Source: Patescibacteria group bacterium
Lineage (GTDB): Bacteria; Patescibacteriota; Microgenomatia; UM-FILTER-40-11
Reading direction: 5' to 3'
NCBI GenBank assembly: GCA_035530075.1
Contig: DATKVM010000007.1
Location: 1 to 62,073 of the forward strand
Length of the DNA: 62,073 bases
Shown: positions 1 through 62,073 of the stretch, in pieces
How the letters are laid out: each line of letters begins with the position of its first letter
How positions within the stretch are numbered: position 1 is the first letter of the stretch
The notes under the pieces: model-generated
What the model was told of the DNA's origin: nothing
The model's database searches: none
Seen by the model: the letters and a program-made list of their open reading frames with translations, nothing else
Program-made: the position numbers and the translations under genes

Positions 1-196
1 AAACTGAGGTGCCACCGTTGAGTTTGCCTTCTTCGGCGACCGGCGTCCCCTGTCCGGACTCGCGAGAACTGGTAGAGTAATTTTTAAAGTAGTTGAAAAG
101 GATAACGCCCACAACCACCACGACGACAATCCCCAAGACCAAACTGACGGCTGACTCGGCGGCCTTAACTTTCTTAAGGAAGGATTTTAAATTCAT
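1..196 (-). CDS. N-terminal part of a membrane-anchored protein (gene runs off the window start)
   Basis: ATG at 196-194 sits 11 nt downstream of GGAGGTG (214-208). The frame is open to position 1. Translation MNLKSFLKKVKAAESAVSLVLGIVVVVVVGVILFNYF... has one hydrophobic helix followed by a low-complexity region. Confidence 0.5.
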   Translation of the reverse strand, partial: MNLKSFLKKVKAAESAVSLVLGIVVVVVVGVILFNYFKNYSTSSRESGQGTPVAEEGKLNGGTSV

Positions 197-329
197 TGAG
201 AGTTTTTCACCTCCTTTCCTTGAGGGGTTTGGGCAGGAAAGCTATTAACTTATAAAAAAGCAAAGCCATTTTGAATGATTTTTTAGGATTTTGCAAGTCC
301 CAAAAAACCTTATAGTGAAAAACTTTAAA

Positions 330-351
330 GTAAATACCGAGCTTGGCTCGG
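330..351 (-). terminator. Putative intrinsic terminator downstream of the 443..823 gene
   Basis: The hairpin is CCGAGC-CAA-GCUCGG (351-337 on the minus strand). It is followed by the U-rich UAUUUACUUUAAAGUUUUU. Confidence 0.4.
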
Positions 352-442
352 AAGTTTATAATAGAAAATATAGAAAATTCAGAAGATATAGAGTTAAGAA
401 AGGATTATCTTATAAAGAATTTTATAGAGAATGTGGTGGGAG

Positions 443-823
443 CTATTGGTTTATGAAGTCCCTAAGCCTTTTCAGTTCATCCAGAGAAATATAGGCTGAC
501 GCCATGGCCTGAAGTCCAAGGTCTTCTGGTTCCTCGGAGAAAAGAACAGGTTTTCCTTGTGCTACCGCATAACCGATTTCCGCAGAGACAAGAGTGCCCA
601 CATAGCCATCTGGGCAGATAACGTAAAGAGCTTCACTACCATCAATCGCCTCAAAATGTTCTCTTTCAAGCTTTTTCATAAACTTTAAATCAACACCTTC
701 TTTCCTTATTTCGCTCTCTAGGTTTGGAAATAATGCTCTTATGCCGTGTTTTTCAAGCTCTGAAACGGCGAACCTAATAGCCTCTTTAAACTTAAGACTT
801 GAGCTAATGGTAACTCTCTCCAT
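443..823 (-). CDS. Small Rossmann-like protein, possibly nucleoside 2-deoxyribosyltransferase-like
   Basis: 126-aa ORF. The segment ALYVICPDGYVGTLVSAEIGYAVAQGKPV resembles the deoxyribosyltransferase-like family as I remember it. There is no SD and the leader is AU-rich. Confidence 0.35.
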   Translation of the reverse strand: MERVTISSSLKFKEAIRFAVSELEKHGIRALFPNLESEIRKEGVDLKFMKKLEREHFEAIDGSEALYVICPDGYVGTLVSAEIGYAVAQGKPVLFSEEPEDLGLQAMASAYISLDELKRLRDFINQ

Positions 824-843
824 TTATTTAATTATGTATTTAT

Positions 844-998
844 TTGAGGGGCGGGATCGACGAGTCTCCCTTCGACAAGGCTTCGACGGTGAGCTCAGCC
901 GAATCGCTCAGGGTAAACGAACCCCACACAATCTTACCATTCGCCCTCCGAACTGGAGGGCTCATGGAGCGATTTGGCGGGGCAGGCTCGCAACCTTG
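844..998 (-). other. Unassigned structured RNA-like segment between tRNA-Asp and the 443..823 CDS
   Basis: Hand-folded helices are 974-967/909-902 (8 bp), 961-955/949-943 (7 bp) and 925-922/913-910 (4 bp). Together they form a 73-nt three-way junction followed by a C-rich tail (855-848). The ORFs predicted here overlap the tRNA and look spurious. Confidence 0.3.
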
Positions 999-1071
999 CG
1001 GACCCGACCGGATTCGCACCGGCGATCTTCCGCGTGACAGGCGGATGTGTTAACTGCTACACCACGGATCC
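999..1071 (-). tRNA. tRNA-Asp (anticodon GUC)
   Basis: Cloverleaf folded by hand: acceptor GGATCCG/CGGGTCC, D arm GTGT-AGCAGTTA-ACAC, anticodon arm TCCGC-CTGTCAC-GCGGA, T arm GCCGG-TGCGAAT-CCGGT, discriminator G. No CCA is encoded. The T-loop reads UGCGAAU, so position 55 is G rather than U. Confidence 0.85.
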
Positions 1072-1084
1072 AATTTACTAACCC

Positions 1085-1180
1085 ACTAGTAGCTAGTAGT
1101 TAGTAGTGAGTAGTGAGTAGTTAGGGAAAATCATTGCTTCCTGATTGCTGGCTACTAGCTACTTACTGCTGGCTACTAAT
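1085..1180 (+). repeat. Long imperfect inverted repeat (41-nt arms, 14-nt loop) built from TAG-rich units
   Basis: Arms are 1085-1125 and 1140-1180. Hand pairing gives 30 Watson-Crick pairs, 7 G-U pairs and 4 mismatches. The G-U pairs exist only in the plus-sense RNA. Confidence 0.8.
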
Positions 1181-1192
1181 TATACCTTTAGC

Positions 1193-1221
1193 TTGCTATG
1201 ACAGTCAATAATGTGTAGGAT
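1193..1221 (+). promoter_or_regulatory. sigma70-like promoter of polX
   Basis: TTGCTA (1193-1198), a 17-nt spacer and TAGGAT (1216-1221). The ATG at 1230 is only 8 nt downstream and there is no SD. Confidence 0.45.
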
Positions 1222-1229
1222 AAAGCAAG

Positions 1230-3041
1230 ATGGGGAAAGGGAAGTTTTTCACCAATCAGGAGATTGCGGACTTGCTGCGGAAGATGGCGGCGGCCTACAC
1301 GGTTAAAGGGGAAGACCGATTTCGGGTGAAAGCCTACGAGGAAGCGGCCGTTTCGATTGAACATTCCACCAGTGAACTTAAGGACCTTTGGGATGAAGGA
1401 AAATTAGAAGAAGTCCCCGGTGTCGGTAAAAGCCTGGCCGGCTATTTAGATGAGCTTTTCCGCACCGGTAAAGTTAAGCATTTCGAGAAGGTTTTATCTT
1501 CTTTGCCGGCGGCCATGTTTGTTTTTGACAAAATTCCCGGGTTAGGGCCGAAAAAATCGTTGGCTTTGAGCCAAAATTTAGCGATAACGGCCGAGAAAGA
1601 CGTCCTAAAAAGGCTTAAGCGAGCCGCTAAAGAGGGGAAAATCCGTGACCTTCCCGGTTTTGACGAAAAGTCTGAAGAGAATATTTTGCGGGGGATTGAG
1701 TCCCTGGAAAAAGGCGAGCAAAAAACCAAGCGGATGCCTCTTTATCAGGCGGATGCTTTAGCCCAAGAGCTAATTTCTTATCTGAAGAAGAGCCCGGTGG
1801 TAATTGAAGCTCACCCTTTAGGCAGTTTGAGGCGAATGTTAGCGACGGTGGGCGATATTGATATCTCTGTGTCTACTAATTCTCCGAAAGAAGTTTTGGC
1901 TTATTTTTTCCGTTACCCTAGGATTCAGCGGGTGGTGAGCAAGGGCGAGAAAGCTTTGGGCCGGGTGGTTTTACAGAGCGGCCAGCAAGTGGATATCCGT
2001 CTCTCCGCCCCGGAGAGTTATGGGGCGATGTTACAGTATTTCACCGGTAGCAAGCAACATAATATCTATTTGCGAGAATATGCCTTAAGTAAAAAATTGT
2101 CCTTGTCGGAATATGGGATTAAAAACTTGAAAACCCAAAAGGTAGCGAAAACCAGGACGGAAGAGGAATTTTACCGGGCGCTGGGACTTGAATATATTCC
2201 TCCAGAGATAAGAGAGGGTAGCGGTGAGATTGAGGCCGCTCGCGAAAATAAACTACCGAATTTGGTAGAAGGAAAAGATATTAAGGGAGATTTGCATCTT
2301 CATTCCGACTTTCCGATTGAATCTAGCCACGATATCGGCGTTTCTTCAATGGAGGAAATGATTAAAATAGCCGAGGAGTTAGGCTACGAATATCTTGGAT
2401 TTACGGAACATAATCCCTCCCTATCTCATCATTCAAAGGCCAAGATGGTTGATTTAATCAAGAAGAAAAAAGAAATGGTTGATAAAATAATTTACTCAAG
2501 TGAAAAGTCAGTGAAAAGCAGGGGAAGAAAATTACCCATTGCTATATACAATGGTCTGGAAGTAGATATCCGACCCGACGGTGAGCTGGCGCTACCGAAA
2601 GAAGCCGATAATCTTCTTGATTATATTATTGTTTCTGTTCATTCCAGCTTTGATTTAAGCCGCGAGAAAATGACTACCCGGGTTCTAAAGGCCCTGGCTC
2701 AGCCAAAGGTTAAAATTCTTGGCCATCCGACTGGCCGGAAAATTGACGTGAGAGAAGGTTACGAGTTGGATTGGGAAAAAATTTTTGAATTTTGTCTGAA
2801 AAACGGAAAGGCTTTGGAAATTTCGGCTTGGCCGGACCGACTCGATTTGCCGGATGCGCTGGTCCGGGAAGCGGTCAAGGCAGGGGTGAAACTGGTGATT
2901 AATTCCGATTCGCACAGCGCCAGTCAGATGACACTGATGAGATATGGAGTGGCGGTTGCCCGACGGGGTTGGGCAGAAACCAAGGATATTTTAAATACTT
3001 TACCGAAGGAAAAGCTGAGTGATATACTTTTAGAAAGTTAA
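1230..3041 (+). CDS. polX: Family X DNA polymerase with C-terminal PHP phosphoesterase domain (PolX)
   Basis: 603 aa. It has N-terminal HhH/Pol-beta-like regions, the nucleotidyltransferase motif TVGDIDISV and a C-terminal PHP region (DLHLHSDF ... FTEHNP ... SVHSSF ... NSDSH). Confidence 0.9.
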   Translation: MGKGKFFTNQEIADLLRKMAAAYTVKGEDRFRVKAYEEAAVSIEHSTSELKDLWDEGKLEEVPGVGKSLAGYLDELFRTGKVKHFEKVLSSLPAAMFVFDKIPGLGPKKSLALSQNLAITAEKDVLKRLKRAAKEGKIRDLPGFDEKSEENILRGIESLEKGEQKTKRMPLYQADALAQELISYLKKSPVVIEAHPLGSLRRMLATVGDIDISVSTNSPKEVLAYFFRYPRIQRVVSKGEKALGRVVLQSGQQVDIRLSAPESYGAMLQYFTGSKQHNIYLREYALSKKLSLSEYGIKNLKTQKVAKTRTEEEFYRALGLEYIPPEIREGSGEIEAARENKLPNLVEGKDIKGDLHLHSDFPIESSHDIGVSSMEEMIKIAEELGYEYLGFTEHNPSLSHHSKAKMVDLIKKKKEMVDKIIYSSEKSVKSRGRKLPIAIYNGLEVDIRPDGELALPKEADNLLDYIIVSVHSSFDLSREKMTTRVLKALAQPKVKILGHPTGRKIDVREGYELDWEKIFEFCLKNGKALEISAWPDRLDLPDALVREAVKAGVKLVINSDSHSASQMTLMRYGVAVARRGWAETKDILNTLPKEKLSDILLES

Positions 3042-3141
3042 AAGTCAAAGGGTAAAAGTCAAAAGTTAAAACACCGCGGGCAGGAAGCTCGGGAAAAGCC
3101 GTCCGGAAAGAAGTAAGTGATATTAGAAAAGAATATAAATT

Positions 3142-3178
3142 AATTTTCGGGGCGGTTCGGTGGAAGATCCCGAAAATT
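3142..3178 (+). terminator. Hairpin downstream of polX (possible terminator)
   Basis: 10-bp stem AATTTTCGGG (3142-3151) / CCCGAAAATT (3169-3178) with a 17-nt loop. It is followed by ACUAAUUU, which is only a weak U tract. Confidence 0.35.
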
Positions 3179-3196
3179 ACTAATTTGGAAAGTTTT

Positions 3197-3223
3197 TGAA
3201 AGAAAACCATAGGTTTCCTTTCA
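3197..3223 (+). promoter_or_regulatory. 27-nt palindromic promoter-like element upstream of lemA (copy 1 of 3)
   Basis: TGAAAGAAAACC-ATA-GGTTTCCTTTCA with 12-bp arms. TTGAAA overlaps its left edge and TTTCAT its right edge. The same element lies 5' of tRNA-Glu and tRNA-Lys. Confidence 0.5.
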
Positions 3224-3239
3224 TGAAGGGAGGTGGAAA

Positions 3240-3818
3240 ATGATTATTCTTTTAATTTTTGTTGGCGTAATTGGCCTATATATTCTTCTAACTTATAACC
3301 GCTTTGTGACTATGCGGACGCGGGTTAGAGCTTCCGTTCAGGAAATCGGTAACCAGCTTAAAAGACAGGCGAATTTAATTCCTAACCTGGAGGAATCAGT
3401 CAAGGGTTATCTTAAGCACGAGAAAGCGATTTTCGCGGAGCTGGCCGAAGCGCGAAAAGCAATTCTATCTGCTTCCTCTCAGAACAATTTGGGAGAAATG
3501 GTGAAGGCCAACGAGCTTCTTCAAAAAACGCTTGGTAATTTACGGGTTGTCGTGGAAAGCACCCCCCAAATAAAAGGAGTGGAAACAGTCACTCGACTAA
3601 TGGATGAATTGCGGGATACGGCGGACAAAGTGATGTATAGTCGCCGCAACTTAATCGACCAAACAGCTGATTATAATATTATGCGTTCAACCTTTCCCAG
3701 TAATTTAGTGGCTCAACTTTTCCATTTTGAGGAGAAAAAAGGTTTGATAACACCCCAAAAAGGTGAGCACTTGGAGGTAGAACCGGAAGAGATAAAAACT
3801 CCCAAGGTTAAGTTTTAA
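3240..3818 (+). CDS. lemA: LemA family membrane protein
   Basis: 192 aa. It has an N-terminal TM helix followed by YNRFV...QEIGNQLKRQANLIPNL, typical of LemA. The SD GGGAGGTGG lies upstream. Confidence 0.85.
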   Translation: MIILLIFVGVIGLYILLTYNRFVTMRTRVRASVQEIGNQLKRQANLIPNLEESVKGYLKHEKAIFAELAEARKAILSASSQNNLGEMVKANELLQKTLGNLRVVVESTPQIKGVETVTRLMDELRDTADKVMYSRRNLIDQTADYNIMRSTFPSNLVAQLFHFEEKKGLITPQKGEHLEVEPEEIKTPKVKF

Positions 3819-3821
3819 GGA

Positions 3822-4718
3822 ATGCTTAATGTTTATGAACAAGTCGACCGCAACAAAAGACGGTCGGCCTGGATAATAATTGCTTTCGCCGTTTTTGTGG
3901 CGGCCGTGGTTTACTTTTTAGGCCGCGCTTTTGGCTATGGTCCGTCATTTATCACCTGGGCTCTGATTATTTCCGGCCTAACCAGTTTTTTAGGTTATTG
4001 GTATTCGGATAAAATTATTCTTTCGGTTTCGAGGGCCCGCCCCGCCAATCGCACGAGCGATTTTAAGTTTTATACGGCGGTGGAAAACTTAAGTTTGGCG
4101 GCCGGTATCCCGATGCCGCGGCTTTACGTTATTGACGATAGCGCCCCTAACGCTTTTGCCACCGGTCGGGATGCTAGCCACGCGGTGGTGGTGGCCACTA
4201 CCGGTCTTCTTGATAAACTGAGCAAGACAGAGGTCGAGGGAGTAGTGGCCCATGAAATTTCTCATATCAGAAACTACGATATGCGCTTGATGTCAGTGGT
4301 GGTGGTTTTAGTGGGAATGATTACGCTTCTGGCTGACTGGCTTTTGCGGAGCAGCTGGGGAAGAAAAAACCGCGACGAGGAAGGAGGGGGAAGCCTGCTT
4401 TTAATTATCGGTTTGGCTTTAGCCTTGCTTTCACCTTTAATTGGCAAACTGATTCAACTGGCTCTTTCCCGCCGGCGGGAGTTTCTGGCGGACGCCAGTG
4501 CTATTTTGCTCACCCGTCAGCCTTCGGGCCTGATTTCGGCTTTAAAGAAAATTGCCGCCGACCCAGAACCGTTGGAGGCGGCTAACAGAGCGACGGCGTC
4601 GCTCTATATTGTTAACCCCTTGAAGGGTGAAGAGGGACGAATTGGTTGGTTTGCTAATCTCTTTAATACTCATCCGCCAATTAAGGAAAGAATCAAGACG
4701 CTGGAGGCGATGGGGTGA
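3822..4718 (+). CDS. htpX: M48-family zinc metalloprotease HtpX
   Basis: 298 aa with multiple TM segments. It carries the HEISHIRNYD (HExxH) motif and a C-terminal THPPIKERI. It is adjacent to lemA, as in many bacteria. Confidence 0.9.
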   Translation: MLNVYEQVDRNKRRSAWIIIAFAVFVAAVVYFLGRAFGYGPSFITWALIISGLTSFLGYWYSDKIILSVSRARPANRTSDFKFYTAVENLSLAAGIPMPRLYVIDDSAPNAFATGRDASHAVVVATTGLLDKLSKTEVEGVVAHEISHIRNYDMRLMSVVVVLVGMITLLADWLLRSSWGRKNRDEEGGGSLLLIIGLALALLSPLIGKLIQLALSRRREFLADASAILLTRQPSGLISALKKIAADPEPLEAANRATASLYIVNPLKGEEGRIGWFANLFNTHPPIKERIKTLEAMG

Positions 4719-4765
4719 TAAAAGAGATTAAGAAATTAAGTAACTAGGAAATTAAGAAAAAAGAA

Positions 4766-5068
4766 ATGCAAAAATTATCAGAAAAAGAAGTCCGGCATAT
4801 TGCCAAGCTGGCTCAGTTACCTTTGAGCGATGAAGAAGTGAGAACTTTTGCCGAGCAGCTTTCAGAAACTTTAGATTATATCGAGAGGTTAAAGGAATTA
4901 AAGACCGAAGCGGTTCAGCCAACTTACCAGACTACGGGTTTAAAGAATGTTTTTCGAGAGGATGAAATTGGACCTTGTCTTTCCCAAGAAGAGGCCCTCC
5001 AAAATTCTGAAGAAACTTATAAAGGATATTTTAAAGTAAAAGCGGTTTTAGGGCCGCTAAATCCGTAA
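4766..5068 (+). CDS. gatC: Asp/Glu-tRNA amidotransferase subunit C
   Basis: 100 aa. VRHIAKLAQLPLSDEEV...LSETLDYIERL is GatC-like, and the gene lies directly upstream of gatA. Confidence 0.85.
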   Translation: MQKLSEKEVRHIAKLAQLPLSDEEVRTFAEQLSETLDYIERLKELKTEAVQPTYQTTGLKNVFREDEIGPCLSQEEALQNSEETYKGYFKVKAVLGPLNP

Positions 5069-5145
5069 GATATTAAGATAAAAAGAAATTAAGAAATAAG
5101 CGAAGCTTGAAATCGCTTCGCGATTATAAAGAAATTGAGAATAAA

Positions 5146-6537
5146 ATGGCGTTAAATGAACTGACGATTGTTGAGGCAAGAGAGGGTCTTAAAGAGAAAC
5201 GATTTTCGGCTGTCGAGTTGGCCCGAGATTGTTTGGGAGCCATTAAAAAAATTGACCCTAGAGTTAAAGCTTATGTCACGGTGGATGAGGAAAGGGTTTT
5301 AAAAGAGTCAAAGGCAGTGGAAAAGAAGTTAAGCGAATTGCCTCTTGGAGGAGTGCCGATTGCCGTCAAGGATAATTTTTTAACCCGAGGATTGAGAACA
5401 ACGGCCTCATCTCGGGTTTTAGAGAACTATTTACCGGTTTACGACGCCACGGTCATCAGTAAATTGAAAGAAGCGGGGGCAATTATCCTGGGCAAAACCA
5501 ACATGGACGCTTGGGCGCATGGTTCTTCGACCGAAACTTCGCAGTTCTTTCCCACTCATAATCCTTGGGATTTGGAGAGATTGCCGGGCGGTTCCTCCGG
5601 CGGTTCAGCCGCCGCGATTGCGGCAGACTTAACAATTGGGGCAATTGGCAGTGAGACGGCCGGTTCTATCCGTCAGCCGGCCTCCTGGTGCGGCGTGGTT
5701 GGGCTGAAACCCAGTTATGGTGTCGTCAGCCGCTACGGCGTTATTGCGATGGCCTCTTCTCTCGATTCTCCCGGGCCAATGACGAAAACAGTGGAGGATA
5801 GCCGCCTTCTTTTTGAAATTTTGCGAGGGAGAGATTCTCACGATGCTACTTCAGTTGATTTCAGGCCCCTTCCTCAAAAACCGTTCCGCCAGGTAAGAAT
5901 TGGAGTTGCTCCTCAATATTTTCCGGCCGAGATGGATGAAGAAGTCAAAACCATGGTTAAAGAAGCGATTAATCTTTTTACCGGCCAAGGATTGGCAACG
6001 AAAGAGGTCAGACTGATTGATCCCCAGTTTGCCATCGCCGATTACACCGTCTTGCAGCGGGCGGAAGTTTCCTCCAATTTGGCGCGTTATGATGGCATCC
6101 GCTATGGCCGAGACCGCTCTTTCTTTGGCGAGGAAGCCAAGAGAAGAATTATGTTGGGAACTTATACCCTCTCCGCCGGTTACTATGACGCGTATTATCT
6201 GCGGGCGGAAAAAGTGCGCGCTCTTCTCTGTCATGATTTTGAAAAAGTTTTTCAGGAGATTGATGTCATTATGGCACCAACCACTCCTTCAACCGCGCTT
6301 AAGCTAGGAGCGACGAAGGGACACCCGATGTTTGGGGAAGTGCAGGATATGTTGGTGGAGGCTTCCTCGATTGCCGGTCTGCCGGGAATTAATCTTAATT
6401 GTGGCTTTACTAAAAAGGGCTTGCCGGTAGGGCTGCAGATTATCGGCCCGCGATTTTCCGAATTGCTTCTCTTGGGTATGGCTCAGATGTATGAAAAGGC
6501 AACCGATTGGCAGAAAAGAAAGCCCTCATTAAATTAG
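5146..6537 (+). CDS. gatA: Asp/Glu-tRNA amidotransferase subunit A
   Basis: Amidase signature GGSSGGSAAA and KDNF motifs. I prefer the ATG at 5146 over the TTG at 5107 given in the ORF track. Confidence 0.9.
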   Translation: MALNELTIVEAREGLKEKRFSAVELARDCLGAIKKIDPRVKAYVTVDEERVLKESKAVEKKLSELPLGGVPIAVKDNFLTRGLRTTASSRVLENYLPVYDATVISKLKEAGAIILGKTNMDAWAHGSSTETSQFFPTHNPWDLERLPGGSSGGSAAAIAADLTIGAIGSETAGSIRQPASWCGVVGLKPSYGVVSRYGVIAMASSLDSPGPMTKTVEDSRLLFEILRGRDSHDATSVDFRPLPQKPFRQVRIGVAPQYFPAEMDEEVKTMVKEAINLFTGQGLATKEVRLIDPQFAIADYTVLQRAEVSSNLARYDGIRYGRDRSFFGEEAKRRIMLGTYTLSAGYYDAYYLRAEKVRALLCHDFEKVFQEIDVIMAPTTPSTALKLGATKGHPMFGEVQDMLVEASSIAGLPGINLNCGFTKKGLPVGLQIIGPRFSELLLLGMAQMYEKATDWQKRKPSLN

Positions 6538-6557
6538 ATAAAAAGAAAGAAGGCAAA

Positions 6558-7817
6558 ATGAGAAGAAAGGAAATTTTTACTTTCATTAAGCAAAATCGCC
6601 GTTTTGATTTAGTTTGGGCGTCTCAGATTTTGTCACAGATAACTCTTAATATGATTAATTTTGTGATGGCGACCCGGATTTATGAACGCACCGGCTCAAC
6701 TTTGGCCGTTTCTTTCCTTTGGGTTTTTTATTATCTCCCGGCGTTTTTCCTGGGTCCTTTTTCCGGCCTGTTTGTTGATTGGTGGAGCCGGCGGAAAACC
6801 CTCTTATACGCTAATCTTCTGCAATCTTTGACCGTGGCCCTTTTCCTCCTGATGAAAGACGGAATATATCCAATTTTTCCGATTGTTTTCCTCTATTCGC
6901 TATTGAATCAGTTTTACTGTCCGGCCGAAGCGGCTTCCATTCCTTGGCTGGTCAAGAAAGATGACTTGCCCCTGGCGAACAGCCTTTTTATGCTTACTTC
7001 CCAAAGCGCTCTGATTTTTGGCTTGGGGGTAAGCGGGGTTTTGATTCGACTTTTTGGTAAAGATAATCCAATTTGGGTCGCGGCAGTTTGTCTTTTTCTC
7101 GCCGCCGTTTCGGTTTACTTTCTCCCCCAAAATGAACCAAAGCGGCCAAACTTTTTAAACAGTTTTTCCGGTTTTTGGGAGGAAATAAAGGCAGGCTACT
7201 CTTTCATTAGAGAAACGCGATTAATTCTTTTTCCTTTACTTTTGATGATTGCTTTTCAGGTATTTATGGTAATTTTAGGAGTGACTCTGCCCAGTTTGGC
7301 CAGCAACATTTTACAAATAAAAATCCATGACGCGGGGCCGCTTTTAATTGTGCCTTTGGGAATGGGGGCGCTTACGGGAGCTTTGGTCCTGACTCATTTG
7401 GCCAGTCGCTATCGCAAGCGTTGGTTAATGAAAAAAGGTTTTGGCTTGGCCTTTCTCGTTATCGCCTGCTTTTCCCTGTTCATTCCCCTTCTGGGGCGTT
7501 ATAAGATAGTGGCAGCGATTCCGCTGATGTTTTTGTTAGGCCTGGCGGGCTTTTTAGTCTACATTCCTAACCAGACCTTAATTCAGGAACATACGCCTCG
7601 AGATTTAAGAGGGAGGGTTTACGGAACCTTGGCTTTTTTCGGCAACCTAGTCACTTTGCCTTGCCTTCTTTTTGCGGCGACGATAGTGGACTTAATTGGG
7701 GTAAAGATATTTATGTTTTTAGCCTCTGGAGCGGTTTTAGCGATGCTTTTGATTTTTGATCGAGTGGAGCAGTTTATTTTAGTCACTAAGAAAGAAGTCG
7801 CGATAGCGGCGGTCTAA
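6558..7817 (+). CDS. MFS-type transporter (about 12 TM)
   Basis: Hydrophobic multi-pass ORF with an MFS-like layout. I prefer the ATG at 6558 (AGAAGG upstream) over the TTG at 6507. It is inserted between gatA and gatB. Confidence 0.6.
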   Translation: MRRKEIFTFIKQNRRFDLVWASQILSQITLNMINFVMATRIYERTGSTLAVSFLWVFYYLPAFFLGPFSGLFVDWWSRRKTLLYANLLQSLTVALFLLMKDGIYPIFPIVFLYSLLNQFYCPAEAASIPWLVKKDDLPLANSLFMLTSQSALIFGLGVSGVLIRLFGKDNPIWVAAVCLFLAAVSVYFLPQNEPKRPNFLNSFSGFWEEIKAGYSFIRETRLILFPLLLMIAFQVFMVILGVTLPSLASNILQIKIHDAGPLLIVPLGMGALTGALVLTHLASRYRKRWLMKKGFGLAFLVIACFSLFIPLLGRYKIVAAIPLMFLLGLAGFLVYIPNQTLIQEHTPRDLRGRVYGTLAFFGNLVTLPCLLFAATIVDLIGVKIFMFLASGAVLAMLLIFDRVEQFILVTKKEVAIAAV

Positions 7818-7819
7818 AG

Positions 7820-9154
7820 ATGAAGATTAAAAGAGTCATTGTCGGTTTGGAGGTTCATCTCGAGTTGAGAACCCGATCGAAAATGTTTTGCTCTTGCCCG
7901 GCCAATCATTTCGGCCGGGAGCCCAACAGCCAAACTTGTCCTGTTTGTTTGGGCTTACCCGGGGCTTTACCGGTGCCGAATCGTAAGGCGATTGAATGGA
8001 CAATCTTGCTTGGCCAAGTTTTGGGAGGAGAGGTCCAGCAGTTCGCCCGCTTTGATCGAAAAAACTATTTTTATCCTGATTTACCTAAAGGTTATCAAAT
8101 TAGCCAATACGAATTGCCTTTTATTTTGGGTGGGGGGCAGATATTAGATAGCGGAAAAGAAATTCATATCCGCCGGGTCCATCTGGAGGAGGACACGGGG
8201 AAACTTATTCATCAAAGGATTAATGGCAAAGAATGGACTTTGATTGATTTTAACCGGAGCGGTGTCCCTTTAGTGGAAATCGTTTCTGAGCCGGATTTAA
8301 GCTCTTCAAATGACGCTAAAGAATATTTGGAAAAACTGCATCAACTAATACGCTATTTGGGGATTTCCGATGCCGATATGGAAAAAGGCAGTCTGCGGCT
8401 GGAACCAAACGTTAATTTAGAAATTGAGGATGAAGGCAAGCTTTTTTATACCCCGATTGTAGAAATTAAAAACATTAACTCATTTCGTTTTGCCAAGCGG
8501 GCGATTGACTATGAAGTTGAGCGGCAAATGACCGTTTTCCAGGAAAAAAGGGTAGAAAAAACCGAAGGCAATAAGGAAACTCGCGGTTGGGATGAAAAGC
8601 GGGGAGGGACCGTTTCTCAAAGAGTGAAAGAAGAAGCATCGGACTACCGATATTTTCCAGAGCCGGATATACCACCGATTAGGTGGAGCGAGAAAGAAGT
8701 GGCAGAGTACAAAGCACAAAGCACAAAGATCGAACTACCGAGAGCAAAAAAAGAGAGATTTGTTAAAGAATATGAGCTGACGGATTATCAAACAAATGTT
8801 TTGACCCAAGAGAGAGAAATGGCGGATTTTTTTGAAGAGACGGTTCGTTTAGGAAGAGTGAAAAATGTTTTGCCGACTGAGGTGGCTAATGTTATAATTA
8901 ATAGGCGCTTCCCGGCCGGATTGTCGGCGGTTGAGCTGGCCGATTTCGTTGCTTCCAGCAAAGAAAAAGTCGAGTTATCTCGCGAGGAATTAGACCGGGC
9001 AATAACTGAGGCGATCGAAGAAAACCCGGCCACAGTTGAGGGCTTTCGGAAAGGCAAGCCGCAAGCTTTAGGGGCGATTGTCGGCCAGATTCGCCAAAAA
9101 ACCGGGGTAGTGGTTTCGATAGAAGAAATTATCAAAAGAATTAAAAAGGATTAG
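7820..9154 (+). CDS. gatB: Asp/Glu-tRNA amidotransferase subunit B
   Basis: 444 aa. VIGLEVHLEL...CSCPANHF...CPVCLGLPGALP and HLEEDTGK are typical of GatB. Confidence 0.9.
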   Translation: MKIKRVIVGLEVHLELRTRSKMFCSCPANHFGREPNSQTCPVCLGLPGALPVPNRKAIEWTILLGQVLGGEVQQFARFDRKNYFYPDLPKGYQISQYELPFILGGGQILDSGKEIHIRRVHLEEDTGKLIHQRINGKEWTLIDFNRSGVPLVEIVSEPDLSSSNDAKEYLEKLHQLIRYLGISDADMEKGSLRLEPNVNLEIEDEGKLFYTPIVEIKNINSFRFAKRAIDYEVERQMTVFQEKRVEKTEGNKETRGWDEKRGGTVSQRVKEEASDYRYFPEPDIPPIRWSEKEVAEYKAQSTKIELPRAKKERFVKEYELTDYQTNVLTQEREMADFFEETVRLGRVKNVLPTEVANVIINRRFPAGLSAVELADFVASSKEKVELSREELDRAITEAIEENPATVEGFRKGKPQALGAIVGQIRQKTGVVVSIEEIIKRIKKD

Positions 9155-9173
9155 AGAAGGGACCGGATTTATT

Positions 9174-12100
9174 ATGGGAAAATTTGTTCATCTTCATGTT
9201 CACTCGGAATATTCGCTCCTGGACGGTTTGAGCAAAATTCCCGATTTGATTAAAAAGACTAAAGAATTGGGAATGGAGGCAATCGCTTTAACCGATCACG
9301 GAGCAATGTACGGAGCGATTAAGTTCTATAACAAAGCCAAAGAGGCCGGAATTAAGCCGATTATTGGGGTGGAAACTTATATGGCCAAAAATTCCCGTTT
9401 TGATAAGGTAGCGGGAGAGGATAATGATCAATACCATTTAATTCTCCTGGCCAAAAATAATCTTGGCTATCGGAATTTAATGAAGTTGGTGACTAAAGCC
9501 AATCTTGAGGGTTTTTATTATAAGCCCCGAGTAGACATGGAGCTTTTGCAGGAATATCATGAGGGCCTTATTGCTTCCAGCGCTTGTCTGAGCGGCGTTA
9601 TTCCTTCACTTTTACGACAGAAATCTTTTGCCGAGGCAAAGAAAAAGGCCCAGGAATTGGTGGATATTTTCGGTAAAGATTTCTATTTGGAAATTATGGA
9701 CAACACTATTCCCGACCAAAAGAAAGTTAACAAGGAAATAATTAAGCTTTCCCGGGAGTTAGCTATTCCCCTTATTGCCACGAACGACTGCCATTATTTA
9801 AATAAGGAAGATGCGGAAGCTCAAGATGCTCTCTTGGCCATTCAAACTCAAAGGAAAATCGCTGATAAGGACCGGCTTTCTATGGGCCAGTGGCCTGACT
9901 TTTATTTAAAATCTCCGGAGGAGATGGAAGCTGCCTTTAGGGAATATCCCGATGCCTTAGAAAACACAGTGAAAATTGCCGAAAAGTGTGAGGTGGAAAT
10001 TCCGACCGGCAAGATGATATTTCCGGCCTTTCCGGTTCCCGAAGGGGAAACCAGCGAATCGTATTTTAAAAAGCGAGTTTTTGAAGAACTGCCCAAACGA
10101 TTCCCGAATACGTCAAAGGAAATCGTTGATCGGTTGGAGTATGAAATTGAAGTCATTTCTAAAAAAGGCTTTGCCACTTATTTTTTGGTCGTTTCTGATT
10201 TTGTTAATTGGGCGAAAAGTCAAGAAATTCGTGTCGGCCCCGGCCGAGGTTCGGTCGCCGGTTCACTTGTCTCCTTCGTTTTGCGAATCACTTCCATTAA
10301 TCCTTTAGAGCATCAGCTGCCGTTTGAGCGGTTTATGAATCCTTTTCGGCCGACGCCCCCGGATATCGATTTGGATTTTGCCGACGACCGGCGAGACGAA
10401 GTGATTGAATATGTTCGGGAGAAATATGGCCGGGATCGGGTTGCTCAGATTATTACTTACGGCACGATTGAAGCCAGGATGGCCGTTCGCGATATTGCTC
10501 GAATTTTAGATTTTCCTTACGCCACGGGTGACCGGCTGGCGAAAATGATACCGATGGGAGCTCAAGGGAGTCATATGACAATTGAACTCGCTCTGAAAGG
10601 CTCACCCGAGCTTAAAGCTGCTTACGAGGCGGAGCCAGAGACTAAAAAAATCCTTGACTTGGCGGCTAAAATTGTCGGCGTTTCCCGCCAGGCCTCGGTT
10701 CACGCGGCCGGCTTGGTCATTGCCGATAAAGATATTACCGAGTATACCCCTCTTCAATATGATACCGCTCGCGAGAAAATCGTTACTCAATATGATATGT
10801 ATTCGATGGATTTGAATGTCTCTGACAACGCGATTGGGCTTTTGAAAATGGACTTTTTGGGCTTGCGCAATTTAACTATCCTTGAGAAAGCTAAAGAGTA
10901 TGTTAAGCAAAAAGACGGGGTGGAAGTGGACATTTCCGGCATTCCGTTAGATGACAAAAAGGTCTTTGAGATGATTTCCCGCGGCGAGACGACCGGCGTT
11001 TTCCAGCTGGAATCAGGAGGGATGAGGCGACTGGCCCGGCAAATTCAGCCTAACCGTTTCTCTGATTTGGGAGTGATGATTGCCCTTTACCGCCCCGGGC
11101 CGATGCAGTTTATTCCCGACTTTGTTGCCGGTAAAGCCAATGAAAAAAAAATTACCTATCTTCATCCGGACCTAAAGCAGATTTTAGCGGAAACTTACGG
11201 CATTGCTGTTTATCAGGAGCAGTGTTTACAGATTGCCAACGTGATTGCTGGCTACAGTTTAGGCGAAGCAGACGTTTTGCGCCGAGCTATCGGGAAGAAG
11301 AAAAAAGAGATTATGGAAAAAGAAAAGGCCAAGTTTATGGAAGGAGCCGCGAAGCGGGGTTATAAAAAGGAAATGGCGGAGGCGGTTTTCGGCTTGATTG
11401 AAAAGTTTGCCGGCTACGGATTTAATAAAGCCCATTCGACCAGCTACGCCATGATTGCCTACCAAACTGCTTGGATGAAGGCTAATTTTCCGGTGGAATT
11501 TATGGCCGCTTTGCTAACAGCAGAGTCGCAAAATGCGGACAAGATTGCCTTGGCTGTCGACGAATGCCATAAAATGGCGATTATTATCCTGCCGCCAGAT
11601 ATTAACTCCTCCTTTGCCGGCTTTACCATTGAAGCCAGCGAAAAATCTTTAAATCAGAAAGCCGTCCGTTTCGGCTTTACGGCAATTAAAAATGTCGGTG
11701 AGGCGGCGATTGAGGAAATTCTCAAAGCTCGAGAAGTCGGCGGCCCTTTCAAAAGCTTTTGTGATTTTTACTTGCGAGTTAACGGTCAGAAAGTCAACAA
11801 GAAAGTTTTAGAGAGTTTAATTAAGGCGGGGGCGATGGACCGTTTTGGCCGACGCGCCTCGATGTTAGCCGGTCTGGACGTCTTAAGGAATAGGTGCGAT
11901 CTTATTTTGAGACAGCGTTCTCAAGGCCAAGCTACCCTTTTTGGCGAGAGTTCGGCTCCCGAAACTACCATTCCAGAGGATAATTTTCCGGTGATTGATG
12001 AGTTTAAAAAAGAAGAATTGATGAGCCTGGAGAAGGCCCTTTTGGGTTTTTATTTAACGGAACACCCCTTAAAGGAAGTGATGGCCGCCTTGGCGATCGA

Positions 12101-12614
12101 AGTTAATCAAAAAGTTGGGGAGATTGAAGAAAATGTGGCGGCCGGTGAAAAGGTCGTCTTAGGGGGAATTTTAAGCTCCTTGCGGCAAGTGGTGACGAAA
12201 AAGAATAATGCCGAGATGGCCTTTGGTAGTCTAGAGGATGAAACCGGTAAAATCGAATTGGTTATCTTCCCCAAAGTTTACACGGCTCAAAAAGAAGTTT
12301 GGGTTAAAGATAAAGCGGTGGTTATCGAGGGAAAGTTAGAAAGGCGGGAGGATACTTTGACTATCTTAGTTGACAGTGGGCGCCTTCTTTCCGCCGAGGA
12401 TAATCATTACGATTTTGTCGTCCGTATTCCTAAAAGAACCAGCCAAAAAATTTTAATGGGGATAAATAAACTCTTAAAGATAAATCCGGGCGAGAAAATT
12501 GGGGCTTTAGTTTTTGAAAACGGCAATGGTAGCCCGAAAAAGTTGGAACTTAACTTCGGGGTAGACTTTACCCCGGAGCTGGAAACCCAACTAAAATCGT
12601 TATTGCAAAGTTAG
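9174..12614 (+). CDS. dnaE: DNA polymerase III alpha subunit
   Basis: 1146 aa. It has an N-terminal PHP region (HLHVHSEYSLLDG), the polymerase core (PDIDLDF, FNKAHSTSYA) and a C-terminal OB-fold region. Confidence 0.95.
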   Translation: MGKFVHLHVHSEYSLLDGLSKIPDLIKKTKELGMEAIALTDHGAMYGAIKFYNKAKEAGIKPIIGVETYMAKNSRFDKVAGEDNDQYHLILLAKNNLGYRNLMKLVTKANLEGFYYKPRVDMELLQEYHEGLIASSACLSGVIPSLLRQKSFAEAKKKAQELVDIFGKDFYLEIMDNTIPDQKKVNKEIIKLSRELAIPLIATNDCHYLNKEDAEAQDALLAIQTQRKIADKDRLSMGQWPDFYLKSPEEMEAAFREYPDALENTVKIAEKCEVEIPTGKMIFPAFPVPEGETSESYFKKRVFEELPKRFPNTSKEIVDRLEYEIEVISKKGFATYFLVVSDFVNWAKSQEIRVGPGRGSVAGSLVSFVLRITSINPLEHQLPFERFMNPFRPTPPDIDLDFADDRRDEVIEYVREKYGRDRVAQIITYGTIEARMAVRDIARILDFPYATGDRLAKMIPMGAQGSHMTIELALKGSPELKAAYEAEPETKKILDLAAKIVGVSRQASVHAAGLVIADKDITEYTPLQYDTAREKIVTQYDMYSMDLNVSDNAIGLLKMDFLGLRNLTILEKAKEYVKQKDGVEVDISGIPLDDKKVFEMISRGETTGVFQLESGGMRRLARQIQPNRFSDLGVMIALYRPGPMQFIPDFVAGKANEKKITYLHPDLKQILAETYGIAVYQEQCLQIANVIAGYSLGEADVLRRAIGKKKKEIMEKEKAKFMEGAAKRGYKKEMAEAVFGLIEKFAGYGFNKAHSTSYAMIAYQTAWMKANFPVEFMAALLTAESQNADKIALAVDECHKMAIIILPPDINSSFAGFTIEASEKSLNQKAVRFGFTAIKNVGEAAIEEILKAREVGGPFKSFCDFYLRVNGQKVNKKVLESLIKAGAMDRFGRRASMLAGLDVLRNRCDLILRQRSQGQATLFGESSAPETTIPEDNFPVIDEFKKEELMSLEKALLGFYLTEHPLKEVMAALAIEVNQKVGEIEENVAAGEKVVLGGILSSLRQVVTKKNNAEMAFGSLEDETGKIELVIFPKVYTAQKEVWVKDKAVVIEGKLERREDTLTILVDSGRLLSAEDNHYDFVVRIPKRTSQKILMGINKLLKINPGEKIGALVFENGNGSPKKLELNFGVDFTPELETQLKSLLQS

Positions 12615-12657
12615 GCTCTTTAGCTTAAAATATGCCAGTTATTTAACTTTAACTTAT

Positions 12658-12954
12658 ATGGCAAATCAGATCGTGGTAAAAGGGACTAAAATCAGCATCG
12701 GCGATATTATCAGCGTTCAACAGACTATCAAGGAGGATGACAAAGAAAGAACCCAGACTTTTGAAGGCCGGGTAATTGCGATTAAGGGCCGGGAGCCGAA
12801 CCAGACCTTTACGGTGCGCAAAATTGCCTCAATGAATATTGGAGTGGAAAGAATTTTCCCGGTTAACCTGCCCTCAATTACCAAAGTGGAAGTGAAAAAG
12901 TCAATTCCTCCCCGCCGCGCCAAGCTTTATTACTTGCGAAACCAGACTAAGTAA
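12658..12954 (+). CDS. rplS: 50S ribosomal protein L19
   Basis: 98 aa. GDIISV...TQTFEGRVIAIKG...TFTVRKI..GVERIFP is L19-like. Confidence 0.85.
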   Translation: MANQIVVKGTKISIGDIISVQQTIKEDDKERTQTFEGRVIAIKGREPNQTFTVRKIASMNIGVERIFPVNLPSITKVEVKKSIPPRRAKLYYLRNQTK

Positions 12955-13313
12955 TGGATAGGCTTTCACTCGGGAAACTGGGTGAAAGAATTGCTGCTAA
13001 CTACTTATCTTCTCGAGGTTACCGAATAATCGAAATGAATTTTTATAAGCGCTGGGGTGAGATTGATATTGTGGCTAGAGATGATGATACCCTGGTGTTC
13101 GTAGAGGTAAAGACCAGGATGGTTGGTGACCGGATTTCTCCCGAAGAGTCGATAACAGCTCATAAAATCAATTCTTTGAAAAAAAGCGCCTTATTCTATA
13201 AAATGAAACACCCCGAACTTCCGGAAGCTTTAAGAATTGATTTTGTGGGGATTGAATTAGATGAAGGTTTAAAGGCTAAAAGAATAAATTTAATCAAGAA
13301 TATTACTGGTTAA
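12954..13313 (+). CDS. yraN: YraN-family (UPF0102) endonuclease-like protein
   Basis: 119 aa. GERIAANYLSSRGYRIIEMNF..RWGEIDIVA...LVFVEVKTR matches UPF0102. The ATG overlaps the rplS stop (TAATG). Confidence 0.8.
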   Translation: MDRLSLGKLGERIAANYLSSRGYRIIEMNFYKRWGEIDIVARDDDTLVFVEVKTRMVGDRISPEESITAHKINSLKKSALFYKMKHPELPEALRIDFVGIELDEGLKAKRINLIKNITG

Positions 13314-13662
13314 GATCTTGCTGTCTCAACCTATCAAAATATTCAGACTTTAAACCAAGATATCTTCCACAAAGTCCTCTATATTCACCCATAATTCTTT
13401 GTCTTTCTTCAAGCGAAACACCGTGATTTCTAAGAATAATATCTAAAGAAATTGCAATACCTTTGGCGTGCCGGGTGGGATCATCTGGAATATCATGAGC
13501 CACTAATGAATATGCCATTTCCACATCATTCTGGCCATTTTCCGATCTTGGCCTTAAGGCTTCTGCCACTGCAGGTTCTGTTTCTCTTAGATTAGTTAAT
13601 ATTACATTAAGTAAACAGTGCTGAACTGCTTCGATTGGTCGAACCCCACTTCTTTCTGTCAT
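13303..13662 (-). CDS. Hypothetical protein
   Basis: 119-aa ORF with no family recognised. Its 3' end overlaps yraN convergently by 11 nt. Confidence 0.4.
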   Translation of the reverse strand: MTERSGVRPIEAVQHCLLNVILTNLRETEPAVAEALRPRSENGQNDVEMAYSLVAHDIPDDPTRHAKGIAISLDIILRNHGVSLEERQRIMGEYRGLCGRYLGLKSEYFDRLRQQDLNQ

Positions 13663-13876
13663 CTTAAAAAAGAGTCCTTTCTAAATTGTTTTTATTTTAA
13701 CACAATAGTCAATAACAGATGAATCAGTCAATCAAGCAATAAATAAAAATGACCTAAGCGGAGAGAATTGAGGTGTGAACCTATCCGATCTGGAAGGCGT
13801 AACAGGTTCAGACCTCTTCAGACCAGGGTAGAAGGATTAATTTGATAAAAAATATTTCTTCCTGAAATGAAGAATA

Positions 13877-13905
13877 TTGGCTTTTAGGGTTTTGCTTTGT
13901 ATAAT
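13877..13905 (+). promoter_or_regulatory. sigma70-like promoter with leaderless spacing
   Basis: TTGGCT (13877-13882), a 17-nt spacer and TATAAT (13900-13905). The ATG at 13912 follows after 6 nt. Confidence 0.55.
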
Positions 13906-13911
13906 TCCCTT

Positions 13912-14682
13912 ATGGGGGCGGATGATAAAGAGGCAACAAGTGGTCCAACTTCTCCGGAAAGCCCTATTTCCAAAGACGAGGCAATCAAAGAACTGAAAAG
14001 TCTCCGTGATGGTTTAGGCCAAAAAGCCAGCGGGCCAAGGCTAGGCCAAGGGGCGCAAAAGATATTTGATGAAATGGCCTCTGAGGAAATTGCATTTAGA
14101 CAGTGTGAGGAGCACCTCGGACCAGGCAGAAATCCACAAAAGTTTTTGGATCCGCTTTGTGAGTTTTTTGGTAAATTCGGCCCTTTTAGGTTAGCCCTAA
14201 AAAATTATATCGAGGTTGGCGATTTTGGTGTTTGGGATGTCTCGATAACTAACGTCATGGAGGTATTGGGAGCACTTCGACAAGAGGGAGTTGCGGTGCA
14301 GGAGTTTAGGAATCTAACTTCGCAGGCTAAAAGATTGGGGTTGTTCAAGGGAAAAGAACTCATAGATAGGCGGACCGGAAAAACTAAAACAGTTCGAAAT
14401 TTGGCGACCGTGAGAGAAATAGACGGCGGGCGGACTCTTAACGTCTTTACTGGTTATGATGAGGAGGTTAAGCCGGCTGACGTCTTAAAAGACATTCTTC
14501 ATGACCTTGTTCGTTATATGTCTGAAACCGGATTTGATAGTCAAACAGGAGAGCTTCCAGCCAGAAACAAGTCTACCGAGATGAAGTATGCCTACGATTT
14601 ACCTCAGCTTGATATTTTTTTGGTAACCATGGATAGCCTTCTCAACACAATTGATTTTTTGAAAGACATTGCCAGAGGATAA
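13912..14682 (+). CDS. Hypothetical protein
   Basis: 256-aa ORF from the ATG at 13912 (the track starts at TTG 13897). No family was recognised. Confidence 0.5.
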   Translation: MGADDKEATSGPTSPESPISKDEAIKELKSLRDGLGQKASGPRLGQGAQKIFDEMASEEIAFRQCEEHLGPGRNPQKFLDPLCEFFGKFGPFRLALKNYIEVGDFGVWDVSITNVMEVLGALRQEGVAVQEFRNLTSQAKRLGLFKGKELIDRRTGKTKTVRNLATVREIDGGRTLNVFTGYDEEVKPADVLKDILHDLVRYMSETGFDSQTGELPARNKSTEMKYAYDLPQLDIFLVTMDSLLNTIDFLKDIARG

Positions 14683-14717
14683 TTTCTATGTAAACTTCTC
14701 ATCCGAGCGCCACACTT

Positions 14718-14867
14718 GATGAGCACGATGGCCAATATCGTAATTTTTCCCATCGGAATACTTAAATTTTATTGGAAACGATTCATAAAGGAAGAAATGG
14801 ATGAGCTTTTTCAGGAAATGGTAGAAGAAATAAAAAAAAGAGTAAGGGGAAAAATGAATAAAGACTA
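14718..14867 (+). CDS. Possible small protein (49 aa), below the ORF-track cutoff
   Basis: MSTMANIVIFPIGILKFYWKRFIKEEMDELFQEMVEEIKKRVRGKMNKD has a hydrophobic N-terminus and a charged tail. No clear SD was seen. Confidence 0.2.
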
Positions 14868-16019
14868 AGTAATTTTCTGTTTCTTAAGAAAATAGATATT
14901 AAGTAGATAGAGCGTAAAGGTTCCGTAAAAAGTATGCGACAGGATTAAAGATTTCGGGAATTCCGAAAAAGACTCCGGGTTTTTTAAATTCCAGCTAACC
15001 AAAAGATAAGCAAGGACCAGGAGTAAGCCTGGCCAAACTTTCTTTGATTTGGCGACGTAATATCCCAGGGTAATAATCGGGAATATTAGCCAGACGAAGT
15101 GATGTTGCCAGGAGAGGGTATCAACCAGAAGCAGGGTGATAATAAATAACGATAGTCCCAAGTCTTCTTTCTTTTTGATTAAGGTCAAACGCGAAGTGAC
15201 TAAAATCAGAAAGGCGGAAATGGCGGCGGTTAAATATTTGCGAGTCCCTATATCGCCAAATATCCTCGAAACGAAACCCATTATTCCCTGGTTGTAGTAA
15301 ACTTCTCTGCCAGAGAGAACCAGAAAGTGCGGGATGACTTCTTTGGCCCAGTAAACAAAAACTCCGGGGCCGGTGATTAATAAAGCGGCGGCCAGCCCGA
15401 GAAGAATCGTCAGGCCGGCAGATAAGATCATTTTCCATTGCCTCTTCAAAATGAAGAAAAGAAAGAAGAAGGCCAGTATTGGCTTTAAAGAAACGCAGAT
15501 GCCCAAGAGGACACCAGACTTTCCCAATTCCTGTCTTTTATAAAAAGAGTATGAAAGAAGAAATGGGAAAAATACGATGGTGTTTATTTGGCCCATACCC
15601 AAAGTAAATTTGGTTGGAAAGGCCAAGAATATCAAAGAGAGCGAGAGTAAAAAATATTTCCACTTGAATTTTAAATTGAGAATTTTGAAGGACAGATAAG
15701 AACAGAAGATGGTGGCAAAAAAGCTTAAAATAACAAATATTGCTTGAGCAATTTTATAGGGCAAGATAATTAAGGGCGCATAGTAAAGGAAAGTTATGGG
15801 GACGTTGGGGTTAAGAGTAAAAAGATGGGGATTACCATAAGGATTTTGGTGTTGCCAAAAATCTTTGGCAGAAAACCAAAGAATGCTGAAATCAGGGGCC
15901 GATGAGGCAATAATCCGGTAAATTGAATAAATTGTCCAAGCCAGTACAAATATGCTTAAAAAAATGACAGAGCCTTTCAAAATTTTACTTTTGTTTTTTG
16001 ATAGAAGTTTACGAATCAC
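14865..16019 (-). CDS. Polytopic membrane protein, GT-C-type glycosyltransferase-like (DUF2029/GT87-like)
   Basis: 384 aa with about 10 or more TM helices and a layout like mannosyltransferase/DUF2029 proteins. The family assignment is from memory only. Confidence 0.45.
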   Translation of the reverse strand: MIRKLLSKNKSKILKGSVIFLSIFVLAWTIYSIYRIIASSAPDFSILWFSAKDFWQHQNPYGNPHLFTLNPNVPITFLYYAPLIILPYKIAQAIFVILSFFATIFCSYLSFKILNLKFKWKYFLLSLSLIFLAFPTKFTLGMGQINTIVFFPFLLSYSFYKRQELGKSGVLLGICVSLKPILAFFFLFFILKRQWKMILSAGLTILLGLAAALLITGPGVFVYWAKEVIPHFLVLSGREVYYNQGIMGFVSRIFGDIGTRKYLTAAISAFLILVTSRLTLIKKKEDLGLSLFIITLLLVDTLSWQHHFVWLIFPIITLGYYVAKSKKVWPGLLLVLAYLLVSWNLKNPESFSEFPKSLILSHTFYGTFTLYLLNIYFLKKQKIT

Positions 16020-16105
16020 TTCGTTTATTTTAACTTCTCGTAGTGTAGATGTCTAAAGGGTGAACTTGATAAAAAATACTAGTTAGAATATATTATGCAC
16101 ATTCT

Positions 16106-16597
16106 ATGGTTGAGATTGAAAAGGTTGAAAAGGCTAAAAGAAAAGAAAATTTAGTGTTGGCGAAGGTGGCAAGAGCGATTCTATTGGATGAAAAAGAGCG
16201 AGTGTTGCTAGGCGTGAGGGCGAAGGGAGATGAGGCCGGAAAATGGGCCTTAATTGGCGGTAAGCCGAATGAGAAAGAAAGTTTGGAGAGAGCCGTCATT
16301 AGGGAGGTCTGGGAAGAAGTGGGCCTATCTTTCTACCCTGAGCGCTATCGGGAAATTATTGGTTCAGGTAAAGATACTCCGGACAGCTGGCTGATTACTT
16401 ACTTTTGGGGTTATGTTGAACCAACAGGTATTAATCTCAATCCAGAAGAGATAATAGAGGCCAAGTTTTTTACTTTAGAAGAAGTCGGGAAGTTAGATAC
16501 CGCTTTTGACCACTGGACAGTTATTTGTGAGTTCTTTGCCAATTTTTCCACCATCCGAGAAGGCCGACAATTCCCACCCCTAAAGCTAACCACTTGA
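16106..16597 (+). CDS. NUDIX hydrolase
   Basis: Nudix box GGKPNEKESLERAVIREVWEEVGL (GX5EX7REUXEEXGU). Confidence 0.85.
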   Translation: MVEIEKVEKAKRKENLVLAKVARAILLDEKERVLLGVRAKGDEAGKWALIGGKPNEKESLERAVIREVWEEVGLSFYPERYREIIGSGKDTPDSWLITYFWGYVEPTGINLNPEEIIEAKFFTLEEVGKLDTAFDHWTVICEFFANFSTIREGRQFPPLKLTT

Positions 16598-16643
16598 GTA
16601 ACCTGCAAACACAATTTGAGAGTTAAGACAAAACAAGCTTGGC

Positions 16644-17177
16644 TTATTTGATAAAACAAAGGGTAAGTTCTTCTAACACCCGTTTTTCGTTGGGTAAAAG
16701 AACAATGGTTTCATTTTCTTCTTCCTCTCTTATTTTCCAGGTATATGACCAAAGTTCTTCATCGGGTTGCGGTAAAGGAACGCCAATAAAAGATTGATTG
16801 GTTGAGGGAAGTTCAAAAATGCAAGTTGGCGGACATCTCATCACCGGCAAATCAAAAGAAAGCATTAGCTCGCTTGGAGTAAGTGATTTAACTTGAATAA
16901 TCTCGTCGGGATTAATCAAATAATGGACGGCAATTATCCCATATGGAGAGATAACTCTTCCCCCTTTCTTTTTGATGAAATTAACAAATAATGATAAATC
17001 ATTCTCATCGACTTGATCGATGGAAACATGACCCATACCAACCCCGTCCAGAAAAAGGTTTCTTGATTGAAAGAATTGAAAATGTTCAAGGGGCGGAAAC
17101 CCCTCAAAAGGCCGGAAAGACTCGCCAGGCTTTAGACGTAACGAACTTTCAGATGTTTCTCTTTCAGCTGAAGCCAT
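16644..17177 (-). CDS. Hypothetical protein
   Basis: 177-aa ORF with no family recognised. Confidence 0.4.
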   Translation of the reverse strand: MASAERETSESSLRLKPGESFRPFEGFPPLEHFQFFQSRNLFLDGVGMGHVSIDQVDENDLSLFVNFIKKKGGRVISPYGIIAVHYLINPDEIIQVKSLTPSELMLSFDLPVMRCPPTCIFELPSTNQSFIGVPLPQPDEELWSYTWKIREEEENETIVLLPNEKRVLEELTLCFIK

Positions 17178-17204
17178 AGTTTACTGATTAAAGTAGAAGT
17201 GTAA

Positions 17205-17936
17205 TTATTGGGTTTGAATTCGGTTATAAGGATGAAAGAAAAACAAGAACATTCCTGTTGTAATCAAGGCCAGAGAGAAAAAAGTCGCCAAGTGAATTTT
17301 TCCAACAGCCCAGGTGTCAAGGCGAAAGAATTCGGTAAAGAAACGGATTAGGCCGTAAGAAATTAGGTAATAGGAGAGACCGTGAGTTTTTTGGAATTTG
17401 CTGGGCAATAGGATAAAAATTAAGAACATTACTAAGCATAAAGCCGATTCATAAAAAAAGGTGGGGTGGAAGTAAGAATTAGCCGCCAGTTGGGGTGGGC
17501 GATATTCGATGGGGACAAACATTTTCCAGGGTAAGTTAGTTGGCGGACCGAAACCCTCATAGTTAAAATAGTTGCCCAGTCGCCCTATTGCTTGAGCGAG
17601 CAGTAGGGGCGGAGCGGTTAAGTTTAAAAGATTTAAGGGGCTAAGATGTTTGAGCTTTGAATAAAGGCCAACTCCTGCTATTCCGCCCAAAATAGCGCCA
17701 AAAATCCCGAGTCCCCCCTCCCAGACCAAAAAGATTTTAAGAGGGGAGTGGGAATAATAAGAAAAAGTGGAAAAGATATGGTAAACCCTGGCGCCGATAA
17801 GAGCAAAAATAAAGGCCCAAATTAATCCCTTTTCAGCCAAAGGAAAAGAAAGCTGATATTTTTGATAATTCAGCCGACAATAAAAGTAAATGGTCAAAAG
17901 GCCGATGGCGATTAGAAGACCATAAGGTTTAATCAT
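17205..17936 (-). CDS. lgt: Prolipoprotein diacylglyceryl transferase
   Basis: 243 aa, multi-TM, with GRLGNYFNYEGFG and HPTFFYES motifs typical of Lgt. Confidence 0.85.
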   Translation of the reverse strand: MIKPYGLLIAIGLLTIYFYCRLNYQKYQLSFPLAEKGLIWAFIFALIGARVYHIFSTFSYYSHSPLKIFLVWEGGLGIFGAILGGIAGVGLYSKLKHLSPLNLLNLTAPPLLLAQAIGRLGNYFNYEGFGPPTNLPWKMFVPIEYRPPQLAANSYFHPTFFYESALCLVMFLIFILLPSKFQKTHGLSYYLISYGLIRFFTEFFRLDTWAVGKIHLATFFSLALITTGMFLFFFHPYNRIQTQ

Positions 17937-17994
17937 TAGGCGTGATTATTATCTCAGACGCAATATTCACCGTCAAATAGTCTATAATTTGCTT

Positions 17995-18459
17995 ATGAAC
18001 ATAAAGATAAAGACAGCTAAAAGCAGTGATTGGAAGCTGATTCAGAAATTGAATAATGAGGTCTTTTTAAATGATGAGGAAAACGATGATGACCTTGACT
18101 TAGATTGGCCTTTTTCCGAAAAAGGTATTGACTATTACCAAAAACTCGCCAGTGGCAAATATGGAAAATGTTATATTGCCTACCTAGGTAAAATACCTGT
18201 GGGTTATGTGGCGCTGGCGATAAAGAATTTCGGCTATCGTAAAAGTAAATATGTTGAGATAGAAAACATCGGGGTTAACCCAGAATACCGTTCCCAAGGA
18301 ATAGGAAAGTTATTAGTAGATGCTTCTGTTAGATGGGCGAAAGAACAAAAGGCGACGAAATTATTCGTTTCCGCTTACTGGAATAGCAAGAGGGCAATCA
18401 ATTTCTATAAGAAGAATGGTTTTTATGAGATAGGAATTGAATTAGATAGAAAGATTTAA
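17995..18459 (+). CDS. GNAT-family N-acetyltransferase
   Basis: The acetyl-CoA motif region IGVNPEYRSQGIGKLLV and the C-terminal FYKKNGF are present. TATAAT (17983-17988) lies 6 nt before the ATG at 17995. Confidence 0.8.
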   Translation: MNIKIKTAKSSDWKLIQKLNNEVFLNDEENDDDLDLDWPFSEKGIDYYQKLASGKYGKCYIAYLGKIPVGYVALAIKNFGYRKSKYVEIENIGVNPEYRSQGIGKLLVDASVRWAKEQKATKLFVSAYWNSKRAINFYKKNGFYEIGIELDRKI

Positions 18460-18485
18460 CTTTCAATAGTCGCCTGCTGTTTTAG

Positions 18486-18558
18486 TGACCCCACACGGAT
18501 TCGAACCGTGGTTCACAGGCTGAAAACCTGCTGTCCTAGGCCACTAGACGATGGGGCC
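18486..18558 (-). tRNA. tRNA-Glu (anticodon UUC)
   Basis: Hand-folded 73-nt cloverleaf: GGCCCCA...TGGGGTC-A, anticodon loop TTTTCAG, T arm CACGG-TTCGAAT-CCGTG. Confidence 0.9.
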
Positions 18559-18564
18559 TTATCA

Positions 18565-18591
18565 TTGAAGGAAACCTATGGTTTTCTTCAA
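18565..18591 (-). promoter_or_regulatory. 27-nt palindromic promoter-like element upstream of tRNA-Glu (copy 2 of 3)
   Basis: On the minus strand it reads TTGAAGAAAACC-ATA-GGTTTCCTTCAA and ends 6 nt before the mature tRNA 5' end. The flanking ~70 nt are also similar to the lemA upstream region. Confidence 0.5.
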
Positions 18592-18620
18592 AAAACTTTT
18601 CAAAGTTGTAATTTATTTTG

Positions 18621-18645
18621 AGCAAAGCGAAAAACAAGCTTTGCT
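18621..18645 (-). terminator. Hairpin between tRNA-Lys and tRNA-Glu
   Basis: 8-bp stem AGCAAAGC/GCTTTGCT with a 9-nt loop. The position is equivalent to the polX-lemA hairpin. The U tract is weak. Confidence 0.35.
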
Positions 18646-18703
18646 TATAATTCTTTTCTACTACCTCTTTATTTCTTACCGATGATTAAAGGATAAAATC
18701 GGG

Positions 18704-18775
18704 TGAGGCGTGAAGGGATCGAACCTTCGACCAACTGCTTAAAAGGCAGATGCTCTACCACTGAGCTAACGCCCC
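18704..18775 (-). tRNA. tRNA-Lys (anticodon UUU)
   Basis: Hand-folded 72-nt cloverleaf: GGGGCGT...ACGCCTC-A, D arm GCTC-AGTGGTA-GAGC, anticodon loop CTTTTAA, T arm GAAGG-TTCGATC-CCTTC. Confidence 0.9.
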
Positions 18776-18780
18776 TCACT

Positions 18781-18810
18781 CTTGGGAAAAACCTACGGTT
18801 TTTCCTCAAG
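18781..18810 (-). promoter_or_regulatory. 30-nt palindromic promoter-like element upstream of tRNA-Lys (copy 3 of 3)
   Basis: On the minus strand it reads CTTGAGGAAAAACC-GTA-GGTTTTTCCCAAG and ends 5 nt before the mature tRNA 5' end. Confidence 0.5.
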
Positions 18811-19051
18811 CCTTTTCCCTAAGATGAGTTTTGGCGGATCATCATTCGGAGCTTTCCGTCAAAACAATCTATAACCTATTTAAATTACTTTTTACTTCTT
18901 GCCGAGTTTCTATGAAACTAAATTATCAATCCAGCCTTAAAATTTTACCATAAAATTGGCAGTGATACAACCACGGTCAAAGTCATCTTGTCATCTGCAA
19001 TTCCCTCTATTTCTTGCCATTCTTGGCTTTGTTTCATAAAATTGTTTATCA

Positions 19052-19600
19052 ATGAAGCAGAGGTTTCATATCAATATTGAAATAAAGGCCAAGTGTGCCA
19101 ACTTTGATAAGATTAGAAAGGTTTTAAAAAGAAAAGGCGCATTATTCGTTGGCAAAGACCATCAGGTTGACACTTATTTTGTTGTTCATAAAGGAAGGCT
19201 TAAGCTCCGCGAAGGTAAAATTGAGAATTCCCTAATTTACTACGAAAGGCCAAACATGGCCGGGCCCAAGCAATCAAATGTCACTTTGTTTAAATCAGCT
19301 CCAGACTCTTTCTTAAAAGAAATTTTATTAAAAAGCTTAAAAGTTTTAGTTGTCGTTGACAAACAGAGGGAAATTTATTTCATTGGGAATGTTAAGTTTC
19401 ACCTGGATACAGTTAAAAATTTAGGATCTTTTGTGGAAGTTGAGGCAATAGATGAGAGCGGCAAAATCGGTAAAGAGAAACTGAGGAAACAATGCGAAGA
19501 ATATCTTCGCTTATTGAAAATTACCGATAATGACTTAATCTCTGAGTCATACAGCGATCTTCTAATGAGGAACCTCAGCCTTCGCACTCGTCGAGTGTGA
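19052..19600 (+). CDS. CYTH-domain protein (class IV adenylate cyclase / triphosphate tunnel metalloenzyme)
   Basis: 182 aa. It has an N-terminal NIEIKAK (ExExK) motif, LKLRE, and GSFVEVEA near the C-terminus, typical of CyaB/CYTH. Confidence 0.75.
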   Translation: MKQRFHINIEIKAKCANFDKIRKVLKRKGALFVGKDHQVDTYFVVHKGRLKLREGKIENSLIYYERPNMAGPKQSNVTLFKSAPDSFLKEILLKSLKVLVVVDKQREIYFIGNVKFHLDTVKNLGSFVEVEAIDESGKIGKEKLRKQCEEYLRLLKITDNDLISESYSDLLMRNLSLRTRRV

Positions 19601-19605
19601 AGGCT

Positions 19606-19644
19606 ATAAAAAAATCCCGAAGAACGCAAAAGCATTTCTTCAGG
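19606..19644 (-). terminator. Intrinsic terminator (minus sense; may also serve the convergent CYTH gene)
   Basis: On the minus strand the 9-bp stem CCUGAAGAA/UUCUUCGGG (19644-19616) is followed by AUUUUUUUAU. Confidence 0.6.
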
Positions 19645-19855
19645 ATTTGGGGAAGTATATCATATCCTGTAGTGTTGTCAAGCAGCGTCTTTGCAAGGCG
19701 AGCCCTTGCAAGACATCCTTTTTCTCAAAGTGTGGATTTGGTAACAGGACAATGCGATTAAAAAGCTGATTTTGAGTTTTGGGGCACGGAGACAGTGTTT
19801 GTTTAGTCCGGAGCTATCCGTGGCAGTTCTTTTTCCTCCGTGCCCCACAGCGCGG

Positions 19856-20269
19856 CTAGTGTTTATAGAAGACCACGACTGTTGCGCCTTCCTCGATTTC
19901 GTCGATGGCTATCACGCGGTGTGAGAGTTTCAAACGAATTGAGATGACATTGAGATAGACATCCTTTTTAGGTTCGGGTTGAGTGAGGACTTCTTTTTCT
20001 TCTTCTTCGGGAGTGGGTGCTGCTTCGGGAACATTCTCCTTGGTAAACCAGCGATTTCCCACCCGAACTACTTTTCCCGCTCTGGCAGCTTTCGACATAA
20101 TGCTGGGGGCCTTCCGTCGCTCCACATCGCCTTTTCCTTCAGTCATAAGGCGATAAAGCTCGCTCTTGTCGATTCCCTCCTTGCCAGCTTCACTGATGCC
20201 GCGATAGAGAATCTCGGTCAATTCATTGATGATTAACCTCGCTTGGGCTTCGTACTCAGCCATCAGCAT
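19856..20269 (-). CDS. Hypothetical protein (possible N-terminal winged-helix, acidic Pro/Glu linker)
   Basis: 137-aa ORF with no family recognised. By eye it is more G+C-rich than its neighbours. Confidence 0.4.
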   Translation of the reverse strand: MLMAEYEAQARLIINELTEILYRGISEAGKEGIDKSELYRLMTEGKGDVERRKAPSIMSKAARAGKVVRVGNRWFTKENVPEAAPTPEEEEKEVLTQPEPKKDVYLNVISIRLKLSHRVIAIDEIEEGATVVVFYKH

Positions 20270-20418
20270 CCTCCTAACTTGATTTAGTTGTCAAAGGCCG
20301 CTTAAGGCTAACGCGGGCGAGCAGATATTTGCAAGCATAAAACACTTAATTAAACAGGACAAAATTATATGATATCATTTGGTCAAAAGAGATTATCAAA
20401 CTCCAAGAGATATATTCT

Positions 20419-22185
20419 ATGCTAAATGAAGAAAATAAAAATGCATCCAGGTCAACCTTAGTTTATTTATCCCAAAACAAAAGAATTCTCTTAGCAGGAA
20501 TATTCTTTTTTATCTCCCTATTGTCCTTTTTCTTTTTATTAGCCAGATTTAAAAAACCCCTTCAGATAAAACAAAGAGCACAAACATCGGGATCCATTTA
20601 CTATGTTTCCAAGAGTGGTAACAATACTGATGGACTTTCTTGGAGAACAGCTTGGAACGAATTAGACCAGATTAACTGGAATTTAATTCGCCCTGGAGAT
20701 ACGGTTCTCCTTGACGGTGGCTCAACAAATATGGTTTACACCTCTACTTTAACAGTCAAGACCGATGGAGTCGTGAACGCTCCGATTACGATAAGGTTGG
20801 CAACTGAAGCGGGGAAAAACGGTCAAGCAAGAATTTTTGGCGGAAGAAGTATTCTGTTACCATATTGCCATCAAAAGGAATATTCGTATCAGACAGATGG
20901 GGTGAGAGCGCGAGGAATCAACATTGATAATCATAAATACATTATTATTGATGGAACCAAATTAAGAGGAGTAGTTATTTATGGACATAATTATAATGGC
21001 ATTCAGCTAAATGTTTATTCTTCGAATATTACCTTACGCAACCTAGAGATATATGATAATGGGCTGGCAGTTTATCATACTAATTCTTCAACTGCTGATT
21101 TAGTTCAAAACACTTGGTATCCAGACAGACAGGGACTGGGACTTGCAGGGTCAGATCATCTTCTGGACCGTCTTATTATTCATGACAATGGCCAGGATTC
21201 TATTCAGCAGGTTGGCTATAAATTTCCGATTAACAATGTGACACTTAAAAACTCTTGGCTTTATAATGAGCGAAAGGATCCCAGTGGTCAGGTATGGAAT
21301 TATTGTGTCCATCCTGATGGGATACAAATTTATGGCGGCGGCGATAGCTATAATATAACGGTGGCAGATTCTGTTATTGGCCCAGGTTTTATGCATGGAG
21401 TGTTATTAGGTGATAGTAACGCAGTCGTCCACAATGTTACCATAAGAAACTCATTGCTCTTTGGTGCCGGAAATCTCAATATTTCAACAAATTCAAAAAT
21501 CACTAAAACCGCAAATAATTGGCTGATCGAGAATGTAACTAGTGATAAACCCAACAGAGGCTATGGGAATATCCTTTTTAGGGTTCCCGCAGGCGGGGAT
21601 GGAAGTCAACTTACGATTCGCAACTCAATTCTTACCGGCGGCTATCGCTTGGATGTACCCACTAATGGAAATTATGATGAGAGTAATTACTACTATGGAA
21701 TCCAAACAGCAACTGACGTTGGAATTGAAGCAGACCCAAAATATACTCATCATAATTCATACGGCGCTATTAGCCTTGAGGCTAATTTTACTTTAGCTCC
21801 AAGCTCTCCAGCATCTGGCAAGGGTTCTAAAATTACCTCAGTCGTCCAGCTTCTTTCCGTGCTAGATTCCAATCAAAATTCTACTGATATTCCACCTAAG
21901 ACCGAACCAACCAAAAGCCCAGCGACTACCACTCCCGCGCCCTCTCCCTTACCCTCTGTTAAGCCAAAACCGAGCCCAACAATTAGTACTTTGCCCTCAA
22001 GGGCAGAACAAGGTCCGTTGCCAACAATTGATGAAGAAGTCCAAGAAATTGGCACTCTGGCCCCAGCTTTTAGTCCGACCGATTCAAAAGAAGACATCAG
22101 AGTTAATAAATTGTCACTCTATTTTAATCGGATTTTGACTTTTCTAAGAAGTATCTTTCTGAAATTAAAGTTTCTCTCACTCTAA
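20419..22185 (+). CDS. Secreted/anchored right-handed parallel beta-helix repeat protein
   Basis: 588 aa with an N-terminal TM/signal anchor. Repeated ...N.T..N..I.. turns (e.g. NITLRNLEIYDNG, IIHDNGQDSIQ, VTIRNSLLFG) are followed by a C-terminal Pro/Thr/Ser-rich linker. Confidence 0.6.
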   Translation: MLNEENKNASRSTLVYLSQNKRILLAGIFFFISLLSFFFLLARFKKPLQIKQRAQTSGSIYYVSKSGNNTDGLSWRTAWNELDQINWNLIRPGDTVLLDGGSTNMVYTSTLTVKTDGVVNAPITIRLATEAGKNGQARIFGGRSILLPYCHQKEYSYQTDGVRARGINIDNHKYIIIDGTKLRGVVIYGHNYNGIQLNVYSSNITLRNLEIYDNGLAVYHTNSSTADLVQNTWYPDRQGLGLAGSDHLLDRLIIHDNGQDSIQQVGYKFPINNVTLKNSWLYNERKDPSGQVWNYCVHPDGIQIYGGGDSYNITVADSVIGPGFMHGVLLGDSNAVVHNVTIRNSLLFGAGNLNISTNSKITKTANNWLIENVTSDKPNRGYGNILFRVPAGGDGSQLTIRNSILTGGYRLDVPTNGNYDESNYYYGIQTATDVGIEADPKYTHHNSYGAISLEANFTLAPSSPASGKGSKITSVVQLLSVLDSNQNSTDIPPKTEPTKSPATTTPAPSPLPSVKPKPSPTISTLPSRAEQGPLPTIDEEVQEIGTLAPAFSPTDSKEDIRVNKLSLYFNRILTFLRSIFLKLKFLSL

Positions 22186-22223
22186 GTTGGGCGAAGAGCG
22201 TGAGTTATGATATTATTGTCTTG

Positions 22224-22805
22224 ATGATAATTTTGGGAATTGATCCGGGGACGGCGACAATTGGGGTGGGGGTGGTGGAGTGCAATGGCGAGAATCTTTC
22301 TGCTCTTCACTTCGGTTGGATTGAAACTTCCAAAGATGATTCTCCCGGCAAACGATTGGCCCAAATTCATTCCCAAATGCGAGCCCTTTTGCAAACTCAT
22401 AAGCCCGATGTTTTGGCCATTGAGCGGCTTTTTTTCTTTGCTAATCATAAAACGGCGATGGCGGTCTCGGAATCAATCGGGGTAATTAAGTTGGCCGCCG
22501 AATCGGAACGGGTTAAAGTCGTGAGCTTTGCCCCTTTGGAGATTAAATACAGCGTTTGTGGCAACGGTAAGGCGGACAAAGAAGCGGTTAAGAAATCAGT
22601 TCGACAACTTTTAAAAGTTCGCTCTCCCAAAAAGAAAAAAACCCACTTCGACGATTTGTGTGATGCTCTGGCAGTCGCCATTTGTTATGCTAAGAAAGAA
22701 ATCCTTCCTCAAAAGGTGAATTCTGACTCTCCGGTGGCAAGGCCGGTGTATAATAAAAAAAGAGCGAAAGCGAAAAGAAAGGGGGTGAAGGAAGTTAATG
22801 GCTGA
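22224..22805 (+). CDS. ruvC: Holliday junction resolvase RuvC with a Lys-rich C-terminal tail
   Basis: MIILGIDPGTATIGVGVV ... LAIERLFF ... DALAVAICY are RuvC catalytic motifs. I prefer the ATG at 22224 over the GTG at 22200. Confidence 0.85.
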   Translation: MIILGIDPGTATIGVGVVECNGENLSALHFGWIETSKDDSPGKRLAQIHSQMRALLQTHKPDVLAIERLFFFANHKTAMAVSESIGVIKLAAESERVKVVSFAPLEIKYSVCGNGKADKEAVKKSVRQLLKVRSPKKKKTHFDDLCDALAVAICYAKKEILPQKVNSDSPVARPVYNKKRAKAKRKGVKEVNG

Positions 22806-23052
22806 TTTCAAAGTGGGTAAAGTAACCCATTATTTTGACAAAATCGGGGTTGCCGTTTTGGAATTAACGGGTAACCTGGCGGTTGGCGACACGATTAAGA
22901 TTTCCAGAAGCGGTGGTGATGACTTTACGATGACCGTTCAGTCAATGCAGGTTGAGCACGAACAAATTCAGGAGGCGAAAAAAGGTGACACCGTCGGTCT
23001 TAAAGTTGATCAATCGGTTAAAGAAGACGACGAAGTCTACAAAGTTTCGTAA
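22798..23052 (+). CDS. Small EF-Tu domain-2-like beta-barrel protein
   Basis: 84 aa. GKVTHYFDKIGVAVLEL...LAVGDTIKI...GDTVGLKV resembles translation-factor domain II barrels. Confidence 0.4.
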   Translation: MADFKVGKVTHYFDKIGVAVLELTGNLAVGDTIKISRSGGDDFTMTVQSMQVEHEQIQEAKKGDTVGLKVDQSVKEDDEVYKVS

Positions 23053-23053
23053 G

Positions 23054-23437
23054 ATGGAATTTGTTCTTGCTCCCGACATTGCTTCCGAATTGAAGCGGAT
23101 TATTGTTGGCTTGGATTTTCAGCATTTAAAGCCCCAGAACATCGTCGCTTTTCGCAGTTTTGGTTCCAAATCGAGAGCGGTCGCTCGGATTTGGTCACTT
23201 CCCCACATTTGGCAGCTTGCTTTAGAAAAAGAAGCCCATTATTGTGTCGAGGTAATTTCCGAGAAGTTTGACGGCCTTTCCTCTTCGGAGAAAGAGAAAG
23301 TTCTTATTCACGAGCTACTTCATATTCCCAAGAATTTTTCCGGTGCCCTTTTACCTCATCGTCACCAAAGCCAACGGATTGACCGACGAACAGTAGAGCA
23401 CTGGCACGCGAGGCTATATAATAAAAACAGCGTTTAG
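23054..23437 (+). CDS. Putative zinc metallopeptidase (HExxH)
   Basis: 127 aa from the ATG at 23054. It has the motif VLIHELLHIP. The longer track ORF (22952) overlaps the preceding gene. Confidence 0.45.
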   Translation: MEFVLAPDIASELKRIIVGLDFQHLKPQNIVAFRSFGSKSRAVARIWSLPHIWQLALEKEAHYCVEVISEKFDGLSSSEKEKVLIHELLHIPKNFSGALLPHRHQSQRIDRRTVEHWHARLYNKNSV

Positions 23438-23441
23438 AAAA

Positions 23442-24128
23442 ATGAACCAGATTTTTGTTTACTCGGGCGAAGATATCGTTTCTTCCCGCAAAGCCTTTTT
23501 GGAACACTTAGAGAGGCTTAAGGGCAATGATTTTGAGGTGGTTCGGCTAAACGGGAAAGATGTTTCCGAAGAATCATTGGAGCTTCTTTCCGCTCCCACC
23601 TCTCTTTTTGGTCAAAAAAGGGTTTTAGTCATCGAAGGGCTGCTTTCAAGACAAAAATCGAAGGAGAAAGATAAGATAATTCAGATTGTTTCATTGCTTG
23701 ATTGCTCCATTGTTTTTTGGGAAGGAAAGGATTTTTCCAAAGCCGAGCAGGCTAAATATTCCGGTTTTGCTTTCAAAAATTTTAAACTTCCGGCAATGAT
23801 GTTTCGCTTTTTAGAAACAATCACCCCGGGCGGAGGCAGTAGTGCTCTGGCCTTTTTTCGCCAGACAATCCCCACGGTGGATATTAACTTTCTTTTCCTG
23901 ATGTTAGTCCGGCAGATAAGGCTTCTTATTTTAGCGAAAGAGAAAAAAGATATTTTAAAATTGCCGGCTTGGCAGAAGGCGAAGCTCCAAAAGCAGGCGG
24001 CCCTTTTTACTCAAGAGGGCTTGCTCTCGGTTTATAAGCGGCTTTTACAGATTGACTTCCAGCAAAAGACTTCCGCCAGCCCTTTTGATTTAGGACACCA
24101 GCTTGAACTTTTATTGACGGAAATTTAG
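23442..24128 (+). CDS. holA: DNA polymerase III delta subunit-like protein
   Basis: 228 aa. The N-terminal FVYSGEDIVSSRKAF..., the length and the helical C-terminus resemble short HolA proteins. The assignment is weak. Confidence 0.45.
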   Translation: MNQIFVYSGEDIVSSRKAFLEHLERLKGNDFEVVRLNGKDVSEESLELLSAPTSLFGQKRVLVIEGLLSRQKSKEKDKIIQIVSLLDCSIVFWEGKDFSKAEQAKYSGFAFKNFKLPAMMFRFLETITPGGGSSALAFFRQTIPTVDINFLFLMLVRQIRLLILAKEKKDILKLPAWQKAKLQKQAALFTQEGLLSVYKRLLQIDFQQKTSASPFDLGHQLELLLTEI

Positions 24129-24137
24129 AATAAACTT

Positions 24138-25517
24138 ATGGTTATCCCGACGAAGATTTTTAGGACTTATGACATCCGGGGAATTTTTGAAGAAGATTTA
24201 ACTGAAGAGGTGGTGGCGGTAATTGGCCGGGCCATCGGCACCTATTTTATTAATCAAAATCTTAAAAGAATTATTGTTGGCCACGATAACCGGGTTTCCA
24301 GTCCTAAAATTAAGGATATTCTGATTAAAAATCTTTTAGAAACCGGTGTTGATGTCGTTGATTTGGATACCGCACTAACCCCCTTCGTTTATTTTTCCTG
24401 GCATGAGCTAGATGCGAATGCCACAATTATGATTACCGCTTCTCACAATCCGGTTAAATACAACGGTTTTAAAATTTCCCGGAACAAAAAACCGTTAGTC
24501 GGAGAAGATTACCAAGAAATTATGGGCATTTGCCAAAAAGGTCAGTTTGCCAAAGGCGAAGGCCATTTAACTCAAGTTAATCTCTGGCCGGCCTATAAAG
24601 AAGCGATCAAAAAAGCCATTCGTATTACCCGGCCACTGAAGGTGGCCGTCGATTGCGGTAACGGTACGGCTAGCCTTTTTGCCCCGGAAATCCTTCGCGA
24701 GTTAGGCAATGAAGTAGCGACAATATTTTGCGAATCGGATGGCCGTTTTCCTCATCATGACCCTTACCCTCAGAAAATCGAGCTTTACGAAGAATTAATT
24801 AAAACTCTAAAAGCCAAGAATGCCAGTCTTGGCTTGGCTTTTGATGGCGATGCCGACCGCTTAGGAGTTTACGACGAAAAGGGAAATTTTGTTGAAAATG
24901 ACCGGTTAGCGATGATCTTTGCTGAAGATATTTGCCGAAAACACCCTCATCCAAAAATTGTCATGAATGTCTCTACTTCCTTATCGGTTATTGAATATAT
25001 TCAAAAATGTGGCGGTGAAGTTATTTTGTGGAAAACTGGTTATCCTTTTATTGCGGAAAAAATGAACGAAGTAGGCGCAATATTTGGTGGAGAAATCAGT
25101 GGCCATTTCTTCTTTAAGGACCGTTATTTTGGCTACGATGATGCTCTTTACGCTGCCTGCCGAATTTTGGAAATTGTCTCATTAAGCCAGGAACCACTTT
25201 CCGCTATCGTGGCTCGCCTGCCTCGCTACTATGAAACCCGAGAAATGAGAATTGAATTATCGGAAGATCAAGATAAATTTGCCATAGCCCGGAAAGTCGC
25301 TACAGAAATTGAAACAGAATTTCCCGAAAGCCAAATGCTTGACATTGACGGCTTAAAATTTATTTTTGCTGACGGTTGGGGGTTAATTAGGCCTTCCAAT
25401 ACGGAACCGATTATTAGCGTCAGAGCGGAAGCTAAAACTCCAGAGCGGCTGACGGAAATTAAACAATTAATTCAACGCAAACTAGAAGAAAATAGTGTAT
25501 CCTTTTCTTGGGAGTAA
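24138..25517 (+). CDS. Phosphomannomutase/phosphoglucomutase family protein
   Basis: 459 aa. It has the active-site loop TASHNP, the metal site FDGDADR and a GEISGH sugar-binding loop. Confidence 0.9.
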   Translation: MVIPTKIFRTYDIRGIFEEDLTEEVVAVIGRAIGTYFINQNLKRIIVGHDNRVSSPKIKDILIKNLLETGVDVVDLDTALTPFVYFSWHELDANATIMITASHNPVKYNGFKISRNKKPLVGEDYQEIMGICQKGQFAKGEGHLTQVNLWPAYKEAIKKAIRITRPLKVAVDCGNGTASLFAPEILRELGNEVATIFCESDGRFPHHDPYPQKIELYEELIKTLKAKNASLGLAFDGDADRLGVYDEKGNFVENDRLAMIFAEDICRKHPHPKIVMNVSTSLSVIEYIQKCGGEVILWKTGYPFIAEKMNEVGAIFGGEISGHFFFKDRYFGYDDALYAACRILEIVSLSQEPLSAIVARLPRYYETREMRIELSEDQDKFAIARKVATEIETEFPESQMLDIDGLKFIFADGWGLIRPSNTEPIISVRAEAKTPERLTEIKQLIQRKLEENSVSFSWE

Positions 25518-25520
25518 TTA

Positions 25521-26588
25521 ATGGATAGTTTAGATAACCTTAGTCAAATTAAAGCTTTGGATAAAGGCAACTATCTTAGTTCAATTGAGGCCTTGCCAGA
25601 GCAGTGCCGGCAAACCTGGCAAGAGGTCGGACAAGTGGAAATTCCGGCTAGCTATCGCGAGGTCGAGAAAATTGTTATCAATGGTATGGGCGGCTCGGCT
25701 TTTGGCGGCTTAGTGGCGAAGTCGGTCTACCGCAACCAGCTGAAGGTTCCCTTGGAGATCATAAACAGTTATTCGGTTCCCGCTTACGTTAACGAAAAAA
25801 CTCTTTTTATCTTTTCTTCTTATTCGGGGACGACTGAAGAAGTTTTAGCCACCGTCGATGAAGTTTTAAGCCGGGGAGCCAAGGGTTTAGGGATAACGAC
25901 CGGCGGCCGATTGGCGGAAATTCTTTCTCAAAAACAAATTCCTTATTTTAAGATTAACCCCCAATTTAATCCCTCAGGCCAACCCCGCTCGGCCCTGGGC
26001 TATGCCATTTTAGGAACAATCGGGCTTTTGAAAAAAACCAGGGTTTTGTCTATCGAGGATGCCGAAATTCAAGCAGTAATGGAGAATCTTAATCAGACCA
26101 ACCAGATTTTTGGGGTTGGAAGTCTTGAAACGGATAATCCGGCGAAAAAACTTGCCCGATCTTCGCAGGGAAAAGTGGTTATTTTAGTGGGCGCGGAGTT
26201 TTTGGCGGGTAGCACCCATATCTTTCGCAATCAGCTTAATGAAACAGCCAAAAACTTTGCCGACTTTTATCTTCTGCCCGAGCTTAATCACCACTTAATG
26301 GATGGGCTGTCTTTTCCAAAAACTAATACCCAAAACCTCACTTTTCTCTTTTTTGACTCTTCTTTCTATTCACCAAAAATCGGCAAAAGAATGGCTATTA
26401 CCAAGGATGTGGTGACCCAGAATAAAATCCCGGTATTAAGTTTCGAATGTTTGGCAGAGGATAGACTTAGCCAGGCTTTCGAAGCCATCCAATTCGGCAG
26501 TTTCGTTAGTTTTTATCTAGCGATGCTTAACGGGGTTGACCCAAGCGTCATCCCGTGGGTGGATTATTTTAAAGAAAAGATGTCCTAA
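25521..26588 (+). CDS. Bifunctional phosphoglucose/phosphomannose isomerase (SIS domains)
   Basis: 355 aa. INGMGGSAFGG and SYSGTTEE SIS motifs, with a PGI/PMI-family layout. Confidence 0.75.
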   Translation: MDSLDNLSQIKALDKGNYLSSIEALPEQCRQTWQEVGQVEIPASYREVEKIVINGMGGSAFGGLVAKSVYRNQLKVPLEIINSYSVPAYVNEKTLFIFSSYSGTTEEVLATVDEVLSRGAKGLGITTGGRLAEILSQKQIPYFKINPQFNPSGQPRSALGYAILGTIGLLKKTRVLSIEDAEIQAVMENLNQTNQIFGVGSLETDNPAKKLARSSQGKVVILVGAEFLAGSTHIFRNQLNETAKNFADFYLLPELNHHLMDGLSFPKTNTQNLTFLFFDSSFYSPKIGKRMAITKDVVTQNKIPVLSFECLAEDRLSQAFEAIQFGSFVSFYLAMLNGVDPSVIPWVDYFKEKMS

Positions 26589-26589
26589 A

Positions 26590-28929
26590 ATGACTAAGTC
26601 TGCCCAAAAAGATAAATTTATCTACTGGTTTTCGGAAATTGACAAAAAAGACATTGCTTTGGTTGGCGGCAAGGGGGCGAATTTGGGAGAGATGTTCAAC
26701 TCGGGTATTCCCGTCCCTCCCGGCTTCATAATTTCCTCTTCAGCTTACTTTCATTTTATTAAAGTCAATCAGCTGAAAGAAAAAATTAGGGAACTCTTGA
26801 TTCCTACCGATAAAGACCGGCCAGATTCTTACACGACCGCTTCAGAAAAGATTAAAAAGGTGATGCTGGCTGCGGCTGTGCCCAAAGAAATTAGCATTGA
26901 GGCAATGAAGGCCTACGCTAAGCTGGGCAACCATTTCAAAAATCCCTTAGTGGCTGTCCGTTCTTCCGCCACCGCTGAGGATTTACCCACCGCTTCTTTT
27001 GCTGGGCAACAACGAACTTTTTTAAATATCGAAGGTGAGGCCAACTTAGTTAAGGCCGTGCGCGAATGTTGGGCCTCGCTTTTTGAACCACGGGCGATTT
27101 TTTACCGGGAAGAGAAAGGTTTTGACCATTTTAAAGTCGGTTTAGCTATTCCGGTCCAAAAAATGATCCAATCGGCAGTGTCGGGAATAATTTTTACCTG
27201 CGACCCGGTGTCGGGCGAGAAAAATAGAATTATCATCGATGCCATTTACGGATTGGGTGAACTAATCGTTCAAGGAGAAGTTACTCCCGACCATTTTGTC
27301 GTGGGAAAGAATGACTTTCAAATTTTGCAAAAAATCGTTTCTAAACAAATCGTCCAATTGGTTAAAAAAGGTCAAGAAACCAAAAAATTGCCTGTTCCCG
27401 ATAAATGGCAAGACAAACAAAAAATTTCCGATAAGGAAGTGGTTAAACTAGCCAAGATCGGCGAGAAACTCCACCGTCATTATTTCTTCCCTCAGGATAT
27501 TGAATTTGCTTTGGACAAAAAGAGAAAAATTTATATTGTCCAGACCCGGCCAGTCACCACCCTAAAAGAGGCGAAAGAAGAAAAGCTCTCTTCCAAAGAA
27601 GTTAAAGAAGCAGTGGCGGCGGAGAAAGAAATTGATAAGAAAAAGGAAATTCTTAGCGGTTCGCCGGCGAGCCCGGGCATCGGTTGGGGAGCAGTGGTAA
27701 TAATCCGCTCCAAGAAAGAAATTAATCGGGTTAAGCCCGGGAATATTTTAGTGACTTCGATGACCACTCCCGACTTTGTTCCGGCGATGAAAAAAGTGGC
27801 GGCCATTGTGACCGATAAAGGCGGTTTAACTTCTCATGCGGCGATTGTCTCTCGGGAATTGGGTGTTCCCTGCGTCGTGGGAACGGAAAAAGCGACTCAA
27901 GTATTGAAGGGAAAAGAAGTTATCACTGTTGACGGGACAGCCGGGAAAATCTACCAAGGCGGTTTAAGCGTTCAGTCAAAGATTATTACCCCCTCGGAAA
28001 GCTCAATGGCTAATAATGAAAGTCAATTCCTGCAAACCGCGACTAAACTTTATGTCAATCTGGCCGATTATTCGATTGCCAAAGAAATCGCTCAAAAACA
28101 CATTGACGGGGTGGGTTTACTAAGGGCGGAATTTATGATGGCGGAAATTGGCACTCACCCCAAAAAGATACTGGTCGAGAAAAGGGAAAATGATTTTATT
28201 GATAAGCTGTCGGAAAAGATGGCCGCTTTTTGCGAGGCATTCAATCCTCGGCCAGTGGTTTATCGAGCAACCGACTTTAAGACGAACGAATACCGCAGTT
28301 TAAAGGGGGGAGATTTATATGAGCCGAAAGAGGCTAATCCGATGCTGGGGTTTCGGGGGGCTTATCGCTATATTGTGGACGAGAAAGTTTTTGAAATGGA
28401 ACTGGCCGCTATAAAAAAGGTCAGAAACAAAATGGGCTTTAAAAACTTGTGGTTAATGATTCCATTTGTCCGCACCCCCGAGGAACTTCTCCAGGTCAAA
28501 AAAATCGTTACCAGTAATGGCTTAGCTCGCTCCAGTAATTTTAAGCTTTGGATGATGGTGGAAATTCCTTCAAATGTGATAATGCTGGAGGAATTCTTGA
28601 AGGTCGGCATCGATGGAGTATCTATCGGTTCCAATGATTTAACCATGATGATTTTGGGTACTGACCGGGATAACAACGAGGTGGCTTCGGTTTTTGATGA
28701 GAGAAATCCGGCGGTTTTGTGGGCACTCGAAAAAACAGTAAAAACCTGTTTAAAAGAAAAAGTAACTTGCTCGATTTGTGGCCAAGGGCCAAGCGAATAT
28801 CCGGATTTGGTGGAGGAATTGGTAGAATATGGCATTACCAGTATTTCGGTTAACCCCGATGTAATTGGGAGAACAAGAGAGCTTATCTACAATGCAGAAG
28901 CGAAATTAGTAAGTAAGAGTAAAAGCTAA
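26590..28929 (+). CDS. ppsA: Phosphoenolpyruvate synthase (pyruvate, water dikinase)
   Basis: An N-terminal ATP-grasp region (VGGKGANLGEM), a phospho-His swivel domain (TDKGGLTSHAAIVSRELGVPCVVG) and a C-terminal PEP-utilising TIM barrel. The ATG is at 26590. Confidence 0.9.
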   Translation: MTKSAQKDKFIYWFSEIDKKDIALVGGKGANLGEMFNSGIPVPPGFIISSSAYFHFIKVNQLKEKIRELLIPTDKDRPDSYTTASEKIKKVMLAAAVPKEISIEAMKAYAKLGNHFKNPLVAVRSSATAEDLPTASFAGQQRTFLNIEGEANLVKAVRECWASLFEPRAIFYREEKGFDHFKVGLAIPVQKMIQSAVSGIIFTCDPVSGEKNRIIIDAIYGLGELIVQGEVTPDHFVVGKNDFQILQKIVSKQIVQLVKKGQETKKLPVPDKWQDKQKISDKEVVKLAKIGEKLHRHYFFPQDIEFALDKKRKIYIVQTRPVTTLKEAKEEKLSSKEVKEAVAAEKEIDKKKEILSGSPASPGIGWGAVVIIRSKKEINRVKPGNILVTSMTTPDFVPAMKKVAAIVTDKGGLTSHAAIVSRELGVPCVVGTEKATQVLKGKEVITVDGTAGKIYQGGLSVQSKIITPSESSMANNESQFLQTATKLYVNLADYSIAKEIAQKHIDGVGLLRAEFMMAEIGTHPKKILVEKRENDFIDKLSEKMAAFCEAFNPRPVVYRATDFKTNEYRSLKGGDLYEPKEANPMLGFRGAYRYIVDEKVFEMELAAIKKVRNKMGFKNLWLMIPFVRTPEELLQVKKIVTSNGLARSSNFKLWMMVEIPSNVIMLEEFLKVGIDGVSIGSNDLTMMILGTDRDNNEVASVFDERNPAVLWALEKTVKTCLKEKVTCSICGQGPSEYPDLVEELVEYGITSISVNPDVIGRTRELIYNAEAKLVSKSKS

Positions 28930-28949
28930 AGAGATTTTCACTATTTCGT

Positions 28950-29639
28950 TTAAATTTTGGTGTTAAACAGGACCACGAATTCGCCTTTAGGAATTTGCTT
29001 GGAATATTTTTCAATCAATAACGAGACTTTTTCGCGGATTAGCTCCTCATGGATTTTAGTCAACTCGCGGGCAATTACTATTTCAATGTCACCAAAAACA
29101 TTTTGCAAATCCTGAAGTGATTTTTGAATTCGGAAAGGGGATTCAAAGAAGATGATGGTGGCGGAAATGTGTTTTAATGCTTCCTCCACTTCCCGGAAAA
29201 GTTTTATTCTTTGGCCTGATTTATTAGGTAAAAAACCCAAGAAAAGAAATTTGTCAGTGGGTAAACCCGAAGCGGAGAGGGCAGCGATGGGGGAGCTGGG
29301 ACCGGGAATGGGAACAACTTTAATTTTCTCTCGCCAGCATTCTCTGACTAGCTTAAAACCCGGATCAGAGATAGTGGGCGTACCGGAGTTGGTGACCAAG
29401 GCGAGGTCCTCGCCTGCTTTCAGCCGATTGATTGCCTCGGGCATCCTTTTTAATTCATTTTCTTCATAAAAAGAGATAAGCTCAGGAATCTTTAAACCTG
29501 GCTTTTCATGGCGTTTTAAAAGGGCCGCCGTTTTCCTCGTATCTTCGCACAAAATGGCATTCAGGGAAAAAAGGGTATTCAATGCCCGGAAAGTGATGTC
29601 TTCGAGGTTGCCGATAGGAGTGGCCACAAGGTATAACAT
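28950..29639 (-). CDS. rsmI: 16S rRNA (cytidine1402-2'-O)-methyltransferase
   Basis: MLYLVATPIGNLEDITFRA... and GTPTISDPG are tetrapyrrole-methylase-fold RsmI motifs. Confidence 0.85.
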   Translation of the reverse strand: MLYLVATPIGNLEDITFRALNTLFSLNAILCEDTRKTAALLKRHEKPGLKIPELISFYEENELKRMPEAINRLKAGEDLALVTNSGTPTISDPGFKLVRECWREKIKVVPIPGPSSPIAALSASGLPTDKFLFLGFLPNKSGQRIKLFREVEEALKHISATIIFFESPFRIQKSLQDLQNVFGDIEIVIARELTKIHEELIREKVSLLIEKYSKQIPKGEFVVLFNTKI

Positions 29640-29644
29640 CTTGA

Positions 29645-30586
29645 CTATTGATTAACTAAACTCAAAATTAAACCCTGATTAATGTTGGCGTTACTGGGAA
29701 TAACGAAAGGAGCTTTAAGTCGGTCACAAAGATGAGTAACCACGAGAAGAGCTTTGTCAATTCCCCACATATAATATTTTTGTTTAAAATTAAATCTTTT
29801 TTCTCTTACATCATAGGGAACAGGAGTAATTTCTTTTGTGAATTTCTTGAGTTGTTCAACTGGGGCTTCATAAGGGTGGCTGGGTGAGAAGGGGAAGGGC
29901 TTAAGAGTAAAACCTAAGGTTTTAAAAACGTCAATGACGCAAGAAGAGCCACAAATTAAGGGAGTTTTTAACTTTTTAGGAATGGGCATCAATTGCTGAA
30001 GAATGTATTTTTTCATTTGTTCAATTTCCTCCTTGGTTGGAAAATCATTACCGGTATGTCGGGGACTGAAGTTGTCGTGGAGATATTGAGCACCGAGTTT
30101 AAGAAGGAAAGAATGCTTTAACTGGTTTTTATTACCAATAAGAATTTGGACACTGCCTCCGCCAGAATCAATAACGGCAAAATCGTCATTAGTTTTAAAA
30201 TCGTGCATCACCGCACTGAAAAAAAACTCAGCCTCTTCTTGCTGAGAAATAATGTCTACTGTAAGACCAACATCTTCTTTAATCGTCTTGGCAACTTTGA
30301 GACCTTCTTCCTTCATTTCCCGAAGAGCGTGAGTGGAAACAACTCGCCATTTGTCAACTCCTTCATCTTCAAAAACCTTTTTACACCTTTTAAGCTCATC
30401 AATGGTATTTTTTAAATTTTGAGGGAGTGGTTTATTGTTGTTCTCATTCATGCGGGTGCCTAATTCAGTTAGAGTATTGGTTTGTAAAAGTGTTTGAATC
30501 TGATGGTGTAAAGACAATTCAACCACTTCCATTTTAACCTTGAGGGTACCAATGTCGATAACTCCGAAGCGTTTTGATTTTGGCAT
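29645..30586 (-). CDS. Ppx/GppA-family phosphatase
   Basis: 313 aa. It has an ASKHA-fold N-terminus (GVIDIGTLKVKMEV), and DSGGGSVQ is present. Confidence 0.7.
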   Translation of the reverse strand: MPKSKRFGVIDIGTLKVKMEVVELSLHHQIQTLLQTNTLTELGTRMNENNNKPLPQNLKNTIDELKRCKKVFEDEGVDKWRVVSTHALREMKEEGLKVAKTIKEDVGLTVDIISQQEEAEFFFSAVMHDFKTNDDFAVIDSGGGSVQILIGNKNQLKHSFLLKLGAQYLHDNFSPRHTGNDFPTKEEIEQMKKYILQQLMPIPKKLKTPLICGSSCVIDVFKTLGFTLKPFPFSPSHPYEAPVEQLKKFTKEITPVPYDVREKRFNFKQKYYMWGIDKALLVVTHLCDRLKAPFVIPSNANINQGLILSLVNQ

Positions 30587-30589
30587 AGG

Positions 30590-31204
30590 TTAAAACCTTC
30601 TCACAATTCCGACGCATTTACCTTGAATTCGGACGCTATTAGTAAAGATAGGCGACATTTTGGAATTGGCTGGCTCCAGGCGAATCCGGGTCGCTTCGCG
30701 GAAGTAACGCTTGAGAGTGGCTAAGCCGTTTTCCAGCAAAGCGACGACAATATCCCCGTTTTTGGCTTCGTTTTGCTCTTCGATGACGACAAAATCACCA
30801 TCTAAAATCCCGTCTTCAATCATTGATTCACCTTTTACTTGTAAAACAAAGGCTCGTTTTTTGCCGGAAAGCATACCGGGAGCAACGTGGGTGGTAGCGT
30901 TGGGGTCAGTATGGGGTTCAATTGGCGTACCGGCGGCAATGAAACCCAAAATCGGCAACTCAATGCCTTTGATAATTTCTCCCAGTTTTTTGTCAACCAC
31001 TTCAATCCCCCTGACCGCCCCTTCAAATCTTTTAATCACTCCCTTTTTAACCATCGAATTAAGGTGCTCGTGAACAGTCGCCAGGGAGGAAACACCAATG
31101 GCTTCAGCAATCTGCTGCAAAGTGGGAGAATAGCCGTTTTTTTGAATGTATTGGCTAATAAAATCGAGAATCTGTTTTTGGCGCTTGTAGAGAATAACTG
31201 GCAT
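30590..31204 (-). CDS. lexA: LexA repressor
   Basis: An N-terminal wHTH (TLQQIAEAIGVSSLATVHEHL), a cleavage-site region (FIAAGTPIEP) and S24 peptidase motifs (GESM ... TLKRY). Confidence 0.9.
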   Translation of the reverse strand: MPVILYKRQKQILDFISQYIQKNGYSPTLQQIAEAIGVSSLATVHEHLNSMVKKGVIKRFEGAVRGIEVVDKKLGEIIKGIELPILGFIAAGTPIEPHTDPNATTHVAPGMLSGKKRAFVLQVKGESMIEDGILDGDFVVIEEQNEAKNGDIVVALLENGLATLKRYFREATRIRLEPANSKMSPIFTNSVRIQGKCVGIVRRF

Positions 31205-31313
31205 AGAATTAGGGTTTAGTGGTAAAGTTACTCTACGCCAAAGAAAACCCGAATGTCAAGTAGCAAGTAGTAATTGTATTAAGCCTTAGGTATCTATTAT
31301 CATAAAGACAGCA

Positions 31314-33173
31314 ATGAGAAAAGTTTTTTCTTTCTTTATCTTTATCCTTTTGGCTTTTCTTGCCTTGGTTTTTCCTTCTTTCGCCTCAGCTAAAGAATTT
31401 TCTTCCTTTTACAAAACAACTTATCGCTTTGCCAATTCCGCCGAGGCTTTTGTCACCCAAGAAGTTTCGTTAGTTAATCTAACAGCGGACTATTATGTTT
31501 CGGAATACTCTTTGAGCATCCTGGGCAGTCAAATTGACAGCATTGAGGCCTTTGATAATGTGGGGCCGGTTAAAACTCAGACCCAGGTGAAGGATGAAAC
31601 GACGATTATTACCCTCTATTTTAACGAAAAAGTGGTCGGGAAGGGAAAAATGCTTTCTTTTATTCTCAAATACCGTTGCGGCGGTTTGGCTAAAAAAGAA
31701 GGTAATCTCTGGCAAATTAGTATTCCTAAATTGGCCAAGGATGATGAAATTGATGAGTACGAGCTTTCCCTAAGAATTCCTCTCGAGTTCGGCAAAGTCG
31801 CCTTCGCCAATCCGACTCCCCGCCGCGAAGAAATTGTCGACCGTTTTTATCAACTTCAATTTGAGAAAGATGACCTGGTTAATTATGGAGTTTGGGTAAC
31901 CGTCGGCCAGTACCAAACTTTTGATTTTGTTATTAATTACGAATTAACCAATTCTTCTGCGACTTCAAGAGTAGAAAAAATCGCCCTCCCGCCAGATACG
32001 AACTACCAGACCCTTTATTATGAGAGCTTAGAGCCGGAACCGATTGATTTGGAGATTGACCCTGATGGTAATTGGCTGGCGGTTTACCGCTTGGGGGCAA
32101 ATGAGAAACTGGCCATTAAAGCCAAAGGAAAAGCTAATCTCTTTTTTCAATCGAAAAAAGGCCACTGGCCGGAACCGGAATTTAACGCTAATGATTATTT
32201 AACCGCTTCCAAAAACTGGCCGGCTGACCAGTCACTCATTAAAGACTTAGCCGGGAGTCTAAAGACTCCCGCCGCTATCTATCGTTACGTCGTTAACAAT
32301 TTAAACTATGATTACCAATCGATTAAAAAAGGAATGGAGCGGAAAGGAGCCTTAGGGGCGCTCAATAACCCTCAGAAATCAATCTGTACCGATTTTACCG
32401 ACCTTTTTGTTGCCCTTTGTCGGGCCGCCGGTATTCCGGCTCGAGAGTTAGCCGGATATGCCTATTCCGATAATCCGCGGTTAAAGGAGTTAGCGGCAAA
32501 GAATGACTTACTTCATTCCTGGGCGGAATATTATGACCAGCAGAAACAGGAGTGGATCATGGTTGACCCTACTTGGGAACAAACCAGTGGTGGATTGGAC
32601 TTTTTTAATAAATTTGATATGGCGCATTTTGTCTTTGTCATTCATGGCCGCAGCGACACTTTGCCACTTTCTCCCGGCGCTTACAAAGATAATGAGAGTT
32701 CAGAAAAGCAGGTGTTTGTCGAGTTAAGCAGTGAGGAAGTCATTAAAAATCCCAAGGCTTTTTCTATCACGAGTGTTCGGCCACAGCTCCTCTTTTCCCT
32801 CAAAAATAATTCGCTTGAAGTCGAGATGAAGAATGAAAGTGGTTTTAGTCTTAACAATGAGATTTTCCGTTTAGAGGGTGAGCCAAAAGTTGAGCCTAAT
32901 GAATGGTTTTTCAAACAAATTCCCCCTTTTTCTCGCTTTAGAATTGCTTTCAACCTAAAGCCAATGGAACAAATTAGAGATTATCAGTTGAAATTTACTC
33001 TTAAGACGGGCGAAGAAGCGAGGGAATTAACCCTAACGGTTAACTCTTTAATTTTGAGGGCCGGCATTATCAGCGGAGTTTTACTAACAGTGGCGTTAGT
33101 GCTCTTACTATGGAGCTTGAAAAAAAATCGTTGCTCTCCGTTAGAAGAAAATGCTAATCTTAAAGAAGAATGA
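31314..33173 (+). CDS. Transglutaminase-like domain membrane protein
   Basis: 619 aa with a signal peptide and a C-terminal TM. The transglutaminase core is CTDFTDLFVALCRAAGIPAR...HSWAEYY...DPT. Confidence 0.75.
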   Translation: MRKVFSFFIFILLAFLALVFPSFASAKEFSSFYKTTYRFANSAEAFVTQEVSLVNLTADYYVSEYSLSILGSQIDSIEAFDNVGPVKTQTQVKDETTIITLYFNEKVVGKGKMLSFILKYRCGGLAKKEGNLWQISIPKLAKDDEIDEYELSLRIPLEFGKVAFANPTPRREEIVDRFYQLQFEKDDLVNYGVWVTVGQYQTFDFVINYELTNSSATSRVEKIALPPDTNYQTLYYESLEPEPIDLEIDPDGNWLAVYRLGANEKLAIKAKGKANLFFQSKKGHWPEPEFNANDYLTASKNWPADQSLIKDLAGSLKTPAAIYRYVVNNLNYDYQSIKKGMERKGALGALNNPQKSICTDFTDLFVALCRAAGIPARELAGYAYSDNPRLKELAAKNDLLHSWAEYYDQQKQEWIMVDPTWEQTSGGLDFFNKFDMAHFVFVIHGRSDTLPLSPGAYKDNESSEKQVFVELSSEEVIKNPKAFSITSVRPQLLFSLKNNSLEVEMKNESGFSLNNEIFRLEGEPKVEPNEWFFKQIPPFSRFRIAFNLKPMEQIRDYQLKFTLKTGEEARELTLTVNSLILRAGIISGVLLTVALVLLLWSLKKNRCSPLEENANLKEE

Positions 33174-33577
33174 AAGGTTTTTTAAGGAATATTTTTTTTA
33201 ACTTTTTGACTCTCTTCTTGATTGCTAAGCTAATTGGGGCGATTTCGTTCAAAGAAAATTATTTAGTTTTGTTTTGGTCAGCCTTTTTTTTAACGCTCTT
33301 AAATCTCTTGGTCAAACCACTTTTAAACCTTCTTCTTATGCCAATTAACCTGCTTACTTTGGGAGCTTTTCGCTGGGTCGTTAATGTTTTAGTTTTACTC
33401 TTAGTCGTCATTTTTGTCACTGACTTTAAAATTGTCGGTTTTTCTTTTCCGGGTGCCAGTTTCGTTGGTTTTGTGATTCCTGCCATTAGCTTGACTTTCT
33501 TTTGGGCTTTAATTTTGGTATCATTCCTAATTGAAGTGATTTCCAATTTTTTGAATTGGGTTTTGGGGGCAAAGTAA
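33170..33577 (+). CDS. Small 4-TM membrane protein (DUF360/holin-4-like)
   Basis: 135 aa, entirely hydrophobic with about 4 helices. The family call is from memory. The start overlaps the upstream stop (ATGA). Confidence 0.35.
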   Translation: MKGFLRNIFFNFLTLFLIAKLIGAISFKENYLVLFWSAFFLTLLNLLVKPLLNLLLMPINLLTLGAFRWVVNVLVLLLVVIFVTDFKIVGFSFPGASFVGFVIPAISLTFFWALILVSFLIEVISNFLNWVLGAK

Positions 33578-33578
33578 A

Positions 33579-33803
33579 TTGCAAAAAGAATATTTATTAG
33601 TTGTTCAAATTGTCTTCGGCCTTTTTTTAATTACTTTGGTTTTGCTCCAAGGGAAAGGGGCAGGTTTAGGGAGCACTTTTGGCGGCAATTTATGGACGAC
33701 TTATTCCACCAAACGAGGAGTAGAAAAAGTTGTCTTTAATTTGACCATTGCCTCGGCAACTTTCTTTTTTCTCTCCTCATTGGCGCTACTGCTATCAGGT
33801 TAA
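33579..33803 (+). CDS. secG: Preprotein translocase subunit SecG
   Basis: 74 aa with a TTG start. LLQGKGAGLGSTFGG lies between two TM helices, as is typical of SecG. Confidence 0.75.
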   Translation: MQKEYLLVVQIVFGLFLITLVLLQGKGAGLGSTFGGNLWTTYSTKRGVEKVVFNLTIASATFFFLSSLALLLSG

Positions 33804-33805
33804 AA

Positions 33806-35158
33806 ATGATTCTATTCAAAAAACTTCGTTTTTTAGTCCGTTTTTTAGTAGCGGTGATTAAAAAACAATATCGAACGGTTTTTTTAGGCCTTTTACTAGG
33901 AGTGGTTTTCAGTATTTGCTTGCCCCGAATTATCAAAGTTCTTCCCCAAACCCGAAAGACGCAAAAAATCGGTTTGATTGGTCAATACACAGTCAGCGGC
34001 CTTCCCGATGAAGTGCTTCAAGATATATCTTATGGTTTAACTCGCCTTGACGAAAAGGGCGAGCCTCAACCGGCCATTGCCGAGAGTTGGCAAACGACCA
34101 ATGACGGGAAAACTTATATTTTCAAGCTGAAAAAAATAAGTAATGCTTGGCATGATGGCAAACCATTCGCCATCACCGATGTCAATTACAATTTCAAAGA
34201 TGTCACCCTCGCCATTAATGGCGATCAAATGACCTTTGACCTCAAAGAGCCATTTTCTCCACTGCCGGTCATTTTATCGCGACCACTTTTTAAGAAGGGT
34301 TTAATCGGTTTGGGCGATTATCGAGTCAAAAGAATTGAAAAAAAAGGCAATTTTGTTAAAAGCATCCTTTTGGTCCCCCAAGGCGGTTCCAGCTTTTTCA
34401 CCGATGAAAATCGCCTGCCCAATAAGCTTTACCGCTTTTACAATAATGAAAAAGAACTCAAGATGGCTTTCAATTTGGGTGAAATTGATGTGATAAAGAA
34501 TTTAATTGATCTGGAGAGTCTTTATCTTGGAAGCTCGGTTGAAGTGACTCAAAACTTAATGGCCAGTGCTTACTTAGCCGTGTTTTTGGATACCAGCCGA
34601 CCTCCTTTTGGTGAAAAAACTTTCCGCCAAGCTCTCGCTTATGCTATCCCTAAGCCAGAAGGCCAGGGGAGAGCGATTAGTCCCCTTAGCCCCAGTTCTT
34701 GGGCATTTAATCCCGATATAAAGCCTTACCACCAAGATCTCGACCACGCCAAAAAGCTTCTCTCTCAGGAAAGCCCAGAAACTAAGGTTAAAATTACCCT
34801 TTCCACTTTTCCCCAGTATGAAAAAATTGCCAATGAGATTAGGGACTCTTGGCAACAAATCGGTATCGAAGTGACGGTGCAAATTGTGACCTTCATTCCG
34901 GAAGAATTTGATGCTCTGCTTATCGCTCGGGAAATTTCCCGTGATCCTGATCAATATTATTTCTGGCATTCGACTCAGTTGGGTAACCTTTCTAAATTCA
35001 AAAGTCCCCGCATTGATAAGTTGCTGGAGGACGGCCGAAAAACTCTCTCTCGCGAAGAAAGGAAAAATATTTATTATGACTTTCAACGGTTCTTGGTAGA
35101 GGAGTCGCCGGTTATCTTTTTAAGCCACCCGGTTACTTATGCGATTGTTCGGGAATAG
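33806..35158 (+). CDS. ABC-transporter substrate-binding protein, family 5 (peptide/nickel type), orphan
   Basis: 450 aa with an N-terminal anchor. GLTRLDEKGEPQPAIAESWQTTNDGKTYIFKLKK...WHDGKPFAITDV is SBP_bac_5-like. No permease or ATPase gene is adjacent. Confidence 0.7.
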   Translation: MILFKKLRFLVRFLVAVIKKQYRTVFLGLLLGVVFSICLPRIIKVLPQTRKTQKIGLIGQYTVSGLPDEVLQDISYGLTRLDEKGEPQPAIAESWQTTNDGKTYIFKLKKISNAWHDGKPFAITDVNYNFKDVTLAINGDQMTFDLKEPFSPLPVILSRPLFKKGLIGLGDYRVKRIEKKGNFVKSILLVPQGGSSFFTDENRLPNKLYRFYNNEKELKMAFNLGEIDVIKNLIDLESLYLGSSVEVTQNLMASAYLAVFLDTSRPPFGEKTFRQALAYAIPKPEGQGRAISPLSPSSWAFNPDIKPYHQDLDHAKKLLSQESPETKVKITLSTFPQYEKIANEIRDSWQQIGIEVTVQIVTFIPEEFDALLIAREISRDPDQYYFWHSTQLGNLSKFKSPRIDKLLEDGRKTLSREERKNIYYDFQRFLVEESPVIFLSHPVTYAIVRE

Positions 35159-35205
35159 GCTTGCGACAGAAGTGATACAATTAAAAGAAATTAATAAGGA
35201 GGTTT

Positions 35206-36471
35206 ATGAAAATTGCTGACCTCACTGCCCGAGAAATTCTGGATTCTAAGGGTGATCCCACTGTTGAAGCGGAGATAACTTTGGAGGGCGGAGTTAAAGC
35301 TTTGGGGGGAGTCCCTTCCGGCTCTTCAACCGGAGCGGCCGAAGCTTTGGAGTTAAGGGATGGCGATAAGAATCGTTACTTCGGTCGAGGGGTTTTAAAA
35401 GCAATTGAAAATATCAATGGGCCAATTCATCGCGCTTTAGTCGGTCAAGACGCAAACGATCAGCGGAAAATTGATCAAGCAATAATTGATCTTGACGGGA
35501 CTGAAAACAAAAGCCATTTGGGCGGAAATGCCATTGTGGGAGTATCAATGGCGGTTTGCCGAGCCGCTGCCCGAGGTCAAAAAATCCCTCTTTGGGAGTA
35601 CTTCGGGAAATTGTCCGGTAACACTCATTTTGAGTTACCTCAACCGCTAATCTTAATACTTGAGGGGGGAAAACATGGGAATTGGTCAACTGATTGCCAA
35701 GAATATTTTGTTATTCCCAAAAAAGAGGCTTTCCCCACCTTTCGGGAAAGGATGAGAGTCGGGGCAGAAATTTTTCATACCCTGGGGGACCTCCTTAAGA
35801 ATAAAGGATACTCCGTGGGCGTGGGATATGAGGGGGCGTTTATGCCTCAAGAGATAAAATCCAATGAGGAAGCCTTGGAATTGATGATGGAAGCAACGGA
35901 GAAAGCCGGCTATCAATTAACCAAGCAAGTTGTTTTGGGTATTGATGGCGCCTCTTCCGAATTCCATAAAGACGGGAAGTATCTTTTAAAGAGTGAAGGC
36001 AATACCGCCCTTTCAAAAGACGAGTGGTTAGCGAAAGTGATTGGCTGGACCGAGAAATATCCTATTTGGTCTGTCGAAGATATGTTTGCTGAAGAAGATT
36101 GGGAAAGTTGGGTGGAATTTACCCAAAAAGTCGGAGATCACCTCCAGATAGTTGGCGATGACCTTTTAGCCACCAATACTAAACGAATTCAAAAGGCGAT
36201 TGATCAAAAAGCGGTCAATAGTGTTTTAATTAAACTGAACCAAATTGGGACAATCACCGAAACGATAGCGGCGATTTCTCTGGCTCACCAAGCCGGCTAT
36301 ACCACCGTTATTTCTCATCGGGGGGGAGAAACCAATGATGATATGATTGCCGACCTTTGCGTAGGTTCCGGGTCTTGGCAATCAAAGTTCGGGGGCCCGG
36401 ATCGAGGAGAGCGGGTGGCCAAATATAACCGACTATTAAGAATGGAAGAGAAATTAGAAGTTAAAAAATAA
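35206..36471 (+). CDS. eno: Enolase
   Basis: 421 aa. ILDSKGDPTVEAE, SGSSTGAAEALELRD and ISHRGGETND motifs are present, with the SD AAGGAGG upstream. Confidence 0.95.
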   Translation: MKIADLTAREILDSKGDPTVEAEITLEGGVKALGGVPSGSSTGAAEALELRDGDKNRYFGRGVLKAIENINGPIHRALVGQDANDQRKIDQAIIDLDGTENKSHLGGNAIVGVSMAVCRAAARGQKIPLWEYFGKLSGNTHFELPQPLILILEGGKHGNWSTDCQEYFVIPKKEAFPTFRERMRVGAEIFHTLGDLLKNKGYSVGVGYEGAFMPQEIKSNEEALELMMEATEKAGYQLTKQVVLGIDGASSEFHKDGKYLLKSEGNTALSKDEWLAKVIGWTEKYPIWSVEDMFAEEDWESWVEFTQKVGDHLQIVGDDLLATNTKRIQKAIDQKAVNSVLIKLNQIGTITETIAAISLAHQAGYTTVISHRGGETNDDMIADLCVGSGSWQSKFGGPDRGERVAKYNRLLRMEEKLEVKK

Positions 36472-36476
36472 AGATC

Positions 36477-37694
36477 GTGAATAATCGGAAATATGTTTTA
36501 ATTATTTGCGATGGAATGGGTGATCTACCAATTACCCAGTTAAGTAATAAAACTCCGCTGGAGGCAGCCAAGACTCCAAATATGGACCGAATGGCCAAAA
36601 ACGGCAAGACCGGACTAATATCTATTTTGGGCCCGGGCATTCGGCCGAACAGCGATGAGGCGCATTTAACTTTGTTTGGCTACAGCCTAAAGACTGATTA
36701 TCCTGGCCGCGGCCCAATTGAGGCAGCTGGGGTAGGTATTGCGCTTGAAGAAGGCGACATCGCTATTCGCGGCAACTTAGCGACGGTCGATAACGATTTA
36801 CATGTTCTTGACCGCCGGGCCGGAAGAATTGAAGACAGCCGCGACTTTATTAAAGAATTGGACGGAATGGAAATTGACGGTGTCAAGTTTATCCTTAAGC
36901 CCGGAACCGGCCATCGTTTAGTTTTAGTGATGAGAGGAAAAGACCTGTCCGACAAAATCACCAATTCCGATGTCCATTATGTTACCGAAGATAAAATCGT
37001 GGAAAAATGGGAGGGAACCAAAGTCAATATTCCCCGACCGACCGATGATAGCCCTGAGGCAAAATTTACGGCTGAAGTTTTGCAAAAATTTTTAATCAAG
37101 GCCCACGAAATCCTGGAAGCTAACCCCTTAAATACCGACCGGGAATTTAAGGCCAATTATATTTTAACCAGAGGTCCAGGGTATTACAGGAAGTTGAAAC
37201 CGTTTAATGGAATGTGGTCACTTAAAAATGCGGCCTGTATTGCCGGGGCCGGTCTTTATAAAGGTTTTGGAACCATGGCCGGAATGGATTTAATTGAAGT
37301 CCCCGGAGCAACAGGCTTGCCCAACACTGATGTTGCCGCTAAAATTGCTGCCGCTAAAGAAAAAATTAATGAATACGATTTTCTTTTTGTTCACATAAAG
37401 CCAACCGATATTTACGGTCATGACGGTGACTATCAAGGCAAAAAAGCTTTTATTGAAAAAATTGATCAGGCGATTAACCACTTGGACGAGGTGGGAGCGA
37501 CAATTGCGGTAACCGCCGACCATTCGACCCCCTGCTCGCAGAAAGACCACTCGGCCGATCCGGTCCCGCTCTTAATCTACCGCCAGGGCATTGGGGGTGA
37601 TGGAATTGAAAAATTCGGCGAGAGCGAGTGCCGAAAGGGTTCTTTGGGAACCATTAATGGCAATGAATTCATGAAGTTATTTTTAAGTTATTAG
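36477..37694 (+). CDS. apgM: Cofactor-independent phosphoglycerate mutase, archaeal type (ApgM)
   Basis: 405 aa with a GTG start. LIICDGMGD and ADHSTP motifs of the metalloenzyme ApgM family are present, and the gene follows eno. Confidence 0.8.
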   Translation: MNNRKYVLIICDGMGDLPITQLSNKTPLEAAKTPNMDRMAKNGKTGLISILGPGIRPNSDEAHLTLFGYSLKTDYPGRGPIEAAGVGIALEEGDIAIRGNLATVDNDLHVLDRRAGRIEDSRDFIKELDGMEIDGVKFILKPGTGHRLVLVMRGKDLSDKITNSDVHYVTEDKIVEKWEGTKVNIPRPTDDSPEAKFTAEVLQKFLIKAHEILEANPLNTDREFKANYILTRGPGYYRKLKPFNGMWSLKNAACIAGAGLYKGFGTMAGMDLIEVPGATGLPNTDVAAKIAAAKEKINEYDFLFVHIKPTDIYGHDGDYQGKKAFIEKIDQAINHLDEVGATIAVTADHSTPCSQKDHSADPVPLLIYRQGIGGDGIEKFGESECRKGSLGTINGNEFMKLFLSY

Positions 37695-37709
37695 AAGGAG
37701 GTGAATTTA

Positions 37710-37934
37710 ATGAATGACGTTCAAAAAGAATGGACGGGAGAAAGTAATGAGTTAAAAGGAGGGCCTCAAAACATTTTTCCTACTGATGAACAAGCTAAAG
37801 CTTTGTACCAAATGCAATCCGGTAAAGCTTTGAACTTAGAATTTAATACTGGTTGGAGAAGTTATTCCTGGAAGAATGGTTGTAATTACAAGAAGTTAAT
37901 AGTTTTAATGGAATGTGGTGCTACTTCTCAATAA
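37710..37934 (+). CDS. Hypothetical small protein
   Basis: 74 aa from the ATG at 37710, with GGAGGTG 6 nt upstream. No family was recognised. Confidence 0.4.
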   Translation: MNDVQKEWTGESNELKGGPQNIFPTDEQAKALYQMQSGKALNLEFNTGWRSYSWKNGCNYKKLIVLMECGATSQ

Positions 37935-38586
37935 TCTCCACTGAATTTATAACCACAGGAGAAACCGGTTTGGATCCTTCGCCAAAAGCATTTATTTCTA
38001 CTGGAGCGGTGGCAATTTTGTCAACTACCCCTATACCGCTGACCACTTTACCGAAAATAACGTAGTTCTTTGGCAGTTGATAATCCTGATGCATAATGAA
38101 AAATTGGCTCCCATTGGTATCGGGGCCCGCATTAGCCATCGCTACCGTGCCTCTTTCGTATCCCCCCTCAAAAGGCTCATCGTTAAAGAAGTAACCGGGT
38201 CCGCCAGTGCCATCGCCCTTCGGGTCGCCCCCTTGTATCATAAAGTTCTTTACTACTCGGTGGAAAATTGTTTGGTCATAAAAATGATTTTCCGCCAAAT
38301 AAATGAAATTACTAACGGTAATTGGGGTTTGTTGAGCGTTAAGCCGAATCTTAACCGGACCAAAATCGGTATTAATTAAAGCAAAATATTCTTTTTTGGA
38401 GTCGACTTGCATTGTTGGTCGGGCGAGGAGGGTGGGAAGCGGTGTCGGGGACGCGACTTTCTCTTCTTGAGGTTTAGTCGCCGTTTGACCGGACTCGGCC
38501 GGAGCAAAATTTATCGGCAAAGAACAACCGGTAAGCAAAAAAGAGGCCAAAAAAAAGAAGAAAATTAAAATTTCCTTTTTCATCAA
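37921..38586 (-). CDS. Cyclophilin-type peptidyl-prolyl isomerase, lipoprotein
   Basis: A lipobox (FLLTGC) is followed by the cyclophilin core FHRVVKNFMIQGGDP...GTVAMANAGPDTNGSQFFI. Confidence 0.9.
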   Translation of the reverse strand: MMKKEILIFFFFLASFLLTGCSLPINFAPAESGQTATKPQEEKVASPTPLPTLLARPTMQVDSKKEYFALINTDFGPVKIRLNAQQTPITVSNFIYLAENHFYDQTIFHRVVKNFMIQGGDPKGDGTGGPGYFFNDEPFEGGYERGTVAMANAGPDTNGSQFFIMHQDYQLPKNYVIFGKVVSGIGVVDKIATAPVEINAFGEGSKPVSPVVINSVEIIEK

Positions 38587-38597
38587 CTAAAATTTAA

Positions 38598-39128
38598 CTA
38601 ACTTTTAGGCTTGAAGGAACCTTTAACTAGTTTGGCAATATTAACAATAATCCTAGTTTCTCCATCATCGCCCTCAATTTCATTACTGCCAGTCATTTTT
38701 TGGTACTGCAAAAGGTAATCGGAAAGAGTCTCTTCATTTTCTTTAATTTGCTCACTTAATTCCTCCAGCTTTTCTTTTATTTCCTTTAAAGCCGGTTGAT
38801 TTAAAATTTGTTGTCGGGTTTCAATTCGCTTTTGATTCGCTTCTTTGACCTTTTCATTGTGTTCCCGATAGACGGCATCATTTTCAAAAGCATCTTTAAG
38901 CAGTCTTTTTTCTTTCCTCAGTTCCTTTTTAAGGTTGTCAATTTGAGTCGAATAACTCTTAATTAAGCTCTCGAGATTGAGGAAATCGGCCGCCTTTCCT
39001 AAGTTTCCTTTCACCTCATCTCCAGTTGTCGATTCCTCGGGAATAATAACGGAATTTTGGGTTGACGGTGTCGTCATACGAATATCAGCATACACAAGTT
39101 TTTCACTTTTGGTCAAGAGGGAAATCAC
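38598..39128 (-). CDS. Hypothetical coiled-coil protein
   Basis: 176-aa ORF, rich in Lys/Glu heptad-like sequence. No family was recognised. Confidence 0.4.
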   Translation of the reverse strand: MISLLTKSEKLVYADIRMTTPSTQNSVIIPEESTTGDEVKGNLGKAADFLNLESLIKSYSTQIDNLKKELRKEKRLLKDAFENDAVYREHNEKVKEANQKRIETRQQILNQPALKEIKEKLEELSEQIKENEETLSDYLLQYQKMTGSNEIEGDDGETRIIVNIAKLVKGSFKPKS

Positions 39129-39230
39129 TTTCGACTCACTTATCTTTCATACGATTTTCTTACTGATCTCTTTCTTAAACATCAACCCCTAAGGATATGT
39201 TTACCTGATCAAATTTATTTTGGCCTAAAT

Positions 39231-40778
39231 ATGCAATCCAAGGATGAAATCATTCCCTTCCCCTTAGAATTAAAGAGGCGAAAGGGGAGGGGTTTTTGTT
39301 TCCGGGGAGTGGAATTTGTTCACCATACGAATCTGCCAATAGCGGAAAGTGCTTTTTTTATCCTTAGTCCTACACAAAAATATATTTTGCTAGTTTTCCT
39401 TTTTACCTTCTTATTGAGCCTACTTTTAAATTGGCACTTTACCCTGACTTTTTTAATCGGCGCCTTGACGATTCTTTATTTTGCTGACCTTATTTTCAAT
39501 CTGTATTTAATTTTGAAAAGTTTTATCAACCCGCCGGAAATTTCCTTTGTTCCCAAAGAAATTGCCGGTCTTGATGGACGAAAGCTGCCATTTTATACAA
39601 TTTTTTGCCCATTGTACAAAGAGTGGGAAGTTTTACCCCAATTTGTAACGGCGATTAGCCGGCTTGACTACCCCAAAGACAAACTGCAGGTTTTACTGCT
39701 CTTGGAAGAGAATGACGAAAAAACAATCAAAGTTGCCCGAGATTACCGGCTACCGAGCTATTTTGAGACGATTATTGTCCCTCACTCTTTGCCCAAAACC
39801 AAGCCGAAGGCTCTCAATTATGGACTTAAGTTAGCTAAAGGCGAATATGCGGTCATCTACGACGCCGAAGATATCCCCGAGAAAAATCAACTGAAAAAAG
39901 CCTGTTTAGCTTTCGATCGAGTCAATGAAAAAACAATTTGTATTCAAGCAAAACTAAATTATTACAATCCTCACCAAAATCTTTTAACTCGACTTTTTAC
40001 CGCTGAGTATTCCCTTTGGTTCGACCTTATCCTCATCGGCTTACAATCAATTCACGCGCCCATTCCTCTCGGAGGGACTTCTAATCACTTCCGCCTGAAG
40101 GCCTTGCGCTCTTTGGAGGGCTGGGACCCTTTCAATGTGACTGAAGATTGTGATTTGGGTATCAGACTAGCCAAAAAAGGCTATCACACGGCAATGATGG
40201 ATTCGACTACCTTTGAAGAAGCTAATTGTCAACCGTTAAATTGGCTCCGGCAACGAAGCCGCTGGATAAAAGGCTATATTCAAACCTATTTTGTTCATAT
40301 GCGGCAACCAAAAGATTTTCTTCATGACTGGAGAAATCCAGATATTCTGACTTTTCAGTTAGTCGTGGGAGGAAAAATTTTGTCGATATTTATCAATCCT
40401 CTTATGTGGCTAACCACTCTCTGTTACTTTTTATTCCGGCCAATGGTCGGTCAATTAATTGAATCTTTTTATCCGCCAGCAATTATGTACTTAGGCGTCT
40501 TTTGCTTGGCAGTGGGCAATTTTTTATATCTTTATTATTATATGGTTGGTTGTGCTAAAAGAGGCTATTTTGATTTACTCAAATATGTCTTTCTGGTTCC
40601 TTTTTATTGGCTTGGGATGAGTTTGGCGGGCTGGAAGGCCTTGTATGAAATTGCTTACCACCCTCATTACTGGGCGAAAACCACTCACGGTTTCCATATT
40701 AATAACCAGAAAGCCACCAACCAGGCCGTTAATATTGTCGGCCAACAACTGGTTGACCGAACGATTGCCGTATCTTAA
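39231..40778 (+). CDS. Membrane-embedded family-2 glycosyltransferase (processive type)
   Basis: 515 aa with flanking TM helices. GT2 motifs YDAEDIP and QRSRWIKG (QxxRW) are present. Confidence 0.8.
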   Translation: MQSKDEIIPFPLELKRRKGRGFCFRGVEFVHHTNLPIAESAFFILSPTQKYILLVFLFTFLLSLLLNWHFTLTFLIGALTILYFADLIFNLYLILKSFINPPEISFVPKEIAGLDGRKLPFYTIFCPLYKEWEVLPQFVTAISRLDYPKDKLQVLLLLEENDEKTIKVARDYRLPSYFETIIVPHSLPKTKPKALNYGLKLAKGEYAVIYDAEDIPEKNQLKKACLAFDRVNEKTICIQAKLNYYNPHQNLLTRLFTAEYSLWFDLILIGLQSIHAPIPLGGTSNHFRLKALRSLEGWDPFNVTEDCDLGIRLAKKGYHTAMMDSTTFEEANCQPLNWLRQRSRWIKGYIQTYFVHMRQPKDFLHDWRNPDILTFQLVVGGKILSIFINPLMWLTTLCYFLFRPMVGQLIESFYPPAIMYLGVFCLAVGNFLYLYYYMVGCAKRGYFDLLKYVFLVPFYWLGMSLAGWKALYEIAYHPHYWAKTTHGFHINNQKATNQAVNIVGQQLVDRTIAVS

Positions 40779-40800
40779 CTAAAATTGTTTCTTTAAACGT

Positions 40801-42324
40801 ATGCATCGGAAGATTGTTTTGGCTTTGGCATTTGTATTTAGTATTTTCAGCGCTCTTTTTTGTCATCTTAACGATTTTGTTATTGCTTACGGTGATGCCG
40901 AATCGCACCTTAATATTGCCAAGCGAGTAATTTCCTGTCTTACTCCCGGCTTAGCCCAATTGGGGGGCATCTGGCTACCGCTTCCTCATTTATTGATGGT
41001 GCCCCTGGTAGCTTTCGACCCACTTTGGCGCAGTGGTTGGGCGGGAACGATTGTTTCTGGAGGGGCTTTTATCATTTCATCCCTAATTATTTATCAACTG
41101 GCTATGCTGATTTTAGATAATAAAAGAGTGGCTTTATTGGCAGCGGTGGTTTTTATTGCCAATCCAAACGTACTTTATCTCCAGGCAACGCCGATGACTG
41201 AACTACCGTTAATTGCTTTTCTTCTCCTAAACACATATTTCTTCCTTAAATTTATAAAGGGAGAAAAAGAGGTTTTCTCTTTAATCTTGGCCGGCTTCTT
41301 TGGCCTTTGTGCGACTTTAAGCCGTTATGATGGCTGGTTTCTGGTGGCTTTGGAGGCAGGGCTACTGGTGTTGTCTTTAGTTAAAAGAGGGCAATCGCCA
41401 AAGGCAATCGAGGGAAAATTAATTTTGTTTGCCACTCCCGCTTTTTACGGGATTTTTCTTTGGCTTCTTTGGAACTTTTTGATTTTTCAAAACCCTTTTT
41501 ATTTTACTAACAGCATTTTTTCGGCTAAGTCGCAACAAATGGCGTGGCTGGCTAGAAATGAATTACCCGCTTATCACAATTTAGGCCTGGCTTTTGCTTA
41601 CTATTTGACAACGGCGGTGGCTAATATCGGTTTAATTTTTTCCTTGGCCGCCGGTGCCGGAATATTACTTTATCTTTGGCGGAAAGAAGAAAAGTATCGC
41701 CTGATTGTGGCTGCCATTTTACTCTCGCCTTTCCCTTTTTATCTCATATCTCTTTATCTTGGGCAATCGGTTATTTTTATACCATCGCTAACGCCAGAAA
41801 CCTTTGAATGGCGGCTTTTCAATGTCCGTTATGGTGTAATGATGGTGCCGGCTTCATCGATATTCTTTGCCTATCTTTTCAAAAAAACCAAAAGGCTCTT
41901 TCTCCCCCTAGTCGGTCTTTTTTTTCTATCTCAAATATTTTTATACCTTTCAGGGCAAGCGGAGGTAATTTCTCTAAGCGATGGTCTTAAGGGGTTATCG
42001 TCAGCCAAGAAACCGGATGCTCAAAACTGGCTGGCCCAGCATTACGATCGAGGTTTAGTTTTATTAGATGATTATGCCCGGACTCTCAGTGTTATTCAAA
42101 CCCATATCCCAATGCAAAATGTTATTTATGTAGGAACAACGCCTTATTGGGAAGATTCATTTAAGGAACCGGAAAAATATGCCATTTGGATAATTATGCA
42201 AAAAGACGACACGGTCTGGCGCCGACTTTATGATCAGCCGGAAATGAGAGATCGTCTCTACAAATTTTTTAATAAAGTCTACACCTCGAAAGAAATTCTA
42301 ATTTTTAAACGCATTGGTTCATAA
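40801..42324 (+). CDS. GT-C-type membrane glycosyltransferase (ArnT/PMT-like)
   Basis: 507 aa with about 11 or more TM helices and a C-terminal soluble domain. It has an early acidic loop (YGDAESH). Confidence 0.55.
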   Translation: MHRKIVLALAFVFSIFSALFCHLNDFVIAYGDAESHLNIAKRVISCLTPGLAQLGGIWLPLPHLLMVPLVAFDPLWRSGWAGTIVSGGAFIISSLIIYQLAMLILDNKRVALLAAVVFIANPNVLYLQATPMTELPLIAFLLLNTYFFLKFIKGEKEVFSLILAGFFGLCATLSRYDGWFLVALEAGLLVLSLVKRGQSPKAIEGKLILFATPAFYGIFLWLLWNFLIFQNPFYFTNSIFSAKSQQMAWLARNELPAYHNLGLAFAYYLTTAVANIGLIFSLAAGAGILLYLWRKEEKYRLIVAAILLSPFPFYLISLYLGQSVIFIPSLTPETFEWRLFNVRYGVMMVPASSIFFAYLFKKTKRLFLPLVGLFFLSQIFLYLSGQAEVISLSDGLKGLSSAKKPDAQNWLAQHYDRGLVLLDDYARTLSVIQTHIPMQNVIYVGTTPYWEDSFKEPEKYAIWIIMQKDDTVWRRLYDQPEMRDRLYKFFNKVYTSKEILIFKRIGS

Positions 42325-42337
42325 ACTTTATTATAAA

Positions 42338-42373
42338 AACAAGCCCACCGATACCAATAACTTTGGGCTTGTT
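42338..42373. terminator. Bidirectional intrinsic terminator between convergent genes
   Basis: 10-bp stem AACAAGCCCA (42338-42347) / TGGGCTTGTT (42364-42373). It is flanked by an A-run on the left and a T-run on the right. Confidence 0.6.
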
Positions 42374-42386
42374 TTCTCGTCATTAA

Positions 42387-42848
42387 TTACTCTGTCTTGG
42401 GAAGAGTCGGGCAAGATGACAAACATCCATTTTTAGGACAGGGAAGGGTAATCGTTTTAACACAATAATTTGCTTCCGGTTTTAGGTAGTCTCCCCATTC
42501 TGGATAGGGATTTTCTAATAAAATCCAGCCCGTTGGACAACGCTGGTCGCGGGCAAATTTCCAGAGGGAAATTTCCCGATGCAAACCCTCGGAAGGTGAG
42601 CTACCACAAAAAAATTGAAAAAGGTTTCCACAACTTAATTGTTTAACATAGTCGACGCCGGTATGAGTTTCGCTTTGGCCAACAATGCCGTGGGTACCCG
42701 ATTCATAACAAGCAACTATCTTTGGATTTTTGTTTAGTTTTTGACAATCAACTTTACAGCAATTATCTAAGCTTGTCGCCGCCGCTGGTTGGGCGACCAC
42801 CAAAAGCAAACCCGCCAAAAAAGCCAGAAAGGCTATTTTTTTCATCAT
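42387..42848 (-). CDS. Secreted cysteine-rich hypothetical protein
   Basis: 153 aa with a signal peptide (MMKKIAFLAFLAGLLLVVAQPAAA), 13 Cys residues by my count, and the SD GGAGGTG upstream. Confidence 0.55.
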   Translation of the reverse strand: MMKKIAFLAFLAGLLLVVAQPAAATSLDNCCKVDCQKLNKNPKIVACYESGTHGIVGQSETHTGVDYVKQLSCGNLFQFFCGSSPSEGLHREISLWKFARDQRCPTGWILLENPYPEWGDYLKPEANYCVKTITLPCPKNGCLSSCPTLPKTE

Positions 42849-43036
42849 TGTTCACCTCCTTTCTTTTCTAAATTCACTATTCATTGTTGAGTAATGTTGT
42901 TGGTTATTAATTAAAAAGACGTAATAATACCGAAAGAACTTCTAGTGAAATCTATATTTTGGGCGGACTTGCATGGTTGACAAATTGTGCTAGAATGAAT
43001 TCCTGAATTGTTTTTCAAAAAATCATTTCTGCCCAA

Positions 43037-44281
43037 ATGATATTAAACGCGCCTAAGAGAAAAACTTTTACCTTTTTTCCCGCCATTTTTTCCTTATCTT
43101 TTTTTTTGAATCTCTTTTCTTGGACTTTCAAACTTCCTCCGCTGCCTAAATTACCGCTAGGGATGTTTCGCCGACCAACATTGCCTCCCTCAATTTTCCC
43201 TACTCCTAAACCGACCACCACTCCCCCGACTATGCCTACCCCTACCACCGGCTTAACCCCGACGTTAACCCCAACCTTAATTTTGCTTCCATCCATCACT
43301 CCAACCATTATTCCAACTTTAATTCAGACTTTAACTCCAACAATGACCCCGCCCACGCCTTCGCCAACCACTACCGGCTCCTGGCCGATACAAAGTGTTT
43401 CCTCAATGAAGGAAACCAAAGACCGTATCTGCGGCCAGCGTGACCAAACCTTTATTGACCGTTGGGTGGACAAAGCTAAAGAATTAGGAGCAAATTACGT
43501 GGCGGTGGAAACGCCTTACGATAACCCGACCTGCGGCAATTCCGTGAATTACACTTGGAAATGGGTCAATGCCATTCGCAGCCGCGGCTTAAAGGTCTGG
43601 CATCGGCATATGCCTTTGGCTTTTGAGGGCATTTACGACACTCCCAAAGCCAAAGGAGACTATCTAACCATGATCGACGATTACATTAAGAATAATTGGG
43701 GGATGTTTAGGGAAGGGGATATTTTTACTCCGATTCCAGAACCGCAAAACGGCGGGGTGGGAGGAGTAACCTATTGTGCTTACGGTATCTGCATCTTTGA
43801 TAACCAGGAGCACTTTAACCGTTGGTTGAGGGAGGCCATTGATGCGGCGAATAACGCTTTTGATCAAATCGGTTTGGGTAGAAAAATAAAAATCGGCTAC
43901 TTTGGTTTTGACGGCTTTGTCACCTGGGGCAGCAATAATCCCGACTGGCAGGGGATTTTGGAAGACGCGACGATTCAAAAAATGGGGAACGTAACGATTG
44001 ATCATTACCCTGAACTGATTGGCCAAACAATGGAGCAGGGACTGGACGAAGTGATGGCCAAATACCCAGGTTTGCCGATTATTATCGGCGAGTGGGGTAG
44101 TGCTGGTAATGGCGATATCGAGCAGCAAGTGAGAAACAGTCTGGGGGCGGCCAAGCGGCCAAGCGTAGTTGGCTTTAATTATTGGCATCTGGGTATGGGC
44201 GGCAATGAAGCTCTAATAAATGAAGACTTCTCTAATCGTCCTCAATATGACGAAGTCCAGGGATTCTTCAAAATTAACTAA
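43037..44281 (+). CDS. Secreted TIM-barrel glycoside hydrolase-like protein (clan GH-A-like) with a Pro/Thr linker
   Basis: 414 aa. An N-terminal anchor is followed by a PT-rich tract. Candidate acid/base (PEPQNGG) and nucleophile (IIGEWGS) motifs are present. Confidence 0.45.
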   Translation: MILNAPKRKTFTFFPAIFSLSFFLNLFSWTFKLPPLPKLPLGMFRRPTLPPSIFPTPKPTTTPPTMPTPTTGLTPTLTPTLILLPSITPTIIPTLIQTLTPTMTPPTPSPTTTGSWPIQSVSSMKETKDRICGQRDQTFIDRWVDKAKELGANYVAVETPYDNPTCGNSVNYTWKWVNAIRSRGLKVWHRHMPLAFEGIYDTPKAKGDYLTMIDDYIKNNWGMFREGDIFTPIPEPQNGGVGGVTYCAYGICIFDNQEHFNRWLREAIDAANNAFDQIGLGRKIKIGYFGFDGFVTWGSNNPDWQGILEDATIQKMGNVTIDHYPELIGQTMEQGLDEVMAKYPGLPIIIGEWGSAGNGDIEQQVRNSLGAAKRPSVVGFNYWHLGMGGNEALINEDFSNRPQYDEVQGFFKIN

Positions 44282-44328
44282 TTTTTCACTTTATTACCTT
44301 TTGCTTATGTTGTATAGTAATTCTAGCT

Positions 44329-45249
44329 ATGGCCAGGAAAGAGAAACCAGTTCTTGATTCTTCGCTTTTATATTCCAAGCTAAAGTATCGGTGGCTTCTT
44401 TCAGAGCAAGCCTTAAGCCAAAAAAACCCCCAGGCAATTGAATTCTTGAAGGCCAAAAATCTCTTGGAGCCGGGGAAAATTCGCGAGCATGCCGGTAAAC
44501 TTTTGGCTTCTGGGGCTCTAGCCGGAAGCTTAATGCTTTCCGTCCCTGCTGTTAGTCCAACCACGCCCCAAAAACAAGTCGAAATGACTCATATGAGCCG
44601 CTCGCAATCTTTAGTTAATAAATTGGCCAACATTCTCCCACCGCAAGTCGGGCCGTTAACGCCGCCACAAGAAGAAAGAATCAGCCAAGCATTTGAAAAT
44701 GTTTGGGGGGTGCGAGCGGTTGGTAACCTAGAAAACAACCATCTTAACCAAACTTATGGCTTTATCGGGGCGGAACAACATTTACCCCGCTATCCCGGGG
44801 ACACCGTAGAACAGCACGATCAGCTTTTGCAATCAGGTATTACCTCGAGTTTAGGCGGTTGGGGTTACTTTGCTAATGCGAAGAAAAATTTGACGGCCGA
44901 GTTGGAAGAAAGCGAAAAATATTATGTGGCGGTTCAGACCCTTTACTTGCCCGACTGGAATACCCGGACAAGAGAATTAAGTCAATGGTATAAATACCGA
45001 AAGGTCTTAGTCGTTAATCCGGTTAACGGCAAAACAATCGTTGCCGTTATTGCCGATGCCGGCCCTGCGGCCTGGACCGGGAAGCACTTTGGGGGTTCGC
45101 CGGAAGTGATGGCTTATTTAGGTCTTAATGTAGGGAAACAAAAGGGCCCGGTTATCTTGTTCTTTGTTGATGATCCAGACAAGAAAGTTTCTCTCGGACC
45201 ACTAGAGTATAATTTAAAACAAGGGCCGCTCGCGATGACGGAGCAGTAG
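44329..45249 (+). CDS. Exported protein with a C-terminal RlpA-like double-psi beta-barrel-like region
   Basis: 306 aa. VLVVNPVNGKTIVAVIADAGPAAWTGKHFGGSPEVMAYLG resembles DPBB/RlpA-type domains. The match is weak. Confidence 0.35.
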   Translation: MARKEKPVLDSSLLYSKLKYRWLLSEQALSQKNPQAIEFLKAKNLLEPGKIREHAGKLLASGALAGSLMLSVPAVSPTTPQKQVEMTHMSRSQSLVNKLANILPPQVGPLTPPQEERISQAFENVWGVRAVGNLENNHLNQTYGFIGAEQHLPRYPGDTVEQHDQLLQSGITSSLGGWGYFANAKKNLTAELEESEKYYVAVQTLYLPDWNTRTRELSQWYKYRKVLVVNPVNGKTIVAVIADAGPAAWTGKHFGGSPEVMAYLGLNVGKQKGPVILFFVDDPDKKVSLGPLEYNLKQGPLAMTEQ

Positions 45250-45254
45250 AAAGT

Positions 45255-45587
45255 ATGTCCAAGATTTTTTACGACCATCTAATCAAAATCGAAGAGGTCA
45301 TTGTCGAACTGGAGGGCCATCAGTTAGAAGATGGGGAAAAAGAGGAACTTATTAGCCTTATTGATGATACTTTTCACCATCAGACTCTTAATCTTATTCT
45401 AAGTCATCTGTCTTCGGGGCAGCAGGAAAATTTTTTGACCCGTTTTAATGAAGCTCCTTATGATCCGGACTTGCTTAATTTTCTTAAAGAAACTATTACC
45501 GATGATGTTGAAGAGATGATTAAAAAAGAGGCGGAAAAGATTAAAAAAGAAATCCTCTCTGATATCAAAAAATCCCAGAGGAAATAA
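45255..45587 (+). CDS. Hypothetical acidic protein
   Basis: 110-aa ORF directly after 44329..45249. No family was recognised. Confidence 0.4.
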   Translation: MSKIFYDHLIKIEEVIVELEGHQLEDGEKEELISLIDDTFHHQTLNLILSHLSSGQQENFLTRFNEAPYDPDLLNFLKETITDDVEEMIKKEAEKIKKEILSDIKKSQRK

Positions 45588-45624
45588 TCCAAGATTTTCC
45601 CTTTAACCTCTTTAAATTGCCTGG

Positions 45625-46059
45625 CTAGTCATGCTCCCGGAAAGGGCTGTCCATATGGAAAAAGTTACTTTGGCGACCATTTTTTAAGTTTTCCTGGAAC
45701 ATAAAGACTAGCTCTCGACTATCAAATGACTTAAACCATTCAGCCCAGCTGATTTTTTGTAATTCGCGACCGCCATAGCCCGGAAAATCAAAACGCAAAA
45801 CTCCCGGGCGCTGGTTATGCTCCGTTCCCGGTACCGTCGCTGGTTTGGCCTTCCGCTCTTCGGCCCACTGATGAATAACCTCTTTATTGCGGGTAACTAA
45901 TGCCTGTCCTGGATAATCTTCATGCTCATCGGGTGTATTTATCCATTTGGCATGTTTTGTCGTATAAGAAAGGTTTTCTCCATACTTTTGGAGATATTCC
46001 TTGTTTGCCAAAGAGGGATTCCTAGGATTGTTCGTCGATTCCTTTTTCATCCATTTCAC
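45625..46059 (-). CDS. Hypothetical protein
   Basis: 144-aa ORF with the SD GGAGGTG upstream. No family was recognised. Confidence 0.45.
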   Translation of the reverse strand: MKWMKKESTNNPRNPSLANKEYLQKYGENLSYTTKHAKWINTPDEHEDYPGQALVTRNKEVIHQWAEERKAKPATVPGTEHNQRPGVLRFDFPGYGGRELQKISWAEWFKSFDSRELVFMFQENLKNGRQSNFFHMDSPFREHD

Positions 46060-46185
46060 CTCCTTTCGGTTTGCATACTAAACGACTCTAAGACAATTTC
46101 GTAAGGGCAAGGTAAATCGGCGGTTACAAATCCAAAAGAGAGTTTCTCTTGACAAGCTCGAAATGAAACATGGTATATTGAACTA

Positions 46186-46938
46186 GTGAAAACAATCGTT
46201 CAAAAAATTCTACCAGCGTTTCTCTTAATAATCCTTTCTTTCGTCACGCTTTTTGGCTATACCCGGCTTTTAGGGCCGATTCCTTTTTCCGTTAGAAGCG
46301 TCACGACGAACAAGAATGATGTTTTCTCCGTTTCCGGCGAGGGAAAAGCCGTGGTTAAGCCGGATATTGCTTTAGTCAATGTTGGCATCGAAGCTAGCGG
46401 CAATTCGGTTACTCAAGTCCAAAACCAAATTAATGCCACGATAAGCAAAGTGGCCGCCAGTTTGAAAAAGTTGGGAGTTGACGAAAAAGACATCAAAACT
46501 ACTAATTACAATATTAACCCCGCTTACGATTGGAACAGCGGTCGGCAGCGCATCATCGGCTACAACGCGAGCACGAACCTTTCCGTCAAAGTTCGGGACA
46601 TTGACAAAATAAATGAAGTCATTGATGCCGCCACCGCCAACGGGGCCAACCAAGTCGGCAACATCACTTTTGATGTTGACGATAAAACCAAAGCCGAAGA
46701 AGAAGCGCGCAAGCAAGCGGTCGATGAAGCAAAGAAAAAAGCGGTCGAAGCGGCCCGGATTGCCGGTTTTAAATTAGGTAAAATTATTAATTACAGTGAA
46801 GGGCGAAACGATTTGCCGCAACCGGTACTCTTGCGGGAGTCTGCCAATGTGGGAATGGGGGGAGGAGCACCAACTGAAGTTCAGCCTGGCTCATCAGAAA
46901 TCAAGATTTTTGTCACACTCAGCTACGAAATAGAGTAA
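46186..46938 (+). CDS. SIMPL-domain (DUF541) periplasmic protein
   Basis: 250 aa with a GTG start and an N-terminal anchor. FSVSGEGKAVVKPDIALVNVGI... matches the SIMPL/26-kDa periplasmic immunogenic protein pattern. Confidence 0.7.
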   Translation: MKTIVQKILPAFLLIILSFVTLFGYTRLLGPIPFSVRSVTTNKNDVFSVSGEGKAVVKPDIALVNVGIEASGNSVTQVQNQINATISKVAASLKKLGVDEKDIKTTNYNINPAYDWNSGRQRIIGYNASTNLSVKVRDIDKINEVIDAATANGANQVGNITFDVDDKTKAEEEARKQAVDEAKKKAVEAARIAGFKLGKIINYSEGRNDLPQPVLLRESANVGMGGGAPTEVQPGSSEIKIFVTLSYEIE

Positions 46939-46975
46939 TTCTTTAACTTCGACTTAACCGCGTTATAATGTGGTC

Positions 46976-47530
46976 ATGGAGTTTGGTCGACCAACTAGAG
47001 CAGAGGTTTTGGCCGCGGCCGGAAAAGTAGTCCCCGACATTATTGCCCCCAACTTAAAAGTCCTTTTTTGCGGGGTTAATCCCGGTCTTTATTCCGGCGC
47101 TACCGGTCACCATTTCGCTTATCCCGGCAATCGGTTTTGGAAAGCTCTCTATCAGGCCGGTTTCACTGCCCGGTTATTTAGTCCCTTCGAAGAGTCAAAA
47201 CTCTTAACTTTTGGCTATGGTATAGTCAATCTGGTCGCCAGAGCCACTGCTTCCGAAGCCGCTTTAACTAAAAAAGAATTAGTTGCCGGCGGGAAAACTT
47301 TAGTCCAAAAAGTCAGGCGGTTTAAACCAGAATCTGTCGCTATCTTGGGCATTGGCGCTTATCAAATGGCCTTTTTCACTCCCAAAGCTAAAGTAGGTCC
47401 CCAAGAAAAATTAATTAATCATACCCGAATTTGGGTTCTGCCTAACCCCAGCGGCCTTAATGCTAATTATCTTTTGCCAGACTTGGTCGAAGAAATGAAG
47501 AAGCTACGCTTGGTAGCCGAAACAAAATGA
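46976..47530 (+). CDS. mug: G/U mismatch-specific uracil-DNA glycosylase (Mug/TDG family)
   Basis: VLFCGVNPGLYS...HHFAYPGNRFW...LPNPSGLN motifs are present. TATAAT (46964-46969) lies 6 nt before the ATG at 46976. Confidence 0.8.
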   Translation: MEFGRPTRAEVLAAAGKVVPDIIAPNLKVLFCGVNPGLYSGATGHHFAYPGNRFWKALYQAGFTARLFSPFEESKLLTFGYGIVNLVARATASEAALTKKELVAGGKTLVQKVRRFKPESVAILGIGAYQMAFFTPKAKVGPQEKLINHTRIWVLPNPSGLNANYLLPDLVEEMKKLRLVAETK

Positions 47531-48174
47531 TTATTCCCGATTTATCTTTTGAAAAACAGCTTTGGCAAAAAGGCTATCTGAATGTGGCGGGAGTTGATGA
47601 AGCGGGGAGAGGTCCTTGGGCCGGGCCAGTAACCGCTGGGGCGGTCGTAATTCATTCCGCTAAACAAGTGGTGCCGATAGTCCGCGACAGTAAAAAGATG
47701 ACCGCTCGGCAGAGAGAAAAAGCCTTTTTGGTAATCCGCGAAGAATCATCCGCTTTCGGAGTCGGCATTGTTTCGGCCGAAGAAATTAATAAAATCGGGA
47801 TTAACCGAGCAGCGCAAAAGGCAATGCTTTTAGCGCTTTCGGAAATTGAAAATAAATTCCATTTACCAATTTCTTTTGTCATTATTGACGGCAGCCGGAC
47901 ACTTAGGTTAGCCGAATATCGGTCCGAGAGAATTAAAGCCGGCGGGCTTTATCATTACTCAATTGCCGCCGGTTCGGTTTTAGCCAAAGTAACCCGAGAC
48001 CGAATTATGAAAAAGTTGGCAAGTCAATATCCCCAGTACGGTTTCGAGAAACACGTCGGCTATGGAACAAAGGAACATCTTGAGGCTTTAAAAAAATTCG
48101 GCCCTTGTCCGATTCACCGTCAAAACTACAAGCCGATTAAAAACTTAAAGGAAAACATTAAGGTGATATGTTAG
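47527..48174 (+). CDS. rnhB: Ribonuclease HII
   Basis: The GVDEAGRGPWAGPV catalytic motif is present. The ORF is 215 aa and its start overlaps the mug stop (ATGA). Confidence 0.9.
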   Translation: MIIPDLSFEKQLWQKGYLNVAGVDEAGRGPWAGPVTAGAVVIHSAKQVVPIVRDSKKMTARQREKAFLVIREESSAFGVGIVSAEEINKIGINRAAQKAMLLALSEIENKFHLPISFVIIDGSRTLRLAEYRSERIKAGGLYHYSIAAGSVLAKVTRDRIMKKLASQYPQYGFEKHVGYGTKEHLEALKKFGPCPIHRQNYKPIKNLKENIKVIC

Positions 48175-48183
48175 AATTTACAG

Positions 48184-48381
48184 ATGAACAAAGAAGAAAA
48201 GATTAAGGAGTTAAAAAAGAAATTGGCAAAGTACGAATCCAGACTTGCTTTTAAAATGAAAACCTATCGAGGAGTCATTCATGAAAGCGCTCTTTCCGAA
48301 TTAAAACATTCTGAGGTGATGGTCCTTCAAGCAATGATAGACGATTTAAAAAGGGAAATTTATAACCTTGAGCACCCCTAA
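48184..48381 (+). CDS. Hypothetical small coiled-coil protein
   Basis: 65-aa charged helical ORF with no family recognised. Confidence 0.35.
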   Translation: MNKEEKIKELKKKLAKYESRLAFKMKTYRGVIHESALSELKHSEVMVLQAMIDDLKREIYNLEHP

Positions 48382-48441
48382 TTACCGGCCGTAAAGCCGA
48401 CGCAGTTCGGTTTTTGCTTGTTCTAAAATCTTCTTTTTCAT
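48382..48441 (-). pseudogene. Remnant of a DUF3175-like gene 3' end (19 codons)
   Basis: It translates to MKKKILEQAKTELRRLYGR. The intact gene at 54736..55008 ends in ...EQKKILEQAKIELRRLYGKEP. The nucleotide similarity over about 48 nt was aligned by hand. Confidence 0.6.
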
Positions 48442-49151
48442 TTAATTGGTTTATCTCCATGTTCCTCCTCTGTCAGCGGAATTGTTAATAATTCGGTCTG
48501 TTTTCCCACTCCCGGCGCCACTTCACTTTTCTTTTTGGCGGCTAAAACAATTTTTTTTACTTCTTCAACCGGCAGGCTTTTTTTATAGTCCGAGGCAATC
48601 AAATAATACATCGCATGAGGAGCGCCGGAGCCAATGCTGACATAACCAATGGCATCATGCAAAAGGTTTATTCCGGGATGAGTAATAGTGTACAGATGAC
48701 ATTCTTCCTCGTCCCGACAGCCGGACACAATCAGCTCCACCTGAAGACTGAAATTTGTCAGTTGGGATTCAATTTCCTGGACCACGGCCGGAACGAGTTT
48801 TTGCTGCATGGTGTAATAATTATCCAAAGTCAGGCCGCGGGGCTCAAGTGTGCGCTCAATCACCAGCCGGCGACGGTAATCTTGATAGGAACGGCGAAGA
48901 ACCTCTAATATCTGCTCAATTTTGCTGATTTGCTGATTTTTAATTTGATTGTTAGCCTTTTCAATTACCTCATGGGCATTTAAAGCATTGCCGGCGGACA
49001 TGGCGACCGCGTTGCCGCCGAGGCGGTAAATTTTGGGCACATCATCGGTTTCAAATTCATAAGAAATGGGGAAATTGGCGGTAATCATCCGGTCAACCGC
49101 CACCACAATTTTTTTGCCGTTTTCGGCCATGGCGGCAATACAGATGGTCAT
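48438..49151 (-). CDS. Proteasome beta-subunit-like Ntn hydrolase (bacterial proteasome homologue type)
   Basis: 237 aa starting MTICIA (Thr directly after the initiator Met). It also has AVDRM, PKIYRL and SIGSGAPHA (GSG) motifs in the order seen in T1-family peptidases. Confidence 0.6.
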   Translation of the reverse strand: MTICIAAMAENGKKIVVAVDRMITANFPISYEFETDDVPKIYRLGGNAVAMSAGNALNAHEVIEKANNQIKNQQISKIEQILEVLRRSYQDYRRRLVIERTLEPRGLTLDNYYTMQQKLVPAVVQEIESQLTNFSLQVELIVSGCRDEEECHLYTITHPGINLLHDAIGYVSIGSGAPHAMYYLIASDYKKSLPVEEVKKIVLAAKKKSEVAPGVGKQTELLTIPLTEEEHGDKPIK

Positions 49152-49293
49152 GCGCTAACTTTAGCAGCCTAATTTAAGCAGGAAATCACAAAATGGCAAG
49201 AATTGAGTTACTAACCACCGGGTGCCCAGACTAAAGTCTTTTGAGTAATTGTTAAGTTTCCTGATATTTTGACAAGCCAATCGGATTTCGGCT

Positions 49294-51732
49294 CTATTGA
49301 ACACTAGGGAGTCCAGAAAGAAGCTGCATCTCAGCTAAAACCGAATCCAAGAACCAAAGATATCCTAAGTTTGTTTTATCTGCTTGATTATAGGTGGGAA
49401 TACTGGCCGGGGGATCCTTAAAGTAAACCGAAACAATATTAAAATACTCAATTGACCTTTTGGAGATAAAATCATCAACCTTAAAAGGCGTCGGCCAACC
49501 CTGCTTGTAACCATAAAGAATCACCGGCTGGCCGCTTTGATAGGGTGAATCAGTCGCCCCCGACCAATCACCCGGTGGCGACTTTATATATTGATAACCG
49601 GCCGGGTCGACAAAACCAACTAATGACTGGTAGGCTGATTTCAGATTATGAGTAAAACTGGACGGAACGGCCGCACCGGCCGCTTTGTAGCTGTAGCCGC
49701 CACGGATGAGCTGAATCATAACTCCGGCTTGATAAGTTGGGTTGGTGAAACCATGGTTGTCAAAGTGGAAGTCATCATAGGCAGTTTGAGTCTTCGTCTC
49801 GCAATATTCCGAATCAGTGCTAACCGTAATTGAATGATAGGCATAGCAATCGGCCAAGTCAGATAAAATGCTCCGGTTGGGGATATCAGGGAAGAAATTA
49901 ACTGCTTCAGCAATCGCTAGAGCGTGCCAAGCATTCTCCTCTCCCTTAGTGTCGACGGTCTTTCCCGTATCCGGCATTCGGGTAACCAGAAGGTCGTCAT
50001 AGACGCTCGTACCAGTCAGTCCCCAAGTGCTTACTAGCTGGACAGTGTCGGCAATAACTTGGGTAGAGTTTACTCCTACCTTTTTCCCATCAATATATCC
50101 GATAACACCAAGGCGCTCTTTGGTTCCGCTATTACTACTTAATGTTAGGACAAATTGATGCCAACCTTTACTTCGTAAGACCCCTGTTGGTTGCATATTG
50201 CTGGGGGAATTAAGACGGAAGAGGTAGTTATTAGGGGAAATCGAAGTATTAACCCCAATTCCCGTATTCGGCGTCGAGGTAGAGGAAGCCAACAAAAACA
50301 TCGTTCCCTTTTGCGGGCTTAAATCGTCATAAAACCAGATTTTTACCTTAAGGCTGGGCGAAATCGAGTATACGGGGAGGATCTTCCTTATATTCACCAA
50401 GTTATGCCCGCCAGTAGTCGAATTGAAAGTCCCGTCGCGATAGTTTAGGACAAGGGCGCTGGAGCCATCCCGGCCGATATTGGGGACAATGGTCGCTTCA
50501 TTGGATGAAGTACTTAAGTTCTGCCAGCCGGAAAGCGGCTGATTAAAGTTTTCCTGAAGGAGAATATACGACTGGACTTGGGAGTAAATGAGATTTTGAG
50601 CGGAAGAAAGAGTCGCTTGATCAAGACTTGGTTTTAGAAGGTTGGTGACGGCAACGAGTTGGCTAAGGTATGCTCCCCGTGCCCAAAATTTACCGGCATC
50701 GTCTTTGTTCCAATTACCAAACTGAAGAGCGTCTTTGAAAAGCGTAACCGCCCGACTGACCGCAGTATTGTCGCCCGCCCGCATGCCATATTGATAAAAA
50801 ATGATAGCGGTATTAAGGAGGCTTCGCAGGTCATTGGCGTGGGTGCGGGTACCCAAAGCCGGATAAAGAGGCGAGAAATCAGTATTCTTGTAAGTTTCAT
50901 AAAAAATCTTTGAAGTCCGAAAGATTTGATCCTCGGCGCTAATCGTGTCCATTTTAGCGACAATTACTTCGTCAAACCAACTCTTACCGTAGAGTCCCCA
51001 AGTCGAAAGCAAGCTTAGCATTTTGATATTGGTTTGGGTCGAATTGACCATCAGTGTTCGGTCGCTATTGTAAAGAAAAGAGTTGTCAATCTTGCCGAAA
51101 GTTCCTTTGTCAGTCACCACCAGCTCAAAGATATGCCAACCTTTGCTTCGTTTTACGCCAGTATCTTTCATATTAGTGTAAGTATTGGTTCTAAAAAGAT
51201 AATTATTTGGAGACACAAAAGCATTAACCCCAATGCCAGTGTTGAGGTCACCGGAAACTGCTAAAAAGAAAGTCCCTTTAGTCGGATTGGTGGGAGTATA
51301 GTCGTCATAGAAAGCCACCCGCAAGACAAGATTGGTAATGGGAGTTTCAGCCAAGACTTTATCAGCCCGGACGAGTTGAGCATTAGTGTAATTGTTATAG
51401 TTGAGCAGTAAACTGCCGGACCCTTTGTAAGAAAGAGGGTCGATTGAAATGATATTGTTTACGGAAGGGTTTTGAGTAATTTGCCAATTAGATAAAGCAC
51501 TGGCCGAATCGAAATGTTCCTCAAATAAAATTGGTTGGACGGGAAAAGTTTCTGTCGAAGATAAAGCTGCTCTTGATTGAATAGTTCGAGAATTTTCTAT
51601 GGTCACTGCAAAAGTGGTCGCAAAAAGAAGGATTATCGATAAAAAGAAGAGGACCAAGGATTTTATAAGCTGAGTGTTACTCTTCACCAAAAAATTTCTC
51701 GGTGAGTCTTTATTTAAGCTGTTAACCTCCAT
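49294..51732 (-). CDS. Large secreted protein with two paralogous LamG/concanavalin-like domains
   Basis: 812 aa with an N-terminal anchor. It has an internal duplication (...GTFFLAVSGDLNTGIGVNAFVSPNNYLFRTN...KGWHIFELV... versus ...GTMFLLASSTSTPNTGIGVNTSISPNNYLFRLN...KGWHQFVLT...). Confidence 0.5.
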   Translation of the reverse strand: MEVNSLNKDSPRNFLVKSNTQLIKSLVLFFLSIILLFATTFAVTIENSRTIQSRAALSSTETFPVQPILFEEHFDSASALSNWQITQNPSVNNIISIDPLSYKGSGSLLLNYNNYTNAQLVRADKVLAETPITNLVLRVAFYDDYTPTNPTKGTFFLAVSGDLNTGIGVNAFVSPNNYLFRTNTYTNMKDTGVKRSKGWHIFELVVTDKGTFGKIDNSFLYNSDRTLMVNSTQTNIKMLSLLSTWGLYGKSWFDEVIVAKMDTISAEDQIFRTSKIFYETYKNTDFSPLYPALGTRTHANDLRSLLNTAIIFYQYGMRAGDNTAVSRAVTLFKDALQFGNWNKDDAGKFWARGAYLSQLVAVTNLLKPSLDQATLSSAQNLIYSQVQSYILLQENFNQPLSGWQNLSTSSNEATIVPNIGRDGSSALVLNYRDGTFNSTTGGHNLVNIRKILPVYSISPSLKVKIWFYDDLSPQKGTMFLLASSTSTPNTGIGVNTSISPNNYLFRLNSPSNMQPTGVLRSKGWHQFVLTLSSNSGTKERLGVIGYIDGKKVGVNSTQVIADTVQLVSTWGLTGTSVYDDLLVTRMPDTGKTVDTKGEENAWHALAIAEAVNFFPDIPNRSILSDLADCYAYHSITVSTDSEYCETKTQTAYDDFHFDNHGFTNPTYQAGVMIQLIRGGYSYKAAGAAVPSSFTHNLKSAYQSLVGFVDPAGYQYIKSPPGDWSGATDSPYQSGQPVILYGYKQGWPTPFKVDDFISKRSIEYFNIVSVYFKDPPASIPTYNQADKTNLGYLWFLDSVLAEMQLLSGLPSVQ

Positions 51733-51807
51733 TTATTACTACCTACTCTAAGTCTTATCAAAACACCTCTATGTTGTCAAGTTTCAAGACATTATATAAT
51801 CAAATTA

Positions 51808-51951
51808 ATGATTGTCAAAAGGAAAGCCGGCTACTTTGTCATTTCCGAAAAAACCCGCCGCAGTTTAGGCGGACCGTATAAAACTAAAGAAGAGGCAGTC
51901 AAACGCCTAAGGCAGGTTGAATACTTCAAGCACCTGGGGAAGAAGAAATAA
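51808..51951 (+). CDS. Small basic protein (47 aa), below the ORF-track cutoff
   Basis: MIVKRKAGYFVISEKTRRSLGGPYKTKEEAVKRLRQVEYFKHLGKKK. TATAAT (51795-51800) lies 7 nt before the ATG, which is leaderless-type spacing. Confidence 0.45.
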   Translation: MIVKRKAGYFVISEKTRRSLGGPYKTKEEAVKRLRQVEYFKHLGKKK

Positions 51952-51976
51952 GAAAGAATATTGCGAATCGTTTCGC

Positions 51977-53008
51977 TTAACCATTTCTTTCTTGCCATAA
52001 ATTAGCTAATCGCTCCACCTCCGGCTCATATTCTGGTAGCAATGCCTCCTCTTCATCTGGACAGCCAGACCCGTCACGAAGCCGAACCCAAAAGGGCATT
52101 TCCATATCCGCTTCTATCCGCTCATCCTCATCATATTCATTCATCTCTTTGATTTCTCCCCATTTTCTTTCAACTTCACGAAATCCGTCCCTTGAAATAT
52201 CTCCCAGCATTCTCCACCTATCACCAGAATACCAAGCATAAAAATTTACCCGCCCGCTATTGGTTAAAAAGGCGTATGGTTCTTTCCGGCCATCCTTTCT
52301 GGCCACAAACTGAATTCTGCTATCGCCAAACTGCGCCATTCTTTCTTCCATCCGCAAAAAGTCTGCCAGCAAACAGTCGGTGCCGCCTTTTTCTGGAGTT
52401 CCTAGATTTTCTAATTTCTCTCTCTCGCTTAACTCTTCCACTCTTGACCATGCTTGCCGAGCCAGGTCACTATTATATTCATACACTCGCCAATACTTAA
52501 ATCGCTGTTCATTAATCATTGGGTATATCGCTGGGGCCTCGCCACTATTAACCGCGGTAAATACCGTGTGCCAGCCCATTTCAATTCCCTTGCTGTTTAT
52601 TTTATTGGCCCACTCCATTAAGTTATCAAATACCCCCATAAATCCTTCTCCCCTCAATTGCCTTTGAATATTTCTATCAACCGCATCTATAGGTAAAGCG
52701 ATATCATCAATTAAACCTTCCCATCTTTCCAGTCTTTCATCCGTCAGTAGCAAACCGTTAGTGTGCAAACTAACATAAACACCACCATCTTTTAATATTC
52801 TTAATACTTCTTCCAAATTCCTGGCTAGAGTGGGTTCACCGCCGCCCAAAATTACTTCTCTGACGCCATTTTCAACCAAAACCCTGGCTAATTGAGCATC
52901 TCTTTCCGGGGAGACCTCGTTTCCCGGTAGAGGACCGAAGCAATAGGCGCATCTTTCTAGATTACAATCTTCTCTTAGAAACCAATGGATGCGCTCAAGG
53001 TTTGGCAT
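51977..53008 (-). CDS. Radical SAM enzyme with non-canonical CX4CX2C motif and an unassigned acidic C-terminal domain
   Basis: 343 aa. DCNLERCAYCF, GGGEPTL and HTNG motifs are present. TAGAAT (53022-53017) lies 8 nt before the ATG. Confidence 0.75.
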   Translation of the reverse strand: MPNLERIHWFLREDCNLERCAYCFGPLPGNEVSPERDAQLARVLVENGVREVILGGGEPTLARNLEEVLRILKDGGVYVSLHTNGLLLTDERLERWEGLIDDIALPIDAVDRNIQRQLRGEGFMGVFDNLMEWANKINSKGIEMGWHTVFTAVNSGEAPAIYPMINEQRFKYWRVYEYNSDLARQAWSRVEELSEREKLENLGTPEKGGTDCLLADFLRMEERMAQFGDSRIQFVARKDGRKEPYAFLTNSGRVNFYAWYSGDRWRMLGDISRDGFREVERKWGEIKEMNEYDEDERIEADMEMPFWVRLRDGSGCPDEEEALLPEYEPEVERLANLWQERNG

Positions 53009-53125
53009 TTGCCGCTATTCTACTCTAATTAAACCACCATTTCACCATATTGGTTCGAACCTTTTAGTTTTAAACAAAAGGGCATTAAAGGCCAAATCTT
53101 TGTGGATTCTCTTTGTCAACCAAAT

Positions 53126-53872
53126 TTATGCCTCAATGCGGCCAAAGAGGAAGCTTCCTAAAAAAAGGAAAATAATCGAAGAGCCCAACAAGGCCATAAA
53201 ATCAAACATCACACCAAAGTTAAAAATGCCGATTAAGGCCCCTCTAATCCCATCAACCCCGTAAGAAAGGGGATTAAGGCTGACAATAAGGCTCATCACT
53301 TTTGGCAATCCCTCCAGAGGAAAAAGCGCCCCCGATAAAAAGAAAAGCGGCATGACCAAAAAATTCATAATCAGCTGGAAAGCGTGCATATCCGTCAAGG
53401 TGGAAGCAATGGCAGTACCGACGGCAGTGAAAACCAGAGCAATTAAGAACATAAATAAAAAGGCCAGCGGCAGAAGAGAGAGATTAGTCGGCCGAAAACC
53501 AACCAGCAGGGAAATAAAGAAGACAAATAGTCCTTGAATCGTGGCCACGGTGGCTCCGCCTAAAGTTTTTCCCAGCATAATTTGAAGCCGGGAAACCGGT
53601 ACGACTAGCGTCTCTTTTAAAAATCCAAATTGGCGGTCCCAAATAACTTCAATCCCCGAGAAAATGGCGGTAAAAAGAACGGACATGGCGATAATCCCGG
53701 GAGCCAGAAATTGAATATAGCTGCCTCCTCCGGCACGTTGGTAAATTGAGCCGAAACCAAAGCCAAAACCCAAAAGGAATAAAAGCGGCTGGCCCAAAGA
53801 ACCAATCAGCCGCGCTTTGGAGCGGAAATGCCGCTTTAACTGTCTTAGCCACATAATATAAATGGCGCTCAT
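53126..53872 (-). CDS. ABC-2-type transporter permease
   Basis: 248 aa with about 6 TM helices. Its start overlaps the stop of the upstream ATPase gene by 4 nt. Confidence 0.8.
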   Translation of the reverse strand: MSAIYIMWLRQLKRHFRSKARLIGSLGQPLLFLLGFGFGFGSIYQRAGGGSYIQFLAPGIIAMSVLFTAIFSGIEVIWDRQFGFLKETLVVPVSRLQIMLGKTLGGATVATIQGLFVFFISLLVGFRPTNLSLLPLAFLFMFLIALVFTAVGTAIASTLTDMHAFQLIMNFLVMPLFFLSGALFPLEGLPKVMSLIVSLNPLSYGVDGIRGALIGIFNFGVMFDFMALLGSSIIFLFLGSFLFGRIEA

Positions 53873-54666
53873 CTTATCCCCCTCATGCGCCGGCGAATTC
53901 TCATTTGGTCAAGGGCGCTTCCTTCCTCTTCACGAATACCATGACCCGTCAGAGTTAAAAAGGCTTCTTCCAGGGTGTGGGTTTTGGTTTGCGCTTCCAA
54001 ATCTTTTGGTTTGCCTAAAGCGACAATTTCGCCGTGATCAATAACGGCGATTCGATCAGCCACTTTTTCCGCTTCTTCCAAGTAATGGGTGGTGAGAAAA
54101 ATCGTAATTTCATCTTCCTTATTTAACTTTTGAATATAACTCCAGATATGATTCCTGGTTTGGGGGTCAAGGCCTAAAGTCGGCTCGTCTAAAAAAAGAA
54201 TCTTCGGCCGATGAAGCAAACCCCGAGCCACTTCCAAGCGTCTTTTCATTCCGCCGGAAAAAGTCTTCACTAAACTGTCCTTTCTTTCCCAAAGTTCCAC
54301 AAATTTCAAAAGCTCCTCAATTCTTTTGCGGCGCAAATCGGTGGGAACGCGGCATAAAACGCCGTGAAATTCCATATTTTCATAAGCAGTTAGCTCATCA
54401 TCTAAACTGGGGTCTTGGAAGACAATCCCTAAAGAGCGGCGAACATCATCTTTGTCAGTCAGAACATTAAAGCCGTTAACTTCCACTGATCCGTCGGTCG
54501 GGCGAAGCAGGGTAGTCAGCATTTTGATAGTCGTGGTTTTCCCGGCGCCGTTGGGGCCTAAAAAAGCAAAAACCTCTCCTTTTTTGACCTCAAAAGAAAT
54601 ATGGTTGACGGCCTTAAATCCCGAAAATTCTTTAACTAAATTGTTGACTTTAATGATATTTTCCAT
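53869..54666 (-). CDS. ABC transporter ATP-binding protein
   Basis: Walker A GPNGAGKTT, signature FSGGMKRRL, Walker B ILFLDEPT. Confidence 0.9.
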   Translation of the reverse strand: MENIIKVNNLVKEFSGFKAVNHISFEVKKGEVFAFLGPNGAGKTTTIKMLTTLLRPTDGSVEVNGFNVLTDKDDVRRSLGIVFQDPSLDDELTAYENMEFHGVLCRVPTDLRRKRIEELLKFVELWERKDSLVKTFSGGMKRRLEVARGLLHRPKILFLDEPTLGLDPQTRNHIWSYIQKLNKEDEITIFLTTHYLEEAEKVADRIAVIDHGEIVALGKPKDLEAQTKTHTLEEAFLTLTGHGIREEEGSALDQMRIRRRMRGIR

Positions 54667-54735
54667 TCTCTCCGCCTTGAGTAATTTGGGCCTAAAAGAA
54701 TAGTTTATGCCTAAAAGAAGCCTTTTGCAAGATTA

Positions 54736-55008
54736 TTATGGTTCTTTTCCATAAAGCCGCCGCAGTTCAATTTTGGCTTGCTCCAGAATCTTTTTTTGCT
54801 CCGGCTCTAAACTTTTGCCGGCCCGGTTGATATAAAAATTAAGCATACTCATTGCTGATTGGAAGGGAGTGCCTTTCCGCCGGGTGCTACTCTCGGCCGA
54901 GCGCTTCAAGGATAAAGCAATCTTTTTCGGGTCTTTCCAGGTAAAAACCCCCTCTTCGGTATCTAAGGCATTGCTTTCTTTAGTAACCCTGGCTGACCAC
55001 TTTTTCAT
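54736..55008 (-). CDS. DUF3175-like small protein
   Basis: 90 aa from the ATG at 55008, which forms an ATGA overlap with the upstream stop. MKKWSARVTKESNALD...FTWKDPKKIA...SAMSMLNFYINRAGK resembles DUF3175 as I remember it. Confidence 0.6.
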   Translation of the reverse strand: MKKWSARVTKESNALDTEEGVFTWKDPKKIALSLKRSAESSTRRKGTPFQSAMSMLNFYINRAGKSLEPEQKKILEQAKIELRRLYGKEP

Positions 55009-55244
55009 CGGAGTATCTTCAGTATTGCCACTAGCGCAATGACAGTCCAAACGATATTTAAGACTCCCGGCTGGTAAGTTTTCTTGTATAAGGAAACGGT
55101 CACAATCCCTAAAGCGCCCGTCAAATTAAGCAGTTGATAAAGAAAACTATTTGACTGGAGAAGAGAAAAACTGACTAATGCATAAGCGGCGATAATAGCA
55201 ATTGTTCCATACCAGCCAAAGACGTCAATTGCTTTTTTCTTCAT
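55005..55244 (-). CDS. Small 3-TM membrane protein
   Basis: 79 aa with three hydrophobic helices. It is translationally coupled to the DUF3175-like gene. Confidence 0.55.
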   Translation of the reverse strand: MKKKAIDVFGWYGTIAIIAAYALVSFSLLQSNSFLYQLLNLTGALGIVTVSLYKKTYQPGVLNIVWTVIALVAILKILR

Positions 55245-55293
55245 AGTTTCTAGAGTAGGAGATTAGGGAAGGAAAAGCAAGGAAAAAATGGGG

Positions 55294-55881
55294 TTATTCC
55301 ATCAGACGAAACCAGTCTCTCACAGCAAGACGAAGTCGTAAAATCTCATCTTCTGCCAATAAGCAACAATGAGCAATGGGGCCTCGTAGTCTGTTAAGAA
55401 CAACCATAACATGTTCTACCGCTTTTACACTTGAGAAAGTTGCCCCAAAAACGTTCCAATTCGCCTTGATAATTTCTCCTAATTCACCAAAGGTACAAAA
55501 ATCGATTGGATCATCGGATCGAGGGGTCACTCCGGAATCTATTTCTTCTCTTTGCCTTTTTTCGGTTGCATTGCGAATGTCTCTTGGAATCCGCTGACTT
55601 TTCCACCAATCGACCCCGCTTCCGGTAACTAAAGTGTCTGTTATAAGACGCCGCACCGTTTTTTCAAGCGAATAAAAGACCTCATAATGAGGAGCCATTG
55701 CAGCCGCCTCGTTTCTTATGTCTTGCTCGATTTGAGGGTAATATTCCTTATCGGCTTCGATAATTTTAGTGTTCTCCCTGCCCAGATTTACTCCGTATCT
55801 TTGCTCGACCTGATCCAAATTGTGTCCAATAAGCTGACTCGTCATCGCAAAGTGGTTAAGAGCAGCTTTTAAGTGGTTCAT
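55294..55881 (-). CDS. HEPN-domain protein, Swt1-like (predicted RNase effector)
   Basis: 195 aa. It has a C-terminal LNRLRGPIAHCCLL (Rx4-6H) motif, and DFCTFGELGEIIKANWNVF upstream of it resembles the Swt1-like HEPN family. Confidence 0.65.
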   Translation of the reverse strand: MNHLKAALNHFAMTSQLIGHNLDQVEQRYGVNLGRENTKIIEADKEYYPQIEQDIRNEAAAMAPHYEVFYSLEKTVRRLITDTLVTGSGVDWWKSQRIPRDIRNATEKRQREEIDSGVTPRSDDPIDFCTFGELGEIIKANWNVFGATFSSVKAVEHVMVVLNRLRGPIAHCCLLAEDEILRLRLAVRDWFRLME

Positions 55882-56582
55882 TATTCTAAGAGGTGCTCCC
55901 GAAGACTCTTAAAGATTGCATCAAAAACAGCCACATCAGAGGTTGCTGGTAAATTCAAATTAATGACATAGCCCAATTTCAGATCAACCGGCGCTTTAGG
56001 AGTTTCGCTTGGTTTACTAGGTTCGATCCTTCGATTGACTTCGGCCGGAGGGGAAGTCTCTTTTTCTAAAGCAGTATCTTCGTCAAACACAGCAAAACTT
56101 CGTAATGCTTTAAAAGACCCCGATATCGCTTTTGTGGTTCGTGATTTGGAATCCAACCCTGTGGCTTGTATAATTACTCCCACCAACTCCCTATCGTTTA
56201 AGTCATGTACATGTTCGTTGATTTCATATAAAGGCGCATACCCTTTCTTCAAGGCTCCTGCCGCTGCTTTTCCACGGAGCGTGGGATTTCTAAACTCTTT
56301 ATACAACTCTGTAGGCGTTCCATCGCCATTTAAGAAACCTGTCCTTTTTAAAAAAGGGATGACTGGCCGGGGTGAACCTCCTTTGAGGTTAAGTTTTGTT
56401 GACAAGAAATCTTGTGTAAACCTTTCCGGAGTGGATGCAGCTTGAATGCGGTCAAGAGCTTTGGTGATTGCCCCACAAGAGATGACATAAGGGACGGGGA
56501 TAGAAGTGGGGTGCTTATCTTTAGGTGTTGCGCCTTTATTAGCCTCAGTGTTTTCTTCTGTGTTTATTTGTTCATCTGCCAT
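55881..56582 (-). CDS. DUF5343-domain protein
   Basis: 233 aa. PVPYVISCGAITKALDRIQAASTPERFTQDFL...FLKRTGFLNGDGTPTELYKEF matches my memory of DUF5343. Its stop overlaps the HEPN start by 1 nt (TAATG). Confidence 0.55.
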   Translation of the reverse strand: MADEQINTEENTEANKGATPKDKHPTSIPVPYVISCGAITKALDRIQAASTPERFTQDFLSTKLNLKGGSPRPVIPFLKRTGFLNGDGTPTELYKEFRNPTLRGKAAAGALKKGYAPLYEINEHVHDLNDRELVGVIIQATGLDSKSRTTKAISGSFKALRSFAVFDEDTALEKETSPPAEVNRRIEPSKPSETPKAPVDLKLGYVINLNLPATSDVAVFDAIFKSLREHLLE

Positions 56583-56740
56583 TTCTGTTTCATTGTATTC
56601 CCATAGTCCTCAAAAATCAATACTGCTTGGTAATATAAGTAACAAAGGACTGCTGGATATCTTTGTGTAAAGAGGGAAAAATCTATATGTCTCCTTGGGT
56701 GATGGGGAGGAGGGCGCCGGTCATGAGAAGCAAAAGATAG

Positions 56741-56776
56741 AAAGAAATCTATATTGCCTAAAGAAGTCTAATAAAG
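56741..56776 (-). repeat. Half-copy of the island spacer module (lacks the -10 half)
   Basis: The plus strand reads AAAGAAATCTATATTGCCTAAAGAAGTCTAATAAAG. It is most similar to 58864-58898 and lies immediately 3' of the 56777..57208 stop. Confidence 0.6.
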
Positions 56777-57208
56777 CTAACCGATGTTTTCATAGCGGCC
56801 GTCTTGATAGGGCGGAAAACAAACTTCATAAGCGACTAAGAAAGATTCCTTATCTGCTTCCCACTGCATCAGTTCCCCAATTTCGACGGTTACCGAAGAA
56901 GGTTCTTGCTGTTCGCCGCCGACAAGGTGAACCTCTGGCTTACCATTAAGCTTGGTTATGGTGAGCTTTCCTTTTCCGGACCTATATCCTTCAATTGTTC
57001 TGTCACCATTTAAAACTTTTTGCAAAGGAGTTTTACAACCTGGGGCAATTTTGATAATTCCCAAATCTTTTTTTGGATCTCTATCAAATGAATAAACCTT
57101 ACAATCTACACCATCGGCAACATGCATAGTTTTAACAAAAGAAACCACTTGTTCCTTTCCTTCAAAAGTAAAACTATTTATTGGTATCGAATTTTGTTCA
57201 ACGCTCAT
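56777..57208 (-). CDS. Cupin-like small protein
   Basis: 143 aa with a beta-rich pattern (...GIIKIAPGCKTP...GKGKLTI...VTVEIGELMQWEA...AYEVCFPPY) consistent with a cupin barrel. The match is weak. Confidence 0.4.
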   Translation of the reverse strand: MSVEQNSIPINSFTFEGKEQVVSFVKTMHVADGVDCKVYSFDRDPKKDLGIIKIAPGCKTPLQKVLNGDRTIEGYRSGKGKLTITKLNGKPEVHLVGGEQQEPSSVTVEIGELMQWEADKESFLVAYEVCFPPYQDGRYENIG

Positions 57209-57222
57209 ACTACAAGATTGAA

Positions 57223-57261
57223 TTTTACCACTTTCTGCTTGGGAAAGAAATCCATATTGCC
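57223..57261 (-). promoter_or_regulatory. Island spacer core, copy B
   Basis: The minus strand reads GGCAATATGGATTTCTTTCCCAAGCAGAAAGTGGTAAAA(T). TAAAAT lies 13 nt before the ATG at 57208. Confidence 0.55.
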
Positions 57262-57299
57262 AAAAGAACTAAAAAGCTAAAGGGGGGGTGGGGCATTGA

Positions 57300-57698
57300 T
57301 TATCTGACTTTAATACCTCTCCTTTTTAAGCCTTCCTCGCTTTCAAATTCGAGGTAGTTTTGGGTAAGTTCTTCACCTGCCTTTATATCCCGGGTTGCCA
57401 CTAAATAGGCGTCTTTTTGTTTGGGATCTTGGGTTAATGTGGCATTGAATGAATGATTAATAAATTTCGAATTATCAAAATCAACATGCCAGACGTTGTT
57501 TAGTTTATCCCAAAAGCCCCAATATCTAATTTCCCTTTTTTCTTTTTCGTCTAGGGAATCGAATTGTTCCTGGGTAATATTTACATCCAAAAGGGGACTG
57601 GCTGAATATACCAGTTGTCCTTTTCTTACATCTTCATCGGCAAATAATCCAATTCCGTGAAGTTTTGATTTATCGAGTTTATATTTAATATGAATCAT
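57300..57698 (-). CDS. SET-domain protein (putative lysine methyltransferase)
   Basis: 132 aa with GIGLFA, FINHSFNAT (NHS) and GEELTQNY (ELxxxY) motifs. Confidence 0.7.
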   Translation of the reverse strand: MIHIKYKLDKSKLHGIGLFADEDVRKGQLVYSASPLLDVNITQEQFDSLDEKEKREIRYWGFWDKLNNVWHVDFDNSKFINHSFNATLTQDPKQKDAYLVATRDIKAGEELTQNYLEFESEEGLKRRGIKVR

Positions 57699-57741
57699 TC
57701 ATTTGGCCGGTTTGCTACTTGCCAGGTTAAGTTAGTCTCAA

Positions 57742-57780
57742 TTTTACTACTTTCTGCTTGGGAAAGAAATCCAGGTTGCC
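57742..57780 (-). promoter_or_regulatory. Island spacer core, copy C
   Basis: The minus strand reads GGCAACCTGGATTTCTTTCCCAAGCAGAAAGTAGTAAAA(T). It lies about 42 nt upstream of the SET gene ATG. Confidence 0.55.
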
Positions 57781-57840
57781 TGCAAATAATTATCGAAGGT
57801 AATAGAAATATCTTTGTGAGATATAATATAATGGACATTA

Positions 57841-58827
57841 ATGAAATTTCGCATCATCCTTTTTATTCTGATCCCTGTCTTCATAATTATTGTTTCTGCT
57901 GTAGGATTAAGCTATTTCACCTTGAAAAAAGGAGATTCCTATTTTGATCAAGGAAATTATTCTCAAGCAGCTAAGTTTTATCAATTATCAAATATTCTCT
58001 CTCTAAGTTTAAACAAAAGAGCTAAGGTTAGAATGCAAAATTCTCTAAATGAACTACTGAAAACAGGAAATAATCCGTCTTCTTTGCAGTCATCATTAAC
58101 TATTCCTCTTAATGAAATATCTGTCATCAACAAAAGGGTGGTAAGCAAAGATTATTCAAACGGTAATAGAAGTATAACTATCAGTGCTATTGTTAAAAAC
58201 AACTCAGACATTGGTATTCCTGCCGTAAATATAAAAAGGATAACTATGTACGATGAGGATCATAAAAAAGTAGCTGAAAAAACAGAATTTGAAGATGGGT
58301 CTTTTATGATTGTTGGTCGAGGAGAAATGCCTTTTTCTCTAAGTTTTTCTGTCGAAACGCCTAAGCTGATTGAAGTAAAAGATTTTGACCTCGAACTTAA
58401 AATACCTTCTTTTAAGCCAACTAGCCGTTCTATAAGATTAAAGGCAACCAATCCTGTTCGATTATCGACTGAGACTAGTGATGTGTATCTGGAAAAAGGT
58501 AAAGTTTATAATTTCGAATATAAAACAACACTCACTAATGATACCGATAAGATTGTTGAGAATATTCGACGAGTTTCTTTCTTGAAACATAAAGGTTTTA
58601 CTTTAACAAGAATAGGAGAAGCTTGTTGTACACAGGTAAGTTTTAGAAACGACGGTGGAAATTCTGGAGGATTGAATCTAAACAAAGTTACCTACGACTA
58701 TTCTTTAAATCCAGGTGAAAGCAGAGATTACATCTTTAAAATTTTAACCGATCCTTTATTGATTGATAGTTTAATAAATCCATCTGAAATTGAGCTTGTC
58801 ACTTACTTCATTGGTTCAACGAAATAA
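57841..58827 (+). CDS. Membrane-anchored hypothetical protein
   Basis: 328 aa with an N-terminal TM, a short TPR-like stretch (GDSYFDQGNYSQAAKFYQLS) and then a beta-rich region. It is the only sizeable plus-strand gene in the island and has a TATAAT upstream. Confidence 0.5.
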   Translation: MKFRIILFILIPVFIIIVSAVGLSYFTLKKGDSYFDQGNYSQAAKFYQLSNILSLSLNKRAKVRMQNSLNELLKTGNNPSSLQSSLTIPLNEISVINKRVVSKDYSNGNRSITISAIVKNNSDIGIPAVNIKRITMYDEDHKKVAEKTEFEDGSFMIVGRGEMPFSLSFSVETPKLIEVKDFDLELKIPSFKPTSRSIRLKATNPVRLSTETSDVYLEKGKVYNFEYKTTLTNDTDKIVENIRRVSFLKHKGFTLTRIGEACCTQVSFRNDGGNSGGLNLNKVTYDYSLNPGESRDYIFKILTDPLLIDSLINPSEIELVTYFIGSTK

Positions 58828-58863
58828 TTATTTGTTAGATTCGATTTGAAAAAATAGCCTCTC

Positions 58864-58898
58864 GAAAGCAAATCTATGTTGCCTTGAGAAGTCTAATA
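58864..58898 (-). repeat. Half-copy of the island spacer module (lacks the -10 half)
   Basis: The plus strand reads GAAAGCAAATCTATGTTGCCTTGAGAAGTCTAATA. It lies 3' of the 58920.. gene, where the next gene is convergent. Confidence 0.6.
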
Positions 58899-58919
58899 TG
58901 GCCAACCAATAAGGGGTTA

Positions 58920-59642
58920 TTAGATAGGATTAGGTAAAATTCCGGCTTTCCCTCTTTCGCCGCTAGAAAGACTTTCGTAGTACGCCCAGAGTCTAGGGGC
59001 TTTTTCTCTAAGAGCAGCAATTACTTCGCGATACATTGTCCGACAATTTTCTTCTTTAAGTATTCCAGGTTCCAAAGTATGTCCTAAAATTTCTTTAGGG
59101 TCAACCCCAGATTCATAAGCAGCTTCTGAAAGCCTGGCGAGAAGTTCGATAGGGTCTTTTGACACTTTTGCAACCTTTTCTACGGTATCCATTGCTTGAA
59201 AATATCTTTCGGCAGTCCGACCATCTCCTCTTCCTGCTATTTCAATAAAAACTCTTGGAAGAGCATATCCCCATAAGGTTGACAGAGGAGACATTTCTGA
59301 AAAATGAGATTCTGGAACGGTTCCTGGTTCAAAATAGCCAACTGGTTCATCTGGAAGGCGAACGGTGGAAGAAACGAGCAAATTATAAAGCTCAGGATTT
59401 ACCCTACTCGCAGTTTCGCAAATTATCGATTTAAAGACAAAATCACATTCGTCATATCTTCTTCTTGTCCATTCAAGGCCATATTGACCTGAAACCTTAC
59501 CAGGCATTGGGCAAGATTGACGCCAAGCCGAGACTCTCAAGCGGTCTTCAGAAGACAAATCCATAATAGTCGGGTCATCACCCATAAAGGTACCTCTTCC
59601 AAATGATTCAGGTGTGAGAAATTTGTCAAGTTCTTTTCCCAT
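58920..59642 (-). CDS. Hypothetical protein
   Basis: The ORF is open to the TTG at 59669. I prefer the ATG at 59642 because TATAAT (59655-59650) sits 7 nt upstream. The ATG at 59651 is an alternative. No family was recognised. Confidence 0.45.
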   Translation of the reverse strand: MGKELDKFLTPESFGRGTFMGDDPTIMDLSSEDRLRVSAWRQSCPMPGKVSGQYGLEWTRRRYDECDFVFKSIICETASRVNPELYNLLVSSTVRLPDEPVGYFEPGTVPESHFSEMSPLSTLWGYALPRVFIEIAGRGDGRTAERYFQAMDTVEKVAKVSKDPIELLARLSEAAYESGVDPKEILGHTLEPGILKEENCRTMYREVIAALREKAPRLWAYYESLSSGERGKAGILPNPI

Positions 59643-59693
59643 AAACTGCATTATATCATTTGAATTCAAAATTAAGGCCGACTAAGCTAGTGT

Positions 59694-59729
59694 TCTTTTT
59701 TCTGCTTGGGAATGAAATCTATGCTATCG
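59694..59729 (-). promoter_or_regulatory. Island spacer core, copy E (degenerate)
   Basis: The minus strand reads CGATAGCATAGATTTCATTCCCAAGCAGAAAAAAAGAA. The GTAGTAAAAT part is replaced. Confidence 0.4.
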
Positions 59730-59831
59730 AAAATCAGGAAGCTAAAAGAGAAAAGAGATTAAGAAGAGGAAAAACAAAGAAAAAATACAGCTGAAATGTT
59801 GAACGAGCCAGTCTAGGGCTTGCCTGCAAAC

Positions 59832-60008
59832 TCACAAAACAGTATTAGCTAAAATTAAGATCAGGATCCAGATCGCAATTCCTATGATCCCATAAGTTTT
59901 CCAGTGTTCACGAGAAGGTTTTTCACTACCTAAAAGCCAGGCGGGGATATGTGAAGCATTTAAAAACAAGGCACCTAAGAGGAAAAGCACAAAAAACAAT
60001 ATTTTCAT
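59832..60008 (-). CDS. Small 2-TM membrane protein (58 aa), below the ORF-track cutoff
   Basis: MKILFFVLFLLGALFLNASHIPAWLLGSEKPSREHWKTYGIIGIAIWILILILANTVL. It fills an otherwise empty slot between two spacer cores. Confidence 0.45.
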   Translation of the reverse strand: MKILFFVLFLLGALFLNASHIPAWLLGSEKPSREHWKTYGIIGIAIWILILILANTVL

Positions 60009-60078
60009 TCGATTTTTTCTTTCTTGTCGTTTAGTATCCTATTTAAATTCTATGTCTATCAAAATAAAAAGTCAAAAA

Positions 60079-60117
60079 TTTTACTACTTTCTGCTTGGGA
60101 AAGAAATCTATGTTGCC
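60079..60117 (-). promoter_or_regulatory. Island spacer core, copy F
   Basis: The minus strand reads GGCAACATAGATTTCTTTCCCAAGCAGAAAGTAGTAAAA(T). Confidence 0.55.
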
Positions 60118-60144
60118 TAAAAGTGCTTGAAGTAATTAAAAAGC

Positions 60145-61092
60145 TTAGGCCACGAGGTTAACTGGCTTGCCTTGGGCGAGGGAAACGAGGCTCTCGGTCC
60201 AGATTTCGGAAGCTTTTTCCAAAGCCTCTTTGGTATACCAGGCAAAAGGCTTTAAACCAATGGCCGTTTCAACTTGTGAAAGTGGACCGGAGGCCAAATC
60301 GTCCCCCTCATAAGCATAAGAGGTAACTTTACCGCTTTTTAAAGCCTCTGCCATGGCTTTCTCATCAACAAGTTCTCGGGTAGCCAGATTAACCACGATT
60401 ACTCCATTTTTCATTTTGTTAAGCTGTTCCACCGAAATCAGATTTTCCGTTTCCTTGTTGTGGGCAACATTAATGGAAATTGCATCGGCCTGGGATAAAA
60501 CCTCATCCAAGGACTTTTCCTCCACGAAACCAAGATTCTTCGGCGTCCGGCTAAAGCCAATTACTTTCATCCCAATAGCATTTCCCAACTCGGCCACTCT
60601 CGCCCCAATATGGCCTAAACCAATCATTCCCAAAGTTTTACCTTTGAGTTCAAAGCCCATTTCCGAAACATATTTAGCCTGCTGGGTTCTCCGGTCGGAA
60701 ATCAAAATCTTTTTGGCCAGACAAACCAGCAATCCCAAAACATGTTCGGCCACCGATTCAGTGGAGTAATAAGGAACGTTGGTAACAAGAAGACCTCTTT
60801 TTCGACAATAATCCAAATCAATCCAACTAAAAGAGGTTGACGCTAAAGCCACTCCTTTTAAGTTGGGAAGACTTTCCAGGAGTTTGGTTAAATTACCGGC
60901 CATTGCCTTCTCAAACCCGCCAAGATTATCGGGGTCGGCTCCCAGAATTTCTGAACCCGCCGCCAGCTTAATTAAATCTTCAAGAGGAAATTCGTCTCGA
61001 GAGTTGGTGTATACAACTCCTCCCAACTGAGAAAGCTTTTTTTGTTGTTCTGGGGTAAATCCTGACTGGGGCGAAAGAATAGTTATTTTCAT
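60145..61092 (-). CDS. D-isomer-specific 2-hydroxyacid dehydrogenase family protein
   Basis: 315 aa. It has the NAD-binding site GMIGLGHIGARVAE and the typical catalytic/NAD domain order. Confidence 0.8.
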   Translation of the reverse strand: MKITILSPQSGFTPEQQKKLSQLGGVVYTNSRDEFPLEDLIKLAAGSEILGADPDNLGGFEKAMAGNLTKLLESLPNLKGVALASTSFSWIDLDYCRKRGLLVTNVPYYSTESVAEHVLGLLVCLAKKILISDRRTQQAKYVSEMGFELKGKTLGMIGLGHIGARVAELGNAIGMKVIGFSRTPKNLGFVEEKSLDEVLSQADAISINVAHNKETENLISVEQLNKMKNGVIVVNLATRELVDEKAMAEALKSGKVTSYAYEGDDLASGPLSQVETAIGLKPFAWYTKEALEKASEIWTESLVSLAQGKPVNLVA

Positions 61093-61099
61093 TGCATTA

Positions 61100-61139
61100 A
61101 TTCTACTACTTTCTGCCTAGGAAAGAAATCTATGTCAGC
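61100..61139 (-). promoter_or_regulatory. Island spacer core, copy G
   Basis: The minus strand reads GCTGACATAGATTTCTTTCCTAGGCAGAAAGTAGTAGAAT. TAGAAT lies 7 nt before the ATG at 61092. Confidence 0.55.
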
Positions 61140-61164
61140 TTGAAAGCTAAAAGGGGAAGTGGGG

Positions 61165-61737
61165 TTATTTGGAGGTTAAGAATTCTACTAATTCAGGAAA
61201 TTGCTCTGTTTTCATATCTTTTAAAGTAAAATGGCCTTTGTTTTCAAACTCCTGGGTTTGGATATTTTTATCCGCCGCCAAGATTTGCTCGACACTGGTT
61301 AAGATATATTGCTCGTCATCTTTAGAATAAAAAACACATAACCCGTCGGTTTGTTTACTTAAATTTCTCTTTATCTCAAAATTAAAAAAGTCGGATTTAA
61401 CCTCATTGTGTTTGGGGTCCATAAAGGGAGCAACTAAGGCGACCTTTCCCACCTTGATATTATTCTCCGTTAACCACCTGACCAGAAATCCTGCGCCGCA
61501 ACTATGTCCTATTAGATATGTATCTTCATCAATTTTAAATTGTTCAAAAACTTTTAACCATTTTTTATAAACAGGTTCATATGGCTCAGGTAGTTCCGGC
61601 GTTTGGGCCAGAATTCCTTTTAAAACCAATTGTCTTTGGACCCAAGGCAACCAATGTTTATTCGACTGAGAAGGACTTTTAGGGTTGAAGTACTCCTTTT
61701 TTGAAGGCATCCCATGAAGAATAATTGCGGTTTTCAT
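61165..61737 (-). CDS. Alpha/beta hydrolase, YdeN/RBBP9-like serine hydrolase
   Basis: 190 aa. It has an N-terminal ILHG, the nucleophile elbow GHSCG, and a size typical of the YdeN family. Confidence 0.65.
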   Translation of the reverse strand: MKTAIILHGMPSKKEYFNPKSPSQSNKHWLPWVQRQLVLKGILAQTPELPEPYEPVYKKWLKVFEQFKIDEDTYLIGHSCGAGFLVRWLTENNIKVGKVALVAPFMDPKHNEVKSDFFNFEIKRNLSKQTDGLCVFYSKDDEQYILTSVEQILAADKNIQTQEFENKGHFTLKDMKTEQFPELVEFLTSK

Positions 61738-61748
61738 TTTGTGCCTTC

Positions 61749-61788
61749 ATTCTACTACCTTCTGCTTGGGAAAGAAATCTAGGTTGAC
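61749..61788 (-). promoter_or_regulatory. Island spacer core, copy H
   Basis: The minus strand reads GTCAACCTAGATTTCTTTCCCAAGCAGAAGGTAGTAGAAT. TAGAAT lies 11 nt before the ATG at 61737. Confidence 0.55.
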
Positions 61789-61836
61789 TTAAAGTCTGGG
61801 AGCTAAAGAGGGTAGGGAATTATTGGAGAAGATAGT

Positions 61837-62073
61837 TCAGGCTTGAATGATTCTTTCCTCACCCAAAACTCTCACCTTGTTATCTTCTACTAAGACTTCT
61901 TCACCGTTTTTCAAGAGATAAAGTTTCTTTCCCTGGTAATGCTTTTTGATGTATTCCAACATACTTTCTTCATAATGAGGGTAAATTTCAAAATCAACTA
62001 ACCCTAAACCTGGAATGACACTGGCTCCCGGTTCACCTTCCCCGAAATACCATTCGGTAGTATTTAGTTTATT
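61837..62073 (-). CDS. C-terminal part of a peptidase S51 (dipeptidase E)-like protein (5' end beyond the window)
   Basis: Open minus-strand frame to the window end with a TGA at 61839-61837. ...GLGLVDFEIYPHYEESM... resembles S51/class-I glutamine amidotransferase-like proteins. Confidence 0.45.
   Translation of the reverse strand, partial: NKLNTTEWYFGEGEPGASVIPGLGLVDFEIYPHYEESMLEYIKKHYQGKKLYLLKNGEEVLVEDNKVRVLGEERIIQA

Follow-up and report, generated by a model that had tools for sequence, protein, structure and literature searches.

Described systems with reiterated intergenic sequences

Putative mobile promoters (Matus-Garcia, Nijveen & van Passel 2012; commentary PMC3575422) are highly similar non-coding sequences upstream of non-homologous genes, common to related taxa and without a match to known mobile elements or Rfam families. 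The intergenic module described here, whose host is a small clade of uncultured Patescibacteria (CPR) bacteria, shares each of these features, and its copies reach the identity of at least about 80% over at least about 50 nt upstream of non-homologous genes by which mobile promoters are recognized. In contrast to them, its copies stand close together, all pointing the same way, at nearly every gene junction of one hypervariable island. The repeat also takes in the -10 box and extends as far as the start codon; the screen in the literature was restricted to positions -150 to -50 (PMC3575422). As far as sequence can tell, the module would best be read as a further member of this kind.

The locus also resembles chromosomal integron arrays (attC, e.g. 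the Vibrio VCRs) in its short, unrelated, one-orientation genes, its species-homogeneous repeat, its content that varies between relatives and its inclusion of a toxin/defence-type pair. A preliminary description of this DNA had pointed to an integron-like layout with a different sequence logic. Neither the 72-nt consensus (both strands) nor four native spacers showed an attC-like fold (z +0.2 to +1.5), with only 5-bp local stems forming. The attC boxes R' (GTTRRRY) and R'' (RYYYAAC) are absent from the consensus, which has no GTT on the coding strand; the sole R'-box candidate, GTTGCCT on the other strand, has GCC in place of RRR, and few parts of the core are less conserved than the GGCAAC box. 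No integrase was found by Pfam among the window ORFs of at least 100 aa (the window being the whole 62,073-nt stretch analysed), nor among the Pfam matches in the ~8 kb contig extension beyond position 62073, where the preliminary description had suggested looking for a recombinase or regulator. No attI was found either. Integron cassettes, moreover, are mostly promoterless, with the repeat 3' of the ORF, whereas the best-conserved part of the module lies 5' of the ORF and would carry a promoter.

Two further systems bear comparison. The pdif modules of Acinetobacter plasmids (XerC/D) are likewise one- to few-gene modules with short arm-spacer-arm bounds and no nearby recombinase gene; unlike pdif sites, which are 11-6-11, dif-like and alternating in orientation, the core forms direct repeats of roughly 10-7-10. 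The core is not known to resemble the dif consensus sequences. Mycobacteriophage stoperators and start-associated sequences are reiterated phage promoter/operator repeats, as are the intergenic repeats of halovirus HF2 in the published account of that virus (PMC8707807). These repeats are like the module in that one conserved short sequence occupies short gaps, in a single orientation, near stop and start codons; they are unlike it in that the present island holds no phage structural or replication genes and the module has no match in the IMG/VR, INPHARED and PLSDB collections.

A conserved intergenic repeat in a variable island

The expression and exchange of accessory genes are little understood in Patescibacteria, whose genomes are ~1 Mb with few regulators. 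In the window, the units of the low-GC, tRNA-adjacent island extend over 55294-62073 on the minus strand, with a GC content of 0.37-0.40 vs ~0.43 elsewhere, and the start of the array adjoins an 882-aa protein, a 67-aa gene and a tRNA cluster. The island comprises, in order, a partial S51 peptidase gene, a Ser_hydrolase (PF06821) gene, a 2-Hacid_dh gene, a 58-aa ORF, a 249-aa gene, a 328-aa gene, a SET gene, a cupin-like gene and a DUF5343 + HEPN pair that corresponds to PADLOC PDC-M34. Pfam matches identify SET, 2-Hacid_dh, Ser_hydrolase, Peptidase_S51, DUF5343 and HEPN, while the sole basis of the 'cupin-like' label is the JGI name of a homologue. The genes downstream of the module copies are mutually unrelated. 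Two unidentified genes had been placed between modules in the preliminary description; one of them, the 328-aa gene (57841-58827), sits on the opposite strand.

A repeat search recovered all six ~42-nt core copies of the preliminary description at their positions on the minus (coding) strand. The conserved unit, earlier taken to be ~40 nt, proved to be ~85 nt, comprising a C-rich tail, an AT-rich TTTTAGCTTTTTAATTCTTTTTTAAGCT segment and the core GGCAAC-ATA-GATTTCTTTCCCAAGCAGAAAGTAGTA(G/A)AAT, with a left boundary that is ragged from copy to copy. A 21-nt core pattern allowed up to three mismatches matched exactly these six sites in the window vs 0.00 expected, and neither this pattern nor a left-half pattern found a core copy in the other ~56 kb, which consists of housekeeping genes. 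Pairs of window copies show ~78% identity over 68 nt and 81-95% over the 42-nt core.

All copies in the window lie on the minus strand. After the S51 stop codon, a left part with C-rich tract and CTCTTTAGCT (61790-61836) leads into a full core (61748-61789) whose TAGAAT end is 11 nt from the ATG of the Ser_hydrolase gene (61165-61737). Directly 3' of the hydrolase stop codon, TAACCCCACTTCCCCTTTTAGCT (61141-61164) is followed by a full core (61099-61140) ending in TAGAAT 7 nt from the ATG of the 2-hydroxyacid dehydrogenase gene (60145-61092), and 3' of the dehydrogenase stop codon stand AGCTTTTTAATTACTTCAAGCACTTTTAG (60119-60144) and a consensus-identical core (60077-60118), 69 nt upstream of the 58-aa membrane-protein ORF (59832-60008), with a second sigma70-like site (60075-60047) between core and ORF. 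The next copy (59688-59729) is degenerate (69% to the reference), having kept the left arm and spacer and lost the -10 half; downstream of it, a separate TATAAT lies 7 nt before the ATG of the 249-aa gene (58920-59669). Full cores recur at 57740-57781, 38-43 nt upstream of the SET-domain gene (57300-57698), and at 57221-57262, where the TAAAAT end is 13 nt from the ATG of the cupin-like gene (56777-57208) and the left part, CCCCACCCCCCCTTTAGCTTTTTAGTTCTTTTGG (57263-57299), lies 3' of the SET stop codon. A seventh full copy just past the window end (L012 7548-7581) stands upstream of the full-length S51 peptidase gene. Several further elements of the preliminary description can be read directly in the sequence: the spacing of 7, 11 and 13 nt between -10 and ATG, the C-rich tails, the CTTTC-N7-GAAAG dyad and a TAACCCC 3' of the HEPN stop.

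Partial copies complete the series. The left-half pattern recovered both half-copies noted earlier (56739-56758 and 58864-58883). One, ending in GATTTGCTTTC (58864-58898), lies 3' of the 249-aa gene and faces the 3' end of the convergent 328-aa gene on the plus strand; the other, ending in GATTTCTTTC (56739-56776), lies directly 3' of the cupin-like stop codon. The accompanying statement that no gene follows in series fails for the latter, which is followed by DUF5343; in the relative L035 the same position holds a full core and then a different gene. The decayed copy with C-rich tract (CCCTCCTCCCCATCACCCAAGGAGACATATAGATTTTTCCC; 56676-56725) that precedes the DUF5343/HEPN pair is homologous to a full module at L044 13005-13068, and its stretch 56676-56720 is orthologous to the full core at that site. 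A tentative left-part remnant (CTTCTTTTAGGCA..CTTTTAGGCC; 54690-54725) lies upstream of ABC-transporter genes.

At least four related genomes, with a cupin-like protein of only 79-81% identity, carry the core almost without change, and different genes stand behind the same core in L032, L035, L042 and L044. The core preceding the cupin-like gene is orthologous to L044 9944-9988; about 5 of 56 nt of this module differ between window and L044, against a DNA identity of 79% for the gene. Identities between other pairs are 82.7% over 75 nt (L012 7507-7581 vs L032 2587-2660), 87% over 92 nt (L032 vs L042) and 84% over 64 nt (L042 vs window). The module is absent from the relatives L046, L047, L048, L052 and L057, whose cupin-like protein is at most 75% identical, and a metagenome scan found the core on only four contigs, all from one study. 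Unit-level differences among the related genomes are abundant, with modules at the junctions. The module is thus better conserved than the surrounding proteins while standing at almost every strain-variable junction of the island, and purifying selection probably keeps it across species.

The core as a candidate promoter/operator

From the sequence evidence we lean, by a small measure, towards a clade-specific promoter/operator module that has been reused, and not an integron. The 3' 40 bp of the ~85-bp module would constitute a complete promoter, roughly -46 to -7. Its right end, GTAGTA(G/A)AAT, would be the lineage's usual -10 type and would start leaderless or short-leader mRNAs, while the usual place of the -35 would be taken by a near-invariant imperfect dyad, GATTTCTTTC-CCAAGCA-GAAAGTAGT, centred near -24 and presumably bound by a factor, be it a repressor, a spacer-binding activator or a non-housekeeping sigma factor. 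The AT-rich and C-rich upstream part, 3' of the preceding stop, may be a UP-like element or an insulator. The module would have been reused before almost every separately transcribed gene of the island, and duplication, ordinary recombination between copies and illegitimate recombination, with no dedicated cassette recombinase, could account for its spread and for gene turnover.

Where the conserved block ends, and what follows it, supports the promoter interpretation of the preliminary description. Among 16 distinct full copies, the block is 90-100% conserved up to the last T of the -10-like hexamer and falls to background level immediately past TAGAAT. A co-directional start or ORF lies 7-69 nt downstream in 15 of the 16; for six copies the -10 end and the ATG are 7, 9, 11, 12, 13 and 13 nt apart, for the others 29-69 nt, and the start codons very near the core have no SD sequence. 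Boxes of the (A)GTAGAAT type also occur 6-11 nt before the starts of unrelated window genes (24138, 51977, 1230, 46186 and 57841) and in module-free relatives (L047 9988, L046 6703); since this -10 type recurs so close to other starts, the 3' end of the core most likely serves as a promoter typical of this lineage, from which leaderless or short-leader mRNAs would start. Among non-array genes (n = 55), 12 have such a box vs a background of 8.3%, and only 11 have an SD-like motif.

Truncated copies are consistent with this arrangement. Right halves alone still stand upstream of genes (L044 8113 and 10527). Where the -10 is missing, the copy points at a convergent gene, lacks any gene to drive or is trailed by a different -10. 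Against the promoter reading, a full copy at L044 11465 and a short copy at L044 12139 have no co-directional gene to drive, and a simple sigma70 scan did not call the core because it has no -35. Canonical promoters of the form TTGAAA-N16-TGnTAnnAT are present in the clade (for example TTGAAA-N16-TGCTATTAT-N7-ATG), and these, together with the zero copies in 56 kb of housekeeping genes, speak against the core being just the lineage's consensus promoter.

The proposal of a regulon under a single regulator fares less evenly. In its favour, the CTTTC-N7-GAAAG dyad holds a fixed register and a constant distance to the -10 in all full copies, the short variant being the one that lacks the right arm. 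Against it, no DNA-binding protein is encoded in the window's island and no regulator was found in island or window; LexA (30590-31204) was considered and rejected, as the lookalike in its promoter is a window-only duplication absent from three orthologous promoters. Two further observations count against the promoter/operator reading itself: ~31 nt are near-invariant, including the dyad spacer, which is stricter than in usual operators, and a one-island regulon of functionally unrelated genes is unusual. Should it hold, the module would offer a tangible lead to a regulatory site or factor specific to this lineage, and a case from nature in which promoter reuse goes together with gene turnover.

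Exchange, insertion and RNA-level readings

It seems unlikely to us that the core is a double-stranded recombination site, with arms GATTTCTTTC and TACTACTTTC around a 7-bp spacer, at which single-gene units are cut out and put in by a recombinase whose gene lies elsewhere in the genome, each unit with the right half (promoter) before the gene and the left half behind. The arm-spacer-arm geometry is that of tyrosine-recombinase core sites, but the spacer differs among copies (CTAGGCA, CCAGGAA, CCAAGAA, CCAAGCG), which would block strand exchange by such an enzyme. Several truncations do fall in or beside the spacer (after CTTTC twice, after CCCA, after CCCAA and before CAAGCA); the breakpoints are nonetheless scattered, some lying after CAGA and GTAG. 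The copies all face one way as direct repeats, each unit holding a single short gene, in an island that is low in GC and adjoins a tRNA cluster, yet there is no integrase, transposase or resolvase in the 62 kb and the ~8 kb past the window edge, nor in 13-20 kb around the L042 and L044 arrays.

Gene content is similarly two-sided. Relatives differ unit by unit, the core's left flank travels with the upstream gene (the cupin 3' flank is kept in the window, L035, L044 and an L032 remnant) and its right flank with the downstream gene (the cupin 5' flank is common to window and L044). The window's own population, however, has an identical gene order in at least four independent assemblies, and the module upstream of the cupin-like gene, orthologous in window and L044, has persisted since the two diverged. 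The cassette-style accretion zone suggested at the outset is apt as a description, given the unit-level differences with modules at junctions, but less so as a cassette mechanism, given the scattered breakpoints, the missing attC-like fold, the gene order common to the four assemblies and the absence of a recombinase from the window and flanks. We are equally doubtful that the module combines a promoter with the exchange site of an integrase-independent gene-cassette system in Patescibacteria. If it did, the 31-40 bp of cross-species identity would represent a distant recombinase's site or RecA homology arms; in the RecA variant, single-gene units from relatives would be swapped via portable homology arms. 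In either variant, captured genes would arrive ready for leaderless expression, and the whole would be a cassette system working without an integron integrase.

Improbable, too, is a ~85-nt non-autonomous miniature element (MITE, Correia or ERIC type) whose promoter faces outwards and which entered the intergenic spacers of an already existing gene cluster time and again. Promoters are found on described elements of this class (PMC3575422), and the gene arrangement of the module-free relative L046 is similar (large protein, small minus-strand gene, 2-Hacid_dh ... cupin), which suggests that the module was added to pre-existing spacers; a 142/144-aa orthologue with a promoter of its own is module-free in L012 and has the module added upstream in L044. 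The module nevertheless has no terminal inverted repeats, its ends staying unpaired in the fold, and no target-site duplications were visible in the flanks inspected. Copies are always co-directional with genes and, in the 62 kb, all lie on one strand within a single island (~6 kb) rather than dispersed, the ragged left boundary overlaps a coding 3' end in L035, and no transposase was found in the window.

Least credible is an RNA-level element, a core hairpin (AUUUCUUUC-CCAAGCA-GAAAGUAGU) serving as an intercistronic processing, stability or translation-initiation signal in a polycistronic array: although 96% of cells are pairable on the coding strand with G-U allowed, one-sided changes are all U-A to U-G or the reverse, and SD-less start codons lie very near the core, folding on either strand is energetically no better than for shuffled sequence, compensatory changes are absent (the shuffled control gives the same value as observed), Rfam holds no matching family, the short variant lacking the right arm still stands upstream of a gene (L032 482), and the abrupt end of conservation at the -10 is in keeping with a signal in DNA.

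Apart from these readings, leaderless starts appear to be common in the group, and the 40-bp core might serve there as a portable promoter in genetic tools.

The intergenic module and its distribution

A repeat search confirmed the six repeats of the preliminary description as a 42-nt unit at 57221-57262, 57740-57781, 59688-59729 (degenerate), 60077-60118, 61099-61140 and 61748-61789. A 21-nt core pattern, allowed up to three mismatches, matched exactly these six copies in the window (0.00 expected) and found no match in the other ∼56 kb, while a left-half pattern recovered the two half-copies, at 56739 and 58864. Every copy is on the strand that codes for the local genes, here the minus strand, as had been stated, and the gaps of 7, 11 and 13 nt between TA(G/A)AAT and ATG, the CTTTC-N7-GAAAG dyad (GATTTCTTTCCCAAGCAGAAAGTAGT) and the C-rich tails can be seen directly in the sequence. 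The repeat itself stands, but not its proposed length of ∼40 nt, as the aligned copies give a module of ∼85 nt. This consists of a C-rich stretch following the upstream stop codon, a middle part (TTTTAGCTTTTTAATTCTTTTTTAAGCTCATTGAG) that is deleted to varying degrees in the window copies, and the core, GGCAAC-ATA-GATTTCTTTCCCAAGCAGAAAGTAGTA(G/A)AAT. Core conservation is 90-100% in 16 distinct full copies drawn from five sources, and it falls to background right after the final T of the hexamer.

Contigs encoding the same hydrolase protein carry the sequence beyond 62073, where a seventh full core was found, 9 nt ahead of the complete S51 peptidase gene (7548-7581 in L012, the contig reaching past the window edge). 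Upstream of this copy the extension holds a 67-aa minus-strand gene, an 882-aa protein, a 142-aa gene and a tRNA gene cluster, and no further module copies. The original observation as a whole is confirmed and extended.

The module has a narrow distribution. Among genomes representing each GTDB species, the core pattern gave 10 single matches in unrelated phyla (∼9 expected by chance, by our own estimate), and a scan of JGI metagenomes limited the multi-copy or flank-matching matches to four contigs from one study, two of them the window's own locus and two (L032 and L035) other gene arrangements from related genomes. The core had 0 matches in a viral collection and none by blastn in PLSDB and INPHARED; Rfam matched only tRNAs, at gathering thresholds in the window and at E up to 1 in L012, L032 and L035. 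Close relatives found through the cupin-like protein (L042, 81% identity; L044, GCA_040961635.1, 79%) carry an almost unchanged core ahead of different genes, in three full or near-full copies and one truncated copy in L042 and in six copies in L044. The flanks of L044 are syntenic with the window (SIMPL, tRNAs, DUF3175, a proteasome-like gene and an ABC transporter), indicating that the island occupies a conserved chromosomal place with differing content. The modules ahead of the cupin-like gene in these two genomes are orthologous and differ at ∼5 of 56 nt, the gene itself being 79% identical in DNA. No trace of the module was seen in five relatives with 62-75% identity in the cupin-like protein (L046, L047, L048, L052 and L057), one of which, L046, retains a similar backbone (a large protein, a small minus-strand gene, and 2-Hacid_dh through to the cupin-like gene). 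Presence in close relatives and absence from these five make the module a narrow-clade innovation, already in place before at least three species diverged.

The core as a putative promoter

If the final T of the hexamer is placed at -7, the conserved block covers about -46 to -7, as a promoter footprint would. Elsewhere in the window, -10-like boxes of this type are found 6-11 nt ahead of start codons (TTTAGAAT-N6-ATG at 24138, GAGTAGAAT-N8-ATG at 51977, TGTGTAGGAT-N8-ATG at 1230 and TATAAT-N8-ATG at 57841). A TAnn[AT]T box whose end lies 5-12 nt ahead of the start was found in 12 of 55 non-array genes versus 8.3% of random positions, and an SD-like motif in only 11 of the 55, these counts being rough because the longest ORFs were used to define start codons; leaderless-type starts appear to be common in this genome. 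Module-less relatives have such boxes as well, ahead of the cupin-like gene in L047 (AGTAGAAT-N6-ATG, 9988) and of 2-Hacid_dh in L046 (GAGTAGAAT, 6703). Lone right halves of the core (AAAGTAGTAGAAT and CAAGCAGAAAGTAGTAAAAT) occur just ahead of genes in L044 (8113, 10527), and copies without the -10 are opposed by a convergent gene (window 58864; L042 6120) or have another -10 downstream (window 59688, with TATAAT next; L042 2340). Together, these lineage boxes, lone right halves and -10-less copies lead us to read the 3′ end of the core as an ordinary lineage-type -10, which, judging from its position, would give leaderless or short-leader mRNAs. The promoter part of the earlier interpretation thus gains support at the level of sequence.

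The rest of the core is less conventional. Its -35 position reads TTTCTT, and a canonical promoter exists in the same clade (TTGAAA-N16-TGCTATTAT-N7-ATG, L044 12515-12551), which together argue that the core is not a standard housekeeping promoter; a sigma70 consensus scan did not call it because it lacks a -35. That it is simply the consensus promoter of the lineage was ruled out by 0 copies among 56 kb of housekeeping genes and by the canonical promoters present in the clade. A sigma54-like reading of GGCAAC-N5-TTTC was rejected by inspection because of incorrect spacing, a missing GC at -12 and weak conservation of the GGCAAC box. The centre of the dyad falls at about -24. On neither strand does the module fold better than its shuffles, and an attC-like or structured-RNA reading was rejected; dyad pair counts equal those of shuffles with no compensatory change, so that covariation is uninformative. 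The simplest reading of the dyad is a putative double-stranded protein-binding site.

No regulator was found among the genes of the window's island. A recurrent 67-aa gene was rejected as a candidate, being a predicted coiled coil, as were small HTH genes present in L035 only. The latter are four tandem genes (64-97 aa; L035 47-989, minus strand of the locus) downstream of a truncated core in this related strain, one of them matching Sigma70_r4_2 (E 1.9e-7); they are absent from the window, and their products could be regulators. The 67-68-aa coiled-coil gene, which has no family match, recurs on the opposite strand within or bordering each island that carries the module (L012 6983-7186, L032 231-437, L042 2087-2290 and L044 12207-12410, all minus strand), divergent from a core copy in three of four.

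The sole match to CAAGNAGNAAGTAGTA outside the island lies in the lexA/transglutaminase divergent promoter (window 31257-31272). There the tandem sequence is a local duplication of CTACTTG seen in the window alone; three orthologous lexA promoters keep TACTTGACATTCGGGTTTTCTTTGG and not the tandem sequence, and on this lack of conservation LexA/SOS control of the module was rejected. TACTTGACATTCGGGTTTTCTTTGG, a -35 with a conserved spacer, is common to the lexA promoters of four genomes (window 31205-31270, minus strand; L049 2460-2500; L050 2060-2100; L051 2465-2500) and is a candidate LexA operator for the lineage. A Y1_Tnp (IS200/IS605-type) transposase gene is inserted near lexA in one module-less relative (L049 4618-5274, minus strand; GCA_040961665.1), with no counterpart in the window.

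Possible gene exchange and comparison with known elements

We also considered that the core mediates gene exchange as part of a cassette system. The units share one orientation with a single short gene each, repeats mark the unit boundaries, and relatives differ unit by unit: the cupin-like gene is followed by a truncated core and DUF5343/HEPN in the window, by a full core and a 147-aa gene in L035, by a split core and an EamA transporter in L044, and by a different, 111-nt element in L042. Remnants of gene ends and leaders also adjoin cores (L032 3290-3340; L035 2360-2250; L044 10460-10520). However, no recombinase was found in the window and its extension or in 13-20 kb around the L042 and L044 arrays, and attC features are absent. 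The breaks in truncated cores are scattered (CTTTC| twice, CCCA|, CCCAA|, CAGA|, GTAG|, |CAAGCA and |AAAGTAG) with no single crossover point, and the 7-bp spacer differs between copies. Moreover, a full and a short copy in L044 (11465 and 12139) have no co-directional gene downstream, and at least four independent assemblies agree in the order S51-hydrolase-2Hacid_dh-58 aa-249 aa. We therefore regard a role in gene exchange as improbable; recombination scars in a tolerant island fit better than a precise cassette machine. The proposed accretion zone is supported as a description of unit-level differences among relatives, not as a mechanism.

Among known concepts, promoter reuse ('putative mobile promoters', PMC3575422) comes closest and shares with the module the similarity between loci: sequences ahead of unrelated genes are 82-87% identical over 62-92 nt. 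Intergenic promoter repeats of phages (PMC8707807) offer an analogy, although the module's island contains nothing phage-like and the module has no match in viral, phage or plasmid collections. A chromosomal integron array resembles the island in layout only, its defining features having been looked for and not found. The single orientation and the lack of terminal inverted repeats and dispersal speak against a MITE/REP-type element.

Island genes, surroundings and other repeats

Pfam bears out the gene identities given earlier (SET, 2-Hacid_dh, Ser_hydrolase, Peptidase_S51, DUF5343 and HEPN), and homologues of the cupin-like protein and LexA are named 'Patescibacteria group bacterium' and 'Candidatus Roizmanbacteria'. 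Outside the array the window carries ordinary core-chromosome genes (DnaE, PolX, GatCAB, RuvC, LexA, PGM, PGI, PPDK, enolase, phosphoglycerate mutase and glycosyltransferases), with a GC content of ∼0.43 versus 0.37-0.40 in the array region, and no integrase or transposase was found in it. The DUF5343 and Swt1-like HEPN pair (55294-56582, minus strand) matches the PADLOC candidate defence system PDC-M34 with both proteins (E 3.5e-45 and 1.8e-37); PADLOC matches are limited to this pair, and the reading of the whole island as a defence island was rejected. A 'phage metallopeptidase' and a phage-holin-family gene lie amid housekeeping genes (22952-23437 and 33170-33577). The holin-family gene and a transglutaminase-like gene beside lexA are conserved in relatives and so are probably resident genes, not a prophage.

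Several other repeats were noted. In front of an ABC-F ATPase gene, a short variant of the core with a 5-nt deletion (CAGA|GTAAAAT) runs directly into a conserved ∼125-nt leader. The leader has no Rfam match and a fold z-score of -0.8, and orphan copies or fragments of it occur at sites with no following ABC-F gene. The variant and leader loci, orphans included, are L032 482-690, L035 2372-2250 (minus strand), and L044 12139-12175 and 10460-10520. The relatives' islands hold two more intergenic repeats (L044 7580-7690 and 9024-9134; L042 3669-3801; L044 8034-8113 and 9826-9905): a 111-nt element ahead of small genes, with copies 98% identical, and an 80-nt GGGCACC...GGTGCCC(T)n hairpin with an SD-like sequence and a mini-ORF in its loop. 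In a second repeat family, the hairpin AAGAAAACC-NTA-GGTTTYYTT immediately precedes tRNA genes, namely tRNA-Glu in the window and several tRNAs in L012, and also precedes a LemA gene (window 18568-18588 and 3200-3220; L012 2320-2340, 2793-2813 and 3009-3029), with four strand-matches in the window versus 0.13 expected.
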